From Clostridiales bacterium (GTDB lineage: Bacteria; Bacillota; Clostridia; Oscillospirales; Oscillospiraceae), in the NCBI GenBank assembly GCA_004556965.1, contig SFFE01000008.1, forward strand, positions 10,077-74,076: a stretch of 64,000 bases of DNA. The letters run 5' to 3'. Positions 1 through 64,000 of this stretch are shown here, piece by piece; positions within the stretch are counted from its first letter, which is position 1; every line of letters begins with the position of its first letter. Both the position numbers and the translations under genes were made by a program. The notes under the pieces are model-generated. The model did no database searches. It was given only the letters and a program-made list of their open reading frames with translations, and was not told the DNA's origin.

Positions 1-2
1 TG

Positions 3-821
3 TATGTATCCGGAAAGATCGTTAAGGATACTCGGCCTGTCTCTATTGGAAATGCAGATATCTATCCAATTCCATTCTTCAATCGGGACGAAGTCATTGC
101 CTTCTACCCAGATAAGAAATCTGAAATCCCCTCACAAGAGGCGGCTACAAAAGTTCTCTGTGACCACATCCGAGAGTCGATGGATCCCTCACGGGTAAAC
201 ATCATCGTCTCACATGCGTTTATCACTTCGGCAGAACTCTCGGATTCAGATCGCGCAGCTCAGGTCGGGCAAGCGACTTCTGTATCTAAAGATGTTTTTG
301 ACGGGTTCGACTACGTCGCACTCGGACATATCCACAAGCCACAGGCAATCACGGAAACGATAAGATATTCCGGTTCCCCTATCAAGTATTCCTTCGGTGC
401 TGAGGAAACTCAGGTCAAACAGGTTCTTATATACGATACGAACTCAAAAGAGATCACATCGGTCGCACTCAATATGCTTCATGACAGGAAGAGTCTTTCC
501 GGGACTTATGAAGAAATCAGTGTAATGGACAGTATTGAGAACTGCTACCTGAAGGTCACTGTTACAGACAGAATCGCCAGTTTGGAACTGCTTTCAGAAC
601 TCAGGGAAAAGTTTCCATGTATCCTGGAACTCTATGGAATGGCTTATGAAGGTTCGGGTGCTGAGACAAGCATCACGATTGACGAGCTTACCAAGCTCGA
701 TGAGACGGATATTATGATACGCTTTCTTGAGGAGCAGTATCATTTCACCCCGAGCAAGGATCAGATCAATCTCTACAAAGAAGTAGTAAAGAGCATTGGA
801 GAGGAGGCGGACTTGGGATGA
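3..821 (+). CDS. sbcD: SbcD/Mre11-family nuclease, C-terminal part (5' end upstream of window)
   Basis: Frame 3 is open from nt 3 into ORF 180..821. DYVALGHIHKPQ phosphoesterase block. ATGA overlap with the downstream sbcC start. Confidence 0.85.
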   Translation, partial: YVSGKIVKDTRPVSIGNADIYPIPFFNRDEVIAFYPDKKSEIPSQEAATKVLCDHIRESMDPSRVNIIVSHAFITSAELSDSDRAAQVGQATSVSKDVFDGFDYVALGHIHKPQAITETIRYSGSPIKYSFGAEETQVKQVLIYDTNSKEITSVALNMLHDRKSLSGTYEEISVMDSIENCYLKVTVTDRIASLELLSELREKFPCILELYGMAYEGSGAETSITIDELTKLDETDIMIRFLEEQYHFTPSKDQINLYKEVVKSIGEEADLG

Positions 822-3475
822 AACCGATCTCTGTACGATTCAAATGCTTCGGTCCTTATATGGAAGAACAGACTGTAGATTTCGAGAAACTTAGCAACAA
901 TGGGATATTCCTTATTTGTGGAGAAACTGGATCAGGTAAAACCACCATCCTAGACGCGATCTGCTATGCTCTGTTTGGCAAATCCAGCGGTGGTCTCCGG
1001 CAGGGAATCGAAGTGATGCGCTGTAAATCGGCAAAAAAGGCGGATAAGACCATTGTAGAATACATTTTTGAATGCAATGGAAACAGATACAGATTCCATC
1101 GTGAGTTGAGGTATGGCACGAAGAATCTGATAGAGGAAGATGGGTGTGAGATACTCCAAAATGACGAGTTTGTACCCATATTTCAGAATCCGAAGGCGAC
1201 CGTTGTAAACAAAAAAGCCGAGGAAATCCTCGGCCTCACGTATGATCAGTTCTGCCAGGTCGTTATGCTCCCCCAGGGTAAATTCGAAAGATTGCTTGTT
1301 TCCAATTCAGAGGAGAAGGAAAAAATCCTTACTAGCCTTTTTCACGCAGACAAGTGGAATTACATTGTCCTTGGTGTAAAGGCAAAAGTTGACGAGAAAA
1401 CTAAGCGTCTGGAAAAAGAACTGGCAGATATACAAGGCCAGTTGCGTGTTTACGCATGCACTTCTGTCGATGAGTTGAAAGAAAGAATCGCTGCTTTGGA
1501 AGAAGAGGTTGATTCTCTCACAACGGATGTTCAGAATGCAGAACAGCTCAAGCTACAAACGACAAAGGCTTACGAAGACGCCATAAAAGACAATGAGGTT
1601 TTCACTGCGCTGGAAGACTGCCGCAAAAAATTAGAATCGTTCAAACAGCAGGCAGAAGAGTTTAGTCGTAGACGAAACTCTTTGAAGCTGTCTGAAGCAG
1701 CAGATGCCATCCGGGAGATATATACAGCATATTCCGGTGAAAAAGATAATGCTGATACTGCCAAGCAGGATTTAGAAGATGCAGAGGTTGCCCTGTCTGA
1801 AGCCGAGAGATCGGATAAAGCCGCTCGAAAGGCAAAAGAACTGCATGATGCCGGTAGGGCTTCCTATGAAGCAGATAAAGAATCTCTCATCAGGCTCAAG
1901 GACGCTAGAGGGGTTTATGCCGGAATAGGCGAAAAGAAAAAAGCGGCGGAGGATGCCGCTAAAGAGGAAAAGAAAAAGAAAAAAAAGGCCGATGACGCAA
2001 AAAAAGCGTATGAAACTGCTCGTGGTCAATGGGAGAAAGCCAAGACGGCAAACGATGATGCTGTTGGAGCCTACCTTGATGTAAGCAAGAAGTATGCGGC
2101 AAACATTGCAGGGAACTTAGCTTCTAAGCTTGAGGATGGAACCCCATGCCCTGTCTGCGGAAGCACACAGCATCCTGCTCCAGCAGTGCTTCCTGAAGGT
2201 GTTTCGGTATCCGAGGATGATGTAGAAACCGCCAACCAAGCAATGCAGAACACAAGTGAGACGCTCACTACTGCTAAGACTGTGATGGATGATGCGGAGG
2301 GCAAAAACTCGAATGCTGCAGAGGCCTTTGCTGCAGCCCAAAGTGCCCTGATCGCCGCAAAGACTGCATATGAGCTTTCGCTTGAGAACACTTTCGAGGG
2401 TATCGATGATTCGAAATCTTTGGAAGCTGAGATCAAAAAGGTTGAGGGCAGAATATCTGCCTTTGAGCAGGCAGAAAAAACCGTAGCAGACGGCATCAAC
2501 GCTGCTACATCCGCGCTTAGTGCTGCAAAGCAGCGAAAAACTGATGCTCTCTCAAAAGAGTCATCTGCGAGAGAGAAGATGGTCGCTGAAGCCAAAAAGT
2601 GGGCCGCGGCGCTCGCTAAAAAAGGTTTCTCGGATGAAGCGGCGTTTGTGGCCTCATTGAAGGACAAAGAAATCCTTGTTTCGGAGCGAAGTGCGATTGC
2701 AACCTATGATGCTGATCTAAGAACCGCACAAAAGGCCTTTGATGAACAGCAAAAGAAGACCGATGGCCTCGTAGCCCCGGAAATGAAGGCATTGCAGGAT
2801 GCTAAAACGCACGCTGAGAGTGCCTGGAAAGAGGAAAATGATACTCTCACCACTGCTTCTCAAAAATCAAAGGATATGCAGAAGCTGTATGAGTCACTTT
2901 CTAAGCGCTGGGAGAAGTATCAGGTTGAAAAAACAATTGCCGATTCAAATACCGATTTTGCGAGAAAACTTAACTCCAGCACGGGACTGAGTCTGCAGCG
3001 ATATGTGCTTGGAATCATGTTAACATCCATCACAGTCGCGGCGAATCAACTCTTAAAGACTGTCCGCGGTGGCAGATACCAGCTTTATAGACGCTATGAG
3101 TCATCCGGCAGAGCCCTCAAAGCAGGTCTTGAGCTTGACGTGTTGGATACAAGTAACGGTGAAAAGCGAAGTGTTACAACGCTTTCTGGTGGAGAAAAGT
3201 TCCTCCTGGCTTTGAGCCTTGCCATTGGTCTATCGACTGTTGTGCAAGCACAGAGCGGCGGTACAAGACTGGACGCAATGTTCATCGATGAAGGCTTTGG
3301 ATCCCTTGATTCTGAATGCATTAATGACGCTATGAGTATTCTCCAGGGCATTCAGAAAAGCCATGGTTTAGTTGGAATCATCTCCCACGTTGAGAAACTA
3401 TCTGAGATCATTCCGACAAGGCTTGAAGTCGTTACTTCGGCCGATGGAAACCACATCAAGCCTATAATTGCCTGA
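818..3475 (+). CDS. sbcC: SbcC/Rad50-family ATPase
   Basis: 885 aa. N-terminal Walker A GETGSGKTT, long central coiled coil with CPVCG zinc-hook-like motif, C-terminal LSGGEKF signature and DEGFGSLD Walker B. Confidence 0.88.
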   Translation: MKPISVRFKCFGPYMEEQTVDFEKLSNNGIFLICGETGSGKTTILDAICYALFGKSSGGLRQGIEVMRCKSAKKADKTIVEYIFECNGNRYRFHRELRYGTKNLIEEDGCEILQNDEFVPIFQNPKATVVNKKAEEILGLTYDQFCQVVMLPQGKFERLLVSNSEEKEKILTSLFHADKWNYIVLGVKAKVDEKTKRLEKELADIQGQLRVYACTSVDELKERIAALEEEVDSLTTDVQNAEQLKLQTTKAYEDAIKDNEVFTALEDCRKKLESFKQQAEEFSRRRNSLKLSEAADAIREIYTAYSGEKDNADTAKQDLEDAEVALSEAERSDKAARKAKELHDAGRASYEADKESLIRLKDARGVYAGIGEKKKAAEDAAKEEKKKKKKADDAKKAYETARGQWEKAKTANDDAVGAYLDVSKKYAANIAGNLASKLEDGTPCPVCGSTQHPAPAVLPEGVSVSEDDVETANQAMQNTSETLTTAKTVMDDAEGKNSNAAEAFAAAQSALIAAKTAYELSLENTFEGIDDSKSLEAEIKKVEGRISAFEQAEKTVADGINAATSALSAAKQRKTDALSKESSAREKMVAEAKKWAAALAKKGFSDEAAFVASLKDKEILVSERSAIATYDADLRTAQKAFDEQQKKTDGLVAPEMKALQDAKTHAESAWKEENDTLTTASQKSKDMQKLYESLSKRWEKYQVEKTIADSNTDFARKLNSSTGLSLQRYVLGIMLTSITVAANQLLKTVRGGRYQLYRRYESSGRALKAGLELDVLDTSNGEKRSVTTLSGGEKFLLALSLAIGLSTVVQAQSGGTRLDAMFIDEGFGSLDSECINDAMSILQGIQKSHGLVGIISHVEKLSEIIPTRLEVVTSADGNHIKPIIA

Positions 3476-3959
3476 CAGCTTGATAACGCATCTGAGCAAG
3501 AACGTGTTTAGTTGTTTCTATATTTTCAATGCCGGAGAATCAGGCATTTCTACAGGAAAAAAAGAATTAAAAAGGCTTATCACATTGACGAAGGAAACCG
3601 ATTCGGCTTATTTGGAAAAGCGAAACATTCCGGAAACTATGCCCCGACCGGTGCATATGATTTCTCCGAGTGGAAGGACTGCTTTGACGATGATATCTGA
3701 TCAATATACGAGCACCTTCATGAAGACTTGCTGTACACGAACGAGAAGCAAGAATTTGCAGTTGCTGTACAGACCTTCGAAAAAATCAGCGCACTGTTTG
3801 CCGATATTGGAGAATAAACCATTAAAGACTTTTAATGAGGCCGCATTGGGGCTGTCCCCGATGCGGCCTCGTGCTATATAATCCCCATGAAGGAGGTGAT
3901 GCCTATGATTGTCCTTGCCTGATTTGGAAATCAAATAAAGATAAAGGAGGAAAAATACC

Positions 3960-5441
3960 ATGATTTCCAAAGACCAGTTTTTAGAGCTAAAGCACCTGAA
4001 ATCACTGGGTGTACCCACAACGACGATCGCAAAGAAAATCGGAATATCCGTGCCGAACGCCAACAAGTGGCTGCGGCTGGACGAGGAAGCCTTCGAGAAT
4101 TACCTACGGAACAACACGCCGTATCTCGAACAGTACCGCGCCTTCATCATCAGCATCCTGAAAATCTGCCCACAGACGCCGGCAACCAATATCATGTATC
4201 GGATCAAGGACCAGTTTCCGGACTTCAACTGCAAGAAAACGACCTTCTTCAGATACGTGAAAGATCTGCGGGAGCAGACCGGCTACATTAAGCCATCGGA
4301 ACGTCCCACATCCTTCCGCGAGGAAACCCCGCCGGGCTATGAGGCGCAAGTGGACTTCGGGCAGTTCAAAATGAAGGACATGTACGACCGCAACATCCGT
4401 GTGTACTTCTTCTGCATGGTGCTGTCATACAGTCGGATGCGCTTCGTGTATTTCAGCCGTGAACCTTTCCGTACAAAGACCGCCCTTGACGCCCACAAGT
4501 TTGCCTTCCGGTATTTTGGCGGCAGAACACAGACAATCCTATATGACCAGGATAGGCTGTTTGTTATCAGCGAAAAGTACGGCAATATCATACTGGTGCC
4601 GGAGTTTGAAGACTTTGTACGTAAGGCCGGTTTTAGCGTTGTACTCTGCCACAAGAGCGACCCGCAGACGAAAGGCAAGGTTGAGAGCTTCGTTCGCTAT
4701 GTAAAAGAAGGCTTTTTGCAGGGCAGGCTGTATACCGGTATAGATTCCTTGAACAGCGCGGCATTGGAGTGGCTGGATAAGGAGTGCAACGGGACTACCC
4801 ATGAGCGCACACGGAAAGCGCCGAGGGAATTGTTCCGGGAGGAATCCAAACATCTGACCAAAGTACAGACCGAGGATACTGAGGTGGCGATCCGCGCGGT
4901 ATCGGACAAGCACGCTGTTATATACGATTGGAGCAAATATGAGCTGCCACATTCCCGTGTGAAACAGTATGACACGATACGCATAGAAGAAAACGACGGC
5001 CTGCTTATGTTCTACAAAGCAGACACCGGCGAGCTGATCCACAAGTGCCGCAAATCCGCTGAAGAAGGCGGAGACATTCCATACAAAGACGATGCAATAG
5101 ACATGGAAACGGTTGGAGAAAACGCATTGCGCCGTGTATTCGATGATGTGGAAGACATCGAGAGTTTCATCGCCATGCTCCGTGAACAGAACGGCAGGTA
5201 TGCAAATTCACAGATGAACAAAATAGTCTCGTTGGCGAAGGTATACACCGTCGATCAAGTGGAATCTGCCATACTGTATTGTATCAGGGTGAAGAAATGC
5301 TCACTCAATGAGGTTCAGGCATATTTGCTTTACCGCTACGGCCTCGGCATGGCGAAACGAAAGATGACGGAAAGCACGTTTTATCACTGCAAAAAGCGTG
5401 CGGAAGAAATTGCGGAGGAACAGAATGGCAGACTTGATTGA
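3960..5441 (+). CDS. istA: IS21-family transposase IstA
   Basis: 493 aa with N-terminal HTH and a DDE-type integrase core (YEAQVDFG...). AGGAGG RBS upstream. Followed by an overlapping istB. Confidence 0.85.
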   Translation: MISKDQFLELKHLKSLGVPTTTIAKKIGISVPNANKWLRLDEEAFENYLRNNTPYLEQYRAFIISILKICPQTPATNIMYRIKDQFPDFNCKKTTFFRYVKDLREQTGYIKPSERPTSFREETPPGYEAQVDFGQFKMKDMYDRNIRVYFFCMVLSYSRMRFVYFSREPFRTKTALDAHKFAFRYFGGRTQTILYDQDRLFVISEKYGNIILVPEFEDFVRKAGFSVVLCHKSDPQTKGKVESFVRYVKEGFLQGRLYTGIDSLNSAALEWLDKECNGTTHERTRKAPRELFREESKHLTKVQTEDTEVAIRAVSDKHAVIYDWSKYELPHSRVKQYDTIRIEENDGLLMFYKADTGELIHKCRKSAEEGGDIPYKDDAIDMETVGENALRRVFDDVEDIESFIAMLREQNGRYANSQMNKIVSLAKVYTVDQVESAILYCIRVKKCSLNEVQAYLLYRYGLGMAKRKMTESTFYHCKKRAEEIAEEQNGRLD

Positions 5442-6102
5442 ACTATACGAAAAAGCACGGCTGCTGAACCTACAAAACCTCGCACACGGAAAGATCGACC
5501 TGAATCAAGAGACTGTGTCCAACATAGATTATCTGGATTACATCCTGAGTCAGGAACTGGAGCTGCGCAGACAGGCAGCCATAAAGCGTCACACCAATGC
5601 AAGCAGATTGCCGAAAAAGGATTTCAATCCGTCGAGGCTCAAGCCCGGTATCGCGTGGCAGGTGGAGCAACTCGAAAACATGCAGTGGATCGACGAAGGG
5701 CAGAACCTTGTTATCATCGGGAAATGCGATACAGGAAAAACCACACTGGCAGCGCATATAGGCCAGATCGCCCTGCGGAAGAAAGAGACTGTCTATTACT
5801 GCAACATCGAAGAATTCCTGCGCGTCATCAAGAACAAGGACAAGTCCCGCAAAACGGAGATCATATACCGTTATATGCTGGACTGCTCAGTCATTATCAT
5901 CGACGATGTAATGTATGCCAACATCATGCCGGAGGACTTACCGCTATTTTACCGTGCAGTCAGCTTCCTCAATGAAGAACGAAGCCTTATTATCATTACG
6001 AACCGCGAACTGTCCGGCTGGATCAACGCGGCGGAAGACACACATCTGATGCAGACCTTAGTGGATCGCATAACAGCAAACAGCCAGATCGTCAGGCTGT
6101 AA
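5425..6102 (+). CDS. istB: IS21-family ATP-binding helper IstB
   Basis: Walker A GKCDTGKTT and Walker B IIIDDV. GGAGGAACAGA RBS before the ATG at 5425. Overlaps the istA 3' end. Confidence 0.85.
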   Translation: MADLIELYEKARLLNLQNLAHGKIDLNQETVSNIDYLDYILSQELELRRQAAIKRHTNASRLPKKDFNPSRLKPGIAWQVEQLENMQWIDEGQNLVIIGKCDTGKTTLAAHIGQIALRKKETVYYCNIEEFLRVIKNKDKSRKTEIIYRYMLDCSVIIIDDVMYANIMPEDLPLFYRAVSFLNEERSLIIITNRELSGWINAAEDTHLMQTLVDRITANSQIVRL

Positions 6103-6275
6103 ACAAAACGGAGCTAAAGTGTCCGTTGGCCAAATAAGAATGAACGAATAAACTTGAAAACAATATCTTCGAATGAAGATTGAAAATATAGGGGTATAAC
6201 CATTCCCAATGATTTTTGAAAACCCTTAACTTATCCGTAACGTTTTAGCCAGGGGGTAGGGGGATGTAAATCTCC

Positions 6276-6875
6276 ATGCCTTTTCTATGTGGGAACGGCG
6301 CGGGGTCATTTACGAAAAATCGGGAAATCAAGAGATGGGGCTGCGCAAACCGCATCGTAAACGGAAGAGCAGTATGCGATAGTCATCATGTAAACGAAGA
6401 CGTCCTGTATGCCACCTACCACGCAGCCGTGGAAGCCATGATTGAGGATGCCGGAGCGCTCCTTGAAGTGATCCAGACTGAGACTGAGGTGGAGATGCAG
6501 CCCCGCAACAAAGCGGCAATGGACGAAGTGGAGCGGCAGATTATCGAGCTACAGGAGCGGGTGCTCGACCTGCACAAGCAGAAACGGGCGATGAAAATCA
6601 GCGACGCCTACTACAACGCGCAGGTAAACGACTACAGCCAGCAGCTCGGAGCGCTGGAGTCCCGGAAGCAGGCTCTCCAGACAGCGGACGCCCGGTATGC
6701 CACAGTGAGGATGTGGCTGGCAGACTTCCGGCAGCACATGCAGGAAGGCGACGCCACCGACGACAGGGACGGCAGCATCATGAAGACGCTGGTCGAGGCC
6801 ATCATCGTGTGGGACGACCGCATCGAGGTGCGCTTCAAGTGCGGAGCCACGGTTGAGCAGAAATATGTAGAATGA
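6276..6875 (+). pseudogene. C-terminal fragment of a large serine recombinase (second half of zinc ribbon plus coiled coil); catalytic domain missing
   Basis: The W-C-x8-G-x3-C ribbon half followed by a coiled-coil region resembles TnpX/TndX-type recombinase C-termini. The frame is closed by TAA 6 nt upstream, directly at the IS21 edge. Confidence 0.65.
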
Positions 6876-7097
6876 ACGACGCCCTCGGCAGCCGGAGCAA
6901 TAAACCGGCAGCCGAGGGTGTTTTTTCGTTGTGTTTGAGATTTTGTAGATGTTTTCAGCGTTTACCCGTGGTACAGGCCACAGCCGGAACCGGCAGCTCA
7001 AAGCGCATTTCCGACAAATATCCATCGACTTTGAACCCGTACTTGAACCCGACGCAGCAGCATGGTACAATACCGGCAGCGGAAGGACGGTGGCACG

Positions 7098-7277
7098 ATG
7101 GACACAACGAACCAAGCGGCGTGGGAGACTCTGACCCCGGAGGAAAAGCGCAGGGCTCTCTACGACCGGCAGGTGGCCACCCTGAAGACCTTCCATGAAC
7201 ACGGCGTGATCACGCAGGCGCAACACGACAAGAGTCTGCACGACCTGACCGTGAAGATGGGCTACGCAGACGAATAA
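7098..7277 (+). CDS. small hypothetical protein of the kind found downstream of serine recombinases in Firmicutes mobile elements
   Basis: 59-aa ORF with a GGAAGGA RBS. Assignment is by position only. Confidence 0.45.
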   Translation: MDTTNQAAWETLTPEEKRRALYDRQVATLKTFHEHGVITQAQHDKSLHDLTVKMGYADE

Positions 7278-7870
7278 AGGCTTTTACTGGTGTACTTTTG
7301 GGGCAAATTACCTACCCCTACGCACCGTTTGGGGCAAATACAGCATGATAAATGCCGAATTTGTCTACCAGACAGATCCGGCATTTTTCATGTTTATGGA
7401 GGCTAAATACCTGGTTTCCCTGTAATATCAACGAAAAGTTACTCCCGCACTGTCAAAAAGAACGTGCGGGAGCTCTTTTTATGGTCAAATAGTTCAGATT
7501 TTTTAGGCACCTTTTGGTTCATAATAGCTCTGCAGAAGTCTCGCTTTAAGTAAGAGGCAGAAGGCTTCGAACCCATAAATGCCGTTAGACGAATCAACAT
7601 ATGCTCTGATAATGTGCATGAAAGTAAGGCGTTTTATTTTTCAGTCAGTTTTATCAAAAAGCCTGGTTTGCGGCTGCTAGCACCGAATATTGAGGCGGCG
7701 ATTGCAAGAGGAGTGCTGGATCTCCTCAGCGACTGTACGCCGACCGAGTTCATTATTCTGTATGAGAACATGGCTTCGCTGAAGAAGCTGCTCCGCGACC
7801 ACGTGTAAAAGCAACAGCCGGTGATAGGCCCAAAGGCTTATCACCGGCTATGTTTATAACGCTAGGGTTA

Positions 7871-8452
7871 TTATGATTGTGTCAGATTTCCAAGATATCC
7901 GATGATGTTGTCGCTGATCTCGCCGGTCAGCGCACCATTGTAGTTGCAGATAAAGGTCCCGGCAATGAGGATCATCATCGCCTCGGCCTCGCGGTGCCCG
8001 ACCTCCGGACCGTAAATTGCCACGAGACACTGCTCCATGGTCTCGCGCCACTCGCGAAACTCTCCTTTGACCAGATCCGCGACCGCGTCGCTGTAGTGCG
8101 CCAGCACATAGGTCTGGGTCGTGGCGTTGGGACGCTTCTCCTCGGGATCGCCCTTGGCCACATAGGCCATGAAAGCGTTCATGTAGGCGAGGTTACTCTC
8201 ATAGTCAGCGCGCGGATGTGTCGCAAACCAGGCCTTGCATTTCTCGGTCATATAGTCCTTGGTATAGCGCAGATAGCTCACGACCAGATCGTCCCGGCTT
8301 TCAAAATAGTGCAGGAGCTTGGGATGCGACATCCCGGCCTCCTCCGCAATATCCCGCAGGGTGATCTTCGTCATGGGCTTTTTCTCGATGCAGCGTTCAA
8401 AGGCCATCAGGATCTCCATCCGGACGGCTTCTTTATCAACGATCAAAGGCAT
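7871..8452 (-). CDS. TetR/AcrR-family transcriptional regulator
   Basis: N-terminal HTH block ITLRDIAEEAGMSHPKLLHYF. 193 aa. Last gene of the minus-strand metal cassette. Confidence 0.85.
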   Translation of the reverse strand: MPLIVDKEAVRMEILMAFERCIEKKPMTKITLRDIAEEAGMSHPKLLHYFESRDDLVVSYLRYTKDYMTEKCKAWFATHPRADYESNLAYMNAFMAYVAKGDPEEKRPNATTQTYVLAHYSDAVADLVKGEFREWRETMEQCLVAIYGPEVGHREAEAMMILIAGTFICNYNGALTGEISDNIIGYLGNLTQS

Positions 8453-8486
8453 AGGAATCCCTCGCTTTCGGGAGAATTATAACGAA

Positions 8487-9437
8487 TTATCCGCGCAAAA
8501 GCAAGAGACCGCCGATCAGCATTTTCAGTCCCATGGACGTGACAAGTACAGCGCCGAGCTTGCGCAGATATTTTGTCCAGCCGCGCGGCAGCAGAGCGCC
8601 CAGCGAGGCAAAAAGAAGCATCAGCGGTACGGTGCCCAGCCCGAAGGCGAGCATCAGGAGAGCGCCGTTTCCTGCTCTGCCGGAGGACATGACGCAGAGC
8701 CAAGCGGCGTATAGAGCGCCGCACGGCATGAGGCCGGTCAGCAGACCGACCAGCAGCGGCATTTGACGCTGGAGATTGTCGGGCAGGCGGCAGGCTGCGT
8801 TCTGTTCCCCGGGGAGGGAGGGGAGCGCAGGCAGCAGACCCCACATATTTAAGCCCAGCAGGGCAACAACGAGTCCCAGCATGGTGAAAAGCATTGACTT
8901 CATGCTGAGCGTATACGTCAGCACTGTGCCCAGTGCGCCGAACACGGCGCCAAGCGCCGTGTAAGAGGCTGCGCGCCCGCCGTTGTAAGCGAGCGCCGCG
9001 CCGAACAGCGCCTTTTGTCCTTCGCGTCCGCGGCAGGCGGAGAGTAAAATGCCGCCGCACATGCCGAGACAGTGGGGACTGGTCGAGAGACCGACCAGAA
9101 ACAGCGCGCCGAAGCTTGCGCCGCCGATCTCGGGCGAAGCCCCGCCCCAACGTAGCAGCAGCCAGACCAGCAGGACAGTAAGGGCAGCACAGCCCAAGTC
9201 CAGGAAACGCTCGGTACGGCTGCGTTCTCCGGTCTCATAACCGAGTGACTTGATCCGCTTCTCCAGTTCATCCAGCGTGACAAGCGCGGAATCATAGCTG
9301 ATTTCAGCCAGTGCCTTGCGGTAGCTGACGGTCGCTTTGACAACTCCCTTAGTCCGCAGCAGCATCCCGGATACCTCGTCGGTGCAGCTACGGCAGATCA
9401 TGCCGCGGATCCTGATTTCACAGCGTTCTGGTTTCAT
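8487..9437 (-). CDS. HMA (CxxC) metal-binding domain fused to a multi-pass TauE/DsbD_2-like membrane protein
   Basis: N-terminal GMICRSC ferredoxin-like HMA motif followed by about 6-7 hydrophobic helices. Overlaps the ATPase stop by 20 nt. Confidence 0.75.
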   Translation of the reverse strand: MKPERCEIRIRGMICRSCTDEVSGMLLRTKGVVKATVSYRKALAEISYDSALVTLDELEKRIKSLGYETGERSRTERFLDLGCAALTVLLVWLLLRWGGASPEIGGASFGALFLVGLSTSPHCLGMCGGILLSACRGREGQKALFGAALAYNGGRAASYTALGAVFGALGTVLTYTLSMKSMLFTMLGLVVALLGLNMWGLLPALPSLPGEQNAACRLPDNLQRQMPLLVGLLTGLMPCGALYAAWLCVMSSGRAGNGALLMLAFGLGTVPLMLLFASLGALLPRGWTKYLRKLGAVLVTSMGLKMLIGGLLLLRG

Positions 9438-11061
9438 CCGATTCCTCCGTCTTGTTCAGCCGCAGCGAGTGCAGCAAAATGCCGTTGGACGAGAGCGTCA
9501 TGGCTGCCGCGGCGATGGAGGGATTTACGATCCCACAGGCCGCGACGGGAATGCAGATCAGATTATAGAACAGCGCCCAGCACAGATTCTGCCGCACCGT
9601 CCTGCGGGCAGTTCCGGCGAGCCGCAGCGCCTGCGGCACCCGCCCGATGCGCCCGCCGGGCAGCACCGCGTCGGCACACTCAATGGCAATGTCTGTTCCC
9701 GTGCCCATCGCGATCGCAAGATCCGCTTCCGCCATGGCCGGGGCGTCGTTGATCCCGTCGCCCACCATGGCGACGCGGCGGCCCTCGTTTTTCAAGCGTG
9801 TGATCTGTGCGGCCTTTTCCTCCGGCTTCACCTCGAAGAGAACATTCTCGATTCCGCACTCTCCTGAAATGCGGGTTGCCGTTTCTTCCTTGTCGCCGGA
9901 GATCATCCAGACCTCCAGCCCCAATGCCTTACAGGCGTCGACAGCGCTTTTCGCGTCTTCGCGCAGCGGATCTTTGATCCCCGGCTCTACACGGCCTTCG
10001 GTCAGGGTTCCGGTTTTGTCGAATACGACCGTATCAATGCTCCAAGCCTTTTCCATGGCCGAAGCTCCTTTGAAGAGGATCCCCAGCTCCGCCGCCCGTC
10101 CGGAAGCCGTCATCAAGGCTGCGGGCGTGGCGAGACCCAGTGCGCAGGGACAGGCGATCACCAGCACGCCGCAGACCGTCGAGACCGCTTTTCCCCAGTC
10201 ACCGGGAGCGAGCAGGAAAAACCACAGTGCAAAGACCAGCGCCGCAAGCGCGATAACAGATGGGACGAAGATCGTGGCGATCCGATCCGCAAAGCGCTGC
10301 ACGGGAGCTTTTTCACTCTGCGCGCGGCGTACAAAGGCCGCCATTTGCTGCAGAGTCGAATCCTCGCCAACTGAGGTCGCCGTGTAAGTGACTTTGCCCT
10401 CGCGGTCAAGCGTACCGCCGGTGATGCTGTCGCCCGGCCTCTTTTCCACAGGGAGGCTCTCGCCGGTCAGCAGCGACTCGTCCACCAGGCAGCTTCCCTC
10501 AAAGATCTTCCCATCGGCGGGAATCCGTTCGCCGGGGCGAAGCAGGATCGTGTCACCGGAGACGATCTCTGCGGCGTCGATCTCGGTCTCGACTCCATCC
10601 CGCAGCACGATCGCGGTCTTGGGCTGCAGGCGCAGGAGACTTCGCACCGCCTCGCCGCTCTGGTAGATCGCCACGGATTCCAGATAGCGGCCGAACAGCA
10701 GCAGCGAGATCAGCACGCCGTCGCAGAGATAATAGAGCTTGATGTTCTCCGTCACGGTGAACACGACGACCGTGCTGTAAACATAGATCGCCGTGGTGGA
10801 GAGCGCCACCAGCAGATCCATGCCAAGGCTGCGGCTTTTCAGCCCTCGGATCGCGTTTCGGATAAAATACAAGCCCGGACCGAACTGCAGCACCGTCGCC
10901 AGCACAAACTGGAAGCGCGGCGGCAGATCCCAGAGAAGCGGCATGCTCAGCGCGGTGGAGACGATCAGCAGCCGGAGCAGGCGGAAACGTTGTTTCAGCT
11001 CCTCCGCCTCATCCCCGAATACCTCACAGCCGCACCCGAGGACTACGCTCTCCTTATCCAA
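9418..11061 (-). CDS. P1B-1 (Cu+/Ag+-type) heavy-metal P-type ATPase lacking an N-terminal metal-binding domain
   Basis: CPC in a TM helix (IACPCALG), DKTGT phosphorylation site, GDGINDAP hinge, N-x6-YN-x4-P and MTLSS signatures. Only 547 aa. Confidence 0.85.
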   Translation of the reverse strand: MDKESVVLGCGCEVFGDEAEELKQRFRLLRLLIVSTALSMPLLWDLPPRFQFVLATVLQFGPGLYFIRNAIRGLKSRSLGMDLLVALSTTAIYVYSTVVVFTVTENIKLYYLCDGVLISLLLFGRYLESVAIYQSGEAVRSLLRLQPKTAIVLRDGVETEIDAAEIVSGDTILLRPGERIPADGKIFEGSCLVDESLLTGESLPVEKRPGDSITGGTLDREGKVTYTATSVGEDSTLQQMAAFVRRAQSEKAPVQRFADRIATIFVPSVIALAALVFALWFFLLAPGDWGKAVSTVCGVLVIACPCALGLATPAALMTASGRAAELGILFKGASAMEKAWSIDTVVFDKTGTLTEGRVEPGIKDPLREDAKSAVDACKALGLEVWMISGDKEETATRISGECGIENVLFEVKPEEKAAQITRLKNEGRRVAMVGDGINDAPAMAEADLAIAMGTGTDIAIECADAVLPGGRIGRVPQALRLAGTARRTVRQNLCWALFYNLICIPVAACGIVNPSIAAAAMTLSSNGILLHSLRLNKTEESDETRTL

Positions 11062-11560
11062 GCTGTGCTTCCTTCTTCAGTCTGCGCCAGTGTTTAAAGC
11101 CAATTACTGCGCAGGGCACGCAGCAGGGGACCATATGGAACAGCAGCACCCAGCTGAGCCAGTCGACGCCCTGATAGAAATTGCCTTGATATTCCACGCC
11201 TTTCATCAGTGCAAAGTAGGAAAAATTCCACACTCCCCACAAACCGGTGGCAGAACCAAAAAGATGCAGGCCCAGGAAGGAAGCGGGCGTAAAGATGCCA
11301 CCGATTGCCCCAACGAGAGTAGCGGACATGCGGCGGGATTTGGCGAGGAAAATTGTGATGACAGGGAAGATGTACACGGTGAGATTCAGCGCCCAGATTG
11401 CGAGTGGGATATGGTAGCCCCAGTTGAGTGCCTGGCGGATGTGGTCGCCGTCGTGAATCAGCACGGCGATGACCATGACGATCCCGCAGATGAACATGGT
11501 ATGGGCGGTTTTTTCGTCCAGCTTCTTATCGAGCATGGCGGCGGTCTGTTTGTCGGACAT
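11054..11560 (-). CDS. hypothetical 4-5 TM membrane protein with C-terminal CC-x-PC motif
   Basis: First gene of the cassette. GAGAGGGG RBS before the ATG at 11560. Contains HDGDH and VPCCVPC motifs. Confidence 0.6.
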   Translation of the reverse strand: MSDKQTAAMLDKKLDEKTAHTMFICGIVMVIAVLIHDGDHIRQALNWGYHIPLAIWALNLTVYIFPVITIFLAKSRRMSATLVGAIGGIFTPASFLGLHLFGSATGLWGVWNFSYFALMKGVEYQGNFYQGVDWLSWVLLFHMVPCCVPCAVIGFKHWRRLKKEAQLG

Positions 11561-11583
11561 GGAAAAAGCCCCTCTCATTTAAA

Positions 11584-11648
11584 TTACCTTTTGGTTATTA
11601 TTGACCAATTGGTAATTATAAAATATCATCGAGGAACCCCAATGTCAA
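11584..11648 (-). promoter_or_regulatory. sigma-A-type promoter (TTGACA-17-TATTTT) followed by two adjacent ACC-N4-GGT palindromes (candidate TetR operator)
   Basis: Minus strand reads TTGACAttggggttcctcgatgaTATTTTataatTACCAATTGGTCAATAATAACCAAAAGGTAA, immediately upstream of the cassette RBS. Confidence 0.55.
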
Positions 11649-11970
11649 GGGAAAGACATAAGAAAAGGCAGGACAAATATGTCCTGCGCAGACACCGTTT
11701 GGTGCAAATACCCTTCCCTGGACACCGTTTGGTGCAACACAGACAGAGAAAGGCTCATCCATTTGGATGGGTCTTTTTCATTTGTATAGAATCTCTATGT
11801 TCTTTGGTTTCTTCACAGCTGGTGCGATCTGCTTGCACGATGATTGCTGGCTTTCACCACAAAGCAGCTGCCCCTGCAGGAAAACCGAAAATCCCGCTTT
11901 CCATTCTGGAAAAGCTATGCTATAATTGCCTTGCCAAATTCTTTTTAGCTATACGGAGGAGGAAACGAAT

Positions 11971-12159
11971 ATGACAATTGCAGAAATTCGCGCACTTGGC
12001 CTGATGGAAGAGGCCATTGCAGAACTCAGCGGCGGCGATGACAAGGCTGAGATTGTCCGTGCAAGCTTGATTTGTCCGCTTTGCGGCATGGCGGAGACCG
12101 TCTGGTACTGTCCGGCCACGGACAAGCATGTCTGCGTGGATTGCCACTACGTTTGGTGA
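11971..12159 (+). CDS. small Cys-rich (zinc-ribbon-like) hypothetical protein
   Basis: 62 aa with GGAGGAGG RBS. CPLCG...CVDCH motifs. Confidence 0.5.
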   Translation: MTIAEIRALGLMEEAIAELSGGDDKAEIVRASLICPLCGMAETVWYCPATDKHVCVDCHYVW

Positions 12160-12404
12160 AAATAATGGGGCTACCCAAAACGGGGCAGCCCTAAAACAAC
12201 GAAAATTAACGGTAACAGCTCTATGAAATGGTACATAGACGTTTTACACGATCCAGTAACGAGATTTTATACCCATTTTCATACCTGCTTGACAGAAAAA
12301 GCCCATCCATTCGGATGAGTTTTTTTGTTGCGCATTCCGATTTGACATGTAAACAGGCGCCCAGCCGACCGGCTGGACGCCTCGCGATATTTGTGGTGTT
12401 CAGA

Positions 12405-13818
12405 TCATTTGGTAATCTGGAAAGAGCGGGTGAGCGGCGCAGCCTGATAGTTGCCGCCCAGCGTGACGACGGTCACGGTGTAACGACCCGGCTCCGTGGG
12501 AGCGGTCGTTGTACTGGAATAGATGCGGAAGCTGCTGGTGATGCCGGAGTAGAGGTAGTGGATGTTGCTCTGATTTATGGAACTGCCTGCTGCGGAATTG
12601 AGCGCATCGATCAGACCGCTCAGCAGCGCTCGCAGCTCACCGACGGTCATACCCTCCTGCATCATTTGGGTCAGGGTCTTGCCGTCATTGAATGCGGCGA
12701 CAATCGTATCGAGAATATTCAGCGCGGCAGAATCCGTGAGACGTGCGGGCAACTGAACGTAAACACATGCGTCGACATTGCTGGTCAGACCGACATAAAT
12801 CGTGTAAATGTCAATTGCGGGATCGTTGGGATCGAGCGTGACAAAGCCCTCAGGAATTGCCTCGTCCGCATAGATGCTGGTGGAGTGAACGGAGACCTTC
12901 ACGGTCGCTTTTTTCACGGTAACAGTGCCTTCCACGTCATTTGCCGGACGGTACTCTGCGTTGCCCTTGTAAGTGATGCGCACCTGCTGCCCGCCCGCAC
13001 CCATCTGGGGATAGGAAACGAGAACAATCCGGCCGCTTTCAATGGAAATCCAGTTGCGTGTTGCGCCAGTGACGCTGTCAACGGCATAGTATTCAAACGT
13101 AAAATCGTCGATGGAAGCGTCTGCGGGAAGGGTAGCGGCGCTCCAGTCGATGGCGTTTTGGAACAGATCCTGCTTCATTACTTCGGGTTCCATGTTGTAT
13201 GTAATTGCTGCGCCCTCTTTGAAAACGATATGGCTTGCAATGCGGTTGTCCGTGACGGTGACCATGACCGTGGAGGAGCCGGGCTTATACTCCGTGGTGC
13301 CGTTCCAGGAGAAACGGATTTTCCACGTGCCGGGACCGAATGCATTTGCGCCGCCCTTATCCAGAGACGACCAGATGTTGCTGACCCCGTCAACACTGAT
13401 GGGGTTTGCGTCATATTGAATCGTGACGTCGTCGAACGTCTGCTCCGGTTCGGTGGACTCCAGCACGGCGTCGAAGATGGCTTGCTCAACTTCAGCATAG
13501 TTGTAGCTCAGATCGTCGTTGAATACCATGCCGACTTCGTAGGGGTCTTTCTTCAGCGTGTATGCCACATCCGACCGGCCAACCACGTTGACGTCGACCT
13601 CGGCAGAGACGGCGAAGTGGGTGTCATCGCCGGCGTAGGAGACGCGGATCTTCTGCGTTCCCTCGGTCATGGCAGGGTAGGTGAATGTGCGCTTGGCGCC
13701 TTCCAGAGCCGCCCAATCCTGCACCAGACCGGCTTTGTTGGCGACGAGCGCATCAAACAGGATCTGCTTGCCCTGCTCTTTACTTGCATCTGCGGGAATG
13801 ACCGCTGTGCCGCTTTAC
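12405..13818 (-). pseudogene. C-terminal fragment of a large Ig-like-repeat surface protein (no start codon, no signal peptide)
   Basis: The frame is open up to a TAA at 13816-13818 with no ATG near it. Beta-rich repeated TVTV/KVSV segments. AT-rich junction directly upstream. Confidence 0.6.
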
Positions 13819-13913
13819 AGCAAAAAATCAATTAAAATTACTATAATTCCAATAAAAATACAAAATCAGAGCGTATCAAAAATTTTTGGGTATTGGAATT
13901 CAATGGAGAACTG

Positions 13914-13946
13914 GAAGACAGAAAGCGCCCTGAACCGGTTACCGGT
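13914..13946 (-). terminator. rho-independent terminator downstream of ireB
   Basis: 15-bp stem AGCGCCCCGAACCGG/CCGGTTCAGGGCGCT followed by TTTCTGTCTT on the minus strand. Confidence 0.7.
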
Positions 13947-13971
13947 TCGGGGCGCTTGGCGTGTGGGGTGA

Positions 13972-14214
13972 TTACTTGCCCAGATAACTTGTCAGAAGCT
14001 CCTGCAGAAGCTCGTCCCGGTCGAGACGGCAAATCAGGCTCCGGGCGTTGTTGTAGTTGGTGATGTAGGTTGGGTCCTCGGAGAGGATATAGCCGACCAA
14101 CTGGTTGATGGGATTGTAGCCTTTGACAACAAGGGAATTGTACACGGAAGAAAGGATTTCTTTCATCTCGGCTTTGTTGTCGATGGCCGTAAATTTTCTG
14201 GTGACATCTTCCAT
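13972..14214 (-). CDS. ireB: IreB-family regulatory phosphoprotein (UPF0297)
   Basis: [44 protein letters not shown] matches the conserved IreB/YrzL core. Start taken at MEDVTRKF. Confidence 0.85.
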
Positions 14215-14322
14215 GCGTCTGACCTCCCTTTTCTTTGATCTTGTGTTCATTATACCAAAAAACACAAGTCTGTAAAGACAAAATCTTACGATTCACGGAA
14301 AAATTTTCACCATATTTTGTGG

Positions 14323-16704
14323 TCAGCGCATAGAAGCGTTGAACGTTTCTTTTAGTGCGGCGAGTACGGCGCTCATGGTCTCGTCCGCGTGCTCATCCGT
14401 CAGCGTCTGATCGTCGGCACGCAGCTCGAGGGAGAACGCGACGCTCTTCATCCCGGCGGGGATGGGCGCGCCGGTGTACACGTCGAACAGCTCACAGCGC
14501 TTGAGATGCTGTCCGCCCGCGCCGAGAATACAGGCTTCCAGCTTAGCCACGGGGATGGCCGCGTCGCAGACGACGGCGATGTCGCGCGTGACGGCCGGAA
14601 AACGCGGCAGCGGCACATAGACCGGCGTGGCGCCTCTGGCGTCGAGAATGGCGTCGAGCTTCAGCTCGGCGGTGTACAGCTCTGCGTCCACGCCGTAATT
14701 CGCGGCGACGCTCGGATGGATCTGACCGATCACGCCCAGCTCCGTCTCACCGGCAAACACCTTCGCGCAGCGGCCGGGGTGGTAGGACGGATTCGTGCTG
14801 TCGGCCTCAAAGGAGACGTCTTCCACGCGCAGCCCGCCGAGGATGCTCTCCACCGCGCCCTTGAGCTTGAAGAAGTTCATGTCGCTGCCGTAAGCGCCGA
14901 GACAAAGCATCTTCGGCTCGTCGGCCATTCCGTCTTCCCGCGCAAAATAGACCTTACCCAACTCGTAGAGCTTGACGGACTTGTTGCGGTAGTTATAGTT
15001 GCGCGTCAAAATCTCCAGCATGGAGGGGAGGACGGTCGTGCGCATGATGGAGGTGTCCTCGCCCAAGGGATTCAGGATCTTCATCGAATTGCGCAGCGGG
15101 GAACCCGCCGGAAGCGCGATCTTGTCGTAGTACGAGGGGCTGATGAAAGAGTAGGTGATGATCTCGTTGTAGCCCAGTGTGCGGGCGAGACTGCCGAGCC
15201 TGCGCTCGGCGTTCTGGCGGTCGGTGTAGCCGCCGCTCGTGGTCTGGCCGCGCATGAGCGTGTTCGGGATGTTGTTGTAGCCATAAAAGCGGGCGACCTC
15301 CTCCGCAATGTCGGAGTAATGCTCCACGTCGCCGCGCCAGGAGGGAACGATGATCGTGTCGCCGTCGAGCCCGAAGCCGAGCGCCAGAAGGATGCGGCGC
15401 ATCTCCGCCTCGCTCACGTCGGTGCCGAGCAGGCCGTTGACCTTTTCCGGCTCCAGCTTTACGGTGGTCGGCGTGAACGGCTTCGGCATCACGTCGATGA
15501 CGCCCTGCATCACCTCGCCGCAGCCGAGCAGCTCCACAAGCTCGCACGCGCGATCCACGGCGGCCATGGTGTTCATGGGGTCAAGCCCCTTTTCAAAGCG
15601 GCCGGACGCCTCGGTGCGCATGCCGAGCGCGGTGGCGGTGCGGCGGACGGACGGGCCGTTGAAGTTTGCGCTCTCAAACACGACCATGGCGGTGTCGCCT
15701 TCGATCTCGGAGTTCGCGCCGCCCATGACGCCGGCGACGGCGACCGGCTTCTGCTCGTCGCAGATGCACAGCATGCTCGGCGTCAGCTTGCGGGCGTTGC
15801 CGTCGAGCGTCTGGATGGTCTCGCCCTCGCGCGCGTTGCGGATGATGATCTGCTTGCCGTCGATGCAGGAGAAATCGAACGCGTGCATCGGCTGGCCGTA
15901 TTCCAGCATGACATAGTTTGTGATGTCCACGATGTTGTTGATCGGGCGCACGCCGCTGTTGCGCAGACGCTCGCGCATCCACGCCGGGGAGGGCGCGATT
16001 TTGACGTTGCGCACCATGCGCGCGGTGTAGCGCGGGCAAAGCTCCGGCGCGTCGATGCGGATGCTGACGTGGTTGGAGATGTCGTCCTCGCAGCCCTTGA
16101 CCACGGGCGTGTGCAGCTTGAGCGGCTGGCTGAACGTGACGGCGGCCTCGCGGGCGAGACCGATGACGGACAGGCAGTCCGGGCGGTTCGGCGTGATTTC
16201 AAACTCGATCACATGGTCGTCCGCACCGATGACGGCGGCGATATCGTCGCCGGGCTGCACGCCATCCTCCTGCATAATCCACAATCCGTCCTCAATGCCG
16301 TACGAATAATCGTGCAGGGTCAGACCCAGTTCCTTGAGAGAGCAGATCATGCCGTTGGATTCCTCGCCGCGCAGCACGCCGGCATGGATCTCGACGCCGC
16401 CGGGCAGCACGGAGCCATCGAGCGCGATGGGCACCATGTCGCCGACCTTCTGGTTCTGCGCGCCGGTGACGATCTGGATGGGAGCGTCCCGCCCCACGTC
16501 CACCTGACAGACCCACATGTGGTCGGAATTCGTGTGGCGCACCATTTCAATAATTCTGCCTGCGACAACGTTCTGAATGCCGTCGTGCAGGTTTTCATAC
16601 GTCTCAACCTTGGAGCCGGAGAGCGTCATTGCCTCGGAAAATTCCCGATCGCCGGTTGCGGAGCAATCCACAAACTCGTTGAGCCATTTTCTGCTTAAAA
16701 TCAT
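14323..16704 (-). CDS. pheT: phenylalanine--tRNA ligase beta subunit
   Basis: 793 aa with tRNA-binding, B3/4, B5 and FDX-ACB architecture. Immediately downstream of pheS. Confidence 0.95.
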   Translation of the reverse strand: MILSRKWLNEFVDCSATGDREFSEAMTLSGSKVETYENLHDGIQNVVAGRIIEMVRHTNSDHMWVCQVDVGRDAPIQIVTGAQNQKVGDMVPIALDGSVLPGGVEIHAGVLRGEESNGMICSLKELGLTLHDYSYGIEDGLWIMQEDGVQPGDDIAAVIGADDHVIEFEITPNRPDCLSVIGLAREAAVTFSQPLKLHTPVVKGCEDDISNHVSIRIDAPELCPRYTARMVRNVKIAPSPAWMRERLRNSGVRPINNIVDITNYVMLEYGQPMHAFDFSCIDGKQIIIRNAREGETIQTLDGNARKLTPSMLCICDEQKPVAVAGVMGGANSEIEGDTAMVVFESANFNGPSVRRTATALGMRTEASGRFEKGLDPMNTMAAVDRACELVELLGCGEVMQGVIDVMPKPFTPTTVKLEPEKVNGLLGTDVSEAEMRRILLALGFGLDGDTIIVPSWRGDVEHYSDIAEEVARFYGYNNIPNTLMRGQTTSGGYTDRQNAERRLGSLARTLGYNEIITYSFISPSYYDKIALPAGSPLRNSMKILNPLGEDTSIMRTTVLPSMLEILTRNYNYRNKSVKLYELGKVYFAREDGMADEPKMLCLGAYGSDMNFFKLKGAVESILGGLRVEDVSFEADSTNPSYHPGRCAKVFAGETELGVIGQIHPSVAANYGVDAELYTAELKLDAILDARGATPVYVPLPRFPAVTRDIAVVCDAAIPVAKLEACILGAGGQHLKRCELFDVYTGAPIPAGMKSVAFSLELRADDQTLTDEHADETMSAVLAALKETFNASMR

Positions 16705-16722
16705 GTCGTTCTCTCTCCTTTC

Positions 16723-17748
16723 TCAGAACTGCTGCAGGAAGCGCACGTCGTTTTCGAAGATCAGGCGCAGGTCACTGATCTTGAACCGGCGCATGGCCAG
16801 ACGCTCCAGCCCCATGCCGAATGCCCAGCCGGAGTACACGTTCGTGTCGATGCCGCAGCCCTCAAGCACCTTGGGGTGCACCATGCCGGCGCCGAGGATC
16901 TCGATCCAGCCCTCGCCCTTGCAGGTGGGGCAGCCCTTGCCGCCGCACTTGTGGCACTGCACGTCCATCTCGCACGACGGCTCGGTGAACGGGAAGTGGT
17001 GCGGGCGGAAGCGGGTGACGGTGTCCTCGCCGTAGAGCTTTTTCACCACGGTGTTGAGCGTGCCCTTCAGGTCCGCCATCGTGACGCCCTTGTCGATGAC
17101 CATGCCCTCAATCTGGTGGAACATGGGCGAGTGCGTGGCGTCCACCTCGTCCTTGCGGTAGACGCGGCCGGGCGCGACCATGCGGATCGGGAGCGGTTTC
17201 GTCTCCATTGCGCGCACCTGAATCGGCGAGGTCTGCGTGCGCAGCAGGATGCTGCTGTCCTCGGTGAGATAGAACGTATCCGACCATTCGCGGGCGGGGT
17301 GCCCCTCGTCGGTGTTCAGCTTGGTGAAGTTATAATCGGCCTTTTCGATTTCGGGGCCTTCAAGAATCTCAAAGCCCATGCCGATGAAAATTTCCTTGAT
17401 CTCGTCCAGCACCACGTACATCGGGTGCTTGTGACCGATCTCATTGTGCTCGCCGGGCATCGTCACGTCGAGCGTCTCGGCCTTGAGCCGGCGCTCCATC
17501 ATGAGATCGCTCAGCGCCTTGCGGCGGGTGTCGATGGCCTCCTCCAGCTCGGCACGCACCTGATTGGCGAGCTGCCCCATCGCGGGGCGCTCCTCGGCGG
17601 AGAGCTTGCCCATCTGCTTGAGGATCTTGGTCAGCTCACCCTTTTTCCCGAGGTATTTGACCCGGAGACTTTCGAGCGCTTCCGCGTCCTGCGCCTGCAA
17701 AATGGCGTTGACGGAGACCTCCCGAAGCTCCTGCAGCATTTTTTTCAT
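16723..17748 (-). CDS. pheS: phenylalanine--tRNA ligase alpha subunit
   Basis: 341 aa with class II aaRS motifs (FRPHHFPFTEPS, GWAFGMGLERLAM). Confidence 0.95.
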   Translation of the reverse strand: MKKMLQELREVSVNAILQAQDAEALESLRVKYLGKKGELTKILKQMGKLSAEERPAMGQLANQVRAELEEAIDTRRKALSDLMMERRLKAETLDVTMPGEHNEIGHKHPMYVVLDEIKEIFIGMGFEILEGPEIEKADYNFTKLNTDEGHPAREWSDTFYLTEDSSILLRTQTSPIQVRAMETKPLPIRMVAPGRVYRKDEVDATHSPMFHQIEGMVIDKGVTMADLKGTLNTVVKKLYGEDTVTRFRPHHFPFTEPSCEMDVQCHKCGGKGCPTCKGEGWIEILGAGMVHPKVLEGCGIDTNVYSGWAFGMGLERLAMRRFKISDLRLIFENDVRFLQQF

Positions 17749-17769
17749 GCGAACAACTCCTTCGTTGAT

Positions 17770-18010
17770 GAATTATAATGTCAGGACCGCAAAAAAAAAT
17801 CCTCTCATCCCGAACACAGGGACGAAAGGCATTCTTCCGCGGTACCACCCGAATTCGGCGCCAGGCGCCGCACTCTTTCTGCTGTAACGGGCAGACCCGC
17901 CGGGGATTGGCCGGCGCTCACGGGCGAACGAAGCACGTTTCTCGCAGGGCGCTTTCAGCCGGTGACGCCCCTCTCTGCTGCGGAACCTTGGTGCTATTTT
18001 CCCGATCAAC
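17770..18010 (-). promoter_or_regulatory. T-box leader (Phe) with terminator/antiterminator
   Basis: Minus strand carries AGAGAG, candidate UUC specifier codons and the T-box AATTCGGGTGGTACCGCGG (17837-17855). An 11-bp terminator stem plus U9 lies at 17791-17829. Confidence 0.85.
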
Positions 18011-18131
18011 GCAATACAATTGTTAACAACGCTATACTTATATCACATTTCTTCGGCGAAATCAATGAAAAAGGTGAATAAAATTTGACGCATGGCGACA
18101 GAAAAGTTATAATGGTTCATCAACGACATTT

Positions 18132-19001
18132 GTGTTTTCGGGGGCGAGCGCCATGAACGGCAGCGGACAAGGGGAGTTTTTTCTCCCGAAGCGCCGGCTC
18201 GACACGCACAAGGGCGACTATGGCCGCCTGCTCATCATCGGCGGCAGCGTGGGCTATACCGGCGCGCCGACGCTCTGCGCCAGAGCCGCCGTGCGCAGCG
18301 GAGCGGGGCTGGTGTATCTGGGTGTTCCGGCGGATATCTACGCCATCACGGCGGTGAAAAACGACGAGGCGATGCCGTTTCCGCTCGCATGTGAGGACGG
18401 GAAGCTCTCCGCCGCAGCGGTGGACGCGATCCTGGAGCGGCTGGCGGCATGCGATGTGTGCGTGATCGGCCCCGGTCTCGGCCGGAGCGACGCGCTGACG
18501 GCGCTCGTCCGGCGTGTGGTGCGGGAGTCCGGAATTCCCATCGTCGCGGATGCGGACGCGCTGTTTGCGCTCGCGCAGGACACAGCGGTGCTGGATTGTG
18601 CGCGTGCGCCGGTGATTCTGACGCCGCACGAGGGCGAGTTCCGGCGGCTGTACGGGGAGAGCGGCGGCGACCGTGCAGCGGAAGCGTCCCGGTTTGCTGT
18701 GGAGCACGGCTGTACGGTTGTGCGCAAAGGGCCGGAGACGGTCTGCGCCTTTCCAGACGGGGAGACGGTGTGTCTGCGCGTGGGCAACCCCGGCATGGCG
18801 AAAGGCGGCAGCGGCGACGTGCTCGCCGGGATTCTCGGCGCTTTCGTGTGCCAGCTTCCCATGAAGCGCGCGGTGCAGACGGCGGTGTGGGTACACGGCG
18901 CGGCGGGCGACCGCTGCGCAGCGAAGTTTGGCGAATACGCAATGACGCCGGCAGACCTGATCGAGGCGCTGCCGGAGGTCACAAAACCATTGATTCGATA
19001 G
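18132..19001 (+). CDS. nnrD: ADP-dependent NAD(P)H-hydrate dehydratase (YjeF C-terminal family)
   Basis: HKGDYGRLLIIGGS, carbohydrate-kinase fold and GSGDVLAG motif. Confidence 0.85.
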   Translation: MFSGASAMNGSGQGEFFLPKRRLDTHKGDYGRLLIIGGSVGYTGAPTLCARAAVRSGAGLVYLGVPADIYAITAVKNDEAMPFPLACEDGKLSAAAVDAILERLAACDVCVIGPGLGRSDALTALVRRVVRESGIPIVADADALFALAQDTAVLDCARAPVILTPHEGEFRRLYGESGGDRAAEASRFAVEHGCTVVRKGPETVCAFPDGETVCLRVGNPGMAKGGSGDVLAGILGAFVCQLPMKRAVQTAVWVHGAAGDRCAAKFGEYAMTPADLIEALPEVTKPLIR

Positions 19002-19009
19002 GAGGCAGT

Positions 19010-19630
19010 ATGCGGCGAGGATGGATTGCCGCACTGACGATAAGCGCTCTGCTGCTGGCCGGCTGCGGCTCCAGCGGGGCGGAGGAACAATTTGACTGTT
19101 TCCGGCAATCGCTGGAGACTTCCGGCAGCGTCACTGTTACGGCGGAGGTCACGGCGGTGTCGGACGAGGATGTACTGAGCTATACGCTCTCCTGCGCAGA
19201 GGTCGAGGACGGGTACGACATTGCCGTGACCGGGCCGGAACTGCTCTCCGGCGTGCGGGCGCACCTGCGGCAGAACGACGCCACGCTGGAGTTCGACAAC
19301 ATCGTGATCCCCATGGGTTCGCTGAACGACAACGGCCTGTCTCCGCTGACGGCGCTGCCATGCATTCTGGAAGCGGCGCGCAGCGGCTATGCGGATCTGG
19401 TCTGGACGGAGGGCGGCCGGCTCACGGCGCAGCTTGTGCTGGACGATACCACCACGGTGCGTCTGCATCTGAACGATGCGCTCACGCCCGTGTCCGCGGA
19501 GGTCGCGGTGGAGGATGCAACGGTCATACAATGCAGCATCATAACCTGGCAACAGAACGAAAGAGGGACTCAATATGAATCGGACGATCCGAACCTGGGT
19601 GGAGATCAGTCTCAACAATCTGGAACATAA
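19010..19630 (+). CDS. putative lipoprotein
   Basis: Signal peptide with lipobox LLLAGC. AGGAGG RBS. Overlaps the alr start by 56 nt. Confidence 0.6.
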   Translation: MRRGWIAALTISALLLAGCGSSGAEEQFDCFRQSLETSGSVTVTAEVTAVSDEDVLSYTLSCAEVEDGYDIAVTGPELLSGVRAHLRQNDATLEFDNIVIPMGSLNDNGLSPLTALPCILEAARSGYADLVWTEGGRLTAQLVLDDTTTVRLHLNDALTPVSAEVAVEDATVIQCSIITWQQNERGTQYESDDPNLGGDQSQQSGT

Positions 19631-20690
19631 CTATCATGAAATTTGCAGCCGTCTGCCGGAGGGCTGCCAGATGCTCGGCATCTGCAAGGCCAACAGCTAT
19701 GGCCACGGCGCGGTGCGCGTGGCGCAGCGGCTGCAGCAGGCGGGGTGCCACTGGGTGGCCGTCAACTGCTACGACGAGGCGGAGGAGCTGCGCGCCGCCG
19801 GCGTCGGCATGGAGATCCTGATCCTTGGCCCGCAGCCCGCGAACATCGCGGTGGACGTGGCGAATCTGGACGCGACGCAGACGATCGGGTCGCTCGCTTA
19901 CGCGAAGGAGCTGAACCGGTATCTGGAGGGAACCGGCCTGCGTCTGAAGGCGCACATGAAGCTGGAGACCGGCATGGGCCGCACGGGCTTTGACGCATCG
20001 AGCGGCGCGCACATGAACGAGATGCTGGAAACGCTTGCGCTGCCGAATCTGGACATCACCGGCGTGTTCACGCACTTCGCCGTGTCCGACGAGGCGGGCA
20101 ATCCGTATAACGACCTGCAGTTTGCGCGCTTTACGGCGGCGATTGCGGAGATGGAGGCACGCAGCGGCCGGAAATTCAAAATCCGCCATTGCGCGAACAG
20201 CGGCGCTGTGATAAACTATCCTCAGACGTATCTGGACATGGTGCGTCCTGGCCTGCTGCTGTATGGGCTGTTTCCCGGAGAGGAGACGGCCGGGCTCGAC
20301 CTGCGCCCGGCGATGGAGCTGCGCAGCCGCGTGTGCGACATCACGCAGCACCGCGCGGGGGACACCATCAGCTATGGCCGGATGTTTACCTGCGACCGGG
20401 ATATGCGCCTGGCCGTGCTGCCGGTCGGCTATGCCGACGGGCTGCTGCGGTCGCTCTCCGGCAAGGCGGACGTGCTCATCCGCGGGCACCGTGTCCGTCA
20501 GGTCGGCCGCATCTGCATGGATATGTGTATGGTTGACGTGACGGATTATCCCGAAATCCGACCGGGCGACGTGGCGACGGTGTTTGGCCGCGCGCTTTCC
20601 GCGTCCGAGCAGGCGCGCAAGGCGGACACGATTCCGTATGAGCTGCTGTGCGCCGTGTCGCAGCGCGTGCCGCGTGTTTACGTGGATTGA
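19575..20690 (+). CDS. alr: alanine racemase
   Basis: 371 aa. PLP-lysine block GICKANSYGHG and C-terminal beta domain. Confidence 0.92.
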   Translation: MNRTIRTWVEISLNNLEHNYHEICSRLPEGCQMLGICKANSYGHGAVRVAQRLQQAGCHWVAVNCYDEAEELRAAGVGMEILILGPQPANIAVDVANLDATQTIGSLAYAKELNRYLEGTGLRLKAHMKLETGMGRTGFDASSGAHMNEMLETLALPNLDITGVFTHFAVSDEAGNPYNDLQFARFTAAIAEMEARSGRKFKIRHCANSGAVINYPQTYLDMVRPGLLLYGLFPGEETAGLDLRPAMELRSRVCDITQHRAGDTISYGRMFTCDRDMRLAVLPVGYADGLLRSLSGKADVLIRGHRVRQVGRICMDMCMVDVTDYPEIRPGDVATVFGRALSASEQARKADTIPYELLCAVSQRVPRVYVD

Positions 20691-20786
20691 TCCTGTGTGC
20701 ATGTATAATTTTCGCTTCAATGTGTGAGAATAGAATTGCCCTACATAACATGTATGGGGGACTATCCATCATTGGAGATGAACTTC

Positions 20787-21137
20787 ATGAACACCGTAAG
20801 ACGCGGAGACATTTACTTTGCAGATTTAAGCCCGGTCGTCGGCAGTGAGCAGGGGGGCATGCGCCCCGTGCTCATCATCCAGAACGACACCGGAAACCGG
20901 CACAGCCCGACTGTGATCGCAGCGGCGATTACTTCCCAGACCGGGAAGGCGCGCCTGCCGACCCACATTTCCCTTTCCGCAAAGAGCTGCGGTCTGTCGA
21001 GAGACAGTGTCATCCTGCTCGAGCAGGTGCGCACAATCGACAAGTCGCGCCTGCGCGAGCGCATGGGAAGGCTGGACGAACCGATGATGAGCCAGGTGGA
21101 CGGCGCGATTGCCGTCAGCTTCGGTTTGACCCAGTAA
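20787..21137 (+). CDS. mazF: MazF/EndoA (PemK-family) mRNA interferase toxin
   Basis: [30 protein letters not shown]...RLPTHI. In the conserved position after alr. GGAG RBS 9 nt before the ATG at 20787. Confidence 0.88.
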
Positions 21138-21168
21138 CTGCTGTGCCTCCCGGAACAGGAGGAGCAAC

Positions 21169-21648
21169 ATGAAGAAAAAAACAACCGTCATTGTACTGCT
21201 TGCCGTCGTCATTGCCATGCTTGCGGGCGTGGCGGTCTATGCCGCGGCGAATTACGGCACGACGTCTGACCCGCTGGTCGCCATGAGCTATCTCCGCGAC
21301 GTGGTGCAGCCGACGATGATGGATCAGTACGAGGGCGCGCTGAATCGCGCGGTGGATGCGGCGGAGACGGAATTTTCCGAATCGCTTTCGTCCGCGGTCG
21401 GCGCCTATCAGACTGTGATGCTCGCCGCAGGACAGACGCTGCACGGCGAATCCGGGACGGAGATTCTGCTGCGCTCCGGCTCGGCCAACGCGAGCAGCGT
21501 GCTGGTGGACTCCACCGGCGGCAGCACCCTCGCCACCGGCGGCAGCCTGACGGCGAACCATCTGTATCTGGTTCAGGCGGCCGGCCCGGCGGTTCGCGCC
21601 GATGTCGGCGCGGCGCTCATGGTGCGCGGCAGCTATTCGATCGGTTGA
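21169..21648 (+). CDS. membrane-anchored hypothetical protein
   Basis: N-terminal TM helix and GGAGCAAC RBS region. No recognisable motif. Confidence 0.5.
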   Translation: MKKKTTVIVLLAVVIAMLAGVAVYAAANYGTTSDPLVAMSYLRDVVQPTMMDQYEGALNRAVDAAETEFSESLSSAVGAYQTVMLAAGQTLHGESGTEILLRSGSANASSVLVDSTGGSTLATGGSLTANHLYLVQAAGPAVRADVGAALMVRGSYSIG

Positions 21649-21689
21649 ACGGAATAACGCATCACTCCCGCTCATAGACTGGAGCGGGA

Positions 21690-22199
21690 GTGATTTTTAT
21701 GGGTGCAAGCTATCCAATTTTGTATGAGAACAAGCCCATCGGCACGCTGGAAACAGAGCAGGAGGGGCTGATGACCGTGTTCACCGCGGAGTGCGCGGCC
21801 GTGTGCGGCGAAATGCTGCGTCTGGCGGTCTACGGCGAGACGGACAAAGCGTATCTGGGTGTGATGCTGCCCGGCGAGGACGGGAAGCTGCATTTGTGCA
21901 AACGGCTGACCCGGCTGGAGCGGCAGCGTCTGCCGGATCCGATCCTGTTTGCGGCGGATATTTCCTGGGAAATCCCCGAAACGCCGCCCGTTTTGAAAAT
22001 GGAGCAGGCGCGCGTGCAGCCGGAGCCGGACGGCGCGCTGGATGTACTCTGGTTTTCTGCGCCGGACGGCACGCTCTCCACGTTCGACGGACACCGCAGC
22101 CTGATCGCCATCCCGGCGGACGCGCCGCAGCTTCCCCGGGGCGCGGACGGGCTGCGGCGCGAGATCAACGGGCGGCAATACCTTGTTTTTCCGAGATGA
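21690..22199 (+). CDS. hypothetical protein
   Basis: 169-aa ORF with coding-like composition. No motif recognised. Confidence 0.45.
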   Translation: MIFMGASYPILYENKPIGTLETEQEGLMTVFTAECAAVCGEMLRLAVYGETDKAYLGVMLPGEDGKLHLCKRLTRLERQRLPDPILFAADISWEIPETPPVLKMEQARVQPEPDGALDVLWFSAPDGTLSTFDGHRSLIAIPADAPQLPRGADGLRREINGRQYLVFPR

Positions 22200-22261
22200 A
22201 TTGAAATCGAGGAGCGCATGTGGTATACTCGACTTATTCCAACAAAGGAGATGCGCTTGTT

Positions 22262-23566
22262 ATGAGAATGAGCGATTTGATCGTCAAAAAGCGGGACGGC
22301 GGCACGCTGACCACCGAGGAGATCCACTTTATGATAGAGGGTTTCACGAATGGGAGCATTCCGGATTATCAGATGTCCGCCATGACGATGGCCATTTATT
22401 TTCGCGGCATGGATCGCCGGGAAACGCTGGACCTGACCATGGCAATGATGCATAGCGGCGAGACACTCGACCTTTCCGGCATCTCCGGCGTGAAGGCAGA
22501 CAAGCACTCCACCGGCGGCGTGGGCGACAAAACGTCGCTGGTGCTGGTGCCGATGGTGGCGAGCCTGGGCGTCAAAATGGCGAAAATGTCCGGCCGGGGG
22601 CTGGGCCATACGGGCGGCACGCTGGACAAGCTCGAAAGCTTTCCGGGCTTCAACATTCGCATCCCGATGGAGGAATTCCTCCACAATGTCGAGACCGTGG
22701 GCATGGTCATCGCCGGACAGACGGCAGACCTCGACCCGGCGGACAAAAAGCTCTATGCGCTGCGCGACGTGACCGGCACGGTACCGAGCATCCCGCTGAT
22801 CGTCAGCAGCATCATGTCCAAGAAGCTGGCGGCGGGCGCGGATGTCATCGTGCTCGACGTCAAGTGCGGCAGCGGCTCGTTCATGAAAACGGAGGCGGAT
22901 GCGAAGGAGCTTGCAACGGAGATGGTCGAAATCGGCAAGCTGGCCGGGAAGAAGACGGTCGCCGTCATTACGGATATGGACGAACCGCTCGGCAACGCGG
23001 TCGGCAACGCTTTGGAGGTCAAGGAGGCCATTGCCGCGCTCCGGGGCGAGCATCCGGGCGAGCTGGTGGAGCTGTGCCTGACGCTCGGCGCCTGTATTCT
23101 CACGGCGGCGGGGCTCGCACCGGACGACGCTGCTGCCCGCGCCATGCTGGAGGGGACAATCGCGGATGGCTCGGCGCTGAAAAAGCTCGCTGAATTCGTC
23201 GCGGCGCAGGACGGAGACCCGCAGTCGGTGTACGACACGTCGCTGCTGCCGGCGGCACCCGTGCAGATGGAAGTGCCTGCTCCGGCGGCCGGCTACGTCA
23301 GCCACATCGCGGCGAGCGACGTCGGCATGGTGTCGATGCACCTTGGCGGCGGCCGCGCTACGAAGGACAGCGAAATCGACCTTTCCGTCGGTGTTGTGCT
23401 GCACAAGAAGGTCGGCGACAGTGTCGCGGCTGGGGAGTCCCTTGCGACGATCCATGCGGCGGACGAGGTGAGCGCCTGCGCGGCGGTGCAGGAGCTGGCC
23501 GCGTGCTACACGATCACGCCGGAGCAGCCGGAGCACAAGCCGTTCATCAAGGCCATTATCCGATAA
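22262..23566 (+). CDS. pdp: pyrimidine-nucleoside (thymidine) phosphorylase
   Basis: KKRDG..LT.EEI, SAMTMAIYFRGM and HSTGGVGDKTSL motifs. AAAGGAG RBS. Confidence 0.92.
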   Translation: MRMSDLIVKKRDGGTLTTEEIHFMIEGFTNGSIPDYQMSAMTMAIYFRGMDRRETLDLTMAMMHSGETLDLSGISGVKADKHSTGGVGDKTSLVLVPMVASLGVKMAKMSGRGLGHTGGTLDKLESFPGFNIRIPMEEFLHNVETVGMVIAGQTADLDPADKKLYALRDVTGTVPSIPLIVSSIMSKKLAAGADVIVLDVKCGSGSFMKTEADAKELATEMVEIGKLAGKKTVAVITDMDEPLGNAVGNALEVKEAIAALRGEHPGELVELCLTLGACILTAAGLAPDDAAARAMLEGTIADGSALKKLAEFVAAQDGDPQSVYDTSLLPAAPVQMEVPAPAAGYVSHIAASDVGMVSMHLGGGRATKDSEIDLSVGVVLHKKVGDSVAAGESLATIHAADEVSACAAVQELAACYTITPEQPEHKPFIKAIIR

Positions 23567-23619
23567 TGAAATTTCCGGCACGGCTCACGTCATCGTGAGC
23601 CGTGCCGAAGCATATAAAA

Positions 23620-23646
23620 CCGGGGCAGTCTCAAAGACTGCCCCGG
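23620..23646 (-). terminator. terminator of the SGNH hydrolase gene
   Basis: 11-bp stem CCGGGGCAGTC/GACTGCCCCGG followed by TTTTATAT on the minus strand. Confidence 0.65.
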
Positions 23647-23655
23647 TTCTGTCTG

Positions 23656-24480
23656 TCACGGGTATGCGTGTGTCTTCAAATAATCAAGCCACGCCTTGAT
23701 GCCGTCTGCACTCAGGTGCACGCCGTCGCCGTTTTGATAGGCTTCCGGCAAAAAGCCGTCGTCGCCGACGAGTCCGGCTGCGGCGTCGAGATACTTTACG
23801 CCAGCCGCTTCCGCTGCGGACGCGATCCAGCCGTTGACCTTGTTGATGATCTCGTTGGTCACGTCCTCATAGGCATAGTTGGACGCAATGGGCGTGAGCG
23901 AGCTGCAGATGATCTTGGTGTCGGGGCGCTGCTCCTTGATGCCGGCGAGAAGCGTGCTGTATGCTTCCTTGACCTGATCTTCCGTGAGCAGGTTTGCATT
24001 GTCCGAGCCGGGGAAGATGACGAGGTACTTTGGTTTGTTGACCTCGACGATCTCTGAGGCGGGGACGTTGTTGCCGGTCACCGGGGACTTGTACTTGGTT
24101 GTGGCCAGCGTCGCAAGCGGTAGCGCGCTGCTCTCCGGCACCCAGACCTGCTTGCCGCTGTCGCTGCCGGTGAGCAGCGATTCGGATTTGAGCAGCGCGG
24201 TGGAGGAATCGCCGAGGAAGAAGATCTGATCCACATAGGCTGCGCCTGCATCCTCCGTCTGCGCGAGCGCGGCGCTCGACGTGCTGGGGACGATCGGGTT
24301 TGCCAGCGCCGTCGGTGTGGGTGTGGACTCCGCGACCGGCGCCGTCTCAACCGGCGTTTGAGCCTTGCCGCTGTTGCCGGATGCGGATGCGAAAATCACG
24401 GCGAACACCGCCAGAACCAGACAGACGATGATCGCGCCAGACCACAAGGAATACATGGAATTTCGATTCATTTTCTTCAT
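23656..24480 (-). CDS. SGNH/GDSL-family hydrolase with N-terminal membrane anchor
   Basis: FFLGDSS block I and DGVHLS block V. One TM helix. Confidence 0.75.
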   Translation of the reverse strand: MKKMNRNSMYSLWSGAIIVCLVLAVFAVIFASASGNSGKAQTPVETAPVAESTPTPTALANPIVPSTSSAALAQTEDAGAAYVDQIFFLGDSSTALLKSESLLTGSDSGKQVWVPESSALPLATLATTKYKSPVTGNNVPASEIVEVNKPKYLVIFPGSDNANLLTEDQVKEAYSTLLAGIKEQRPDTKIICSSLTPIASNYAYEDVTNEIINKVNGWIASAAEAAGVKYLDAAAGLVGDDGFLPEAYQNGDGVHLSADGIKAWLDYLKTHAYP

Positions 24481-24568
24481 AAGTCATCCTCCTCTCACGG
24501 AAAAGTCTGCATTTTGAACGATTGAACAAAAGAAGCCCTGATGGGCTTCTTTTGTCAAATGCGTCGTA

Positions 24569-26611
24569 TTATTCCTGCTCCGCTTTGGCCTCTTCAATGA
24601 CCTTCTGCTGCACGTTGCCGGGCGCTTCTTCGTAGCGGACGAACTTGCAGGAGAAGGAGCCGCGGCCCTGCGTCATGGAGCGCAGGTCGATGGTGTAAGA
24701 GCTCATCTCCGCCATCGGGACTTCCGCCTCGACCGTCTGCATGCCGTCCTCGGCTGTCATGCCGAGCACGGTACCGCGGCGCTTGGACGAAATGTCGGAC
24801 ATGATGTCGCCGAGGTTCGCGTCCGGGATCGTGACCTTCAGCAGGCCGATCGGCTCGAGGATGGTCGGCTTTGCCTTCGGAATACCGTCCTGATATGCAA
24901 GGCGGGCGGCCGTCTGGAAGGCCATATCGTTGGAGTCGACCGGGTGATAGGAGCCGTCGTACAGCGTGGCCTTCAGGCCGACGAGCGGGTAGCCGGCGAG
25001 CACGCCCTTGGTCACGGCGTTGCGCAGACCCTTTTCCACGGAGGGGAAGAAGTTTTTCGGCACGGAACCGCCGAAGACTTCCTCGGCAAAGATCATGTCG
25101 TCGGACTCGTCCTGCGGCTCAAAGCGGATCCACACGTCGCCGAACTGGCCGGAACCGCCGGACTGCTTCTTGTGGCGGCCGTGTGCTTCGACCTTGCCCT
25201 TGATCTTCTCGCGGTAAGCGACGCGGGCGGGCTTCAGCTCGGTTTCCACGCCGAAGCGGCTCTTGAGCTTCGAGCACAGAACGTCGACCTGAATGTCGCC
25301 GGCGCCGGAGATGACCATCTGGTGGGTCTCGGCGTTGTTTACGAGCGTAAAGGAGATGTCCTCCTCGTTCAGACGTGCAAGACCGGACGCGACCTTGTCG
25401 TCCTGGCCCTTCGTCTTCGGGCTGATGGCCATGGAGTAGCAGGGTTCGGGCAGCTCAATCGCGGGCAGTTCGACCTCGCTCTTGGCGTCGCACACGGTGT
25501 CGCCGGTCTTCCAGTCCATCTTGCCGACGGCAACGATGTCACCACAGCAGGCTTCCTTGACTTCCGTGGTCTTCTTGCCGCAGATGGTGTACATACGGCC
25601 GAGTTTGTCCGTGCTTCTGGCACGGGTGTTGCGCAGGGACAGATCCGAAGTGATCGTGCCGGAGAGCACCTTGATGAAGGAGTACTTGCCGAACTGATCG
25701 GAAATGGTCTTGAACACGAACGCGCAGGGTGCGCCGTTCGGATCGACGGTGAGCGTTTTGCCGTCTGCAGTGGGAACGGCGGGCATCTCAGCCGGGTTGG
25801 GAACATAGTCCACGATCGCCTGCAGCACGGCCTCAGTGCCGATGCCGCTCGCGGCGCTGCCGCACAGGACGGGGATGACGCTGCGGTCCTTCAGGCCGAT
25901 GCGGATGCCCTTGATGGTGTCTTCCTCAGAGAGCATCATGTCTTCAAAGAACTTCTCCATCAGCTCTTCGTCCGCGCCTGCGGCCGTCTCGAACAGGGTC
26001 TCGCGCAGAGCTTCCACCTTATCGGCGTCCGCGGCGGGCACGTCCACCTTGACGGTCTTGTTGCCCTTGGTCTGGTAAGCCACGTTATGCACCAGATCGA
26101 TCACGCCCGTGCCGTCGCTCATCGGCGCGGTCACTGCGCAGACGGTGCTGCCGTACTTTTCCTGCAGCGCGGCGAGAACGGCGTCAAAGTCGCCGTGGTC
26201 TTCGTCGGTCTTGGAAATGTAGAACATGGTGGGCATGTTGGCGTTCTTCAGATACTTCCAGCTGCGCTCGGCGCCGACGGAGATGCCGTCCTTCGCGCTG
26301 CAGAAGATGATGCCCGCCTCAACTGCGCGCAGCGCGCACATGACCTCGCCGGCAAAGTCAAAGAAGCCGGGGCAGTCGAGCACGTTGATCTTGCAGCCGC
26401 CGTAGTTCACCGGGGCGATGCCGGTGGAAATGGTGATCTGGCGCTTGATTTCTTCCGCGTCATAGTCACAGACGGTGTTGCCGTCGGCAACCTTGCCCTG
26501 ACGGTCGATGGCGCCGGTCATGTACAGCATGCTTTCAGCGAACGTGGTTTTGCCGCTGCCGCCGTGCCCGAGCAGGCATACGTTGCGGATGGTCTTGGTT
26601 TCGTAGCTCAT
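24569..26611 (-). CDS. elongation factor G-family GTPase (EF-G paralogue)
   Basis: GHGGSGKTT, DCPG and five-domain EF-G architecture. 680 aa. Confidence 0.85.
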   Translation of the reverse strand: MSYETKTIRNVCLLGHGGSGKTTFAESMLYMTGAIDRQGKVADGNTVCDYDAEEIKRQITISTGIAPVNYGGCKINVLDCPGFFDFAGEVMCALRAVEAGIIFCSAKDGISVGAERSWKYLKNANMPTMFYISKTDEDHGDFDAVLAALQEKYGSTVCAVTAPMSDGTGVIDLVHNVAYQTKGNKTVKVDVPAADADKVEALRETLFETAAGADEELMEKFFEDMMLSEEDTIKGIRIGLKDRSVIPVLCGSAASGIGTEAVLQAIVDYVPNPAEMPAVPTADGKTLTVDPNGAPCAFVFKTISDQFGKYSFIKVLSGTITSDLSLRNTRARSTDKLGRMYTICGKKTTEVKEACCGDIVAVGKMDWKTGDTVCDAKSEVELPAIELPEPCYSMAISPKTKGQDDKVASGLARLNEEDISFTLVNNAETHQMVISGAGDIQVDVLCSKLKSRFGVETELKPARVAYREKIKGKVEAHGRHKKQSGGSGQFGDVWIRFEPQDESDDMIFAEEVFGGSVPKNFFPSVEKGLRNAVTKGVLAGYPLVGLKATLYDGSYHPVDSNDMAFQTAARLAYQDGIPKAKPTILEPIGLLKVTIPDANLGDIMSDISSKRRGTVLGMTAEDGMQTVEAEVPMAEMSSYTIDLRSMTQGRGSFSCKFVRYEEAPGNVQQKVIEEAKAEQE

Positions 26612-26723
26612 GAATTTGTACCTCTCCTTATATCGAAAATAAATCCGAAATGTTCGTGAAAATTCAGATACCCATCAAGTATACACTATTTCAAAACTGA
26701 TGGCAATCATAAATATTATTTCC

Positions 26724-29189
26724 TCAGTGCCGCAGCCCCAAATTGAGCAAAATGACCGGAACCAGCCACAGCAGCAGGTAAGTGAGGAGGTTGCCGACCG
26801 TGGCGGAATCGAACGCGCCCATCGCGCACAGCACAAACATCAGGCCCATGCCGATCGCCGCGCACAGCAGCGCCAGTACCACGCAGATCTGTACAGTCGT
26901 GTACAGCCGCTTGCCGAGACTCGAAACCGTCACAAACGGCCCAAGCCCGTCGCGCGAGACGATGCCGGCGATCTGCGTATAGTCTCCCGGCTCGGCGGCG
27001 GACATGGCATAGCGCTTGGAGTAAGCGGGGAAGTCGAAGCCCTCGGTGGACATTTTGAACTTCTGCCGGAGCATCAGCGGCGTGATGTTGAAATCGCGCA
27101 CGGCAAAGATCGGCTCCAGACTGGAGTGCAGCAGGCTGAACAGCGCGTTCTGCACGGAGGTGACCGCGACGTATTTGATCGTAAAGATGGCGACGAACAC
27201 GCCGTTGATGGACACAAACACCGCGTTTTTGGAGTTGAGCTTCTGCGGCAGACGGATGCCCTTGAGCGACATGAAGCCGGAGTTGCCGACGAGCACCTCC
27301 TCACCATTGACCAGCGCGATGAGACCGCCGCTCTCGTTGCAGGTGAATTCCTCCACGCCCATGAGCGCGCAGTTGTTCTTGCGCATCAGCTCGGAAAACA
27401 CAGGCGCCAGGCAGTTGCCGGAGGCGACGATGACGCTGCCTGCATAGGAGATGACCTTGTCCGGGTATGCGCCCTCCAGAATGCGGATGCTCTCAATGGA
27501 GATGTTGCGCGGCGGAAAAATGTCCTTGTCCGTGACGATCAGGTGCTTGCTCTTGCCAATGTCGCTCACGCCGGACCAGCCCGCGATGGCAGAGCCGCTC
27601 TGGCACAGGCGGCGCGCAACTGTCCGGTACGGCAGCGCAAAGGTGATGATGGCCGCAAACGGCGCGCAGGGCGCGGTGACGGCGGCGAAAATGTGCGCAA
27701 TGTCGGCATAGCGCTTGCTCAGAATCGTGGCGAGCAGGCCGAGCACAAGGGAGATGCCGATGAGATACGGCGCGATGACGGAGTAAATCGCCTCCGCCGG
27801 GCCGGACTCCTCGCTGCGGTGGATAAAGCCCGCCGTGTCCCGTCTGGATTTCAAAATCGTGATGCCGTCCTTGGCAACGTCGCCGTCAGCGGAGACGGCA
27901 TAGGGATCCTTGGCTGAAGCGAGTGCGCGGAACGTCATCTTATAGCCGCGGCAGGTGAGCAGTGCGCTCCAGATGCAGCACGCGACGGCGAACGCGGACA
28001 CGCCGCAGAAGGGGAGACCGCTCTCGCCCGTGCCGCGGATGGCGATCACAACAGCGTCCAGAATGGAGAACACGCAGCTGATGACGACCAGCGATTCCAG
28101 CCCCGGCCGCCTGCGTACCAGCGACAGGATGCCGGACGTGACCACGTCCAGTCCGATGACCATGACGGTGAGCTGCAGGATCAGACACACAAGCGCGGCC
28201 GCGGCGGGGCTGCTCTTCAGCAGACCGAACACCGGAAAGCCGAACGATATGTAGGCGAGCACGGCGCACACGAGCATGGCGACGCGGCAGCGGAAGCGCA
28301 GCGAGCGAATCTGACCGCCGTAGTATTTCGACGCGGTTTCGGCGTCCGGCTCCGGGCCGAGTTCTTCCTCCTCGGCGGCGGAAGCGCGCACCTCGGTGCG
28401 GTGCTGCCGGATGCGGAAGGCGACTACGGCCAGTGCGGAAACAACGGGATTGACCACGGCTTCCCGGAAGCTGCGGTGCGCGGGCGCGGCGGCAGAGTCG
28501 GAAGGCTCGCTGCCCGCGTCTGCGGACGCATACTGCGCATCTCCGCCGTCGTCGAACCCGCCGGCCGCCGTTTCGCCGGAAACCGCGCGGAAAATGAGCG
28601 TCGGCTCGTCCGGCTCATTCACCGGCTCCGGCTCGTCGTCGGGGTACAGTCCCTCCGGTACGACGGGCGGCTCGGACACGGGGATGGACGATTCCTCTTC
28701 GAACGGATCGTTCGTTTCCTCCGGCTGCTCGGTTACTTTGTTGACCCAGTTTTTCAGGCCGTTGAAGCCCTTTTTCGCGAACTGCCTGGCGCTGTCCTTG
28801 GCTTCGTTCCATTTCTGCCGCTCGGCGTCGGTGAAGCGGTCGCGCTCCGGTTTGTATTCGCGCACGTCCGCGTCCTCATCGGGCGCTTCCGGCTCGGCTT
28901 CGTCCTCATCGGGGGCTTCCTCATCGACCCAGTCTTCGTCTTCCGCTTCGTCCCAGTCTTCACCTGTATCGGTCTCGTCTTCAGCGAAGGCGTCCTCCGC
29001 GTCCTCGTCAATCAGCGCGGCGTCCACCGGGCGGGAAGCAAAGCCGGACTGCGGCTTCGGCGCCGGATCGGGCCTGGACGGGTCGTAATCTTTATATTCA
29101 TCCAATATGGATTCGAGCGAAAATTCCTCCGCGTCCAGATCAAACATGTAGTCGTCGTTGGAATGCTCAAATTGGCTCATACGGCTCAA
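26724..29189 (-). CDS. membrane protein resembling a degenerate P-type ATPase, with long acidic N-terminal extension
   Basis: About 240-aa D/E-rich N-terminus, then 6+ TM helices. APCAPF lies where CPC sits, and VTDKDIF lies where DKTGT sits. No GDGxND hinge. Confidence 0.6.
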   Translation of the reverse strand: MSRMSQFEHSNDDYMFDLDAEEFSLESILDEYKDYDPSRPDPAPKPQSGFASRPVDAALIDEDAEDAFAEDETDTGEDWDEAEDEDWVDEEAPDEDEAEPEAPDEDADVREYKPERDRFTDAERQKWNEAKDSARQFAKKGFNGLKNWVNKVTEQPEETNDPFEEESSIPVSEPPVVPEGLYPDDEPEPVNEPDEPTLIFRAVSGETAAGGFDDGGDAQYASADAGSEPSDSAAAPAHRSFREAVVNPVVSALAVVAFRIRQHRTEVRASAAEEEELGPEPDAETASKYYGGQIRSLRFRCRVAMLVCAVLAYISFGFPVFGLLKSSPAAAALVCLILQLTVMVIGLDVVTSGILSLVRRRPGLESLVVISCVFSILDAVVIAIRGTGESGLPFCGVSAFAVACCIWSALLTCRGYKMTFRALASAKDPYAVSADGDVAKDGITILKSRRDTAGFIHRSEESGPAEAIYSVIAPYLIGISLVLGLLATILSKRYADIAHIFAAVTAPCAPFAAIITFALPYRTVARRLCQSGSAIAGWSGVSDIGKSKHLIVTDKDIFPPRNISIESIRILEGAYPDKVISYAGSVIVASGNCLAPVFSELMRKNNCALMGVEEFTCNESGGLIALVNGEEVLVGNSGFMSLKGIRLPQKLNSKNAVFVSINGVFVAIFTIKYVAVTSVQNALFSLLHSSLEPIFAVRDFNITPLMLRQKFKMSTEGFDFPAYSKRYAMSAAEPGDYTQIAGIVSRDGLGPFVTVSSLGKRLYTTVQICVVLALLCAAIGMGLMFVLCAMGAFDSATVGNLLTYLLLWLVPVILLNLGLRH

Positions 29190-29223
29190 CTCCTTATGCG
29201 GTTGGGGGAATCAGATCATTGCT

Positions 29224-29973
29224 TCAGCTTCTCTGGCGCAGAACCTCGTACATCAGCACTGCGGCGGCGGCCGACGCGTTCAGGGACGAGATCTGCCCCT
29301 TGAGCGGGATACTAACCAGAAAGTCGCAGGTTTCGCGCACCAGACGGCCGATACCGTCGCCCTCTGAGCCGATGACGAGGCACACAGGGCCGGTCAGGTC
29401 GGTCTGCCACATGGGGCTTGCGCCCTCCGCCGCTGCGCCATAGACCCAGAGACCGCTTTTTTTCAGCTCGCCGATCGCGGCGGAAAGGTTCGGCACACGG
29501 GCGATGGCGACGTGCTCCACCGCGCCGGCGGAGGTCTTGTCCACCACGGCGGTCAGCCCGGCGCTGCGCCGCTTCGGGATGATGACGCCGTGCGCACCCG
29601 CACATTCCGCCGAGCGGATGATGGCGCCGAGGTTGTGCGGGTCGGAGATCTCGTCGCACACGATGACGAACGGCGGCTCGCCGCGCGCCTGCGCAATGGC
29701 GAGAATGTCCGCCACCGTGCAGTATTCCTTCACGGCGCACAGCGCGATCACGCCCTGATGCGCATGCGTCTGGCTCATCGCGTCCAGCTTCCGTCGGTCG
29801 GCCTCGACCACGACGACGCCCGCACTGCGTGCCTTGGAGGCGATGTGCCCCAGCGTCTGATCCACATCGCCCTTGGCAATGTAAATCTTGTCGATCGTCC
29901 GGCCTGCGCGCAGCGCCTCGATCACGGCGTTGCGGCCTTCAATCAGATCTTCCCGGTTTTCAGATAGTTCCAT
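29224..29973 (-). CDS. rlmB: 23S rRNA (Gm2251) 2'-O-methyltransferase, TrmH/SpoU family
   Basis: SpoU substrate-binding N-domain plus DPHNLGAIIRSA and SLNASAAAAVL motifs. GAGGAA RBS before the ATG at 29973. Confidence 0.85.
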   Translation of the reverse strand: MELSENREDLIEGRNAVIEALRAGRTIDKIYIAKGDVDQTLGHIASKARSAGVVVVEADRRKLDAMSQTHAHQGVIALCAVKEYCTVADILAIAQARGEPPFVIVCDEISDPHNLGAIIRSAECAGAHGVIIPKRRSAGLTAVVDKTSAGAVEHVAIARVPNLSAAIGELKKSGLWVYGAAAEGASPMWQTDLTGPVCLVIGSEGDGIGRLVRETCDFLVSIPLKGQISSLNASAAAAVLMYEVLRQRS

Positions 29974-30129
29974 AAAATGAATTCCTCGTGACATAATAAT
30001 ACAAATAATATCATACCACAGCTTCTCCTATTAAGAAAGTACAAATCTTGAATTCTTCGCAATTTTTTTGTAGACTTTGCGGCTGGAAACGGGTATCATG
30101 AAAACAATCGAATGCTCTGGAGGCTCTTT

Positions 30130-30978
30130 ATGAGAAAATTGATGAATCGAATTGAGCGCTTTTGCTTCCAGCACCCGCGCTTTGGCATCCCGAACCTGAT
30201 GCTGGTGATCGCCATCGGCACCATCGCGGTCTGGGTATTCATGCAGATGGATACGACCGGCAGGATCTATCAGCTCCTGTGCATGTCCGGACAGGCGGTG
30301 CTGCACGGGCAGGTCTGGCGCATCCTCACCTTTGTGTTTCTTCCGGGCGAATCCAACCTGATTTGGTTTATCATTTCACTCTATTTTTACTATTGGATCG
30401 GCTCCTCGCTCGAACGGGAGTGGGGCACCGGCAAGTTCACGATCTACTACCTCAGCGGCATGCTGCTCACGGCTATCTTTGGCGTGCTGCTGTCCCTGCT
30501 CCTCGGCCGGGACGTGGTCGTCAACGCCACGTACCTGAACCTGTCGATGTTCTTTGCGTTTGCGACGCTGTTTCCGGATGTGCAGGTGCTGCTGTTTTTC
30601 ATCATTCCAATCAAAGTAAAGTGGCTGGCCTATATCGACGCGGCTTTGTTTTTGCTCGCGGTAATTACGCTGCCGTTCCCGATTGATCTGCTGCCGGTGG
30701 TGGCGGTGCTGAACTATCTGGTGTTCTGCGGCGACTGGCTGTTTGACTTTCTCCGTCCCAGCCGGGTCCGCCAGCGGCAGAAGACCGTCAACTTCAAGCG
30801 CGAGGCGCGGCGCATCAACCGCGAGCAGAACAGCAAGCCGTACCACCACAAGTGCGCGGTTTGCGGCCGCACGGATGCGGATCATCCGGAGCTGGAGTTC
30901 CGCTACTGCTCCCGCTGCGCGGGCTATCATTGCTTCTGTCAGGATCACATCAACAATCACATCCATTTTACGGAGTAA
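30130..30978 (+). CDS. rhomboid-like membrane protein with C-terminal Cys/His zinc-ribbon tail
   Basis: Multi-TM with WRILTFVFLP and GSSLEREWG blocks. Tail motif CAVCG...CSRCAGYHCFCQDH. Confidence 0.55.
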   Translation: MRKLMNRIERFCFQHPRFGIPNLMLVIAIGTIAVWVFMQMDTTGRIYQLLCMSGQAVLHGQVWRILTFVFLPGESNLIWFIISLYFYYWIGSSLEREWGTGKFTIYYLSGMLLTAIFGVLLSLLLGRDVVVNATYLNLSMFFAFATLFPDVQVLLFFIIPIKVKWLAYIDAALFLLAVITLPFPIDLLPVVAVLNYLVFCGDWLFDFLRPSRVRQRQKTVNFKREARRINREQNSKPYHHKCAVCGRTDADHPELEFRYCSRCAGYHCFCQDHINNHIHFTE

Positions 30979-31008
30979 TTCACTTTCATTGTTACGGGGG
31001 ACACACCC

Positions 31009-32736
31009 ATGAAACTGTTCGGAACCGGCACGGCACAGGCCGGAAAACGGAAACTCGGCATTCCGCCGCGCCTGCTGGCGGAAGGGGCAATTCTGACGGC
31101 GCTGTGTGTGGTGCTGCTGGTGATCGTGGTGAAGCTGTACACCCTTCCGGAGGATGTGCTGCCCGGCGTGGATGCGTTCCTTCAGAATCAGTCCGGCGGG
31201 GCGGACGCACAATTTACGCCCGTCTGCACCGCGCAGACGAACCCGGCGAACCTGATCGCGTCCGCGGAGGTGCTCCTGAACGGAGAGCTGTGCGAGACGT
31301 ATCAGGCGGCGGAGCCGATCACGTTCGGAACAGGTGACACATATACGGACATGGCGGGCATCGTGACGTTCCGCGGCAACAACTTCCGCAGCGGCGCGGC
31401 CTACGGTACCGCCGCGCTGACAGAGAAGAAATTCGGGCAGAAGTGGACGGTCAGTTCCTCGTCCCTGCAGGCGCCGGACGGCGAGGTCTGGACCGGCAGC
31501 GGATGGACGGGGCAGCCTTTGATCGTCACGTGGCCGAAGGCGACCCGGCAGGTGATGAACCTGAAAGACTGGGCCAAAACGCAGGAGACGCTCACTGAGG
31601 TCGTCTATGCGACGATGGATGGGCATGTGTATTTTCTGGAGCTGGAAACGGGGAAGGCCACGCGCGACCCGCTGTTTCTGGGCTTCACGTTCAAGGGCAC
31701 CGGCGCGCTCGACCCGCGCGGGTATCCGATCCTGTACGTCGGCGCGGGCTATAACAGCGCAAAGGGCACAGGGCGCGCCATGGCTGTGAGCCTGATCGAC
31801 GGCTCGGTGCTGTATGAATTCGGCGCGAACGACGGCTTTGCGCTGCGCGCATGGTCCATGTATGATGCGTCCCCACTCGTGGACGCGGAGACGGATCAGC
31901 TCATTTACCCCGGAGAGAACGGCGTGCTGTACATCGTGAAGCTGAATACGCAGTATGACGAGACGGCCGGCACGCTCACGATGTCACCGGACGAGCCGGT
32001 GCGCTGGCGCTATTCCGGTACGCGCACGGGGCAGCAATACTGGGTCGGCATGGAGGCTTCGCCGGTCATCTGGCGGGAGCACCTCATCATCGGCGACAAC
32101 GGCGGCAACCTCATGTGCCTGAACCTCAATACGCTTCAGCTCGTCTGGGTGCAGGACGTGCTCGACGATACGAACTGCACGCCGGTTCTGGAGCTGGAGG
32201 ACGGGCATCCGTATGTGTACGTCAGTACCTCGTTCCACGCGGGCTGGCGCGCGGCAGAAAACTCCACGGCCACCATCCCGGTCTGGAAGATCGACGCCGT
32301 GAACGGCGAGATTGTCTGGCAGACGGACTACACCTGCTACACGCAGTCCGGCGTTTCCGGCGGCGTGCAGGGCACCATTGCGCTGGGCAAAAACAAGCTT
32401 TCGAACCTGATTTTTGTTCCCGTGGCGCGCACGGGAAGCAATGCCAGCGCCGGAAAGCTCGTTGCGCTGGATAAGCAGACCGGCGAGATGGTCTGGGAGT
32501 TTCCGACCGCGGTGTACAGTTGGAGCTCGCCCGTGGACTTTTACGACGCGGAGGGTAACGGCTATCTGATCTACTGTACCTCCGGCGGGTACATGTACCT
32601 GCTCGACGGTGCGACCGGCGAAAAGCTGGACGCGATCGATCTCAACGGCAACATCGAGGCGTCCGCCGCGGTGTTCAACAACACGGTTGTCGTCGGCCAC
32701 CGCTCGCAGAAGATTTTTGGAATTGCGTTGACTTAA
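31009..32736 (+). CDS. PQQ-like beta-propeller repeat protein, membrane anchored
   Basis: N-terminal TM helix. Repeated G.VY/G.LY...D..TG beta-propeller blades. Confidence 0.65.
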   Translation: MKLFGTGTAQAGKRKLGIPPRLLAEGAILTALCVVLLVIVVKLYTLPEDVLPGVDAFLQNQSGGADAQFTPVCTAQTNPANLIASAEVLLNGELCETYQAAEPITFGTGDTYTDMAGIVTFRGNNFRSGAAYGTAALTEKKFGQKWTVSSSSLQAPDGEVWTGSGWTGQPLIVTWPKATRQVMNLKDWAKTQETLTEVVYATMDGHVYFLELETGKATRDPLFLGFTFKGTGALDPRGYPILYVGAGYNSAKGTGRAMAVSLIDGSVLYEFGANDGFALRAWSMYDASPLVDAETDQLIYPGENGVLYIVKLNTQYDETAGTLTMSPDEPVRWRYSGTRTGQQYWVGMEASPVIWREHLIIGDNGGNLMCLNLNTLQLVWVQDVLDDTNCTPVLELEDGHPYVYVSTSFHAGWRAAENSTATIPVWKIDAVNGEIVWQTDYTCYTQSGVSGGVQGTIALGKNKLSNLIFVPVARTGSNASAGKLVALDKQTGEMVWEFPTAVYSWSSPVDFYDAEGNGYLIYCTSGGYMYLLDGATGEKLDAIDLNGNIEASAAVFNNTVVVGHRSQKIFGIALT

Positions 32737-32750
32737 ATCCCGTAAAAATT

Positions 32751-32786
32751 GCCCCGGAGCTCAGCTCCGGGGCGCTGTTGTTTTTG
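32751..32786. terminator. bidirectional terminator between convergent genes
   Basis: GCCCCGGAGC/GCTCCGGGGC stem with T-runs on both strands. Confidence 0.7.
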
Positions 32787-32795
32787 GATTAAAGC

Positions 32796-34025
32796 TCAGA
32801 ACTCCAGGACGCGGCGCATGCGCATCAGCGTCAGGCGGTTGCGGATGGCAGCGGACAGATCCAGCACGTCTTCCTTCAGGGCGGGGTCAATGTGCAGGTC
32901 CTCCAGCCGGTACTTTGCGCCGAGATCGGCATAGAGCTTGCGCAGATCGTCCGCCTGAGGGATGGTGTCCACAATGGCGCGAATCTCGTCCCAGTGATCG
33001 ACGATCTGCTGCGGGTCGAACGTTGCGAGCACGTCGTTCGCGTTCTCCGCAAGGATGACGTCTGCAAGCGGGCCGAACTTTTCCGCCACCCACGCGGGGT
33101 CGAGCGGCTGGAACGCCTTGGCCTTCGGCGTCATGGCGGCCATGCGGTGATATTCCTCAGCGGCGAGAATGGTGCCAACGCCGACGCATTCACCGTGAAT
33201 GCCGGCGGCCTGTTCGAATCTCGGCGGCTTCATTTCCACCAGATGCGCCATCAGGTGTTCCGAGCCGGAGGCGGCGCGGGAGTTGCTGAGCATCTGCATG
33301 GTCAGGCCGCTGATCATCTGCGCGTAGGTCATGGCCTCGATGTCGGCGGGCTTGCCGTCGAGCAGGTCGTGCGCGCAGCGCAGCATGGTGTGCAGCGCGT
33401 CCTCGGCCATCTCCGCCACGCGCTCGCAGTAAAATTCGCCCGTGACGAGGTGGGCGATGCGCCAGTCGGCCAGCGAGACGTACTTGGCCAGAATGTCGCA
33501 GATGCCGCTGGCCATCAGGAAGGCCGGCGCGCCGGAGAGAATATCCAGATCGCAGAGCACCAGCTCCGCAGCATTCATCGGGATCGAGCATTTTTTGCCG
33601 TCGATGATGATGGAGCAGATATTGGCGGTAAACCCGTCGGCGCTCGCCACGGTGGGCACACACACAAACGGAATGCCGAGCTGATACGCGCTGTAGCGCG
33701 CGAAATCCGTGATCGTTCCGGAGCCGACGGACACGAGAAAATCGGGAGATTCCAGCTCCGCCATCATGGCCTCAGTGCGCTCCTTCGTAGTGCTCAGACC
33801 CTTGGCCTCCAGAATGATCTGCTGGTCGGCACGCGGGTGCTCGGCGGTCAGCTTGTAGGTGTTCGTATCATAAATAATCGTGCGGCGGCCGGTCAGGCCG
33901 ATCTCCTTCAGGTACCGATCCATGTTGTTGAAGCAGCCGGATTCGATCACGACCTTTTTCGTAGTGACAGTATGGGTGCGGCCGCAGGAGCAAAGACCGT
34001 CGTATTGGGTGCAGTCGAGAATCAT
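32796..34025 (-). CDS. iron-containing alcohol dehydrogenase family, sn-glycerol-1-phosphate dehydrogenase (AraM/EgsA)-like
   Basis: GSGTITDFAR and SGSEH..AH metal-site blocks. AAGGAAG RBS before the ATG at 34025. The longer ORF to 34577 has no coding support. Confidence 0.7.
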   Translation of the reverse strand: MILDCTQYDGLCSCGRTHTVTTKKVVIESGCFNNMDRYLKEIGLTGRRTIIYDTNTYKLTAEHPRADQQIILEAKGLSTTKERTEAMMAELESPDFLVSVGSGTITDFARYSAYQLGIPFVCVPTVASADGFTANICSIIIDGKKCSIPMNAAELVLCDLDILSGAPAFLMASGICDILAKYVSLADWRIAHLVTGEFYCERVAEMAEDALHTMLRCAHDLLDGKPADIEAMTYAQMISGLTMQMLSNSRAASGSEHLMAHLVEMKPPRFEQAAGIHGECVGVGTILAAEEYHRMAAMTPKAKAFQPLDPAWVAEKFGPLADVILAENANDVLATFDPQQIVDHWDEIRAIVDTIPQADDLRKLYADLGAKYRLEDLHIDPALKEDVLDLSAAIRNRLTLMRMRRVLEF

Positions 34026-34145
34026 AGTGCAAACTTCCTTTCCCTTAAAGACTGGCATTTCTTTTATCAATGTGATAGTATCAGATTTACCCGATAAAAT
34101 CAATTCCAACCATACGCCGAATGGCGGAAAATTGAGGTTTTTTCC

Positions 34146-34961
34146 ATGGAAGAACGCTTGAAAATTGCAATTTTGAATCCGGCGGGAAATGTCACGGCCG
34201 TCGTTTTGTCGGAGATTTCGCCGCAGCGGCGCGCTGCTTTGGCGGAGCGGCTGCTCTCGCTTCCGGAGCTGCACATTGAGCAGGCGGCGTTTCTCGCGCC
34301 GCCGCAGCTTGGCGGGGAAATTCGTCTGGAAATGATGGGAGGCGAATTTTGCGGCAACGCGCTGCGCTGTGCGGGCTATTTTCAGGCGCTGTGCCGCGCT
34401 GAGCAGGGCAAATGCTGCGTTATGGCGGAAATCAGCGGTGCGCCCGGCGTCCTGCCGGTGATGGTGGATACGGCGCAGAATATGGCGTCGACCACGATGC
34501 CGCTGCCGGTATCCGTGGAGACGCTCGCCTGGCCGGAGACAGCGGTGCACCGCGTCGCGTTTGACGGGATTACGCACTATGTCATCGACCGGGCGGAGCC
34601 GGACGACGCGCTCGTACAGCGCGCGATTCAGGACGCGGGGGCGTGCCCCGCTGTCGGCGCCATTTTTCTGAACCGTGCCACCGGCGCCATCCGCCCCATT
34701 GTCTATGTGCGGGAAACCGGCTCGTGCGTGGCGGAGACGAGCTGCGCCTCGGGCAGCACGGCGGCTGCCGTTGTGCTGTCGTCAGATCTGCGCGACGGCA
34801 TCACGGAAATCGGCGTCGGCCAGCCCGGCGGCGATCTGGAGGTCGGTGTGCGCAAGGAGTCGGGGCAGGTAACGGGGCTTTCCATCGGCGGCCCGGTACG
34901 TCTGGAGCAGATCATCGAGCTGCGCATACCGGACGAAGCGTCCGCCTGCCCGCAAGGGTAA
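34146..34961 (+). CDS. DapF-fold epimerase/racemase family protein
   Basis: Both catalytic-Cys blocks are present: GGEFCGNALRC and ETSCASGSTAAA. Confidence 0.65.
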   Translation: MEERLKIAILNPAGNVTAVVLSEISPQRRAALAERLLSLPELHIEQAAFLAPPQLGGEIRLEMMGGEFCGNALRCAGYFQALCRAEQGKCCVMAEISGAPGVLPVMVDTAQNMASTTMPLPVSVETLAWPETAVHRVAFDGITHYVIDRAEPDDALVQRAIQDAGACPAVGAIFLNRATGAIRPIVYVRETGSCVAETSCASGSTAAAVVLSSDLRDGITEIGVGQPGGDLEVGVRKESGQVTGLSIGGPVRLEQIIELRIPDEASACPQG

Positions 34962-35375
34962 AAGCATTGCAAAACGCAGGCAGCCAGCAGGAGCAAGCGC
35001 TCTCTGCTGGCTGCCTGTGCTGGGGGTACTCATCTCACAGGAGTGTTTTTGCTTTGCAGGGTCCTGCTTATTGTGCGCTGCCGCATTTGATGGACTTGAT
35101 TGCATCCTGACGCCAGTGCACTTAGTCTTTTGGACGATACCACTTCTTCATTGCTTTCAAAGATGAAATAACGCAAGCTGCAAAGTGCAGTACGTTCTGA
35201 AACGAAGATTGGATGAGAATCTTGAATTCATTATAACGTCTGCGTCCGGCTTGTCAATATGACGGTGTGGAGCTGTTTTTATGCTGCGAGCAGTTCGAGC
35301 GTCTCCTTTTTGACACCCGGTTTGGTTCGTTTTTTCTGCTTAAACTGCGTATCTTTACGCCGGCTTCGAAGCAAA

Positions 35376-35412
35376 GAAAAGCCCCTGTAACCGTTAAGAT
35401 TACAGGGGCTTT
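35376..35412 (-). terminator. native terminator following the displaced tRNA-Thr 3' end
   Basis: 9-bp stem GCCCCTGTA/TACAGGGGC flanked by A/T runs, directly 3' of the tRNA fragment. Confidence 0.6.
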
Positions 35413-35427
35413 TCCGGTATTCCAATG

Positions 35428-35472
35428 TGGAGCTGCTGGGCAGATTCGAACTGCCGACCTCATCCTTACCAA
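35428..35472 (-). repeat. 45-bp duplicate of the tRNA-Thr 3' half (anticodon loop to CCA); distal att site of the island
   Basis: Identical to 42416-42460. Sequences diverge immediately outside both copies. Confidence 0.9.
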
Positions 35473-35596
35473 TTCTTGCCCCGCCTTTTTTTGCTTGTCG
35501 TATCTTGACGCAGTTTAACACAGATTTTCGTTGATATTACAGTGTTTCCAGGCTGCACGACTGTTTTGCTTTTCGTATCTTGTCACAGCTTGTTAT

Positions 35597-35639
35597 GTAG
35601 TGGTTTTTCGTGTATGTAGTGGTTTTTGTAGTGGTTTTT
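35597..35639 (+). repeat. three direct copies of GTAGTGGTTTTT (candidate integrase arm-type sites, left arm)
   Basis: Copies at 35597-35608, 35616-35627 and 35628-35639. Two more lie at the other island end. Confidence 0.6.
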
Positions 35640-35641
35640 CT

Positions 35642-35868
35642 GGAGCGGCTCACAGACGCACCAGGGCGCGCAGCCGCTCCAGGATCGCGCAGGCCGCCAG
35701 GGCGCAGCCAGAGGCCAGCAGGGTCTCACATGCTGCCGGAGCGGCTCACAGGCGCACCAGGGCGCGCAGCAGCCGCTCCAGGATCACACAGGCCGCCAGG
35801 GCGCAGCCGGAGGCCAGCAGCGTCTCACATGCTGCCGGAGCGGCTCACAGGCGAACCAGGGCGCTCCC
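35642..35868 (+). repeat. tandem repeat array A (family 1: 96 + 99 bp units plus a partial unit)
   Basis: Units start with GGAGCGGCTCACAG at 35642, 35738 and 35837. Each contains GGAGCGGCT...AGCCGCTCC inverted 9-mers. Confidence 0.9.
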
Positions 35869-35900
35869 TGCTGCTATCGGCAGAGAGCGCCCTGTTTTTA
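35857..35900 (+). terminator. hairpin plus T-run closing array A
   Basis: AGGGCGCTC...GAGCGCCCT stem followed by GTTTTTA. Confidence 0.6.
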
Positions 35901-37094
35901 TCATGCCTGTTTTTCTTTCAAAGCCTCCCGGAATACCTCACCCGCGCGCTTTATGCTTTCTTGGTCTGCATGTGTGTACATGCGCAGCGTTACGGCCTTG
36001 TCACTATGCCCCAGCGCCTCCGATACAGATGCAATGTCAGCGCCGTTTGTGATCGCTACAGAGGCGAAAGAATGACGCAGCTTGTGCGGGTGCATACCCT
36101 GCACGCCGTAGCGCTCACCAAACTTGGAAAAGTAGCGCGTAGGGCTTTGCGGGTGCATAGGTTCATAGCTGCCCTGTTTAGTGAACACGTAAACGCTCAC
36201 CGCGCTTTCACTCTGCTGCTGTCTGTGCTGCCGGAGCAGGGGCAGCAGCGCTGCACTAAAATACACTGTGCGCTCCCTTCCGTTTTTGGGGGTATCAAGA
36301 TACACGCCCTTTTCCGGGGTGTAACACAGATTGCCTTTGATGGTAATGGAGCGGCTTTCCATGTCAATATCTTCCCAGCGCAGCGCGCAGCACTCGCCGC
36401 GCCGGATTCCTGTTTCAAGCAGCAGAGAAACATATAACCGCCATTGGAGCGGCTCACCCTCCAGGCATTGCAGGATATAGGAAAGTTCATCAGCCGTGAA
36501 AGCGTCAACCTCACCCCCGGTCTTTTCACCCTTGCGGGGCTTTGGGCGCTCGACCTTGTCCATTGGGTTGCGCGGGATCGCGTCATTTAGATACGCCATT
36601 TTGAAAAACGTTGACAGCAGCGAATAGTGTTTTATAACCGTAGCGTGTGCAAGTCCTTCCCTTTGCATGGAGAGCAGCAGCGCGGAAATATTCGCGGGTG
36701 TAATGTCCGGCATTTTCAGATCCCCTATAGCGGGGTAAATGCGGTTGTTTAGGCATTGCTGCCATACTGTGCGCGTGTTCTCGCTGATAGAAACGGCCTT
36801 TGACGGCATGAAAACGTTTTCCCCGTATTCCTTGAAGGTCTGCACCTTTGCGGCCTCGCGCAGCCGCTCCCGCGCCAATTCCTTTTTATCCTCGCGCCCC
36901 AGGGCAGCGCCTGCCTGCACTTGTCTTTCAAAGTCACGCGCAGCCTTGTTTAATTCGCGCTCGATTGTGCGCTTGCTCCAGCCATCAGCCGGATACCAGC
37001 GCTTGTAAACCTTGGATTTCCCGCGCCCCCGGCTCACGCCGATTTCATAAAACAGGACACCGGATTTAGTGTATTTTTCCCGGATTGATGCCAT
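35901..37094 (-). CDS. int: tyrosine site-specific integrase
   Basis: C-terminal catalytic R..HKLRHSFAS...LGH...Y motifs. GGAGG RBS before the ATG at 37094. Confidence 0.9.
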   Translation of the reverse strand: MASIREKYTKSGVLFYEIGVSRGRGKSKVYKRWYPADGWSKRTIERELNKAARDFERQVQAGAALGREDKKELARERLREAAKVQTFKEYGENVFMPSKAVSISENTRTVWQQCLNNRIYPAIGDLKMPDITPANISALLLSMQREGLAHATVIKHYSLLSTFFKMAYLNDAIPRNPMDKVERPKPRKGEKTGGEVDAFTADELSYILQCLEGEPLQWRLYVSLLLETGIRRGECCALRWEDIDMESRSITIKGNLCYTPEKGVYLDTPKNGRERTVYFSAALLPLLRQHRQQQSESAVSVYVFTKQGSYEPMHPQSPTRYFSKFGERYGVQGMHPHKLRHSFASVAITNGADIASVSEALGHSDKAVTLRMYTHADQESIKRAGEVFREALKEKQA

Positions 37095-37466
37095 ATATTG
37101 AGACCTCCAGAAAGAAAAGATAAAAAAGGGGTATTGACATCGGTCACGATTCAAGTATAATAGACGGCAAAGCAAGATGCAAGATATTTAATCACAATTG
37201 CAGACTTGCGGCGGGAGATTCCCGTACAATCAGAGCCGAGAGCCTTGAGGGCCGAGGGCCTATAATGTTACCACGTTATAGGTATGCCCTAAGGACAACA
37301 ACAAGAGCCAGTGCCTAAGTGCCAGAGCCTATAACGTTCATTGCGTGATAGGTGCAGCTAGGCCAGGCAATTATAAATCCGGCCAGCGCTCCAGCAGCCC
37401 GCGCCACGAACAAAAAACGCTTTGCGTAGTCGTGGTATGGTCGGCATATTGTGAGCGAGAGCCTTT

Positions 37467-37524
37467 GAGCGAGAGCCACTGACAACGCAATGCAGCGTGT
37501 TGTCAGTGGTTCTCGCTCTTTTTG
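37467..37524 (+). terminator. 20-bp-stem hairpin plus T5 immediately upstream of the xis-rep RBS (terminator/attenuator)
   Basis: GAGCGAGAGCCACTGACAAC / GTTGTCAGTGGTTCTCGCTC (one G-U position) followed by TTTTTG. Confidence 0.7.
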
Positions 37525-37557
37525 CGTTCAAACCACTTTGGGAAAGGAGAAATCCGC

Positions 37558-37758
37558 ATGAACAAAGCACCATTCCAGAAAATCACAGAGGCCAGCAAAA
37601 CAACTGGGCTTTCGCAGTCGTTCCTCCGCAAAGGCTGCAAGGCCGGGAGCGTGCCGCATATCGTGAGCGGCAACGTGTATTACATTGATGTGGAGCGGCT
37701 GCTTGAGCGGCTGCGCACGTCGCCGGAGGCGTTCAGCGCCGTGCAAGGGGGTAAATAA
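37558..37758 (+). CDS. xis: excisionase/MerR-like HTH DNA-binding protein
   Basis: 66 aa with HTH block ITEASKTTGLSQSFLRKGCKAG. AAAGGAG RBS. Stop overlaps the rep ATG. Confidence 0.65.
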   Translation: MNKAPFQKITEASKTTGLSQSFLRKGCKAGSVPHIVSGNVYYIDVERLLERLRTSPEAFSAVQGGK

Positions 37759-38504
37759 TGCCCAGGACACGAAAGGTAAAACGAGTGGAGGCGGGGCAGC
37801 TTGTGAAGATCACCACATACACACAAGTCTTTCCACAGGATCAACCGGAGCACCGCGCCGCAAAGGCCAAAGCGACAAACGCCGCCCGGCAGCGCATAAA
37901 CGACAAGTGCTCATATGAAAAGCTGGAGGAGCGGCTATACGCGAATTTCACCAGCGCGGATTATGTCGTTACCCTCACCTATGACGAACAGCACCAGCTC
38001 ACGAAATGGAAGTACATTCGCGCAGCTATGGCGAATTTCCTCAAACGCTTGCGCTATGCGCGCGGAAAGCGCGGGGAGACCTTGCGTTATATCTATGTAA
38101 CGGAGGGGCTGCACGGAGACAAGCGCGTTCATCATCATATGGTTATCAATGCACCCGGCACAGGCGTTGACATTCTGGAAGAGGTCAAAGCCTGCTGGAG
38201 AGAGGGAGCGGTAACAAAAGTGGAGCGGCTTGACATGCTTTCCCTTGGAGCGCTTTCAAAGTATCTCACAAAGGAAAACGTAGAGACCGGGCGCGCCTTT
38301 AAGGGGTCTCATTCCTGGATTGCCTCGCACAATCTGAAAGCGCCAAAGATAACATACGAATTTAACGACATTGGCAAAGTACCATTTGCACCGCCCGGCG
38401 CGCATGTGATCGCCTCCGAAAGCATGAAAACAGACAACGGCTTTGGAAGTTACACATACTTGAAGTATATTCGCGCCGGAGAGCAGCCGCAGGCGAACAC
38501 ATAA
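37758..38504 (+). CDS. rep: HUH-superfamily rolling-circle replication initiator-like protein
   Basis: Motif 1 VVTLTYD, HUH motif HHHMVIN and Tyr motif LSKYLTKE. 248 aa. Paralogue of 55862..56608. Confidence 0.7.
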   Translation: MPRTRKVKRVEAGQLVKITTYTQVFPQDQPEHRAAKAKATNAARQRINDKCSYEKLEERLYANFTSADYVVTLTYDEQHQLTKWKYIRAAMANFLKRLRYARGKRGETLRYIYVTEGLHGDKRVHHHMVINAPGTGVDILEEVKACWREGAVTKVERLDMLSLGALSKYLTKENVETGRAFKGSHSWIASHNLKAPKITYEFNDIGKVPFAPPGAHVIASESMKTDNGFGSYTYLKYIRAGEQPQANT

Positions 38505-38730
38505 CGCCAGCGGAATGAAAGGGCAGAGAGCACGCCGCAGGCATAAAAACGCTATGCCGGAGCGGCTGCCCTGCCGCGCACAATCAAGCCACAGCAGCGG
38601 CTAAATTGTGCAGCTTTCACAAAAAAGTGAATACGCGTTTATAACTTGAAACAAGGTATATCTTTTGGAGGAAGGCCGTCAAAAACGTTGAAATACCAAC
38701 GTTTAGCGGGTATGATTGCACTATGAGCAC

Positions 38731-39130
38731 CGGAGCGGCTTTGCATCAGCTTTTCAGAGGCCAGCGCCGCCGCGCTTGTGCCCAATTCGGACACGCCGGA
38801 GCGCAGCCGCTCCAGGATCGCGCAGAGCGCACAAGGGCGCGCAGCCGCTCCAGGCCGCCCCAGGGGGAGCACCCCTCCCCCGGTCAAGAGGCGCGCTCAT
38901 GCCGCCAGCGCCGATATACCCCCGAAGTATTATTTTTTTCTCATATACGCGGAATAAACAAAGCGCGCAGGCCGCATGTGTGATTCATGCGCGCGTGATC
39001 GCGCAGGCCGTCCAGATCGCACCAGGGAGCGCAGCCGCTCCAGGATCACAGAGGCCGCCAGGGCGCAGCGGAGGCCAGCAGGGTCTCACACGCTGCCGGA
39101 GCGGCTCACAGAGCACAGCAGCCGCTCAAT
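38731..39130 (+). repeat. repeat array B (family 1, degenerate and interrupted)
   Basis: Recognisable unit pieces (GGAGCGGCT, GCAGCCGCTCCAGGATC, GGCCAGCAGGGTCTCACA) at 38731-38875 and 38995-39130. Confidence 0.75.
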
Positions 39131-39157
39131 AGCGGACACAGAAAGAGAGGTTAAACC

Positions 39158-39631
39158 ATGAACGACAAAAAGAAAATCAAAGCGCAGGCTTTCACCCTTG
39201 AGGTTGACGGCAAAAAGAGCACGTACCGCCTCACAAAAACAAGGCCGTCCATGATTCTGTATTTCGAGCACAAAGACGTTTACAGCGACCAGGGCACGAC
39301 AAAATGTGAGCAGCGCAAGGCTGCCGCTTTCCTGGACGCAGCCTTTGCGCACATGGAAGAGATTGCGCCGGAGCACAAGCGCGCGATATTGTCTGATTAT
39401 GGCCTTGTAGAGGTCGAGCAGCAGGCCGCGCCCGTGGAATGGTTGGAGGGGGTCGGAATCATGCCCCGCGTGAAGAATAACCGCATTGTCTGCCCCACTT
39501 GCCAGCGCGTGACGGAGCAGAGAGTAACGCCAGACGCGGAGGCTGACAATTGGCCTTTCGTCTGTCCGTATTGCAACACGGGGCATTATATCAGCTTTAT
39601 TGGGGAAAACGTTGAAGTGCCAGAGCCGTAA
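39158..39631 (+). CDS. hypothetical protein with C-terminal CxxC...CxxC zinc ribbon
   Basis: 157 aa with AGAGAGG RBS. CPTCQ...CPYCN motifs. Confidence 0.6.
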   Translation: MNDKKKIKAQAFTLEVDGKKSTYRLTKTRPSMILYFEHKDVYSDQGTTKCEQRKAAAFLDAAFAHMEEIAPEHKRAILSDYGLVEVEQQAAPVEWLEGVGIMPRVKNNRIVCPTCQRVTEQRVTPDAEADNWPFVCPYCNTGHYISFIGENVEVPEP

Positions 39632-39667
39632 ACAGCGCCCCGCCACCCCTTGAAAAGCCTCGCCCGC

Positions 39668-40115
39668 GCAGCCGCTCCAGGATCGCGCAGGCGCACCAGG
39701 CGCAGCCGGAGGCCAGCAGCGCCTCACATGCTGCCGGAGCGGCTCACAGACGCACCAGGGAGCGCAGCAGCCGCTCCAGGATCGCGCAGGCCGCCAGGGC
39801 GCAGCCGGAGGCCAGCAGGGTCTCACATGCTGCCGGAGGACGCCCAGGGCGCACCAGGGAGCGCAGCAGCCGCTCCAGGATCGCACAGGCCGCCAGACGC
39901 AGCCGGAGGCCAGCAGCGTCTCACGTGCTGCCGGAGGCCACCCAGGGCGCACCAGGGAGCGCAGCAGCCGCTCCAGGATCGCAGAGGCCGCCAGGGAGCA
40001 GCGCAGGCCAGCAGCGCCTCACATGCTGCCGGAGCGGCTCACAGGCGCACCAGGGAGCGCAGCAGCCGCTCAGACCTCCGGTGATTCTCAGGGCGCAGCT
40101 CCGAGCGGCTCACAG
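39668..40115 (+). repeat. repeat array C (four family-1 units of 96/99/98/98 bp plus one family-2 unit)
   Basis: Units start with GCAGC(AGC)CGCTCCAGGATC at 39668, 39764, 39863 and 39961. A family-2 unit starts at 40059. Confidence 0.9.
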
Positions 40116-40128
40116 CATACATAGAGCT

Positions 40129-40290
40129 ATCCCCCCCTTGTTCCTTGCGGAGCACAAGCGGACGGCCCTAGCGGCGGTGTTAGGTATTTCCAAATCCGCT
40201 GAAAAAATTCGCCGGGGGGGGATCGCGCGCGACAGGATAAAACCACGCCCGCGTGCCACGGGTTATATTCGCGCGGGTACACTTAAGGGC
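40129..40290 (+). other. conserved non-coding block homologous to the prophage HNH-terS intergenic region (57217-57378)
   Basis: Shared blocks are ATCCCCCCC, GGCGGTGTTA, GAAAAAtTCG..GGGGnGGGGATCGCnCGCGCGACA, CGCCCGCGnGCCACGGG and TCGCGCGGGnACA. The C-run/G-run helix is conserved. Confidence 0.8.
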
Positions 40291-40384
40291 TGCGCAAACT
40301 ATCCCAAACAGAAGCCGCACTTTTTACACACAAAACGGCCAAGGAAACGCATAAATGATACCGGATTATAGCCAAAATAATGCA

Positions 40385-40898
40385 CCCAGGACGCACGGCA
40401 GCCACGCAGCCGCTCAGACCTCTGGTGATCTCCAGGGCGCAGCTCCGAGCGGCTCACAGAGCCCAGGAGCGGGCCCAGGTTGCATAGCAGCCACGCCCTT
40501 TGGTGATCTCCAGAGCGCAGCTCCGAGCGGCTCACAGAGCCCAGGGCAAGCCCAGGACGCACGGCAGCCGCTCAGCCGCTCAGCCGCTCAGACCTCTGAT
40601 GATCTCCAGGGCGCAGCTCCGAGCGGCTCACAGAGCCCAGGAGCGGGCCCAGGTTGCACAGCAGCCATGCAGCCGCTCAGACCTTCGGTGATTTCCAGGG
40701 CGCAGCTGGAGCGGCTCACAGAGCCCAGGAACGGGCCCAGGACGCACAGCAGCCACGCAGCCGCTCAGACCTCTGGTGATCCTCAGAGCGCAGCTCTGAG
40801 CGGCTCACAGAGCCCAGGAGCGGGCCCAGGAAACACGGCAGCCGCTCAGCCGCTCAGACCTTCGGTGATCCTCGCGGCGCAGCTCCGAGCGGCTCACG
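40385..40898 (+). repeat. repeat array D (family 2, about 6 units of roughly 85-100 bp)
   Basis: Unit consensus is GCAGCCGCTCAGACCTCTGGTGATCTCCAGGGCGCAGCTCCGAGCGGCTCACAGAGCCCAGGAGCGGGCCCAGG. Confidence 0.9.
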
Positions 40899-41016
40899 GC
40901 GGGCCACATGGAAACAAAGTGAAAGACCGAGCCAAAAGCGGCCCGGCCTTTCACGTTTCACTTGTGGTGAGGTGGGTTTTCTGTCTTGCCGTCTCGGTGT
41001 GCCAGCACCGGGCAGC

Positions 41017-41307
41017 TTATTGCGGCAAAGTGCGAGCGACCGAATATAGCGCGGAAGTCGCGTGGTTGAGCTGTTCGGCTGATACGTCAATATCACGCTG
41101 GATTACTGACAGCGCAGCTAAGTACATCGGCAACCGAACCGTGAAGGATTTACGAATGCAGTCAGATTCGGAAGATATTGCGTTGTATGCCTCAAGTTCA
41201 AGGTGTTCACACACTAATGCACACGCTTGGCGCGCTTGGTCTAAGGTGCCTGCAACATTTTCAAATTCGGTTGCATAGTCAAGGGCCGCGTTACGATCTA
41301 TTCCCAT
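41017..41307 (-). CDS. hypothetical protein
   Basis: 96-aa ORF immediately downstream of 41320..41595 on the same strand. Confidence 0.45.
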   Translation of the reverse strand: MGIDRNAALDYATEFENVAGTLDQARQACALVCEHLELEAYNAISSESDCIRKSFTVRLPMYLAALSVIQRDIDVSAEQLNHATSALYSVARTLPQ

Positions 41308-41319
41308 GCTTACACCCCC

Positions 41320-41595
41320 TTACGCCACGCAGAAGCGGCGCACAGTTGCCGTCTTGGTGAAGCGCTCGCACAGCTCCGGTGCTGCCTTGCGCAGAGCGGA
41401 AGCGTCGAGCCTGGTGCTGGTTACGAGCTTCCAGGTAACCTTGTAATCCTTCCCGGCCAGTTCATCGACGGCGGCAGCGCTCATGTACGCCTTAATAGCG
41501 TCCTGGATGGCTGCGATCTCTGCATTGAGTTCTTCGGCCATGCGGCGCAGCTCGCGCAGCTCGTTGACCTTGGCTTGCATTTCATTGTTGCTCAT
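41320..41595 (-). CDS. hypothetical coiled-coil protein common in Firmicutes mobile elements
   Basis: 91 aa with AGGAG RBS. N-terminal heptad-rich helix. Confidence 0.55.
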   Translation of the reverse strand: MSNNEMQAKVNELRELRRMAEELNAEIAAIQDAIKAYMSAAAVDELAGKDYKVTWKLVTSTRLDASALRKAAPELCERFTKTATVRRFCVA

Positions 41596-41731
41596 TGGTA
41601 TAGCTCCTTTCCTGTTCGGTGGGAGTGGCCCGTCTGGAATGTATAAGCTTCAAAGCATTCCCAATTCACCAGTATGTCTGGGCCGCTTGCCGGGGGTTTG
41701 TTCCCGCTCCCTTGATCTGTCTATATATTAC

Positions 41732-41787
41732 TATATCGGGGACGATATATCAATTCGCAGAATAAACAAATATATCGGGGGCAATAT
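41732..41787 (+). promoter_or_regulatory. two TATATCG-N4/5-(C)GATAT/AATAT palindromes upstream of the RHH gene (candidate operator)
   Basis: TATATCGGGGACGATATA at 41732-41749 and TATATCGGGGGCAATAT at 41771-41787. A TATAAT lies at about 41824. Confidence 0.45.
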
Positions 41788-41846
41788 GTGCAATGTGTAT
41801 ATTGTACCCAATATAGCATCGTGGTATAATCAATCGAGGTGATTAT

Positions 41847-42044
41847 ATGCCAGCGAGTAAAGCACAGCAGAAAGCAGTTGCTAAGTATATGGCTGCAAAC
41901 TATGATGAAATCAAGCTAAGAGTGAAAAAAGGAAAACGGGACGAAATCAAAGCCCACGCAGAGCAGCGCGGCGAAAGCGTCAACGCCTTTATAAACCGCG
42001 CCATTGATAGCCAGATGGAGCGCGACAACGAAAGCGCAGAATAG
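41847..42044 (+). CDS. Arc/CopG-type ribbon-helix-helix protein
   Basis: 65 aa. N-terminal beta-strand region, helices and a typical ESVNAFINRAI block. GAGGTG RBS. Confidence 0.65.
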   Translation: MPASKAQQKAVAKYMAANYDEIKLRVKKGKRDEIKAHAEQRGESVNAFINRAIDSQMERDNESAE

Positions 42045-42046
42045 CG

Positions 42047-42273
42047 CGCAGCCGCTCCAGGCGTGATATATTGCGGGGTGTTCTCTGCCGATAGCAGCAG
42101 GGAGCGCCCCGCTTTGCGTGTAGCAGCCGCTCCAGGATCGCGCAGGCCGCCAGGGCGCAGCCGGAGGCCAGCAGGGTCTCACATGCTGCCGGAGCGGCTC
42201 ACAGGGGCACCAGGGCGCGCGCAGCCGCTCCGGGATCACAGAGGCCGCCAGGGCGTGCAGCAGCCGCTCCAGG
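42047..42273 (+). repeat. repeat array E (family 1, about 1.5 units plus an inverted copy of the array-A hairpin sequence)
   Basis: GCAGCCGCTCCAGG motifs. 42083-42108 is the reverse complement of 35860-35885. Confidence 0.8.
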
Positions 42274-42325
42274 CATGAAAAAAGCCGGGGCGGCTTGAGC
42301 CGCTCCGGCGTGTTTTTGGGGGCAT

Positions 42326-42349
42326 GTAGTGGTTTTTGTAGTGGTTTTT
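42326..42349 (+). repeat. two direct copies of GTAGTGGTTTTT (right arm)
   Basis: Copies at 42326-42337 and 42338-42349, in the same orientation as the left-arm copies. Confidence 0.6.
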
Positions 42350-42415
42350 GTGCGGCGTGTCTTTCTGACAGAAAAAGTAAAAACCTCGAATCCGTTGAGA
42401 TTCAAGGCTTTTTTC

Positions 42416-42491
<76 letters not shown>

Positions 42492-42523
42492 ATACAAAGC
42501 CCGCGGAGCGGTTGCTCCGCGGG

Positions 42524-42600
42524 TGGCGACCGAGAAGGGACTTGAACCCTCGACCTCTAGCGTGACAGGCTAGCGTTCTAACCGACTGAACTACTCGGCC
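42524..42600 (-). tRNA. tRNA-Asp (anticodon GUC)
   Basis: Acceptor GGCCGAG/CTCGGTC, anticodon stem CTAGC/GCTAG, loop CTGTCAC, T-loop TTCAAGT, CCA encoded. Confidence 0.88.
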
Positions 42601-42792
42601 TCGTCGCCTCAGCGCTTGACTAATATAGCAAATATTTTAACGCCTGTCAAGCATGTTTTTTCACTTTTTTCTCCGATCCCGTATTTTTCTCCCCGACGCG
42701 CGTTTTCCATCTGACCGAAAAATTTGATTTTGCACTTGCATTTTATGATCCGGTGTGTTATAGTGTTTGAGCAATAAAAAGCGAGGCCATAT

Positions 42793-42868
42793 CCGGGTGT
42801 AGCGCAGTTGGTAGCGTGCTTGAATGGGGTTCAAGAGGCCGGAAGTTCGAATCTTCTCACTCGGACCA
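42793..42868 (+). tRNA. tRNA-Pro (anticodon GGG)
   Basis: Acceptor CCGGGTG/CACTCGG, anticodon stem CTTGA/TCAAG, loop ATGGGGT (G37), T-loop TTCGAAT, CCA encoded. Confidence 0.85.
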
Positions 42869-42874
42869 TAAAAA

Positions 42875-42916
42875 ATCCGCAAATGCATTGATACACGTGC
42901 ATTTGCGGATTTTTTA
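42875..42916 (+). terminator. terminator after tRNA-Pro
   Basis: 13-bp stem ATCCGCAAATGCA/TGCATTTGCGGAT followed by TTTTTT. Confidence 0.8.
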
Positions 42917-42993
42917 TTTATGCGCTGCTGCACAATCATTCTGGCCGGAAATCTTGCGAATAAGATGCCTATTGCTACTATATTGCAACTTGA

Positions 42994-44199
42994 TCACAGC
43001 GCGTCGGTGATCTTCCGAAGATCTTCGTAGCGCACATCCTGATAATCCATGAGCTGCCGTTCCGACGTGTGGCCGATCAGCGCCAGCTTATCCTTCAGCG
43101 GCGCGTCGATGGGCTTGGCCAGCGTGGCGAATGTATGCCGGCAACTGTGCGGCGTCAGCCTGTGCGGAGGCTCGGACAGCGGCTGCACGCCTACCGCGGC
43201 GAGGACATCATAAAAAATGGCTCGATATTTTCGGATCGTCAGCGCATTTCCGTCCGGCCCGCAGAATACTGCGCCGGAGCTTCGGCCGCCGATCAGGCGA
43301 TCGACGATCGGCTGGATCTTCGGCGACACCGTGACGGTACGATTGATGCCGGCCTCCGTCTTGATTCCGCCGATAAAGGCGCGCTCCGTCTGATTGTAGT
43401 CCTCAACGCGCAGCGCGATAAATGCCGACGGCCGGAATCCAAGGTAGCAATGGCAGTAGATATAATCCGCATACGGCACCTTGCCGATTGCCTGGCGGAC
43501 CTTCTCCAGCTCTTCCGCGGACAGGCCTTGCTTGTGCCCGCTGCCGTCGGCGTCGATGCGCAGGAACGACGCCAGATTCGGCTGCCCGGACACATTCTGC
43601 GGCACGTAGCCGCGCGGGATGCCGTACTTGTACACTAGCCCCAGCACGGTTTTCGCGTTCTCCAGCGTCCGGCGGCCGTGCTCGCAGCTATCCATGCACT
43701 CCTGCAGATCGTCGATATCCTGATCCTGCATCGGCACGTCCCAGGCGTCTCGGAACACAGCAAAGCCGGACGCATAGCAATTCATCGTGCTTTTTGATTT
43801 TTTGTGCGTTGGCTGCCAGAGATCATACAGCTCCTTCAGCGTGGTTGCCGTTTTATCCTGCTCCACGGCTGGCGGCTGCTTTGCGTGCTTCGTTGGCCGC
43901 ATGTCCAGCTCCGTTCCGAGGATCGGAAGATAATTCAGCGCGTCGATGCGCCGGACGAAATCCGAGCGCGTCGCGACGATCCGGCGCTTTTTCGGCGGAT
44001 CAGAGCCGGGGATGATCTCGTAGCCCAGTGTTTTCGCCGCGCGATATTTCCCGTTTGGCTGCTTGTATACGCTTCCTTGGCCATTGCCCCTGGACTTCAC
44101 GCCTTTGCGCGCCGGCTTTTTTTGCACCTGCTTTTTGCCGCACAGATTGCAGTACAGGCTTCCATCCGGCAGATCTGCGCCGCATTTTATGCATTGCAT
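42994..44199 (-). CDS. int: tyrosine integrase with N-terminal zinc ribbon
   Basis: MQCIKCG...CNLCG ribbon. C-terminal HSCRHTFAT...IGH...Y catalytic motifs. GGAGCTAAAAGG RBS before the ATG at 44199. Confidence 0.88.
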   Translation of the reverse strand: MQCIKCGADLPDGSLYCNLCGKKQVQKKPARKGVKSRGNGQGSVYKQPNGKYRAAKTLGYEIIPGSDPPKKRRIVATRSDFVRRIDALNYLPILGTELDMRPTKHAKQPPAVEQDKTATTLKELYDLWQPTHKKSKSTMNCYASGFAVFRDAWDVPMQDQDIDDLQECMDSCEHGRRTLENAKTVLGLVYKYGIPRGYVPQNVSGQPNLASFLRIDADGSGHKQGLSAEELEKVRQAIGKVPYADYIYCHCYLGFRPSAFIALRVEDYNQTERAFIGGIKTEAGINRTVTVSPKIQPIVDRLIGGRSSGAVFCGPDGNALTIRKYRAIFYDVLAAVGVQPLSEPPHRLTPHSCRHTFATLAKPIDAPLKDKLALIGHTSERQLMDYQDVRYEDLRKITDAL

Positions 44200-44308
44200 C
44201 CTTTTAGCTCCTATGATATGATAAAAGGGCAGACTACTCCCTTGTGGTGAGGTGGGTTTTCTGTCTTGCCGTCCAGGTGTTGGTAGCGCCTGGGCGGCTT
44301 TTGTTTTT

Positions 44309-44325
44309 GTGTCCAAATTGGACAC
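44309..44325. repeat. 17-bp palindrome GTGTCCAAATTGGACAC, copy 1
   Basis: Perfect 8+1+8 palindrome, intergenic between int and the upstream gene. Confidence 0.95.
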
Positions 44326-44336
44326 GTGAAATTTCT

Positions 44337-44867
44337 TTAGACGTTCTTGTTTTTTCCGTAAAAAATTTTCCCAGCACGTAAGTTTTTGTGATAATAGCAC
44401 GACAACGCGATACCCTTATCTGGATTTACGCACCTTTTCGCGTCGCTGCACTGCTCATACCGGGAGCAGCACCCATATTCCGAAGGATATGATTCGATCT
44501 GCGCTCCGAGTATGGCCTGCAGCGAAGGTATGTATTGATCGATGTCGGGCGCGGAGCTGATAGGAATCCGTATGTAATCTTGATCGGATGGAATTATCTC
44601 TATCTTTGTATCATCCGGCAGCAGCCGAGCATAGTTTTTTGATACGGAAAAATAAGTTTTTGCGCCCTGCATCTTCAGCCTGAAAATCACAGATCGAGTT
44701 CTTCCGAGTGTCACGGAGCCGTAGTTTGATTTTGTATCCGCATAAGCTAGCTGATTCTCATCTACATAGTATTTACTAAGCGTTTCGAGCAGGGACGGCT
44801 CAACCCGCAGATATGCTATTTTCTCAGGTGTCAGAATTTCCATATCGTCAAACGTCATTTGCTCCAC
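44337..44867 (-). CDS. hypothetical protein with C-terminal Cys cluster (CC-x6-C-x6-C...C)
   Basis: 176 aa. Overlaps the 3' end of the exonuclease gene by 20 nt (coupled). Low-G+C segment. Confidence 0.55.
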   Translation of the reverse strand: MEQMTFDDMEILTPEKIAYLRVEPSLLETLSKYYVDENQLAYADTKSNYGSVTLGRTRSVIFRLKMQGAKTYFSVSKNYARLLPDDTKIEIIPSDQDYIRIPISSAPDIDQYIPSLQAILGAQIESYPSEYGCCSRYEQCSDAKRCVNPDKGIALSCYYHKNLRAGKIFYGKNKNV

Positions 44868-45771
44868 AATAGACGCCTCCTTTTGCGAGCGCTAGAAACT
44901 GTTCTTCATCCAAAAATTCGATATTTGCGGTTCCGCTGGCGTTGAGTTGATATGCTTTTTCCTCTTTCGTGCTCAGTCCGTCGTCTCCGACGAGCGCTAT
45001 GTCCTGCATGCCGACCACGAGGTAATCCGTCTTCCGCGAAACGGACGACTTCACGATCGCACCGGAATCAACGGCAATCTGCATTGCTGTCCGCCGCTCA
45101 ATTGATAACTCTCCAGTAAAAACAATATTCTTTCCATACAGAGGGCTAGATGTATCAATGCATTCGACGGATTGATGTATATCAGATGGACGCGCGTATT
45201 TTTTCGTTCTCCTCCGTACCGGATTGAATAATGGGGATTCTTCCGGAATATCGCACACAAAGTACTTCGCGTGGATTGGTATGCCTTTTCCGATGAAGTA
45301 CAACATCAAATTTGCGCAGGATACCGCATCTGACTCAGAATTATGATGGCACTCGCAGCAAATTCCATACTCTGCGCAGAGATCGGTCAACTTCAAATTT
45401 GCGATATGTAATTGCTCGCGCGCGATTGTCATTGTGCAGTAGCATTCTGTTTCGGGCATATCAATCCCATACCGAATGCAAGCTTTTCGCAAAACATTGA
45501 CGTCAAACGCTGCGTTGTGCGCAACAATCGGGAAATTCCAAAAATACGGGATTACCTCTTCCCATACATCCGGGAATGTGGGTGCATCTTGTACTTCTTC
45601 CGGCGTAATGCCGTGAATTTTGATTGCGTGAGGGCTGAACTCGGCTTCCGGATTGATTAAATAATTTAGTTCCCTTACTATTTTCCCATCTTTTACAACT
45701 GCCAAACCGAGTGAGCATGGGGCGCTATTGTCGTAATCTGCAGTTTCAAAATCAAATGCGACAAAGTCCAT
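44848..45771 (-). CDS. DnaQ/DEDDh-type 3'-5' exonuclease fused to a BRCT domain
   Basis: FDFETAD (Exo I), HNAAFD (Exo II), HNSESD (Exo III). C-terminal FTGEL...DYLVVG BRCT block. Confidence 0.8.
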   Translation of the reverse strand: MDFVAFDFETADYDNSAPCSLGLAVVKDGKIVRELNYLINPEAEFSPHAIKIHGITPEEVQDAPTFPDVWEEVIPYFWNFPIVAHNAAFDVNVLRKACIRYGIDMPETECYCTMTIAREQLHIANLKLTDLCAEYGICCECHHNSESDAVSCANLMLYFIGKGIPIHAKYFVCDIPEESPLFNPVRRRTKKYARPSDIHQSVECIDTSSPLYGKNIVFTGELSIERRTAMQIAVDSGAIVKSSVSRKTDYLVVGMQDIALVGDDGLSTKEEKAYQLNASGTANIEFLDEEQFLALAKGGVYCGANDV

Positions 45772-45787
45772 TTGAGGCTCTCTCCTC

Positions 45788-45804
45788 TCTGGTTTACGTG
45801 TCCA
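45788..45804. repeat. 17-bp palindrome GTGTCCAAATTGGACAC, copy 2
   Basis: Lies between the repressor stop (45817) and the exonuclease start (45771). Confidence 0.95.
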
Positions 45805-45816
45805 AATTGGACACAA

Positions 45817-46419
45817 TCACAGCTTTGCCCGCAGCTCGACCACGCGGCCGAGGATCGTCACGGGCAGGCTCTCAATTTCTTCATTGCTATAGTACATTGG
45901 CTCGTAGGCCGGATTGCTGGGTATCAGCGTCACGCCCTGCGGGCTTTTTTTGATGCGCTTGACAGTGGCGTCGTTTCCGTTGACGAGCGCGACCGCAATG
46001 TCGCCGCTGTCCACGTCCGGCTGGCGGCGGACGATCACCACGTCGCCGTCAGAAATTTTCGGCTCCATGCTCTGGCCTTTAATCTGCAGCCCGAAGTATT
46101 CGCCATTTCCGATTTCATCGACGCTGATATCTTCCCAGTCGATTACTTCCTCGATCGCGTCGATCGGGATGCCGGCAGCCACGCGGCCGAGGACGGGGAT
46201 ACGTATGTATTCACCATGCTTTTTTCTCCCCGAAACTCCGCCAAGCAAGTAATCGAGCGTGACATCAAAATAGTCTGCAATCCGCCGATATGTATTGATG
46301 TCGGCTTCATATTTTCCGGTTTCGTATCCCGATAGTGCGGCTTGGCTAACATTTATGTCCTTCGCTAAATCAGCTTGCTTGATACCTTTTTGATTTCGCA
46401 ATTCCCTAATTTTATTCAT
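45817..46419 (-). CDS. LexA/CI-like phage repressor (XRE HTH plus S24 peptidase)
   Basis: HTH block QADLAKDINVSQAALSGYE. Cleavage and catalytic blocks AAG, GQSMEP and VKRI. Confidence 0.88.
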   Translation of the reverse strand: MNKIRELRNQKGIKQADLAKDINVSQAALSGYETGKYEADINTYRRIADYFDVTLDYLLGGVSGRKKHGEYIRIPVLGRVAAGIPIDAIEEVIDWEDISVDEIGNGEYFGLQIKGQSMEPKISDGDVVIVRRQPDVDSGDIAVALVNGNDATVKRIKKSPQGVTLIPSNPAYEPMYYSNEEIESLPVTILGRVVELRAKL

Positions 46420-46422
46420 TTT

Positions 46423-46552
46423 ATCAACTCCGTTGATAACAATCTAATTGATTTTTTATATGATGTAAATATAAAATCAAGAAACTCGAAAAAATATATT
46501 GACATATCAAGAAACTTGATTTAATATAGAATGCGTAATCAATATTATTGAT
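46423..46552. promoter_or_regulatory. lysogeny switch region with four ATCAA-N5-TTGAT-type operators and a TTGACA-17-TAATAT rightward promoter
   Basis: Operators are ATCAACTCCGTTGAT (46423-37), ATCAAGAAACTCGA (46476-89), ATCAAGAAACTTGAT (46506-20) and ATCAATATTATTGAT (46538-52). -35 at 46499-504, -10 at 46522-527. Confidence 0.75.
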
Positions 46553-46762
46553 ATGCCAGGAGGTGATATCTTGGAGGGCATTAAAATCTATCGGCAGAAG
46601 AACGGTATAACACAGGCGGCGCTCGCAAATATCCTCGGCGTTAAGCAGACGACTGTCGCAATGTGGGAAACAAACGGGAGCTACCCGCGAGCTGAAATGT
46701 TACCAGCTATCGCCAAGACGCTTGGCTGCTCCATTGACGCGCTCTATGACGCGCCCGCCTGA
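46553..46762 (+). CDS. Cro-like XRE-family HTH protein
   Basis: ITQAALANILGVKQTTVAMWE HTH. Divergent from the repressor. Confidence 0.75.
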   Translation: MPGGDILEGIKIYRQKNGITQAALANILGVKQTTVAMWETNGSYPRAEMLPAIAKTLGCSIDALYDAPA

Positions 46763-46818
46763 TGATTCCATTTTACCACGCAGTGTAGATAATATTTTTG
46801 GCGCAGGAGGTGAAAATT

Positions 46819-46986
46819 GTGCAAATTCGCATCGAATGCACATCTACCGAAGTTGCCGACCTCGTATCGGGTCTCCAGCTCGTCGTGCGGCAACACGAAT
46901 TATTCAGCAACGAAATCCCAGGCGTTGCAGACAGAGTCTGCGAGATTATTCAGGATCGAAAGCAATCGGGCCAGATTTGGAAATAA
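46819..46986 (+). CDS. small hypothetical phage protein
   Basis: GGAGGTG RBS 7 nt before the GTG at 46819. Confidence 0.4.
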   Translation: MQIRIECTSTEVADLVSGLQLVVRQHELFSNEIPGVADRVCEIIQDRKQSGQIWK

Positions 46987-47022
46987 TCTCAGCCGATATT
47001 TTTGACGCAGGAGGTGATATGC

Positions 47023-47220
47023 ATGGATGATCGCGCCAAAAAAGCAATTGCGGCGATGAAGCGAGGCGCAGACCCCTTGTGCGCGCTGGCTCGCGAAATT
47101 CGGGAAACGAACGATCCGAACGAGGCTTGGGCGCTGTGTGCAACCGGAAAATGGATTGTGCTGCTTTCGGCCTCGATCGGATCAACGGTTCGCTATTCGC
47201 TTGGAAGAGTCAGAGACTAG
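47023..47220 (+). CDS. small hypothetical phage protein
   Basis: GGAGGTG RBS 6 nt before the ATG at 47023. Confidence 0.45.
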   Translation: MDDRAKKAIAAMKRGADPLCALAREIRETNDPNEAWALCATGKWIVLLSASIGSTVRYSLGRVRD

Positions 47221-47411
47221 CTCCAAAGCGGCGGCTCTTGCTCATCGTTGACTATGCCCATGCAATACCGGAAATAGGCGGTATGGGATCCATCTTCCTC
47301 AACTCTCGTGCCGCCTACTATTCCAAGGCAAGTCCAACCGTCCGATAGCATTTGATCGGCCTTCTGGTCGCCTTCAACTTCGCAGACCATATTAAATTCC
47401 GAAAAATCCAT
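47217..47411 (-). CDS. small acidic hypothetical protein, opposite strand to the early operon
   Basis: AAAGGGGGTG RBS 6 nt before the ATG. 64 aa. Confidence 0.5.
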   Translation of the reverse strand: MDFSEFNMVCEVEGDQKADQMLSDGWTCLGIVGGTRVEEDGSHTAYFRYCMGIVNDEQEPPLWS

Positions 47412-47474
47412 TTTTTCACCCCCTTTCGAACGGATTTTACCATGAAAGGGAGGAAATTACAAGGAGGTGACGCC

Positions 47475-47666
47475 ATGAAAGGAATGGCAACCTGCCGCAA
47501 GGCGGCGGGCATGACGCAGGTCGCGTTTGCGGCAGCTATCGGCGTGAGCCAGTCGAGCGTTGCGGCGTGGGAGGCGGGAGTCTCTTACCCCTCCGCGGAC
47601 AAGCTGCCCGTGATCGCCAAGACGCTGGGCTGCTCCATCGACGCGCTGTACGGCGCGCCCGCCTGA
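47475..47666 (+). CDS. XRE-family HTH protein (paralogue of 46553..46762)
   Basis: AAGGAGGTG RBS. MTQVAFAAAIGVSQSSVAAWE. The 3' end and flank are duplicated from the cro-like gene. Confidence 0.7.
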   Translation: MKGMATCRKAAGMTQVAFAAAIGVSQSSVAAWEAGVSYPSADKLPVIAKTLGCSIDALYGAPA

Positions 47667-47701
47667 TGATTCCATTTTACCACGCAAGGAGGTACTGCAC
47701 C

Positions 47702-48154
47702 ATGCAGGATAATTACCGCAACATCTACAAAAGGGCAAGGGAGACTTCCGGGATGACGCAGGAGCGCTTCGCCGAGGCGCTTGGCCTGAGCGTCGAGAGC
47801 GTCCGCCTGTACGAGACAGGGCGCGGTTTGCCGTCCGACGATGTCGTCGTGGACATGATCGCGATCTCCGGCCTGCAGGTGCTCGGCTATCAGCACTTGC
47901 TCAATAAGTCGCGCGTCGCGGCGGAGATTCTGCCGGAGGTGGCGGAGTGCTCGCTGCCGCAGGCGGTGATCCAGCTCATCTGCCGAATCCGCGACTTCGG
48001 CGACCGCCACCGCACCGACGACTTGATGAACATTGCCGCCGACGGCCGCATCGACGACCACGAGCGCGCGCTCTTCGACGAGATCGTCGCCGAGCTGGAT
48101 AGCGTCGTGCAGGCAGCGATGCAGCTCAAATATGCACAAGGAGGACAATTATGA
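47702..48154 (+). CDS. XRE HTH-domain protein with extended C-terminal domain
   Basis: AAGGAGG RBS. MTQERFAEALGLSVESVRLYE. Confidence 0.65.
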   Translation: MQDNYRNIYKRARETSGMTQERFAEALGLSVESVRLYETGRGLPSDDVVVDMIAISGLQVLGYQHLLNKSRVAAEILPEVAECSLPQAVIQLICRIRDFGDRHRTDDLMNIAADGRIDDHERALFDEIVAELDSVVQAAMQLKYAQGGQL

Positions 48155-48369
48155 CGATTGAGGATATCAAGGCAATGGACAAGCCGTATCTGATTCCAAA
48201 GGACGTCGCGCCGCTGCTTGGCTGCGACCCGTACACGATTAATGTCTGCGCAAAGCAATGCCCGGAACGGTTGGGCTTCCCGGTGATCCTGATGGGCAGC
48301 CGCGTCCGCATCCCGCGCGAGGGATTTATCCGCTTTTGGATGGGCGAGACGGTGGTGAAGGCTGTATGA
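48151..48369 (+). CDS. small DNA-binding (excisionase-type HTH) protein
   Basis: 72 aa with the pattern YLIPKDVAPLLG....I......R.PREGFIRFW. ATGA overlap with the previous gene. Confidence 0.5.
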   Translation: MTIEDIKAMDKPYLIPKDVAPLLGCDPYTINVCAKQCPERLGFPVILMGSRVRIPREGFIRFWMGETVVKAV

Positions 48370-48485
48370 GCTTCGCGGGGCATAAAAAAAGAGCCGCACC
48401 CGCGGCAACGGGTACGACTCAACGCCAAGTAATCAGCATCTTTATTTTATCCCATATTCGGGATTTTTGCAAGGGGTGATTTTGA

Positions 48486-49265
48486 ATGGCAACCATTTTC
48501 CGCGTAGAAAAGAGCGCAAATTACACCGTGATGTCCAACTATCACCTCGACGATGCGCGGCTGAGCTTGAAAGCGATCGGGCTGCTATCCAAGATTCTGC
48601 GTATGCCGGACGGCTGGGACTATTCCATAGAGGGGCTCTCGCGCATTTGCCGCGAGGGCAAGGCCGCGATCCGGAGCGCGATTGAGGAGCTGGAGGAGGC
48701 GGGCTACATCGTCCGCCGCCAGACGCACGGAGAGGGCGGCCAGTTTGCTGGGAATGAGTACATCGTGTATGAGCAGCCGCATTTCGATGCTGAAAAATCA
48801 CCGTCGTGCGAAAATCAAACGACGGTAGAAGAATCACCGTCGTGCGGTTTTCCGTCGACGGAAAATCCGTCGTCGGGAAACCCGTCGTCGGAAAACCGCA
48901 CGCAAATAAATACTATCTTAGCAAATACTATACCCCCTAAAGCCCCCCAAGGGGGGCGGCGGCGTCGTGAGCCGAAAAAAGCGCCGGACTGGGAGCCGGA
49001 GCGTTTCGCCGCATTCTGGGCGTACTACCCCAGAGGAGAGTCCAAGCAGGCAGCAATTGCAGCGTGGGACAAGCTGCGCCCGTCCAGTGAGCTGATCGAC
49101 GAGATGGCGCGGGCACTCAAACGGCAAACGCAAACGGAAGAATGGCAGCGCGGCGTCGGCATCCCGTATGCGTCGACCTGGCTCAATCAGCGCCGGTGGG
49201 AAGATGAGCAGCGGGCACCGAATCCGCCCGCGGACGACGAAGGGAGCTTGCCGTTATGGACATGA
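48486..49265 (+). CDS. phage replication initiator/replisome organizer (winged-helix N-domain)
   Basis: N-terminal FRVEK..NYT...N..L.D..LS.KA.GLL block. Immediately upstream of, and overlapping, dnaB. Confidence 0.65.
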   Translation: MATIFRVEKSANYTVMSNYHLDDARLSLKAIGLLSKILRMPDGWDYSIEGLSRICREGKAAIRSAIEELEEAGYIVRRQTHGEGGQFAGNEYIVYEQPHFDAEKSPSCENQTTVEESPSCGFPSTENPSSGNPSSENRTQINTILANTIPPKAPQGGRRRREPKKAPDWEPERFAAFWAYYPRGESKQAAIAAWDKLRPSSELIDEMARALKRQTQTEEWQRGVGIPYASTWLNQRRWEDEQRAPNPPADDEGSLPLWT

Positions 49266-50545
49266 GAGATCACCGCATTCTGGACGCCGAGACCGCCGTA
49301 CTCGGCAGCATCCTGATCGCGCCGGAGATCGTCGGCGAGGCGATGCTGCGGCTGCGCGCAGAGGATTTTCTCGACGCCGAGTACCGCAGCGTGTTTGCGG
49401 CAATCCGCAGACTTTGGCAGCAGAGCCGCCCGGTGGACGCCGTGACGGTGCTGCACCAGCTCGGCGGCGACGCCTACGAGCCGTTTCTTCGGCAGATCAT
49501 GGAGGCGACGCCGACCGCCGCAAACTGGGAGGCCTACGCGGACATCCTCGCCGAGCAGGCGCGTCTTACCCGGATCAAGGCGTCGGCGGTGCAGATCGTA
49601 AATGCAGTGACGCTGGACGATGCGCGCGCCGCGGTCGAGGCGGCCGGCACGCAGCTCTGCGCCCGGCGCGACGCCCGCGCCGTCAGCTTTGCCGATGGCC
49701 TTTCGGACTTTTACCGCCGCCAGGCGGCAGGCAAGGTGCCGAACTACATACCATGGGGCATCCGGCAGCTCGACGAGCAGCTCTATGCAGAGCCGGGGGA
49801 TTTTATCATCCTGGGCGGCTACCCGTCCGCGGGCAAGACGCTGCTAGCAACGCAGTTTGCCTGGCACATGGCATCTACACGCCGGGTCGGATTTTTCTCG
49901 TTGGAAACCAGTCCGGCGAAGATCTTCGACCGCCTGATCTCACAAGTGGCCGAGATCAATTTCACTCGCATCAAGCGGCACACGATGCAGTCGGCGGACT
50001 ATACTGCCGCTGGAAAGCTGGCGTACAACCCGGACGCCGTGCATCTGGATGTGATCAACGCATCCGGCTTTGATGTCGCGGACGTACAGGCGCACGCGCT
50101 GGCCAAGCAGTACGATGTGATTTTTCTGGACTACGTGCAGCTCCTTCGCGCTACCGGAAACACCCGAGTGGAGCAGGTGACCAACATCTCGCTCGCGCTG
50201 CACACGATGGCGCAGCGAACCGGCATCACGATTGTCGCGCTCTCGCAACTCTCCCGCCCGGAGAAGGGCGCGGCCAAGAGCCTCACACCGCAGATGTCCG
50301 ACTTGCGCGAGTCCGGGCAGTTGGAACAGGACGCGGACGCGATCATGATCCTAAAGGCCGCGCCGGACAATATCCGCACACTCTCCATCGTGAAGAACAA
50401 GGAGGGCGAGCGCGGCGCGATCAAGCTAAATTTTGACGCAGCACATCTGACGCTGATGCCGATCTCTGGCCGTGAAGCGCAGGACGACGAGGACGAAGAA
50501 GATTTCCCCAAAATGCAGGCATGGCCGAAGAAGGAGTCGGATTAA
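49256..50545 (+). CDS. dnaB: replicative DNA helicase DnaB
   Basis: N-terminal DnaB domain (AETAVLGSILI), Walker A GGYPSAGKT, Walker B IFLDYVQLL, SQLSR. Confidence 0.88.
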   Translation: MDMRDHRILDAETAVLGSILIAPEIVGEAMLRLRAEDFLDAEYRSVFAAIRRLWQQSRPVDAVTVLHQLGGDAYEPFLRQIMEATPTAANWEAYADILAEQARLTRIKASAVQIVNAVTLDDARAAVEAAGTQLCARRDARAVSFADGLSDFYRRQAAGKVPNYIPWGIRQLDEQLYAEPGDFIILGGYPSAGKTLLATQFAWHMASTRRVGFFSLETSPAKIFDRLISQVAEINFTRIKRHTMQSADYTAAGKLAYNPDAVHLDVINASGFDVADVQAHALAKQYDVIFLDYVQLLRATGNTRVEQVTNISLALHTMAQRTGITIVALSQLSRPEKGAAKSLTPQMSDLRESGQLEQDADAIMILKAAPDNIRTLSIVKNKEGERGAIKLNFDAAHLTLMPISGREAQDDEDEEDFPKMQAWPKKESD

Positions 50546-50808
50546 TGAAAGTAGGAGATAAGATCGGCCATTTGCGGCCTACATTTGGCGCGATCCACGA
50601 CGCCAAAGAGGATCGCCGCACATTCCCGGCAACGGTAGTGTACATTCACCCGGAAGGAAGATTCATCTCGGTCGAATTTGAGCTTCCGCGCGGCCGAAAG
50701 TGCCGCGAGAGCTTTTATTTTGAAAATCGGCAGGGCGCGGCAACGCCCAGAAAGGAAAATGAGCATGAAAGTAATCAGCATCGTAAATCTAAAAGGCGGC
50801 GTCGGTAA
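50545..50808 (+). CDS. hypothetical phage protein
   Basis: AAGGAG RBS. The ATG overlaps the dnaB stop. The 3' end overlaps parA. Confidence 0.4.
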   Translation: MKVGDKIGHLRPTFGAIHDAKEDRRTFPATVVYIHPEGRFISVEFELPRGRKCRESFYFENRQGAATPRKENEHESNQHRKSKRRRR

Positions 50809-51538
50809 AACGGTCACCGCCGTGAACATGGCGGCGATCCTCGCGACCGAGCACAACAAGCGCGTGCTCGTGATCGACGCCGACCCGCAAGCCAATGCGA
50901 CCCGATTTTTCGGCGCGCAGGATGCGCCCGCGACGCTGTGCGACCTGTTTGCCGGGCGCACCACATGCTATGACGACATCGTATGGCAGACGCAGATCGC
51001 GGGTGTGGACATCGCCCCGGCGACGATCGACCTGCTCGCGTTTGATGTCGCTGCCGCCACGGAAGAGCAGGGGATCGTCCGCATGCTCTCCGATCTCTGC
51101 ACCGCAGCCGAGGAGGATAGCGCCTATGACTATGCTATCATCGACTGCCCGCCGGGCTTTACCGCGGTCAGCATTTCCGGCATCGCGGCGAGCGACGACG
51201 TAATCATACCGGCCAAGGTGGACGCCTTTGCGATGTCCGGCATCGACGAGCTGCGGGCGCAGATCGAGGGCGTGCAGCGTGTCGGGCAGGGCATCCGGAT
51301 CGCGGGCGTGCTTGTGACGATGTGGCACAACGCGCCGGTCGTGACGCAGGGCGAGGCGTATCTCAGGAGCCAGTCTGTGCCGGTGTTCGAGACGACGATC
51401 CGCCGCACGGATAAGGTGGACGAGTCCACATTTGCCCGCCAGCCGATCAGTGACTATTCGCGCTGGTGCTCAGCCGCGCGGGACTACCGAGATTTTGTGG
51501 ATGAGTATCTCGCCAAGGAGGTGCGCATCGATGGGTAA
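50759..51538 (+). CDS. parA: ParA/Soj-family partition ATPase
   Basis: Deviant Walker A NLKGGVGKT. DCPP Walker B region. Confidence 0.88.
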   Translation: MSMKVISIVNLKGGVGKTVTAVNMAAILATEHNKRVLVIDADPQANATRFFGAQDAPATLCDLFAGRTTCYDDIVWQTQIAGVDIAPATIDLLAFDVAAATEEQGIVRMLSDLCTAAEEDSAYDYAIIDCPPGFTAVSISGIAASDDVIIPAKVDAFAMSGIDELRAQIEGVQRVGQGIRIAGVLVTMWHNAPVVTQGEAYLRSQSVPVFETTIRRTDKVDESTFARQPISDYSRWCSAARDYRDFVDEYLAKEVRIDG

Positions 51539-52997
51539 GGCGTTCAATCTGGCCGATTTCATGCCCGACGCAAATGTGTCCAAATTGGACACGCCAACAC
51601 GCGAGATCAAGATGATCCCGACGCGCAGCATCTTCCCGAACGATAAAAATTTTTATGATACGTCCAATGTGAGCGATTTGATCGATAGCATCCTGCTGCA
51701 TGGGCTGCTTGATCCGCTGACCGTTCGGCCTGCTGGCGACGGAGAGGGCTACATTATCATCTCCGGACACCGGCGGCACAAGGCCATGATGACGATTCTG
51801 GACGACGCGCTTGCAGAAGATCTCACACCGTTTGAGACGGTGCCGTGCTTCATTTCCGAGCCGCGCGACGAGCTGATGGAGGAGCTGATGCTCATCCAAG
51901 CCAACAGCGCGACGCGCGTGCTGACGTCGGCAGAGCTGGCAAAGCAGGCCGAGAAGATAGAGGAACTGCTTTACCGGCTCAAGGAGCAGGGCTATGAGTT
52001 TCCGGGCCGCATGCGTGATCACGTCGCCAAGGCGTGCAACGTGGCGGCGTCCCGGCTTGGGCGGCTGAAAGTGATCCGCGAGAAGCTGATCCCGGAACTC
52101 TACGAGCGGTTTGGGGGCGGTCTGATCCCGGAGAATGCGGCTTACGATGCGGCGCGGATGCCGGAGCGCGACCAGCAAATTCTCGCGCAGCGGCACAAAA
52201 AGGAAATCACGACGTGGGAAGTGAACAACGTAAAGTCGTGGCTTGAGAATATCAACGCCCTCACGGAGTGCAATTATTCCGATGGCGCTTGCGACCAATA
52301 CGAGGTGCGGAGCGGGATGTATCTCGAAAGAGGATACATCCCCTGCGCTGGGAAATGCTGCATGGATTGCTATAGTCTCGTCACCTGCGATAAGGCCTGC
52401 GCCAAGTGCAAGGAACGCCGAAAAGAGCTGATCGACGAACGCGAGCAGCGCGAGGAGAAGGAGCGAGCCGAACGCGAAGCGCGGAATGCCGAAGCTAAGG
52501 CAAGAGCGGATGCACGCGAGCGGGAAGTTTCGAGGCTCTGGCAGCGTCTCGGCGCGGCGCGTGAGGCAGCACATATTGCCGACGAGACATTTTACAATGA
52601 CGTGCTGGAGTGGTACCTGGACGACGAAGAAATTGAGATTATGCTTGTCCGAGAGAGGGGAGGAATCCCGGAGGATGCTTGGTTCGACGAGCCGTTTTCG
52701 GATAGTGCCGAAGATCTCCGAACGGCGGCCGCCGCGCTGCATTGCACGACGGACTACCTCCTCGGCGTATCAGACGAGCCGCAGCCGTCCAGTGCTGGCC
52801 GCTGGCGCTGCGTGGCGGATGGCGAGCTGCCGGACGAGGGGCAGGCCGTCATTATACTTTTACGATTCTCGCAAAATTCCGCTTGGTCGAGCAACACGTC
52901 CGTGTACCACAACGGCAAATTCCGTTTCACGCAGGATTTGGATATGGAACTTCGCGGCGTGCAGTATTGGATGCCGTCGCCGGAGCTTCCGGAGTAA
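51531..52997 (+). CDS. parB: ParB/Srx-domain protein with long C-terminal extension (Cys cluster, E/R coiled coil, HTH-like DYLLG segment, DUF551-like tail)
   Basis: LLDPLTVRP...ISGHRRHKA ParB box. 8-nt overlap with parA. Confidence 0.8.
   Translation: MGKAFNLADFMPDANVSKLDTPTREIKMIPTRSIFPNDKNFYDTSNVSDLIDSILLHGLLDPLTVRPAGDGEGYIIISGHRRHKAMMTILDDALAEDLTPFETVPCFISEPRDELMEELMLIQANSATRVLTSAELAKQAEKIEELLYRLKEQGYEFPGRMRDHVAKACNVAASRLGRLKVIREKLIPELYERFGGGLIPENAAYDAARMPERDQQILAQRHKKEITTWEVNNVKSWLENINALTECNYSDGACDQYEVRSGMYLERGYIPCAGKCCMDCYSLVTCDKACAKCKERRKELIDEREQREEKERAEREARNAEAKARADAREREVSRLWQRLGAAREAAHIADETFYNDVLEWYLDDEEIEIMLVRERGGIPEDAWFDEPFSDSAEDLRTAAAALHCTTDYLLGVSDEPQPSSAGRWRCVADGELPDEGQAVIILLRFSQNSAWSSNTSVYHNGKFRFTQDLDMELRGVQYWMPSPELPE
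51576..51592. repeat. 17-bp palindrome GTGTCCAAATTGGACAC, copy 3 (inside the parB 5' end)
   Basis: Encodes NVSKLDT of ParB. Confidence 0.95.
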
Positions 52998-53007
52998 AGG
53001 AGTAACT

Positions 53008-54090
53008 ATGGAAATAATTGAAATCACGTCCCAGAAGCAGCTTGACGAGCTGCCGCTTGACTACAACGGAAGAATCTGTATCAAATTCGGCACGCCGGAT
53101 GATCGCGCGATTATTCGGCATCGTTATATATATCCCGTCGAGGCGTTGGAGAACAGCAGCGTCGAGGCGTTGGAGAACAGCAGCGTCGTGGCGCGGGGCA
53201 ACAGCAGCGTCGTGGCGCGGGGCAACAGCAGCGTCGAGGCGTGGGAGAACAGCAGCGTCGTGGCGCTGGATAACAGCAGCGTCGTGGCGCGGGGCAACAG
53301 CAGCGTCGTGGCGTTGGAGAACAGCAGCGTCGAGGCGCGGGGCAACAGCAGCGTCGAGGCGCGGGGCAACAGCAGCGTCGAGGCGCACGGCAACAGTAGC
53401 GTCGTGGCGCGGGGCAACAGCAGCGTCGTGGCGCACGGCAACAGTAGCGTCGTGGCGCGGGGCAACAGCAGCGTCGTGGCGCGGGGCAACAGCAGCGTCG
53501 TGGCGCGGGGCAACAGCAGCGTCGTGGCGCACGGCAACAGCAGCGTCGTGGCGTGGGATAACAGCAGCGTCGTGGCGCGGGGCAACAGCAGCGTCGTGGC
53601 GAGGGGGAATACACGGGTGGTTGCTGCATCTAATGCGGCAGCAATTCAACAATCGGGCAACGCTCTCATCGTACATATGCCGCGCACAATTGCTGAATAT
53701 CTCGAATTTTACGAAATCGAGAACGATGGTGAAACCGCGAAGCTGTACAAAGCCGTGCACAAGATCGACGGCATTTATCGCTCCGACTACACGCCCAGAT
53801 GTACATATGCGCCCGGTGAAACAACGGAGGCAGATGCGCTCGACAAAGACCCGGACGAGACATGCGGTCACGGCATCCACATGGCGCATCTTGATTGGTG
53901 TCTTGATTATGGACGCAATTGGAGCGATCTTGCAATCATTGAGGTCGAAACCGAGACCGACGGCATTATCGTACCCCGGAGCGGAAACGGAAAAGTCCGT
54001 GCCGAGCGGTGCAAAATGATTCGAGAAGTTCCGCTTGAAGAGTGCGGCGTATATGGAAAGATTCTCGCAAAACGGAGGAGCAACGCATGA
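53008..54090 (+). CDS. phage protein built of about 20 tandem 8-residue (V[VE]A[RHWL][GED]NSS) repeats plus a C-terminal globular domain
   Basis: AAAGGAG RBS. The 24-nt DNA period at 53137-53616 is in frame with the flanking non-repetitive N- and C-terminal domains. Confidence 0.75.
   Translation: MEIIEITSQKQLDELPLDYNGRICIKFGTPDDRAIIRHRYIYPVEALENSSVEALENSSVVARGNSSVVARGNSSVEAWENSSVVALDNSSVVARGNSSVVALENSSVEARGNSSVEARGNSSVEAHGNSSVVARGNSSVVAHGNSSVVARGNSSVVARGNSSVVARGNSSVVAHGNSSVVAWDNSSVVARGNSSVVARGNTRVVAASNAAAIQQSGNALIVHMPRTIAEYLEFYEIENDGETAKLYKAVHKIDGIYRSDYTPRCTYAPGETTEADALDKDPDETCGHGIHMAHLDWCLDYGRNWSDLAIIEVETETDGIIVPRSGNGKVRAERCKMIREVPLEECGVYGKILAKRRSNA
53137..53616 (+). repeat. about 20 near-perfect 24-nt tandem repeats (GTCGTGGCGCGGGGCAACAGCAGC consensus)
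   Basis: Direct reading. Variation is confined mainly to codons 2, 4 and 5 of each octad. Confidence 0.95.
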
Positions 54091-54243
54091 GCAAGCTGAA
54101 AAAATCGCTGGACAAGCTCGCATCAATGGCCGTTCTAACACTCGCAGCCACTTGCTCAGCAATCGGCGCGATCTGGTTGCTCGGCGCGGCGTGCAGTATT
54201 GGCTGCCGTCGCCGGAGCTGCCAGAGTAAAGGAGGACGATGAT

Positions 54244-54603
54244 ATGACTTTTTACATAGCTGGAAAAATCACTGGCGATCCGGATTATAAATCAAAATTC
54301 GACGCCATGAAGGGTCGCATTTTGGAAGCTTGGCCTTGGTGTCAGGTTCTGAGCCCGGCCGACAATCCGCAGGGCATGAGCAATGCGGACTACATGCGTC
54401 TTAGCTTTGCGATGATCGACTGCGCTGACGTGGTGATCTTCCTCCCGGATTGGGAAGAAAGCAAGGGCGCGCGGATCGAGAAAGCGTACTGCGAGTATAT
54501 CGAAAAAATCTGCGTGTGTTGGGGCTTGCAGACACCGCTGACTTGCTTCTCGTATTATAAATTAATCGGCGTACAAAAAGGAACGGCGGGTAGCTCCACA
54601 TGA
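54244..54603 (+). CDS. DUF4406 / nucleoside 2-deoxyribosyltransferase-like protein
   Basis: MTFYIAGKITG...DVVIFLPDWEESKGARIE pattern. AAAGGAGG RBS. Confidence 0.6.
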   Translation: MTFYIAGKITGDPDYKSKFDAMKGRILEAWPWCQVLSPADNPQGMSNADYMRLSFAMIDCADVVIFLPDWEESKGARIEKAYCEYIEKICVCWGLQTPLTCFSYYKLIGVQKGTAGSST

Positions 54604-54836
54604 TTGCGCCAATTTACAAATTCTATCGCTCGCGCCGATTTATGTTCAGCGCGAAGCGCATCGAAGCTGGGCGATACGTCCTGTGCATGTTCCTGCCGCG
54701 CTCCGGACAGTGGGCGCCATTTATCGGCGAGCCGGAGCATCAGACGCTGGCTGACGCCAATGCGCGCCTTGATGAACTGGCCAAGATGAATCATTGGAAG
54801 CGATGCGACGCCATGGGGATTTTTTGGAGCCTGTGA
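54600..54836 (+). CDS. hypothetical phage protein
   Basis: ATGA overlap with the preceding gene. 78 aa. Confidence 0.45.
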   Translation: MIAPIYKFYRSRRFMFSAKRIEAGRYVLCMFLPRSGQWAPFIGEPEHQTLADANARLDELAKMNHWKRCDAMGIFWSL

Positions 54837-55090
54837 AAAAATTGAAAAGGGAAGGCGGAGCCCAAGCTCCGTCTTCCCGCGCTTGAAAAATGGGCGGCGC
54901 AATTAGCACCGCCGCCAGATGTGTTTCATCCACAAAATCGGACGATTTCCGGCTCGATACTGCAATCGAATATGTACTGCATCCCATATCACTCCCTCCG
55001 ATGGAAATAATAGCATATAAAGGGATAAAAATCCCGGAAAGATTCCGGAAAGATTAAAGGAGGCGATCAACGATCAATGTAGCATACAAC

Positions 55091-55850
<760 letters not shown>

Positions 55851-55861
55851 GGGGCGACTGA

Positions 55862-56608
55862 TTGGCAAAAACCAAAAAAAAGAAAATCATCGTTGCAGGC
55901 TCTCTTGTGCTGGAGGCGATATATCCGGCGATCAGCGGCAGGGAGGAGCCGAAAGCACGCGCCGCCAAGCGCAAGCTATCATCGGAAGCCCAGCAGCGGA
56001 TGAATCAAAAGTATAGCTATCAAAAGCTGGAACTGATGCTTGCAGCGAACTTTGTACCGGGCGACTTGGTATGCACGATGACTTACGACGATGCGCATCT
56101 GCCCGCCGACCGGAAAGCCGCGGAGGGAAAGCTCAAGTATTTTCGGGCGAAGCTCAAAAAGGATCGTGGCAAGCAGAAAAGCGATATGCGCATGATTTGG
56201 AGCACCGAGCACCGGCACGGAGACGGACGGTGGCACCATCATGTAGTCATCAACGCTACCGGCGACGACTACGATACGATCCTCAAACTCTGGGGGCAGG
56301 GTGAGATCGAGATGCGCCCATTGCGCGCCGACAAGGAGAAAAACTACGAGAGCCTTGCTCGGTACATGGCAAAGGAGGAGCGGGACAAGCTCGGCCAGCG
56401 ATGTTGGAGCTACACCCGCAACTGCAAAAAGCCGGAGATTGAGACTTTCCGCGTGGAATCCGACACGCCGCTGAACCCGCCAAAAGGGTCGATCGTGCTG
56501 GAAAATGCATCGGAGCGTACCCAGTATGCCGAATACAGATATATTAAGTACCTCGCCGCAAAGCCGGTCCGACGCAGGGCGAAGCGCCGAAAGCGACCTC
56601 GCAAGTAG
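55862..56608 (+). CDS. HUH-superfamily Rep-like protein (paralogue of island rep)
   Basis: Motifs VCTMTYD, HHHVVIN and LARYMAKE. 248 aa with a TTG start after a GGGGG RBS. Confidence 0.65.
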   Translation: MAKTKKKKIIVAGSLVLEAIYPAISGREEPKARAAKRKLSSEAQQRMNQKYSYQKLELMLAANFVPGDLVCTMTYDDAHLPADRKAAEGKLKYFRAKLKKDRGKQKSDMRMIWSTEHRHGDGRWHHHVVINATGDDYDTILKLWGQGEIEMRPLRADKEKNYESLARYMAKEERDKLGQRCWSYTRNCKKPEIETFRVESDTPLNPPKGSIVLENASERTQYAEYRYIKYLAAKPVRRRAKRRKRPRK

Positions 56609-56667
56609 CTTTTTATTTATTTTTCTGACTTGAAAATAATATTATTATAGCGACAAAGGAGCTAAAA

Positions 56668-56877
56668 GTGTTGCAAACACAAGAAAAATCGAGTACAATA
56701 AAAGTGCAAGGAGGCCGAGCGATTTGCCCGTCGTGCCATACTAGGACGCAGATCGAGATTCGGCAAGATACAGTCCTGATCAACTATCCGCTGTACTGCA
56801 AAAGATGCAAGCGAACAACGCTTGTGAGATATGGAGAGCCTGAGCCTGAGAGCCTGAGCCAATCGACAATGCATTGA
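56668..56877 (+). CDS. Cys-rich KTR-type zinc-ribbon protein
   Basis: CPSCH...T.I...T.L.N.PLYC.RCK pattern. AAAGGAG RBS with a GTG start. Confidence 0.6.
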   Translation: MLQTQEKSSTIKVQGGRAICPSCHTRTQIEIRQDTVLINYPLYCKRCKRTTLVRYGEPEPESLSQSTMH

Positions 56878-56938
56878 TGTGCATGTTGGTCGGCTCAGGC
56901 TTTTTTGTTTGCTCCGGCCGCCCCGGAGGTGATAGCCC

Positions 56939-57217
56939 GTGACGGCGACCGGGAAAACATTTTCTTACGATTGCGCCCGCTGGAAGCATAAGCGTGCCGC
57001 AATTTTGCGCAGGGACGGCTACATGTGCCGGAACTGCCGACGATACGGACGGCTGACCGAAGCGACGGAAGTGCATCACATCAAGCACGTGGACGAGTAT
57101 CCGGAGCTGGCTTATGTGGATGATAATCTCATCAGCCTGTGCCACGCCTGCCACAATGCGCAGCACCCGGAGAAGGCTGCTGCTTTGAAGCACCCGCGCG
57201 CATATTGCCGCTATTAA
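56939..57217 (+). CDS. HNH endonuclease (terminase-associated type)
   Basis: CRNC...HHI.H......N L..LC..CH..H motif. Immediately upstream of terS. Confidence 0.85.
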   Translation: MTATGKTFSYDCARWKHKRAAILRRDGYMCRNCRRYGRLTEATEVHHIKHVDEYPELAYVDDNLISLCHACHNAQHPEKAAALKHPRAYCRY

Positions 57218-57378
57218 TCCCCCCCCTCTCGTCGACCGCATTGGTCGGCGCTCGTCTTGTGGCGGTGTTAACTCTCTCCAAGCGCGCGGCGAAAAATCGG
57301 GGAGGGGGATCGCACGCGCGACAAAATCAACCCGCGCCCGCGCGCCACGGGATTTTACTCGCGCGGGAACATTAGAGC
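57217..57378 (+). other. structured non-coding block in cos-type position (HNH-terS gap), homologous to island 40129-40290
   Basis: C8...G4AG5 long-range complement. Nested CGCGCGA/TCGCGCG and CCCG/CGGG stems. Confidence 0.75.
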
Positions 57379-57459
57379 AGGCAGCGGACGGCATATTCAC
57401 AAAAACCATCATTTTTTGTGAATAGCGGCCGCGATCCGCGCCGGAAATCTGCAAAAATC

Positions 57460-57476
57460 GTGTCCAATTTGGACAC
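57460..57476. repeat. 17-bp palindrome GTGTCCAATTTGGACAC, copy 4
   Basis: Intergenic, directly upstream of the terS RBS. Confidence 0.95.
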
Positions 57477-57527
57477 GGGAAGGAGGCGCGCTCCATCAGC
57501 AAGCGAGAAGACGACATCCGCGCAAAC

Positions 57528-57881
57528 ATGCGGATTGCCGGAACATACAACGAGGCCTTCGAGCCTGTGATCCGGATGCTGGCCAAAGTCCAGACGGAGC
57601 TGGCGCGCGCCGAAAAGGACTGGCGCGATCCGGAGCTTGGCAACAAGGAGTACGTATCCGAATACACCAACAAGGCCGGCGCGACGAACTTTGTGAAGAA
57701 TCCATACTTTGCGGTGGTGGAAGATCTCCGCCAGGACGTGCTGTCGATCTCTTCGCAGCTCGGCCTGACCCCACAGGGGCAGCGCCGGGTAATGGGCAGC
57801 AATGCCAAGATCAAGCCGCAGGGCAAGTCCAAGTTTGAGACGGCGCTCGCGGCGGCTGCAAAGGCGGCTGGGAAGACGTGA
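57528..57881 (+). CDS. terS: terminase small subunit (P27-family-like)
   Basis: Position and size fit terS. Stop overlaps the terL start. The frame is open upstream to 57426 and a strong GGAAGGAGG at 57478 suggests an earlier non-ATG start. Confidence 0.65.
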
Positions 57882-59638
57882 CGGCACCCATTATCCGCAT
57901 CGGCTCCGGGAAAAATGCGCAGGCGGTCGCGGACTATGTGCAGGGCTGCATCACCGGAAGAATTCCGGCGTGCCCGGAAATCGCGCAGGCGTGCCAGCGA
58001 TTTGCCAACGATCTCAGTGATCCGCGCTGGGACTTCCGCCCACAGGACGCGGAGTACGCCATTGCCCTCATCGAGACGATGCTCTGCCACCAGCAGGGCG
58101 AGCGGCTCGACGCGACGCCGCTGCGCGGCCAGCCGTTCCTGCTGCTGCCGTATCACAAATTCATCGTATACAATCTCCTGGGCTTTTACGTCTCCGGCAC
58201 GCAGGAGCGCCGATTCAAAGAGGCGTTCATCTTCGTACCCCGTAAAAATATTAAGACGACGTTCGCCGCCGCGCTCGCCTGGGCGCTGGCGCTGATCGAG
58301 CGGAAGTCAGGCGCAAAAGTTTACATCGTCGGCGCTGCGCTCCGCCAGGCATTGGAGGCTTTCTCTTTCCTTTCCTACAATGTCCGGCGGCTGGGGCTGA
58401 GCGAGGACGACGACCCAGAGGAGGGGCTGCGGCTCCTGGACAATAACCAGGAGCGCAGCATTTCCGGGGAGATCGGCGACGGCTCAATCTACATCGGCGC
58501 GCTCGCCTCCAACCCGGACGCGCAGGACGCGCTTAACGCCAACATCATCATCGCCGATGAGCTTCATGCCTATAAGTCGCCGAAACAGTACAACGTGCTG
58601 AAGGAGGCAACCAAGGCATACACCAACAAGCTCGTCATCGGCATCACCACCGCTGGCGACCGCGAGAACAGCTTCTGCGGCCACCGCCTGAAATACTGCC
58701 GCAAAATCCTGAACGGCACCGTCACGAGCGCCGACGCCGACGCGCTTTTTATCTACATCGCCTGCGCGCCAGTGGATGAGCACGGCGACGTGGACTACAC
58801 GAATCCGCTGGTGCACCAGCAGGCCAACCCGGCCTATGGCGAGTCCATCCGGCCAAACGACATCATGAACGATGCGCTGCAGGCGCAGAACGACCCGCAG
58901 CAGCGCAAGGACTTTTTTGCGAAATCCCTGAACGTCTACACCACAGCGCTCAAGGCATATTTCAACATCGAGGAATTCCGCGCCAGCGACAGCAAGTACA
59001 ACTGGACGCTTAAGGAGCTGGCCAAGCTGCCCATCAAGTGGTACGGCGGCGCGGACCTCTCCAAGCTGCACGACCTCACCGCGGCTGCATTGTTCGGCAC
59101 CTACCAGGGCGTGGACATCATCGTCCCGCATTGCTGGTTCCCGCGCACCGCAGCGGCGATCAAGGCGGACGAGGATAACATCCCGCTGTTCGGCTGGAAA
59201 GACGACGGGTGGCTCGATATGTGCAACGACAAGTCGATCAACCAGGCTGAGGTCGTCGGCTGGTTCGTGGCCATGCGGAAGATGGGATTTAACATCGTGG
59301 AAGTCGGCCACGACCGGAAATTCTGCCGCGAGTATTTCGGCGGCATGAAAAAGGCGGGCTTTCGCATCATCGATCAGCCGCAGTATTTTTACAAGAAATC
59401 CGAGGGATTCCGGCACATCGAGGCCAGTGCCAAAAATGGAAAGCTGTACTACATGCACGCCGAGCCCTATGAATACTGCGTGGAAAACGTCCGCGCCATC
59501 GAGAAGACGGACGATATGGTGCAGTACGAGAAAGCAGAACCGACTCTGCGCATCGACGTGTTCGACGCCTCCGTTTTTGCGTGCATTCGCGCGCTGGAGA
59601 ACATGGACAAGGGCGGCGCAGAGAAGAGCTGGTACTAA
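57878..59638 (+). CDS. terL: terminase large subunit
   Basis: 586 aa. Walker-type ATPase N-domain and RNaseH-like nuclease C-domain organisation. Syntenic position. Confidence 0.85.
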
Positions 59639-59648
59639 GGAGGAAATT

Positions 59649-60845
59649 ATGAGCAAAAAGAAACGCCGGAGCCGGGACCGCCCGACCAACACCCGCAGCA
59701 CGACGAACGACGCGCTCGGCGCGTGGCTGATCGGTGCTGCGGAATCGCTGGAGGTGAGCGGCTATACCCGAATGAGCGATTGCCCGGAAGTGTCCGCTGG
59801 CGTCGATGCGATCGCCGGACTCGTTGGGAGCATGACCATCCACCTGATGCAAAACGGCGACGGCGGCGACGTCCGCGTCCGCGATGGGCTGGCCGCGAAA
59901 GTGGACATCAGCCCGTACTCCCTCGGCACTCGAAAATCCTTTATCGAGTGGATCGTCCGGACGATGATGACATCCGGTAACGGAAATGCCTTTGTGCTGC
60001 CGGTCTTCGACGGTGGATTTCTGGACGATCTTGTACCAATGCCGGGCGCGTCGGCATATCCGAGCGGTGCCGGGTACGAGGTACAGTGGCGCGGCCGGAC
60101 GTTTGCGCCGGATGAGGTGCTGCACTTTGCGCTGCGCCCGTCCTTGACGGAGCCGTGGCGCGGCACCGGATACCGCGTGCAGCTCCGAGACGTGACCAAG
60201 AATCTTCGACAGGCGAACGCAACGAAGAACGCATTTATGTCTCAGAAATGGAAGCCGTCCGTCATCATCCGCGTGCAGGGCGTGGCGGATGAATTTTCCA
60301 CGAAGGAGGGGCGCGACCGCCTGCTGAACAGCTACATCGACACCGACGAAGCTGGAAAGCCGTGGGTAGTGCCAGCCGACCTGCTGGACGTCCAGCAGGT
60401 GAAACCGCTGACGCTGAACGATCTGGCCATCAACAATGCCGTGACACTGGATAAGCGCACGGTCGCCAGCATCCTCCACGTTCCGGCATTCCTGCTCGGC
60501 GTCGGCGATTTCAACGCCGCGGAGTACAACAACTTTATCCGCACGACTGTGATGCAGTTCGCGCAGATCATCCAGCAGGAGCTGACGAAGAAACTGCTGA
60601 TCGCGCCGGATCGCTATTTCAAGCTCAACGCCAGATCGCTTTATGCCTACGATCTGAAGGAGCTGGAGGAGATCGGCTCTGACATGTATGCCAAGGGCAT
60701 GATGGAGGGCAACGAGGTGCGAGACTGGCTCGGCCTCTCGCCAAAGGCCGGCCTCAATCAGCTCGTGATGCTGGAAAACTATATCCCCGCCGACAAGATC
60801 GGCGACCAGAAAAAACTACTGCAGGGAGGTGATAGCAATGCCTGA
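59649..60845 (+). CDS. phage portal protein (HK97 family)
   Basis: AGGAGG RBS. About 398 aa. Lies between terL and the prohead protease. Confidence 0.8.
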   Translation: MSKKKRRSRDRPTNTRSTTNDALGAWLIGAAESLEVSGYTRMSDCPEVSAGVDAIAGLVGSMTIHLMQNGDGGDVRVRDGLAAKVDISPYSLGTRKSFIEWIVRTMMTSGNGNAFVLPVFDGGFLDDLVPMPGASAYPSGAGYEVQWRGRTFAPDEVLHFALRPSLTEPWRGTGYRVQLRDVTKNLRQANATKNAFMSQKWKPSVIIRVQGVADEFSTKEGRDRLLNSYIDTDEAGKPWVVPADLLDVQQVKPLTLNDLAINNAVTLDKRTVASILHVPAFLLGVGDFNAAEYNNFIRTTVMQFAQIIQQELTKKLLIAPDRYFKLNARSLYAYDLKELEEIGSDMYAKGMMEGNEVRDWLGLSPKAGLNQLVMLENYIPADKIGDQKKLLQGGDSNA

Positions 60846-61425
60846 TAGGATTACCCGCCAGCTCCGGAGCATCCCGCAGAATTTCCAGACGCGCGCGGAC
60901 GGCGACGACCTGTACATTGAGGGATATTTCGCAGTTTTCAACAGCCCCTACGTCCTCTGGGAGGGCGCGGAGGAGATTGTGAAGCAAGGAGCGTTTGCAG
61001 ACACGCTCTCCGGCGACATCCGCTGCCTGATCGACCACGACACCCGGCTTGTGCTTGGGCGCACCACCGTCGGCACGCTCACGCTGCGCGAGGATGAACG
61101 CGGCCTGTGGGGGCAGGTGAAGATCAATCGGGACGACGTGGACGCCATGAATCTCTATGCCCGCGTGCAGCGCGGCGACGTCGATCAGTGCTCGTTCGGC
61201 TTCAATATCGACAAGGAGGCGTTCGTAGACCTCGGCGGCGGAAAGTGCCGCTGGGAGATCGAGAAAGTCACGCTCTTTGAGGTATCCATCGTCACGTTCC
61301 CGGCCTATGAGGAAACTGCGGTAAAGGCGCGCCACGCAGACCTCGCCGAGATCCAGCGCCGGAAGCTGGAGACATGGCGCGCAACCATGAAAAACAAGAT
61401 TGGAGGAAAGAACAATGGCACTTAA
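60838..61425 (+). CDS. HK97-family prohead protease
   Basis: GYFAVFNS...DHD...LGRT...FGF blocks. GGAGGTG RBS. Confidence 0.82.
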   Translation: MPDRITRQLRSIPQNFQTRADGDDLYIEGYFAVFNSPYVLWEGAEEIVKQGAFADTLSGDIRCLIDHDTRLVLGRTTVGTLTLREDERGLWGQVKINRDDVDAMNLYARVQRGDVDQCSFGFNIDKEAFVDLGGGKCRWEIEKVTLFEVSIVTFPAYEETAVKARHADLAEIQRRKLETWRATMKNKIGGKNNGT

Positions 61426-62824
61426 AGTCCTGCGGCTGCGCAAGCGCCTGAATGATCGCACGGCGCAGCTCGAACAGCTCAGAGCTGACGCCGCCGCGCT
61501 GGATGAGCGCGAGGCACAGCTTGAGGCGGACATCGAGTCCGCCGAAACTGTCGAAGATCAGGCCGCGGTCGACGCGGCGATCGACGAATTCAACACGGAC
61601 CGCGACGCAAACGATGCCGCGATCGCAGCGGCGGAGGAAGATATCCGGTCGCTGACCGAGGAGCTCGCCACGGCGGAGGCCGCCGCAAACGAGGCAAGAA
61701 ACAGTAATCCGGCGCAGACCGGACAGGAAAGGAGAAACAATACCATGCCCCAGAATCCCGAAACCCGTACCCGCTTTTTCGGCATGACCGTCCAGCAGCG
61801 CGACGCCTTCATGGCGCGCACGGACATCGCCGATTTCCTCACCCGCGCCCGCGAACTGCTCGGCCAGAACCGCAGCGTCTCCGGCGCAGAGCTTGGCATC
61901 CCGGATGTGATGCTCGATGTCCTTCGCGACAATATGGCCCGCTACTCCAAGCTCATCACCAAAGTGCGTCTGCGCACGGTAAAGGGCAAGGCGCGCCAGA
62001 ACATCATCGGCGAGGTGCCGGAAGGCGTCTGGACGGAGGCGATCGGCGCGCTCAACGAGCTGGAAATGTCCGTGACCCAGATCGAGGTCGACGGCTACAA
62101 AGTCGGCGGCTATATCGCAATCGCCAACAGCTACCTGGAGGACGATGACAACATCGGCCTGGCATCCGAGATCATGGATCAGCTCGGCCAGGCGATCGGC
62201 TATGCGGTGGACAAGGCCATCGTATTTGGCGATGGCAGCAAAAAGCCGGTCGGCATTGCGACACGCCTTGCCGCTGCGGCGCAGCCGGGATGGTGGGGCA
62301 CGCATCAGGGCACATTCAGCAATCTCTCCGCGACGAATGTGCAGACGCTGGATCTTGCCGCAAAGACTGGTGAGGAATTCTTCGCCGCTCTGATCGGTGC
62401 GCTCTCCGTGGCCAGCCCGAAGTATTCGTCCGGAACGCCGACATGGATCATGTCGCGCAAGACGCACATGGATATCGTCGCAAAGGCGCTGACCTTCACC
62501 GCGGCCGGCCCGCTCGTCGCCGGCATGCAGAACACCATGCCCGTGATCGGCGGCGAGATCATCGAGCTGGACTTTGTCGGCGACTACACGATCATCGGCG
62601 GCTACCTCGATCTGTATCTGCTGGCGGAGCGCGCCGGCGCGGCGATCAGCAGCTCGGAGCACGTCCGCTTCACGGACGATCAGACCGTGTTCAAGGGCAC
62701 GGCGCGCTATGACGGCAAGCCCATCCGCGGCGAGGCGTTTGTGGCCGTGCGCTACGACAACACCGCGCCGACCACCAGCGCAGAATTTGCGACTGACTCG
62801 GCGAATGCGGGCTCTGGAAGCTGA
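61415..62824 (+). CDS. HK97-fold major capsid protein with N-terminal coiled-coil delta domain
   Basis: Follows the protease. About 120-aa coiled-coil scaffold region followed by the capsid domain. Confidence 0.82.
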   Translation: MALKVLRLRKRLNDRTAQLEQLRADAAALDEREAQLEADIESAETVEDQAAVDAAIDEFNTDRDANDAAIAAAEEDIRSLTEELATAEAAANEARNSNPAQTGQERRNNTMPQNPETRTRFFGMTVQQRDAFMARTDIADFLTRARELLGQNRSVSGAELGIPDVMLDVLRDNMARYSKLITKVRLRTVKGKARQNIIGEVPEGVWTEAIGALNELEMSVTQIEVDGYKVGGYIAIANSYLEDDDNIGLASEIMDQLGQAIGYAVDKAIVFGDGSKKPVGIATRLAAAAQPGWWGTHQGTFSNLSATNVQTLDLAAKTGEEFFAALIGALSVASPKYSSGTPTWIMSRKTHMDIVAKALTFTAAGPLVAGMQNTMPVIGGEIIELDFVGDYTIIGGYLDLYLLAERAGAAISSSEHVRFTDDQTVFKGTARYDGKPIRGEAFVAVRYDNTAPTTSAEFATDSANAGSGS

Positions 62825-62857
62825 TAATCTTGCCGCGAATCTGGATGAGGAGGCTGC

Positions 62858-63172
62858 ATGATGCTCGAATCATTTGATTATATGCTTTTCGCGATGCTCA
62901 AAGCGAATCTTTCGATTACGACGAAGTCCAAGGACGAGTATCTCGGATTTCTGCTCAATTCCGCCAAGGAGCAGATCAAGCGAGAGGGAATCGTGCTTGG
63001 TGAGACGCTGGAAGATGCGAATCTCATCGTCATGTACGCGGCTTACCTCTTCCGGAAGCGCGCGGATGATATCGGAGCGATGCCCGTAATGCTGCGGTAC
63101 GCCCTGAACAATCGCCTTTTTGCGCAGAAGTGCGCGGTGTCCAAATTTGACACGGAGAGCGCCAATGTTTGA
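62858..63172 (+). CDS. head-tail connector (gp6-like) protein
   Basis: 104 aa in the post-capsid position. Typical YLF.KR....G.P..L...LN pattern. Confidence 0.65.
   Translation: MMLESFDYMLFAMLKANLSITTKSKDEYLGFLLNSAKEQIKREGIVLGETLEDANLIVMYAAYLFRKRADDIGAMPVMLRYALNNRLFAQKCAVSKFDTESANV
63137..63153. repeat. degenerate palindrome copy 5, GTGTCCAAATTTGACAC
   Basis: One half-site changed (GTGTCAAA). Encodes VSKFDT at the connector gene 3' end. Confidence 0.8.
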
Positions 63173-63503
63173 CGACGGATTGCTGCAACTATGCAGCCTG
63201 GACGAAACCGCGGAAAGGGGCGCTATGCCTGCGCCCCGTCTGCGGCCGTTGTGCGAGGCGTACTACGCAACGCGCACCATCGGATACAATCGCTTTTACG
63301 CTGCCATGGGCGCGAATCAGCAGATTGATCTGATTGTGCGGACGTGGTACCTGCCGGAGGCGCGCATTGGCATGTATGCGGTGCTGGAGGATGAGACTCA
63401 GTACCGCATCGACAATGTGCAGCATCTGCTGGACGACGACGGATTGCGCGTCACCGATCTGACGATGAGCAGACTGGAGGATTTTTATGACGTCGCTGAA
63501 TGA
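63165..63503 (+). CDS. phage head-closure / head-tail adaptor protein
   Basis: 112 aa. Overlapping starts and stops within the connector gene series. Confidence 0.6.
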   Translation: MFDDGLLQLCSLDETAERGAMPAPRLRPLCEAYYATRTIGYNRFYAAMGANQQIDLIVRTWYLPEARIGMYAVLEDETQYRIDNVQHLLDDDGLRVTDLTMSRLEDFYDVAE

Positions 63504-63822
63504 GAAACTTCGCGCGGTGCAGACTGCGCTTGCAGCACTGGATATTCCCACCGTGCGGCATTACTACCGCACCGATCTGCAGCCGCCCTATTTGCTGTGG
63601 GCGGAGTCCGGAGAAGGAGAAAGCTACTGGGCGGATAATTCCATTGCTGAGCAAGTGATATCCGGCGACATCGACTATTTCACGCGCACGGAATTCGATC
63701 CTTCCGTCGACGCGATCCAGGAGGCGCTTTTGTCCGCTGCACGCGCCTGGCGGCTGGACAGCGTGGATTACGAGGAAGACACGAATCTGATCCATTATCA
63801 CTGGACGTTCGAGGTGGCGTGA
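63487..63822 (+). CDS. phage structural protein (head-tail joining region), unassigned
   Basis: 111 aa, translationally coupled to its neighbours. Confidence 0.5.
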   Translation: MTSLNEKLRAVQTALAALDIPTVRHYYRTDLQPPYLLWAESGEGESYWADNSIAEQVISGDIDYFTRTEFDPSVDAIQEALLSAARAWRLDSVDYEEDTNLIHYHWTFEVA

Positions 63823-63823
63823 C

Positions 63824-64000
63824 GTGGCCACTTTTGAATTTAAGGGGCTGGAAGAGTACGAGATCAAGCTATCTCGGCTCCAGAGCGCAAAGACGACTCG
63901 CGAGATTGCGGCCAAGGCGATTTACGAGGGGGCCGGCATTGTCACGGACGCGATCCGCGGCAATATCCGGACTTTGCGCGTATCCAGGGACGTACACAAG
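63824..64000 (+). CDS. HK97 gp10-like tail-completion protein, 5' part (runs off window)
   Basis: GTG at 63824 after the previous stop. The open frame VATFEFKGLEEYEIKLSRL... runs to the window end. Confidence 0.5.
   Translation, partial: MATFEFKGLEEYEIKLSRLQSAKTTREIAAKAIYEGAGIVTDAIRGNIRTLRVSRDVHK

Follow-up and report, generated by a model that had tools for sequence, protein, structure and literature searches.

An octapeptide-repeat gene of a Clostridia prophage, with a changing array and a C-terminal domain apparently related to T4 RIIB and Gad2

A window of 64,000 nt from a Clostridiales bacterium (the whole stretch of DNA analysed here; contig SFFE01000008.1 of assembly GCA_004556965.1) contains a prophage gene with a long central run of near-perfect 24-nt repeats. 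The original prediction, based on the sequence alone, described its product as a beta-solenoid with variable surface positions and the gene itself as a contingency locus. The locus hence raises the question of what an array of this kind does for a phage: whether it operates as protein or as DNA, whether its changes in length are real, and which function the domains attached to it might serve.

Architecture and genomic setting of the repeat gene

The open reading frame (ORF) call and its translation define a 360-aa protein (P0001) encoded between an ATG at 53008 and a TGA at 54088-54090, with a ribosome-binding site (RBS) that can be read in the sequence 5 nt before the start codon. The features of the gene and of its immediate surroundings are the following, with the evidence for each in brackets.

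52953..53002, + strand: direct-repeat copy 1, comprising the RBS together with the final 14 codons and stop that the ParB-like gene contributes from its DUF551-like tail (DUF551, E 0.0037)
52996..53002, + strand: RBS AAAGGAG, within direct-repeat copy 1 (sequence)
53008..54090, + strand: repeat-protein gene, with N-cap, octapeptide array and RIIB/Gad2-type C-domain (ORF, >1,761 homologues of like architecture, AF2)
53008..53136, + strand: N-cap, aa 1-43, with the family motif ITSQxQLDxLPxDYxGRIxIKFGT (family conservation; pLDDT ~95)
53137..53616, + strand: 20 units of V-[VE]-A-[RWLH]-[GED]-N-S-S (Tandem Repeats Finder, unit alignment, gp5C register match)
53449..53520, + strand: three identical units, where the prophage copy L001 has two (comparison of the two prophage copies)
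53617..53640, + strand: closing degenerate unit 21, VVAASNAA (close relatives with the same VVAAS ending)
53695..54054, + strand: C-domain core, aa ~230-349, the DUF7666/DUF5758 region, with LYKAVHK, CGHGIH, LAIIEVE, GKVRA and IREVP (Pfam, PHROG, Foldseek, hhalign)
54087..54242, + strand: small 51-aa single-pass membrane ORF in ATGA start/stop overlap with the repeat gene, its last ~20 codons coming from direct-repeat copy 2 in another frame (ORF call; backbone L007)
54185..54234, + strand: direct-repeat copy 2, matching copy 1 at 94% identity and lying ahead of the DUF4406 gene as a remnant of the 3' end and RBS seen in copy 1

Tandem Repeats Finder placed the array at 53152-53606 (period 24, 19.0 copies, 88% matches, 0 indels). 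In the protein register, the predicted run of about 20 near-perfect repeats is exact at 53137-53616, with the degenerate 21st unit following it, and the translation likewise bears out the predicted 43-aa N-terminal domain and a C-domain, of 152 aa, that carries CGHGIH. Eight array units are identical base for base. Substitutions fall, as had been described, at codon 2 (GTG/GAG, V/E), codon 4 (CGG/TGG/TTG/CTG/CAC, R/W/L/H) and codon 5 (GGC/GAG/GAT, G/E/D), and N-S-S-V-x-A does not change in units 1-19; departures from the unit consensus in the 19 core units amount to about 21 non-synonymous codons and 2 synonymous ones. Residue pairing is strict in this array, with R/H followed by G and L/W by E/D. 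Coupling of the variable positions was also considered as a family rule and rejected, these positions varying almost independently family-wide.

A temperate prophage carries the gene, as an accessory one, within its rightward early operon, which runs replication initiator, DnaB, ParA, ParB-like, repeat gene, DUF4406, methyltransferase, Rep and terminase. Its start codon lies 10 nt past the ParB-like stop, and no promoter or plus-strand terminator isolating it from the operon was detected. Judging from the sequence, the repeat gene and the small membrane ORF are a cassette bracketed by the 50-nt repeat, and in 11 related viral contigs DUF4406 lies within ~45 nt after the ParB-like gene, which corresponds to the empty site. 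On an unrelated backbone (L007), an 84% identical small ORF directly follows the repeat gene. As a family-wide partner the small ORF was rejected, since it accompanies the repeat gene in this lineage only; a membrane protein is encoded just after the gene at about a third of the family loci.

Because parA and a parB-like gene immediately precede it, the array could be taken to act as DNA, for instance by serving the neighbouring ParA/ParB-like proteins as centromere or iterons, its translation being incidental. The frames across the array would fit, five of the six being open (not all six, as had been claimed, the third plus-strand frame holding 4 stops); the spurious ORF calls anticipated over the array were indeed found, at 53018..54019 (+), 52927..54162 (-), 53111..53629 (-) and 53124..53585 (-). 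However, the octapeptide is conserved in lineages that use different synonymous codons, which argues for selection on the protein and not on the DNA. Furthermore, units differ from one another almost exclusively by non-synonymous toggles, and the same kind of architecture occurs beside unrelated genes without ParAB. A role as DNA hence appears extremely unlikely.

Family-wide turnover of the array

Homologues of like architecture gave more than 1,761 matches, forming 457 clusters at 50% identity, with gut Clostridia such as Oscillospiraceae as hosts. Sequence comparison outlines a large and widespread phage family, uncharacterised in function, whose plan is an N-cap, n octapeptides and DUF7666. 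Arrays in the family comprise 3-25 units and vary at the same positions as in the window, indicating at the sequence level that the near-identical DNA units and the pattern of variable positions are properties of the family and not peculiarities of this genome. The window gene is a typical member, not an outlier, and adds one more to a family that was already known.

Recent or ongoing copy-number change, as originally predicted, is evident from a second, independent prophage copy (L001), which has 0 mismatches to the window in 13,087 nt and differs from it only in one 24-nt unit (20 units in the window, 19 in L001) and in two AG units of an (AG)n tract. Unit counts of 4, 5, 7, 10, 14, 19 and 20 occur among relatives that match in the flanks at 84-100% identity, these copy-number comparisons all resting on assemblies. 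In addition, 76 arrays show concerted evolution: within an array the dominant synonymous codon has a median share of 1.0, and between arrays the codons differ, down to AGY versus TCN serine. Since synonymous sites are near-uniform within arrays and different between them, the array is evidently being remade all the time, through slippage or unequal recombination, always in frame and with altered rod length and order of unit types as the outcome. Of the proposed contingency locus, the changing copy number is therefore upheld, whereas on/off switching is not: copy-number steps are always of 24 nt, all observed variants remain in frame, and what varies is length and composition.

Arrays of this type invite the suspicion that they, or their lengths, are products of assembly. 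The array is where about 27 of 80 viral contigs stop and where Logan unitigs from four gut metagenomes break, and assembly might in principle account for the one unit by which the two prophage copies differ. Nevertheless, an independent MEGAHIT assembly crosses the array with every unit variant in the same order, the longest exact repeat within the array is just 61 nt, and such arrays are present in hundreds of assemblies, among them a 1.2-Mb circular contig and the Sanger-era phage genomes of Che8 and BPP-1. An artefact of assembly is hence very hard to credit. No further near-identical alleles were identified in a metagenome scan.

Predicted fold of the array and affinities of the C-terminal domain

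Structure prediction of the full protein, originally proposed as a check, gave a confident AF2 monomer (mean pLDDT 85; 63-95 in the array) with one 4-5-residue beta-strand per octapeptide. The repeat was aligned by phmmer in register with the octapeptides of T4 gp5C (PDB 1k28, 4jj2 and others; E 1.5e-5), so that GNGTILVK and GNVTIIVE of gp5C line up with GNSSVVAR of the array. Matches were also obtained to the PHROG baseplate-hub families 430 and 27932 (E 2e-6 to 3e-5) and, in a few family members, to Gp5_trimer_C and the VgrG-family DUF2345. The array is thus modelled as a beta-helical rod of about 21 octapeptide rungs in which, according to the gp5C alignment, S, V and A would face inward and V/E, R/W and G/E/D outward. 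The strand in each unit and the register match are both in agreement with the predicted beta-solenoid, each unit of which would expose three variable positions.

T4 gp5C shares with the array the octapeptide period and the pattern G-N-x-[ST]-[VI]-x-[VA]-x. This likeness, together with the PHROG, Gp5_trimer_C and DUF2345 matches, points to a structural alternative in which the array would form an intertwined homotrimeric triple-stranded beta-helix resembling the gp5C needle, that is, a trimeric rod or spike of ~100 A for 21 units. Copy numbers without mod-3 bias and the lack of a robust three-unit super-period (lag 3 is not distinct family-wide) would be in line with it, although best periods of 24 or 27 residues in some lineages are not. 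Such a rod might be targeted to the membrane, in keeping with the adjoining small membrane ORF and with the association of RII proteins with membranes, and it would be compatible with an anti-defence function. Conversely, AF2 folds a single chain confidently, even if a monomer run cannot reveal a trimer, and the repeat protein contains no OB-fold or lysozyme domain. gp5C, the cell-puncturing needle, belongs to a virion baseplate protein and is an obligate intertwined trimer, whereas the repeat gene is non-structural and sits in an early operon (ParB-like/DUF4406), not in a structural baseplate-hub module; its relatives in Che8 and BPP-1 are likewise in non-structural regions. The similarity may reflect convergence of a simple repeat, and the trimer is regarded here as possible but doubtful.

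For the C-domain, the HMM search that had been suggested yielded a sub-threshold match to Pfam DUF7666 (PF24703): the window protein scored 23.8 bits as a whole and 26.2 bits for the C-domain alone, just below the gathering score of 27 bits, and the same model matched 47 of 69 close relatives, profile comparison pointing to one and the same domain. The protein also matched the PHROG RIIB families 609, 11221 and 2886. Foldseek searches against BFVD returned 26 matches with E<1e-3, nearly all of the named ones being RIIB (probability 1.0, RMSD 2.2-3.5 A over 113-152 columns), and tblastn located the domain within rIIB in more than 100 T4-like phages. In hhalign comparisons, the C-domain aligned with residues 196-308 of T4 RIIB (95.7%, E 9.7e-9), and its profile aligned with the C-terminal ~100 residues of Goe11_c01130 (98.1%, E 9.3e-14, 32% identity), a close homologue of SPbetaL7 ORF_159, which is Gad2. 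These profile comparisons indicate that the C-domain (~130 aa) is homologous to the C-termini of T4 RIIB and Gad2. Architecture, homology and array dynamics, taken together, can be put forward with high confidence.

An ADP-ribosyltransferase was also considered for the C-domain and rejected. Foldseek against the PDB gave the rifampin ADP-ribosyltransferase Arr (2hw2) with probability 0.80, but with E 0.13 and TM 0.38, and E-x-E and CxxGIH are absent as conserved motifs in Che8 gp59, T4 RIIB and Gad2. The C-domain profile retrieved nothing from PDB sequences at E<=10, NCBIfam contained no match for the protein, and a literature search found no mention of DUF7666 or DUF5758. RIIB, Gad2, Bbp36 and the family of the window gene have no set of catalytic residues in common, so that the domain is probably a binding or adaptor module and not an enzyme.

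Putative function and relation to known systems

T4 RIIB is needed to overcome RexAB and has also been reported to act against gasdermin (10.1101/2023.05.28.542683), while Gad2, of SPbeta-group Bacillus phages, overcomes Gabija (Yirmiya et al., 10.1101/2023.05.01.538930). By analogy, the most likely role of the repeat protein would be that of a counter-defence (anti-exclusion) factor, an assignment that we hold with middling confidence. The overall best explanation of the locus, which we consider reasonably probable, is an early-made, array-bearing RIIB/Gad2-type counter-defence protein of a prophage cassette. The protein would be made early in infection or induction, and its conserved C-domain would supply a RIIB/Gad2-like activity. 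The beta-helix would provide an evolvable spacer or recognition surface in which only the three outward residues of each unit vary, within small alphabets (V/E, R/W, G/E/D), the inward S, V and A and the N and S positions remaining fixed, and its rapid turnover would be the mark of an arms race against the defences of hosts or prophages. As to expression, wastewater metatranscriptomes yielded only contigs of relatives at 90-95% identity, and these may contain DNA. The partners of the shared domain vary widely, encompassing HTH, nucleotidyltransferase and PcfJ domains and ankyrin or pentapeptide repeats, so that the RIIB/Gad2 domain may be a generic module that does not imply anti-defence activity. 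Also at odds with a counter-defence role are the reported dispensability of Bbp36 (described below) and the lack of an rIIA-like gene in the 13 kb around the repeat gene.

The cassette could instead be a lysogenic-conversion or superinfection-exclusion module that protects the lysogen against other phages and does not help the phage past host defence, in which case both of its proteins would act at the envelope. Its moron-like organisation between 50-nt repeats, with an empty site in related phages, would suit such a role, as would the small membrane ORF that travels with the repeat gene in this lineage and the membrane proteins found just downstream at other family loci. RIIB expression, moreover, is toxic and sensed by other defence systems (10.1101/2023.05.28.542683). 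However, the cassette has no promoter of its own or flanking terminator and reads as part of a long early lytic operon, its downstream partner is not conserved across the family, PADLOC returned no match, and both characterised relatives of the C-domain are counter-defence and not defence proteins. Protection of the lysogen is thus considered quite unlikely.

Within a counter-defence function, the array might operate as a fast-evolving combinatorial surface, its three independent outward residues per rung being reshuffled by unequal recombination, which would direct the RIIB/Gad2-type module at new defence proteins of the host or of prophages, or conceal it from the sensors that recognise it. 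This is an unlikely refinement. If true, it would mean that temperate phages diversify a counter-defence protein through repeats, by a route other than diversity-generating retroelements, and would make the family a tractable one for learning what the RIIB domain does.

T4 rIIB is among the oldest genes of molecular genetics, and its mechanism, like that of Gad2, is still unknown, so that the homology offers a role and not a mechanism. The results suggest that the C-termini of RIIB and Gad2 are one module, fused to a beta-helical array in hundreds of temperate-phage lineages across gut Clostridia, actinobacteria and Bordetella, with the array altering within very short periods in both length and surface. 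This provides a comparative handle on the module, comprising its truly conserved residues, a probable binding domain, and natural length and surface variants that can be tested.

Like the repeat gene, T4 rIIB ('protector from prophage-induced early lysis') is an early, non-structural gene, and the C-terminal domains of the two products are by profile homologous. RIIB differs in having an N-terminal HTH (matches at aa 7-50) and a middle region in place of a cap and beta-helix, and lies beyond the reach of the Pfam DUF7666 model. It also works with RIIA, whereas no rIIA-like or HATPase gene was found among the genes called from the repressor region to the portal gene (~13 kb), and T4 is a lytic myovirus where the window holds a temperate phage of Clostridia; rIIB-like proteins are known from T4-like, N4-like and other phages. 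Gad2 resembles the repeat protein in its C-terminus and in being the product of a phage accessory gene in a variable locus, but has an N-terminal nucleotidyltransferase-type domain, no repeats and no CxxG[IL]H.

A likeness in overall plan is found in other repeat-bearing proteins. Mycobacteriophage Che8 gp59 (also Squirty gp51 and ThetaBob gp59) shares the three-part plan, combining an N-domain with 11 GSAHVVAW units and DUF7666 (46.8 bits), and lies in the right-arm non-structural region; its unit sequence is different, its host is actinobacterial and its annotation is only that of a hypothetical protein. Bbp36 of the Bordetella phages BPP-1/BMP-1, encoded in the non-structural, early region of a temperate phage, fuses DUF7666 (41.7 bits) to an in-frame 24-nt octapeptide array. 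Its order is reversed, with DUF7666 N-terminal and the array C-terminal, its 14 units read GTATAGYR as against NSSV[VE]A[RW][GED], and it lacks the N-cap and belongs to a proteobacterial host. As recounted in PMC2884959, the 24-bp array of Bbp36 was described as 'variable region 2' (VR2), with a copy number of 9-20 depending on the isolate (Liu et al. 2002/2004), and it was reported that the phage can do without the protein and that tropism does not depend on it (Liu et al. 2004). The window gene combines both attributes of the Bbp36/VR2 type, namely a DUF7666-type domain with a 24-nt octapeptide array, and a copy number that varies, in assemblies, between near-identical phages. VR2 of BPP-1, puzzling for 20 years, may hence be explained as one instance of a general property of the family.

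The repeat gene in its prophage

From ~43 kb onward the window is a temperate prophage, whose late genes encode TerL, the portal and the major capsid protein. The leftward genes and the rightward early operon are as follows:

42997-44400, minus strand: tyrosine integrase
Leftward prophage genes: RNase T-type exonuclease
45820-46419, minus strand: CI/LexA-type repressor
48486, rightward early operon: replication initiator
49256, rightward early operon: DnaB helicase
50678, rightward early operon: ParA
51534-52997, rightward early operon, directly before the repeat gene: ParB-like protein with DUF551-like tail
53008 (ATG) to 54088-54090 (TGA), plus strand: repeat gene, 360 aa, with ribosome-binding site AAAGGAG 5 nt 5' of the ATG
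53137-53616 exactly: 20 array units, in protein register
53617-53640: degenerate 21st unit closing the array
After the repeat gene, in order: 51-aa membrane ORF, DUF4406 gene (nucleoside deoxyribosyltransferase-like, same operon), N6/N4 DNA methyltransferase, HUH Rep

The octapeptide-repeat ORF of the original prediction was borne out by the ORF call, by Tandem Repeats Finder (53152-53606; period 24 nt, 19.0 copies, 88% matches, 0 indels) and by the unit-by-unit register. Eight array units are identical base for base, and differences among the 19 core units are confined to codons 2 (GTG/GAG), 4 (CGG/TGG/TTG/CTG/CAC) and 5 (GGC/GAG/GAT), with only two synonymous differences (AGT in place of AGC). 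All six frames had been described as open across the array, but only five are, the third plus frame containing four stops.

No sigma-70-like promoter or plus-strand terminator was found between the repeat gene and its neighbours, and a strong promoter cluster was located at 46.4-46.5 kb. Being inside the early operon and having no promoter or terminator of its own, the repeat gene is therefore non-structural and early. Elsewhere in the window, G+C content rises near 8 kb, from 0.45-0.51 (1-8000) to ~0.60 (8000-36000).

Concerted evolution of the array

The nearest relative of the window's protein (P0002) is identical to it save for one absent unit, and its contig carries the same prophage in an independent metagenome assembly. 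This copy presents 0 mismatches with the window in 13,087 nt, and the two sole differences are one 24-nt unit, falling where three identical units follow one another, and an (AG)17 vs (AG)15 tract in the methyltransferase gene. Relatives with 84-100% identical N- and C-domains contain 4, 5, 7, 10, 14, 19 or 20 units, copy numbers that carry the caveat that arrays frequently break short-read assemblies, and their unit composition also differs. In the window's array the longest exact internal repeat is just 61 nt, and arrays are present also on a closed 1.2-Mb circular contig. Approximately 27 of 80 viral contigs with family members (L020-L099) stop right within the octapeptide array. Short-read assemblers systematically break at these arrays, and many family genes in databases are therefore truncated, with unreliable copy numbers.

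Analysis of 76 arrays from viral contigs revealed that each array keeps to one synonymous codon (median 100%) wherever V, A, N, S and S are conserved, with codon choice differing between arrays, including AGY vs TCN serine. This pattern is the signature of concerted evolution, and the quantitative evidence for it in these arrays is new here. The peptide is held by selection, and the array DNA is repeatedly regenerated by recombination or slippage. All length variants are in frame, and the array is therefore not an on/off switch. Of the contingency locus originally proposed, copy-number turnover hence stands (19 vs 20 units, and 4-20 in relatives), but on/off switching does not.

The neighbouring (AG)17 tract (55192-55225), inside the methyltransferase gene (55091-55850), disrupts the reading frame of the N6/N4 DNA methyltransferase in the window; in the second prophage copy (L001), the tract is (AG)15 and the 242-aa gene is intact. 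This (AG)n tract looks like a slipped-strand on/off switch.

Repeat structure and C-terminal domain

AF2 prediction on the full protein (69-sequence alignment) yielded a mean pLDDT of 85 (>90 in the caps, 63-75 mid-array) and a single 4-5-residue strand in each octapeptide. Whole-chain Foldseek searches against the PDB returned nothing significant, with right-handed beta-helix lyases and tailspikes only at E >0.06. The octapeptide repeat aligned in register with the T4 gp5C needle (GNGTILVK GNVTIIVE ... vs GNSSVVAR; E 1.5e-5), a match echoed by baseplate-hub families of PHROG and, for a small number of members, by Gp5_trimer_C and DUF2345. In the gp5C structure of Kanamaru et al. in 2002, positions c, e and g reportedly face inward. 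In this register, the inward residues of the octapeptide would be S, V and A, all invariant, and the variable V/E, R/W and G/E/D would lie outward or at a corner. The rod may be an intertwined trimer, as opposed to a single chain, though this is less likely than not; AF2 draws a single chain, as a monomer run must. The beta-solenoid with variable surface positions is largely right, given the strand per unit and the in-register alignment. Super-period analysis across family arrays identified some best periods of 24 or 27 residues, with lag 3 not distinct family-wide.

Profile and structure searches with the C-terminal domain uncovered a RIIB/Gad2-type identity. Pfam DUF7666 matches 47 of 69 relatives, with the window's protein just under threshold; DUF5758 overlaps the first part of this region, and PHROG families annotated as RIIB match the domain. 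Foldseek searches of the confident model against BFVD returned 26 matches (E<1e-3, probability 1.0), nearly all named ones being RIIB, "protector from prophage-induced early lysis" (113-152 aligned columns, RMSD 2.2-3.5 A). The BFVD matches also include giant-virus proteins with the domain placed after ankyrin repeats or DUF4116. The domain profile aligned with T4 RIIB aa 196-308 in hhalign (95.7%, E 9.7e-9), which is out of reach for Pfam's own DUF7666 model, and plain tblastn located the domain on rIIB genes of >100 T4-like phages and also in three SPbeta-like Bacillus phages. A 397-aa Goe11 protein with a nucleotidyltransferase-type GG...DVD motif matched the domain profile as well (98.1%, E 9.3e-14). 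Its N- and C-termini are the same as in SPbetaL7 Gad2, listed as ORF_159 (400 aa) in the supplement of Yirmiya et al. (10.1101/2023.05.01.538930). The identity of this domain with the C-termini of RIIB and Gad2 is new here. A weak Foldseek match to the PDB had suggested an Arr-like fold, which was not supported, the domain profile finding no PDB sequence at E<=10.

RIIB is required for overcoming RexAB and is sensed as a trigger by gasdermin/CARD systems (10.1101/2023.05.28.542683). Between the window's protein, Che8 gp59, Bbp36, T4 RIIB and the Gad2 homologue, no more than two columns are invariant, and Gad2 lacks CxxG[IL]H; the comparison thus favours a binding or adaptor fold over an enzyme. 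A putative anti-defence role is the best-supported reading for the repeat protein, at roughly even chances.

A widespread family, and a cassette in this lineage

A word-indexed search with the repeat protein returned at least 1,761 significant matches, and exhaustive HMMER searching by means of the C-domain gave 457 clusters (50% identity). The members are built alike, from a ~45-aa N-domain (ITSQxQLDxLPxDYxGRIxIKFGT), a variable number of octapeptides (N-S-S-V-[VE]-A-[RW]-[GED]) and a C-domain of ~152 aa, with variable residues at the same three unit positions family-wide. Among the best 121 of the at least 1,761 matches, arrays comprise 3 to 25 units (median 13), with no mod-3 bias seen. Genome records name mainly gut Clostridia as hosts (Oscillospiraceae, Ruminococcus, Lachnospiraceae, Acutalibacteraceae), along with some Bacilli. 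A sub-family (P0189, P0205, P0206, P0212, P0214 and others) presents 9-residue units (such as NATIKDVYD and MRESSQVKE) before the same C-domain, several with 27-residue (three-unit) super-periods. In P0225, P0232 and P0239 (~640-660 aa), a PcfJ-like domain of the type seen in conjugative-element proteins is fused to the RIIB/Gad2-type C-domain.

Distant members include mycobacteriophage Che8 gp59 (11 GSAHVVAW units; DUF7666 at 46.8 bits) and Squirty gp51, both in the right-arm non-structural region. Che8 encodes two distinct repeat-array proteins (2776-3639 and 3995-4801) two genes apart, the tetrapeptide-repeat gp57 and the octapeptide/DUF7666 gp59; gp57 is treated together with Tweety gp54 in a paper on mycobacteriophage Tweety (PMC2884959).

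The cassette structure of the repeat gene and the small membrane ORF is likewise new. A 50-nt direct repeat (94% identical), comprising the final codons of the DUF551-like tail, the stop codon and the RBS, flanks both genes, and in 11 related viral contigs DUF4406 lies within ~45 nt 3' of the ParB-like gene, an empty site. A 91-93% identical repeat gene is located after an antirepressor gene on an unrelated backbone, again followed by the membrane ORF (84% identical). Copy 2 of the direct repeat (54185-54234), a relic of the DUF551 3' end, provides in another frame the final ~20 codons of the membrane ORF (54087-54242), and the recombination joint therefore made its new C-terminus. Downstream genes vary across family loci, with membrane proteins at about one third and others encoding methyltransferases, a PAPS-reductase-like protein or a macrodomain protein. 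On two viral contigs (L029 and L040), the repeat gene's stop codon is overlapped by the gene that directly follows, which encodes a macrodomain-like protein (MLINKTGDVL...GVMGGGLALQ).

A precedent exists in bbp36 of Bordetella phage BPP-1/BMP-1. The Tweety paper describes its "VR2" as a 24-bp element with 9-20 repeats depending on the isolate, dispensable and unrelated to tropism (PMC2884959). In the BPP-1 genome, Bbp36 contains DUF7666 (41.7 bits, aa 21-116; motifs CGHGLH and YVLEV) followed by ~14 GTATAGYR octapeptides. It hence shares both building blocks with the repeat gene, DUF7666 and an octapeptide array, but in reversed order. The phage family is widespread and was already visible in Bbp36 VR2 and in Pfam DUF7666, and the repeat gene is a typical representative of it.
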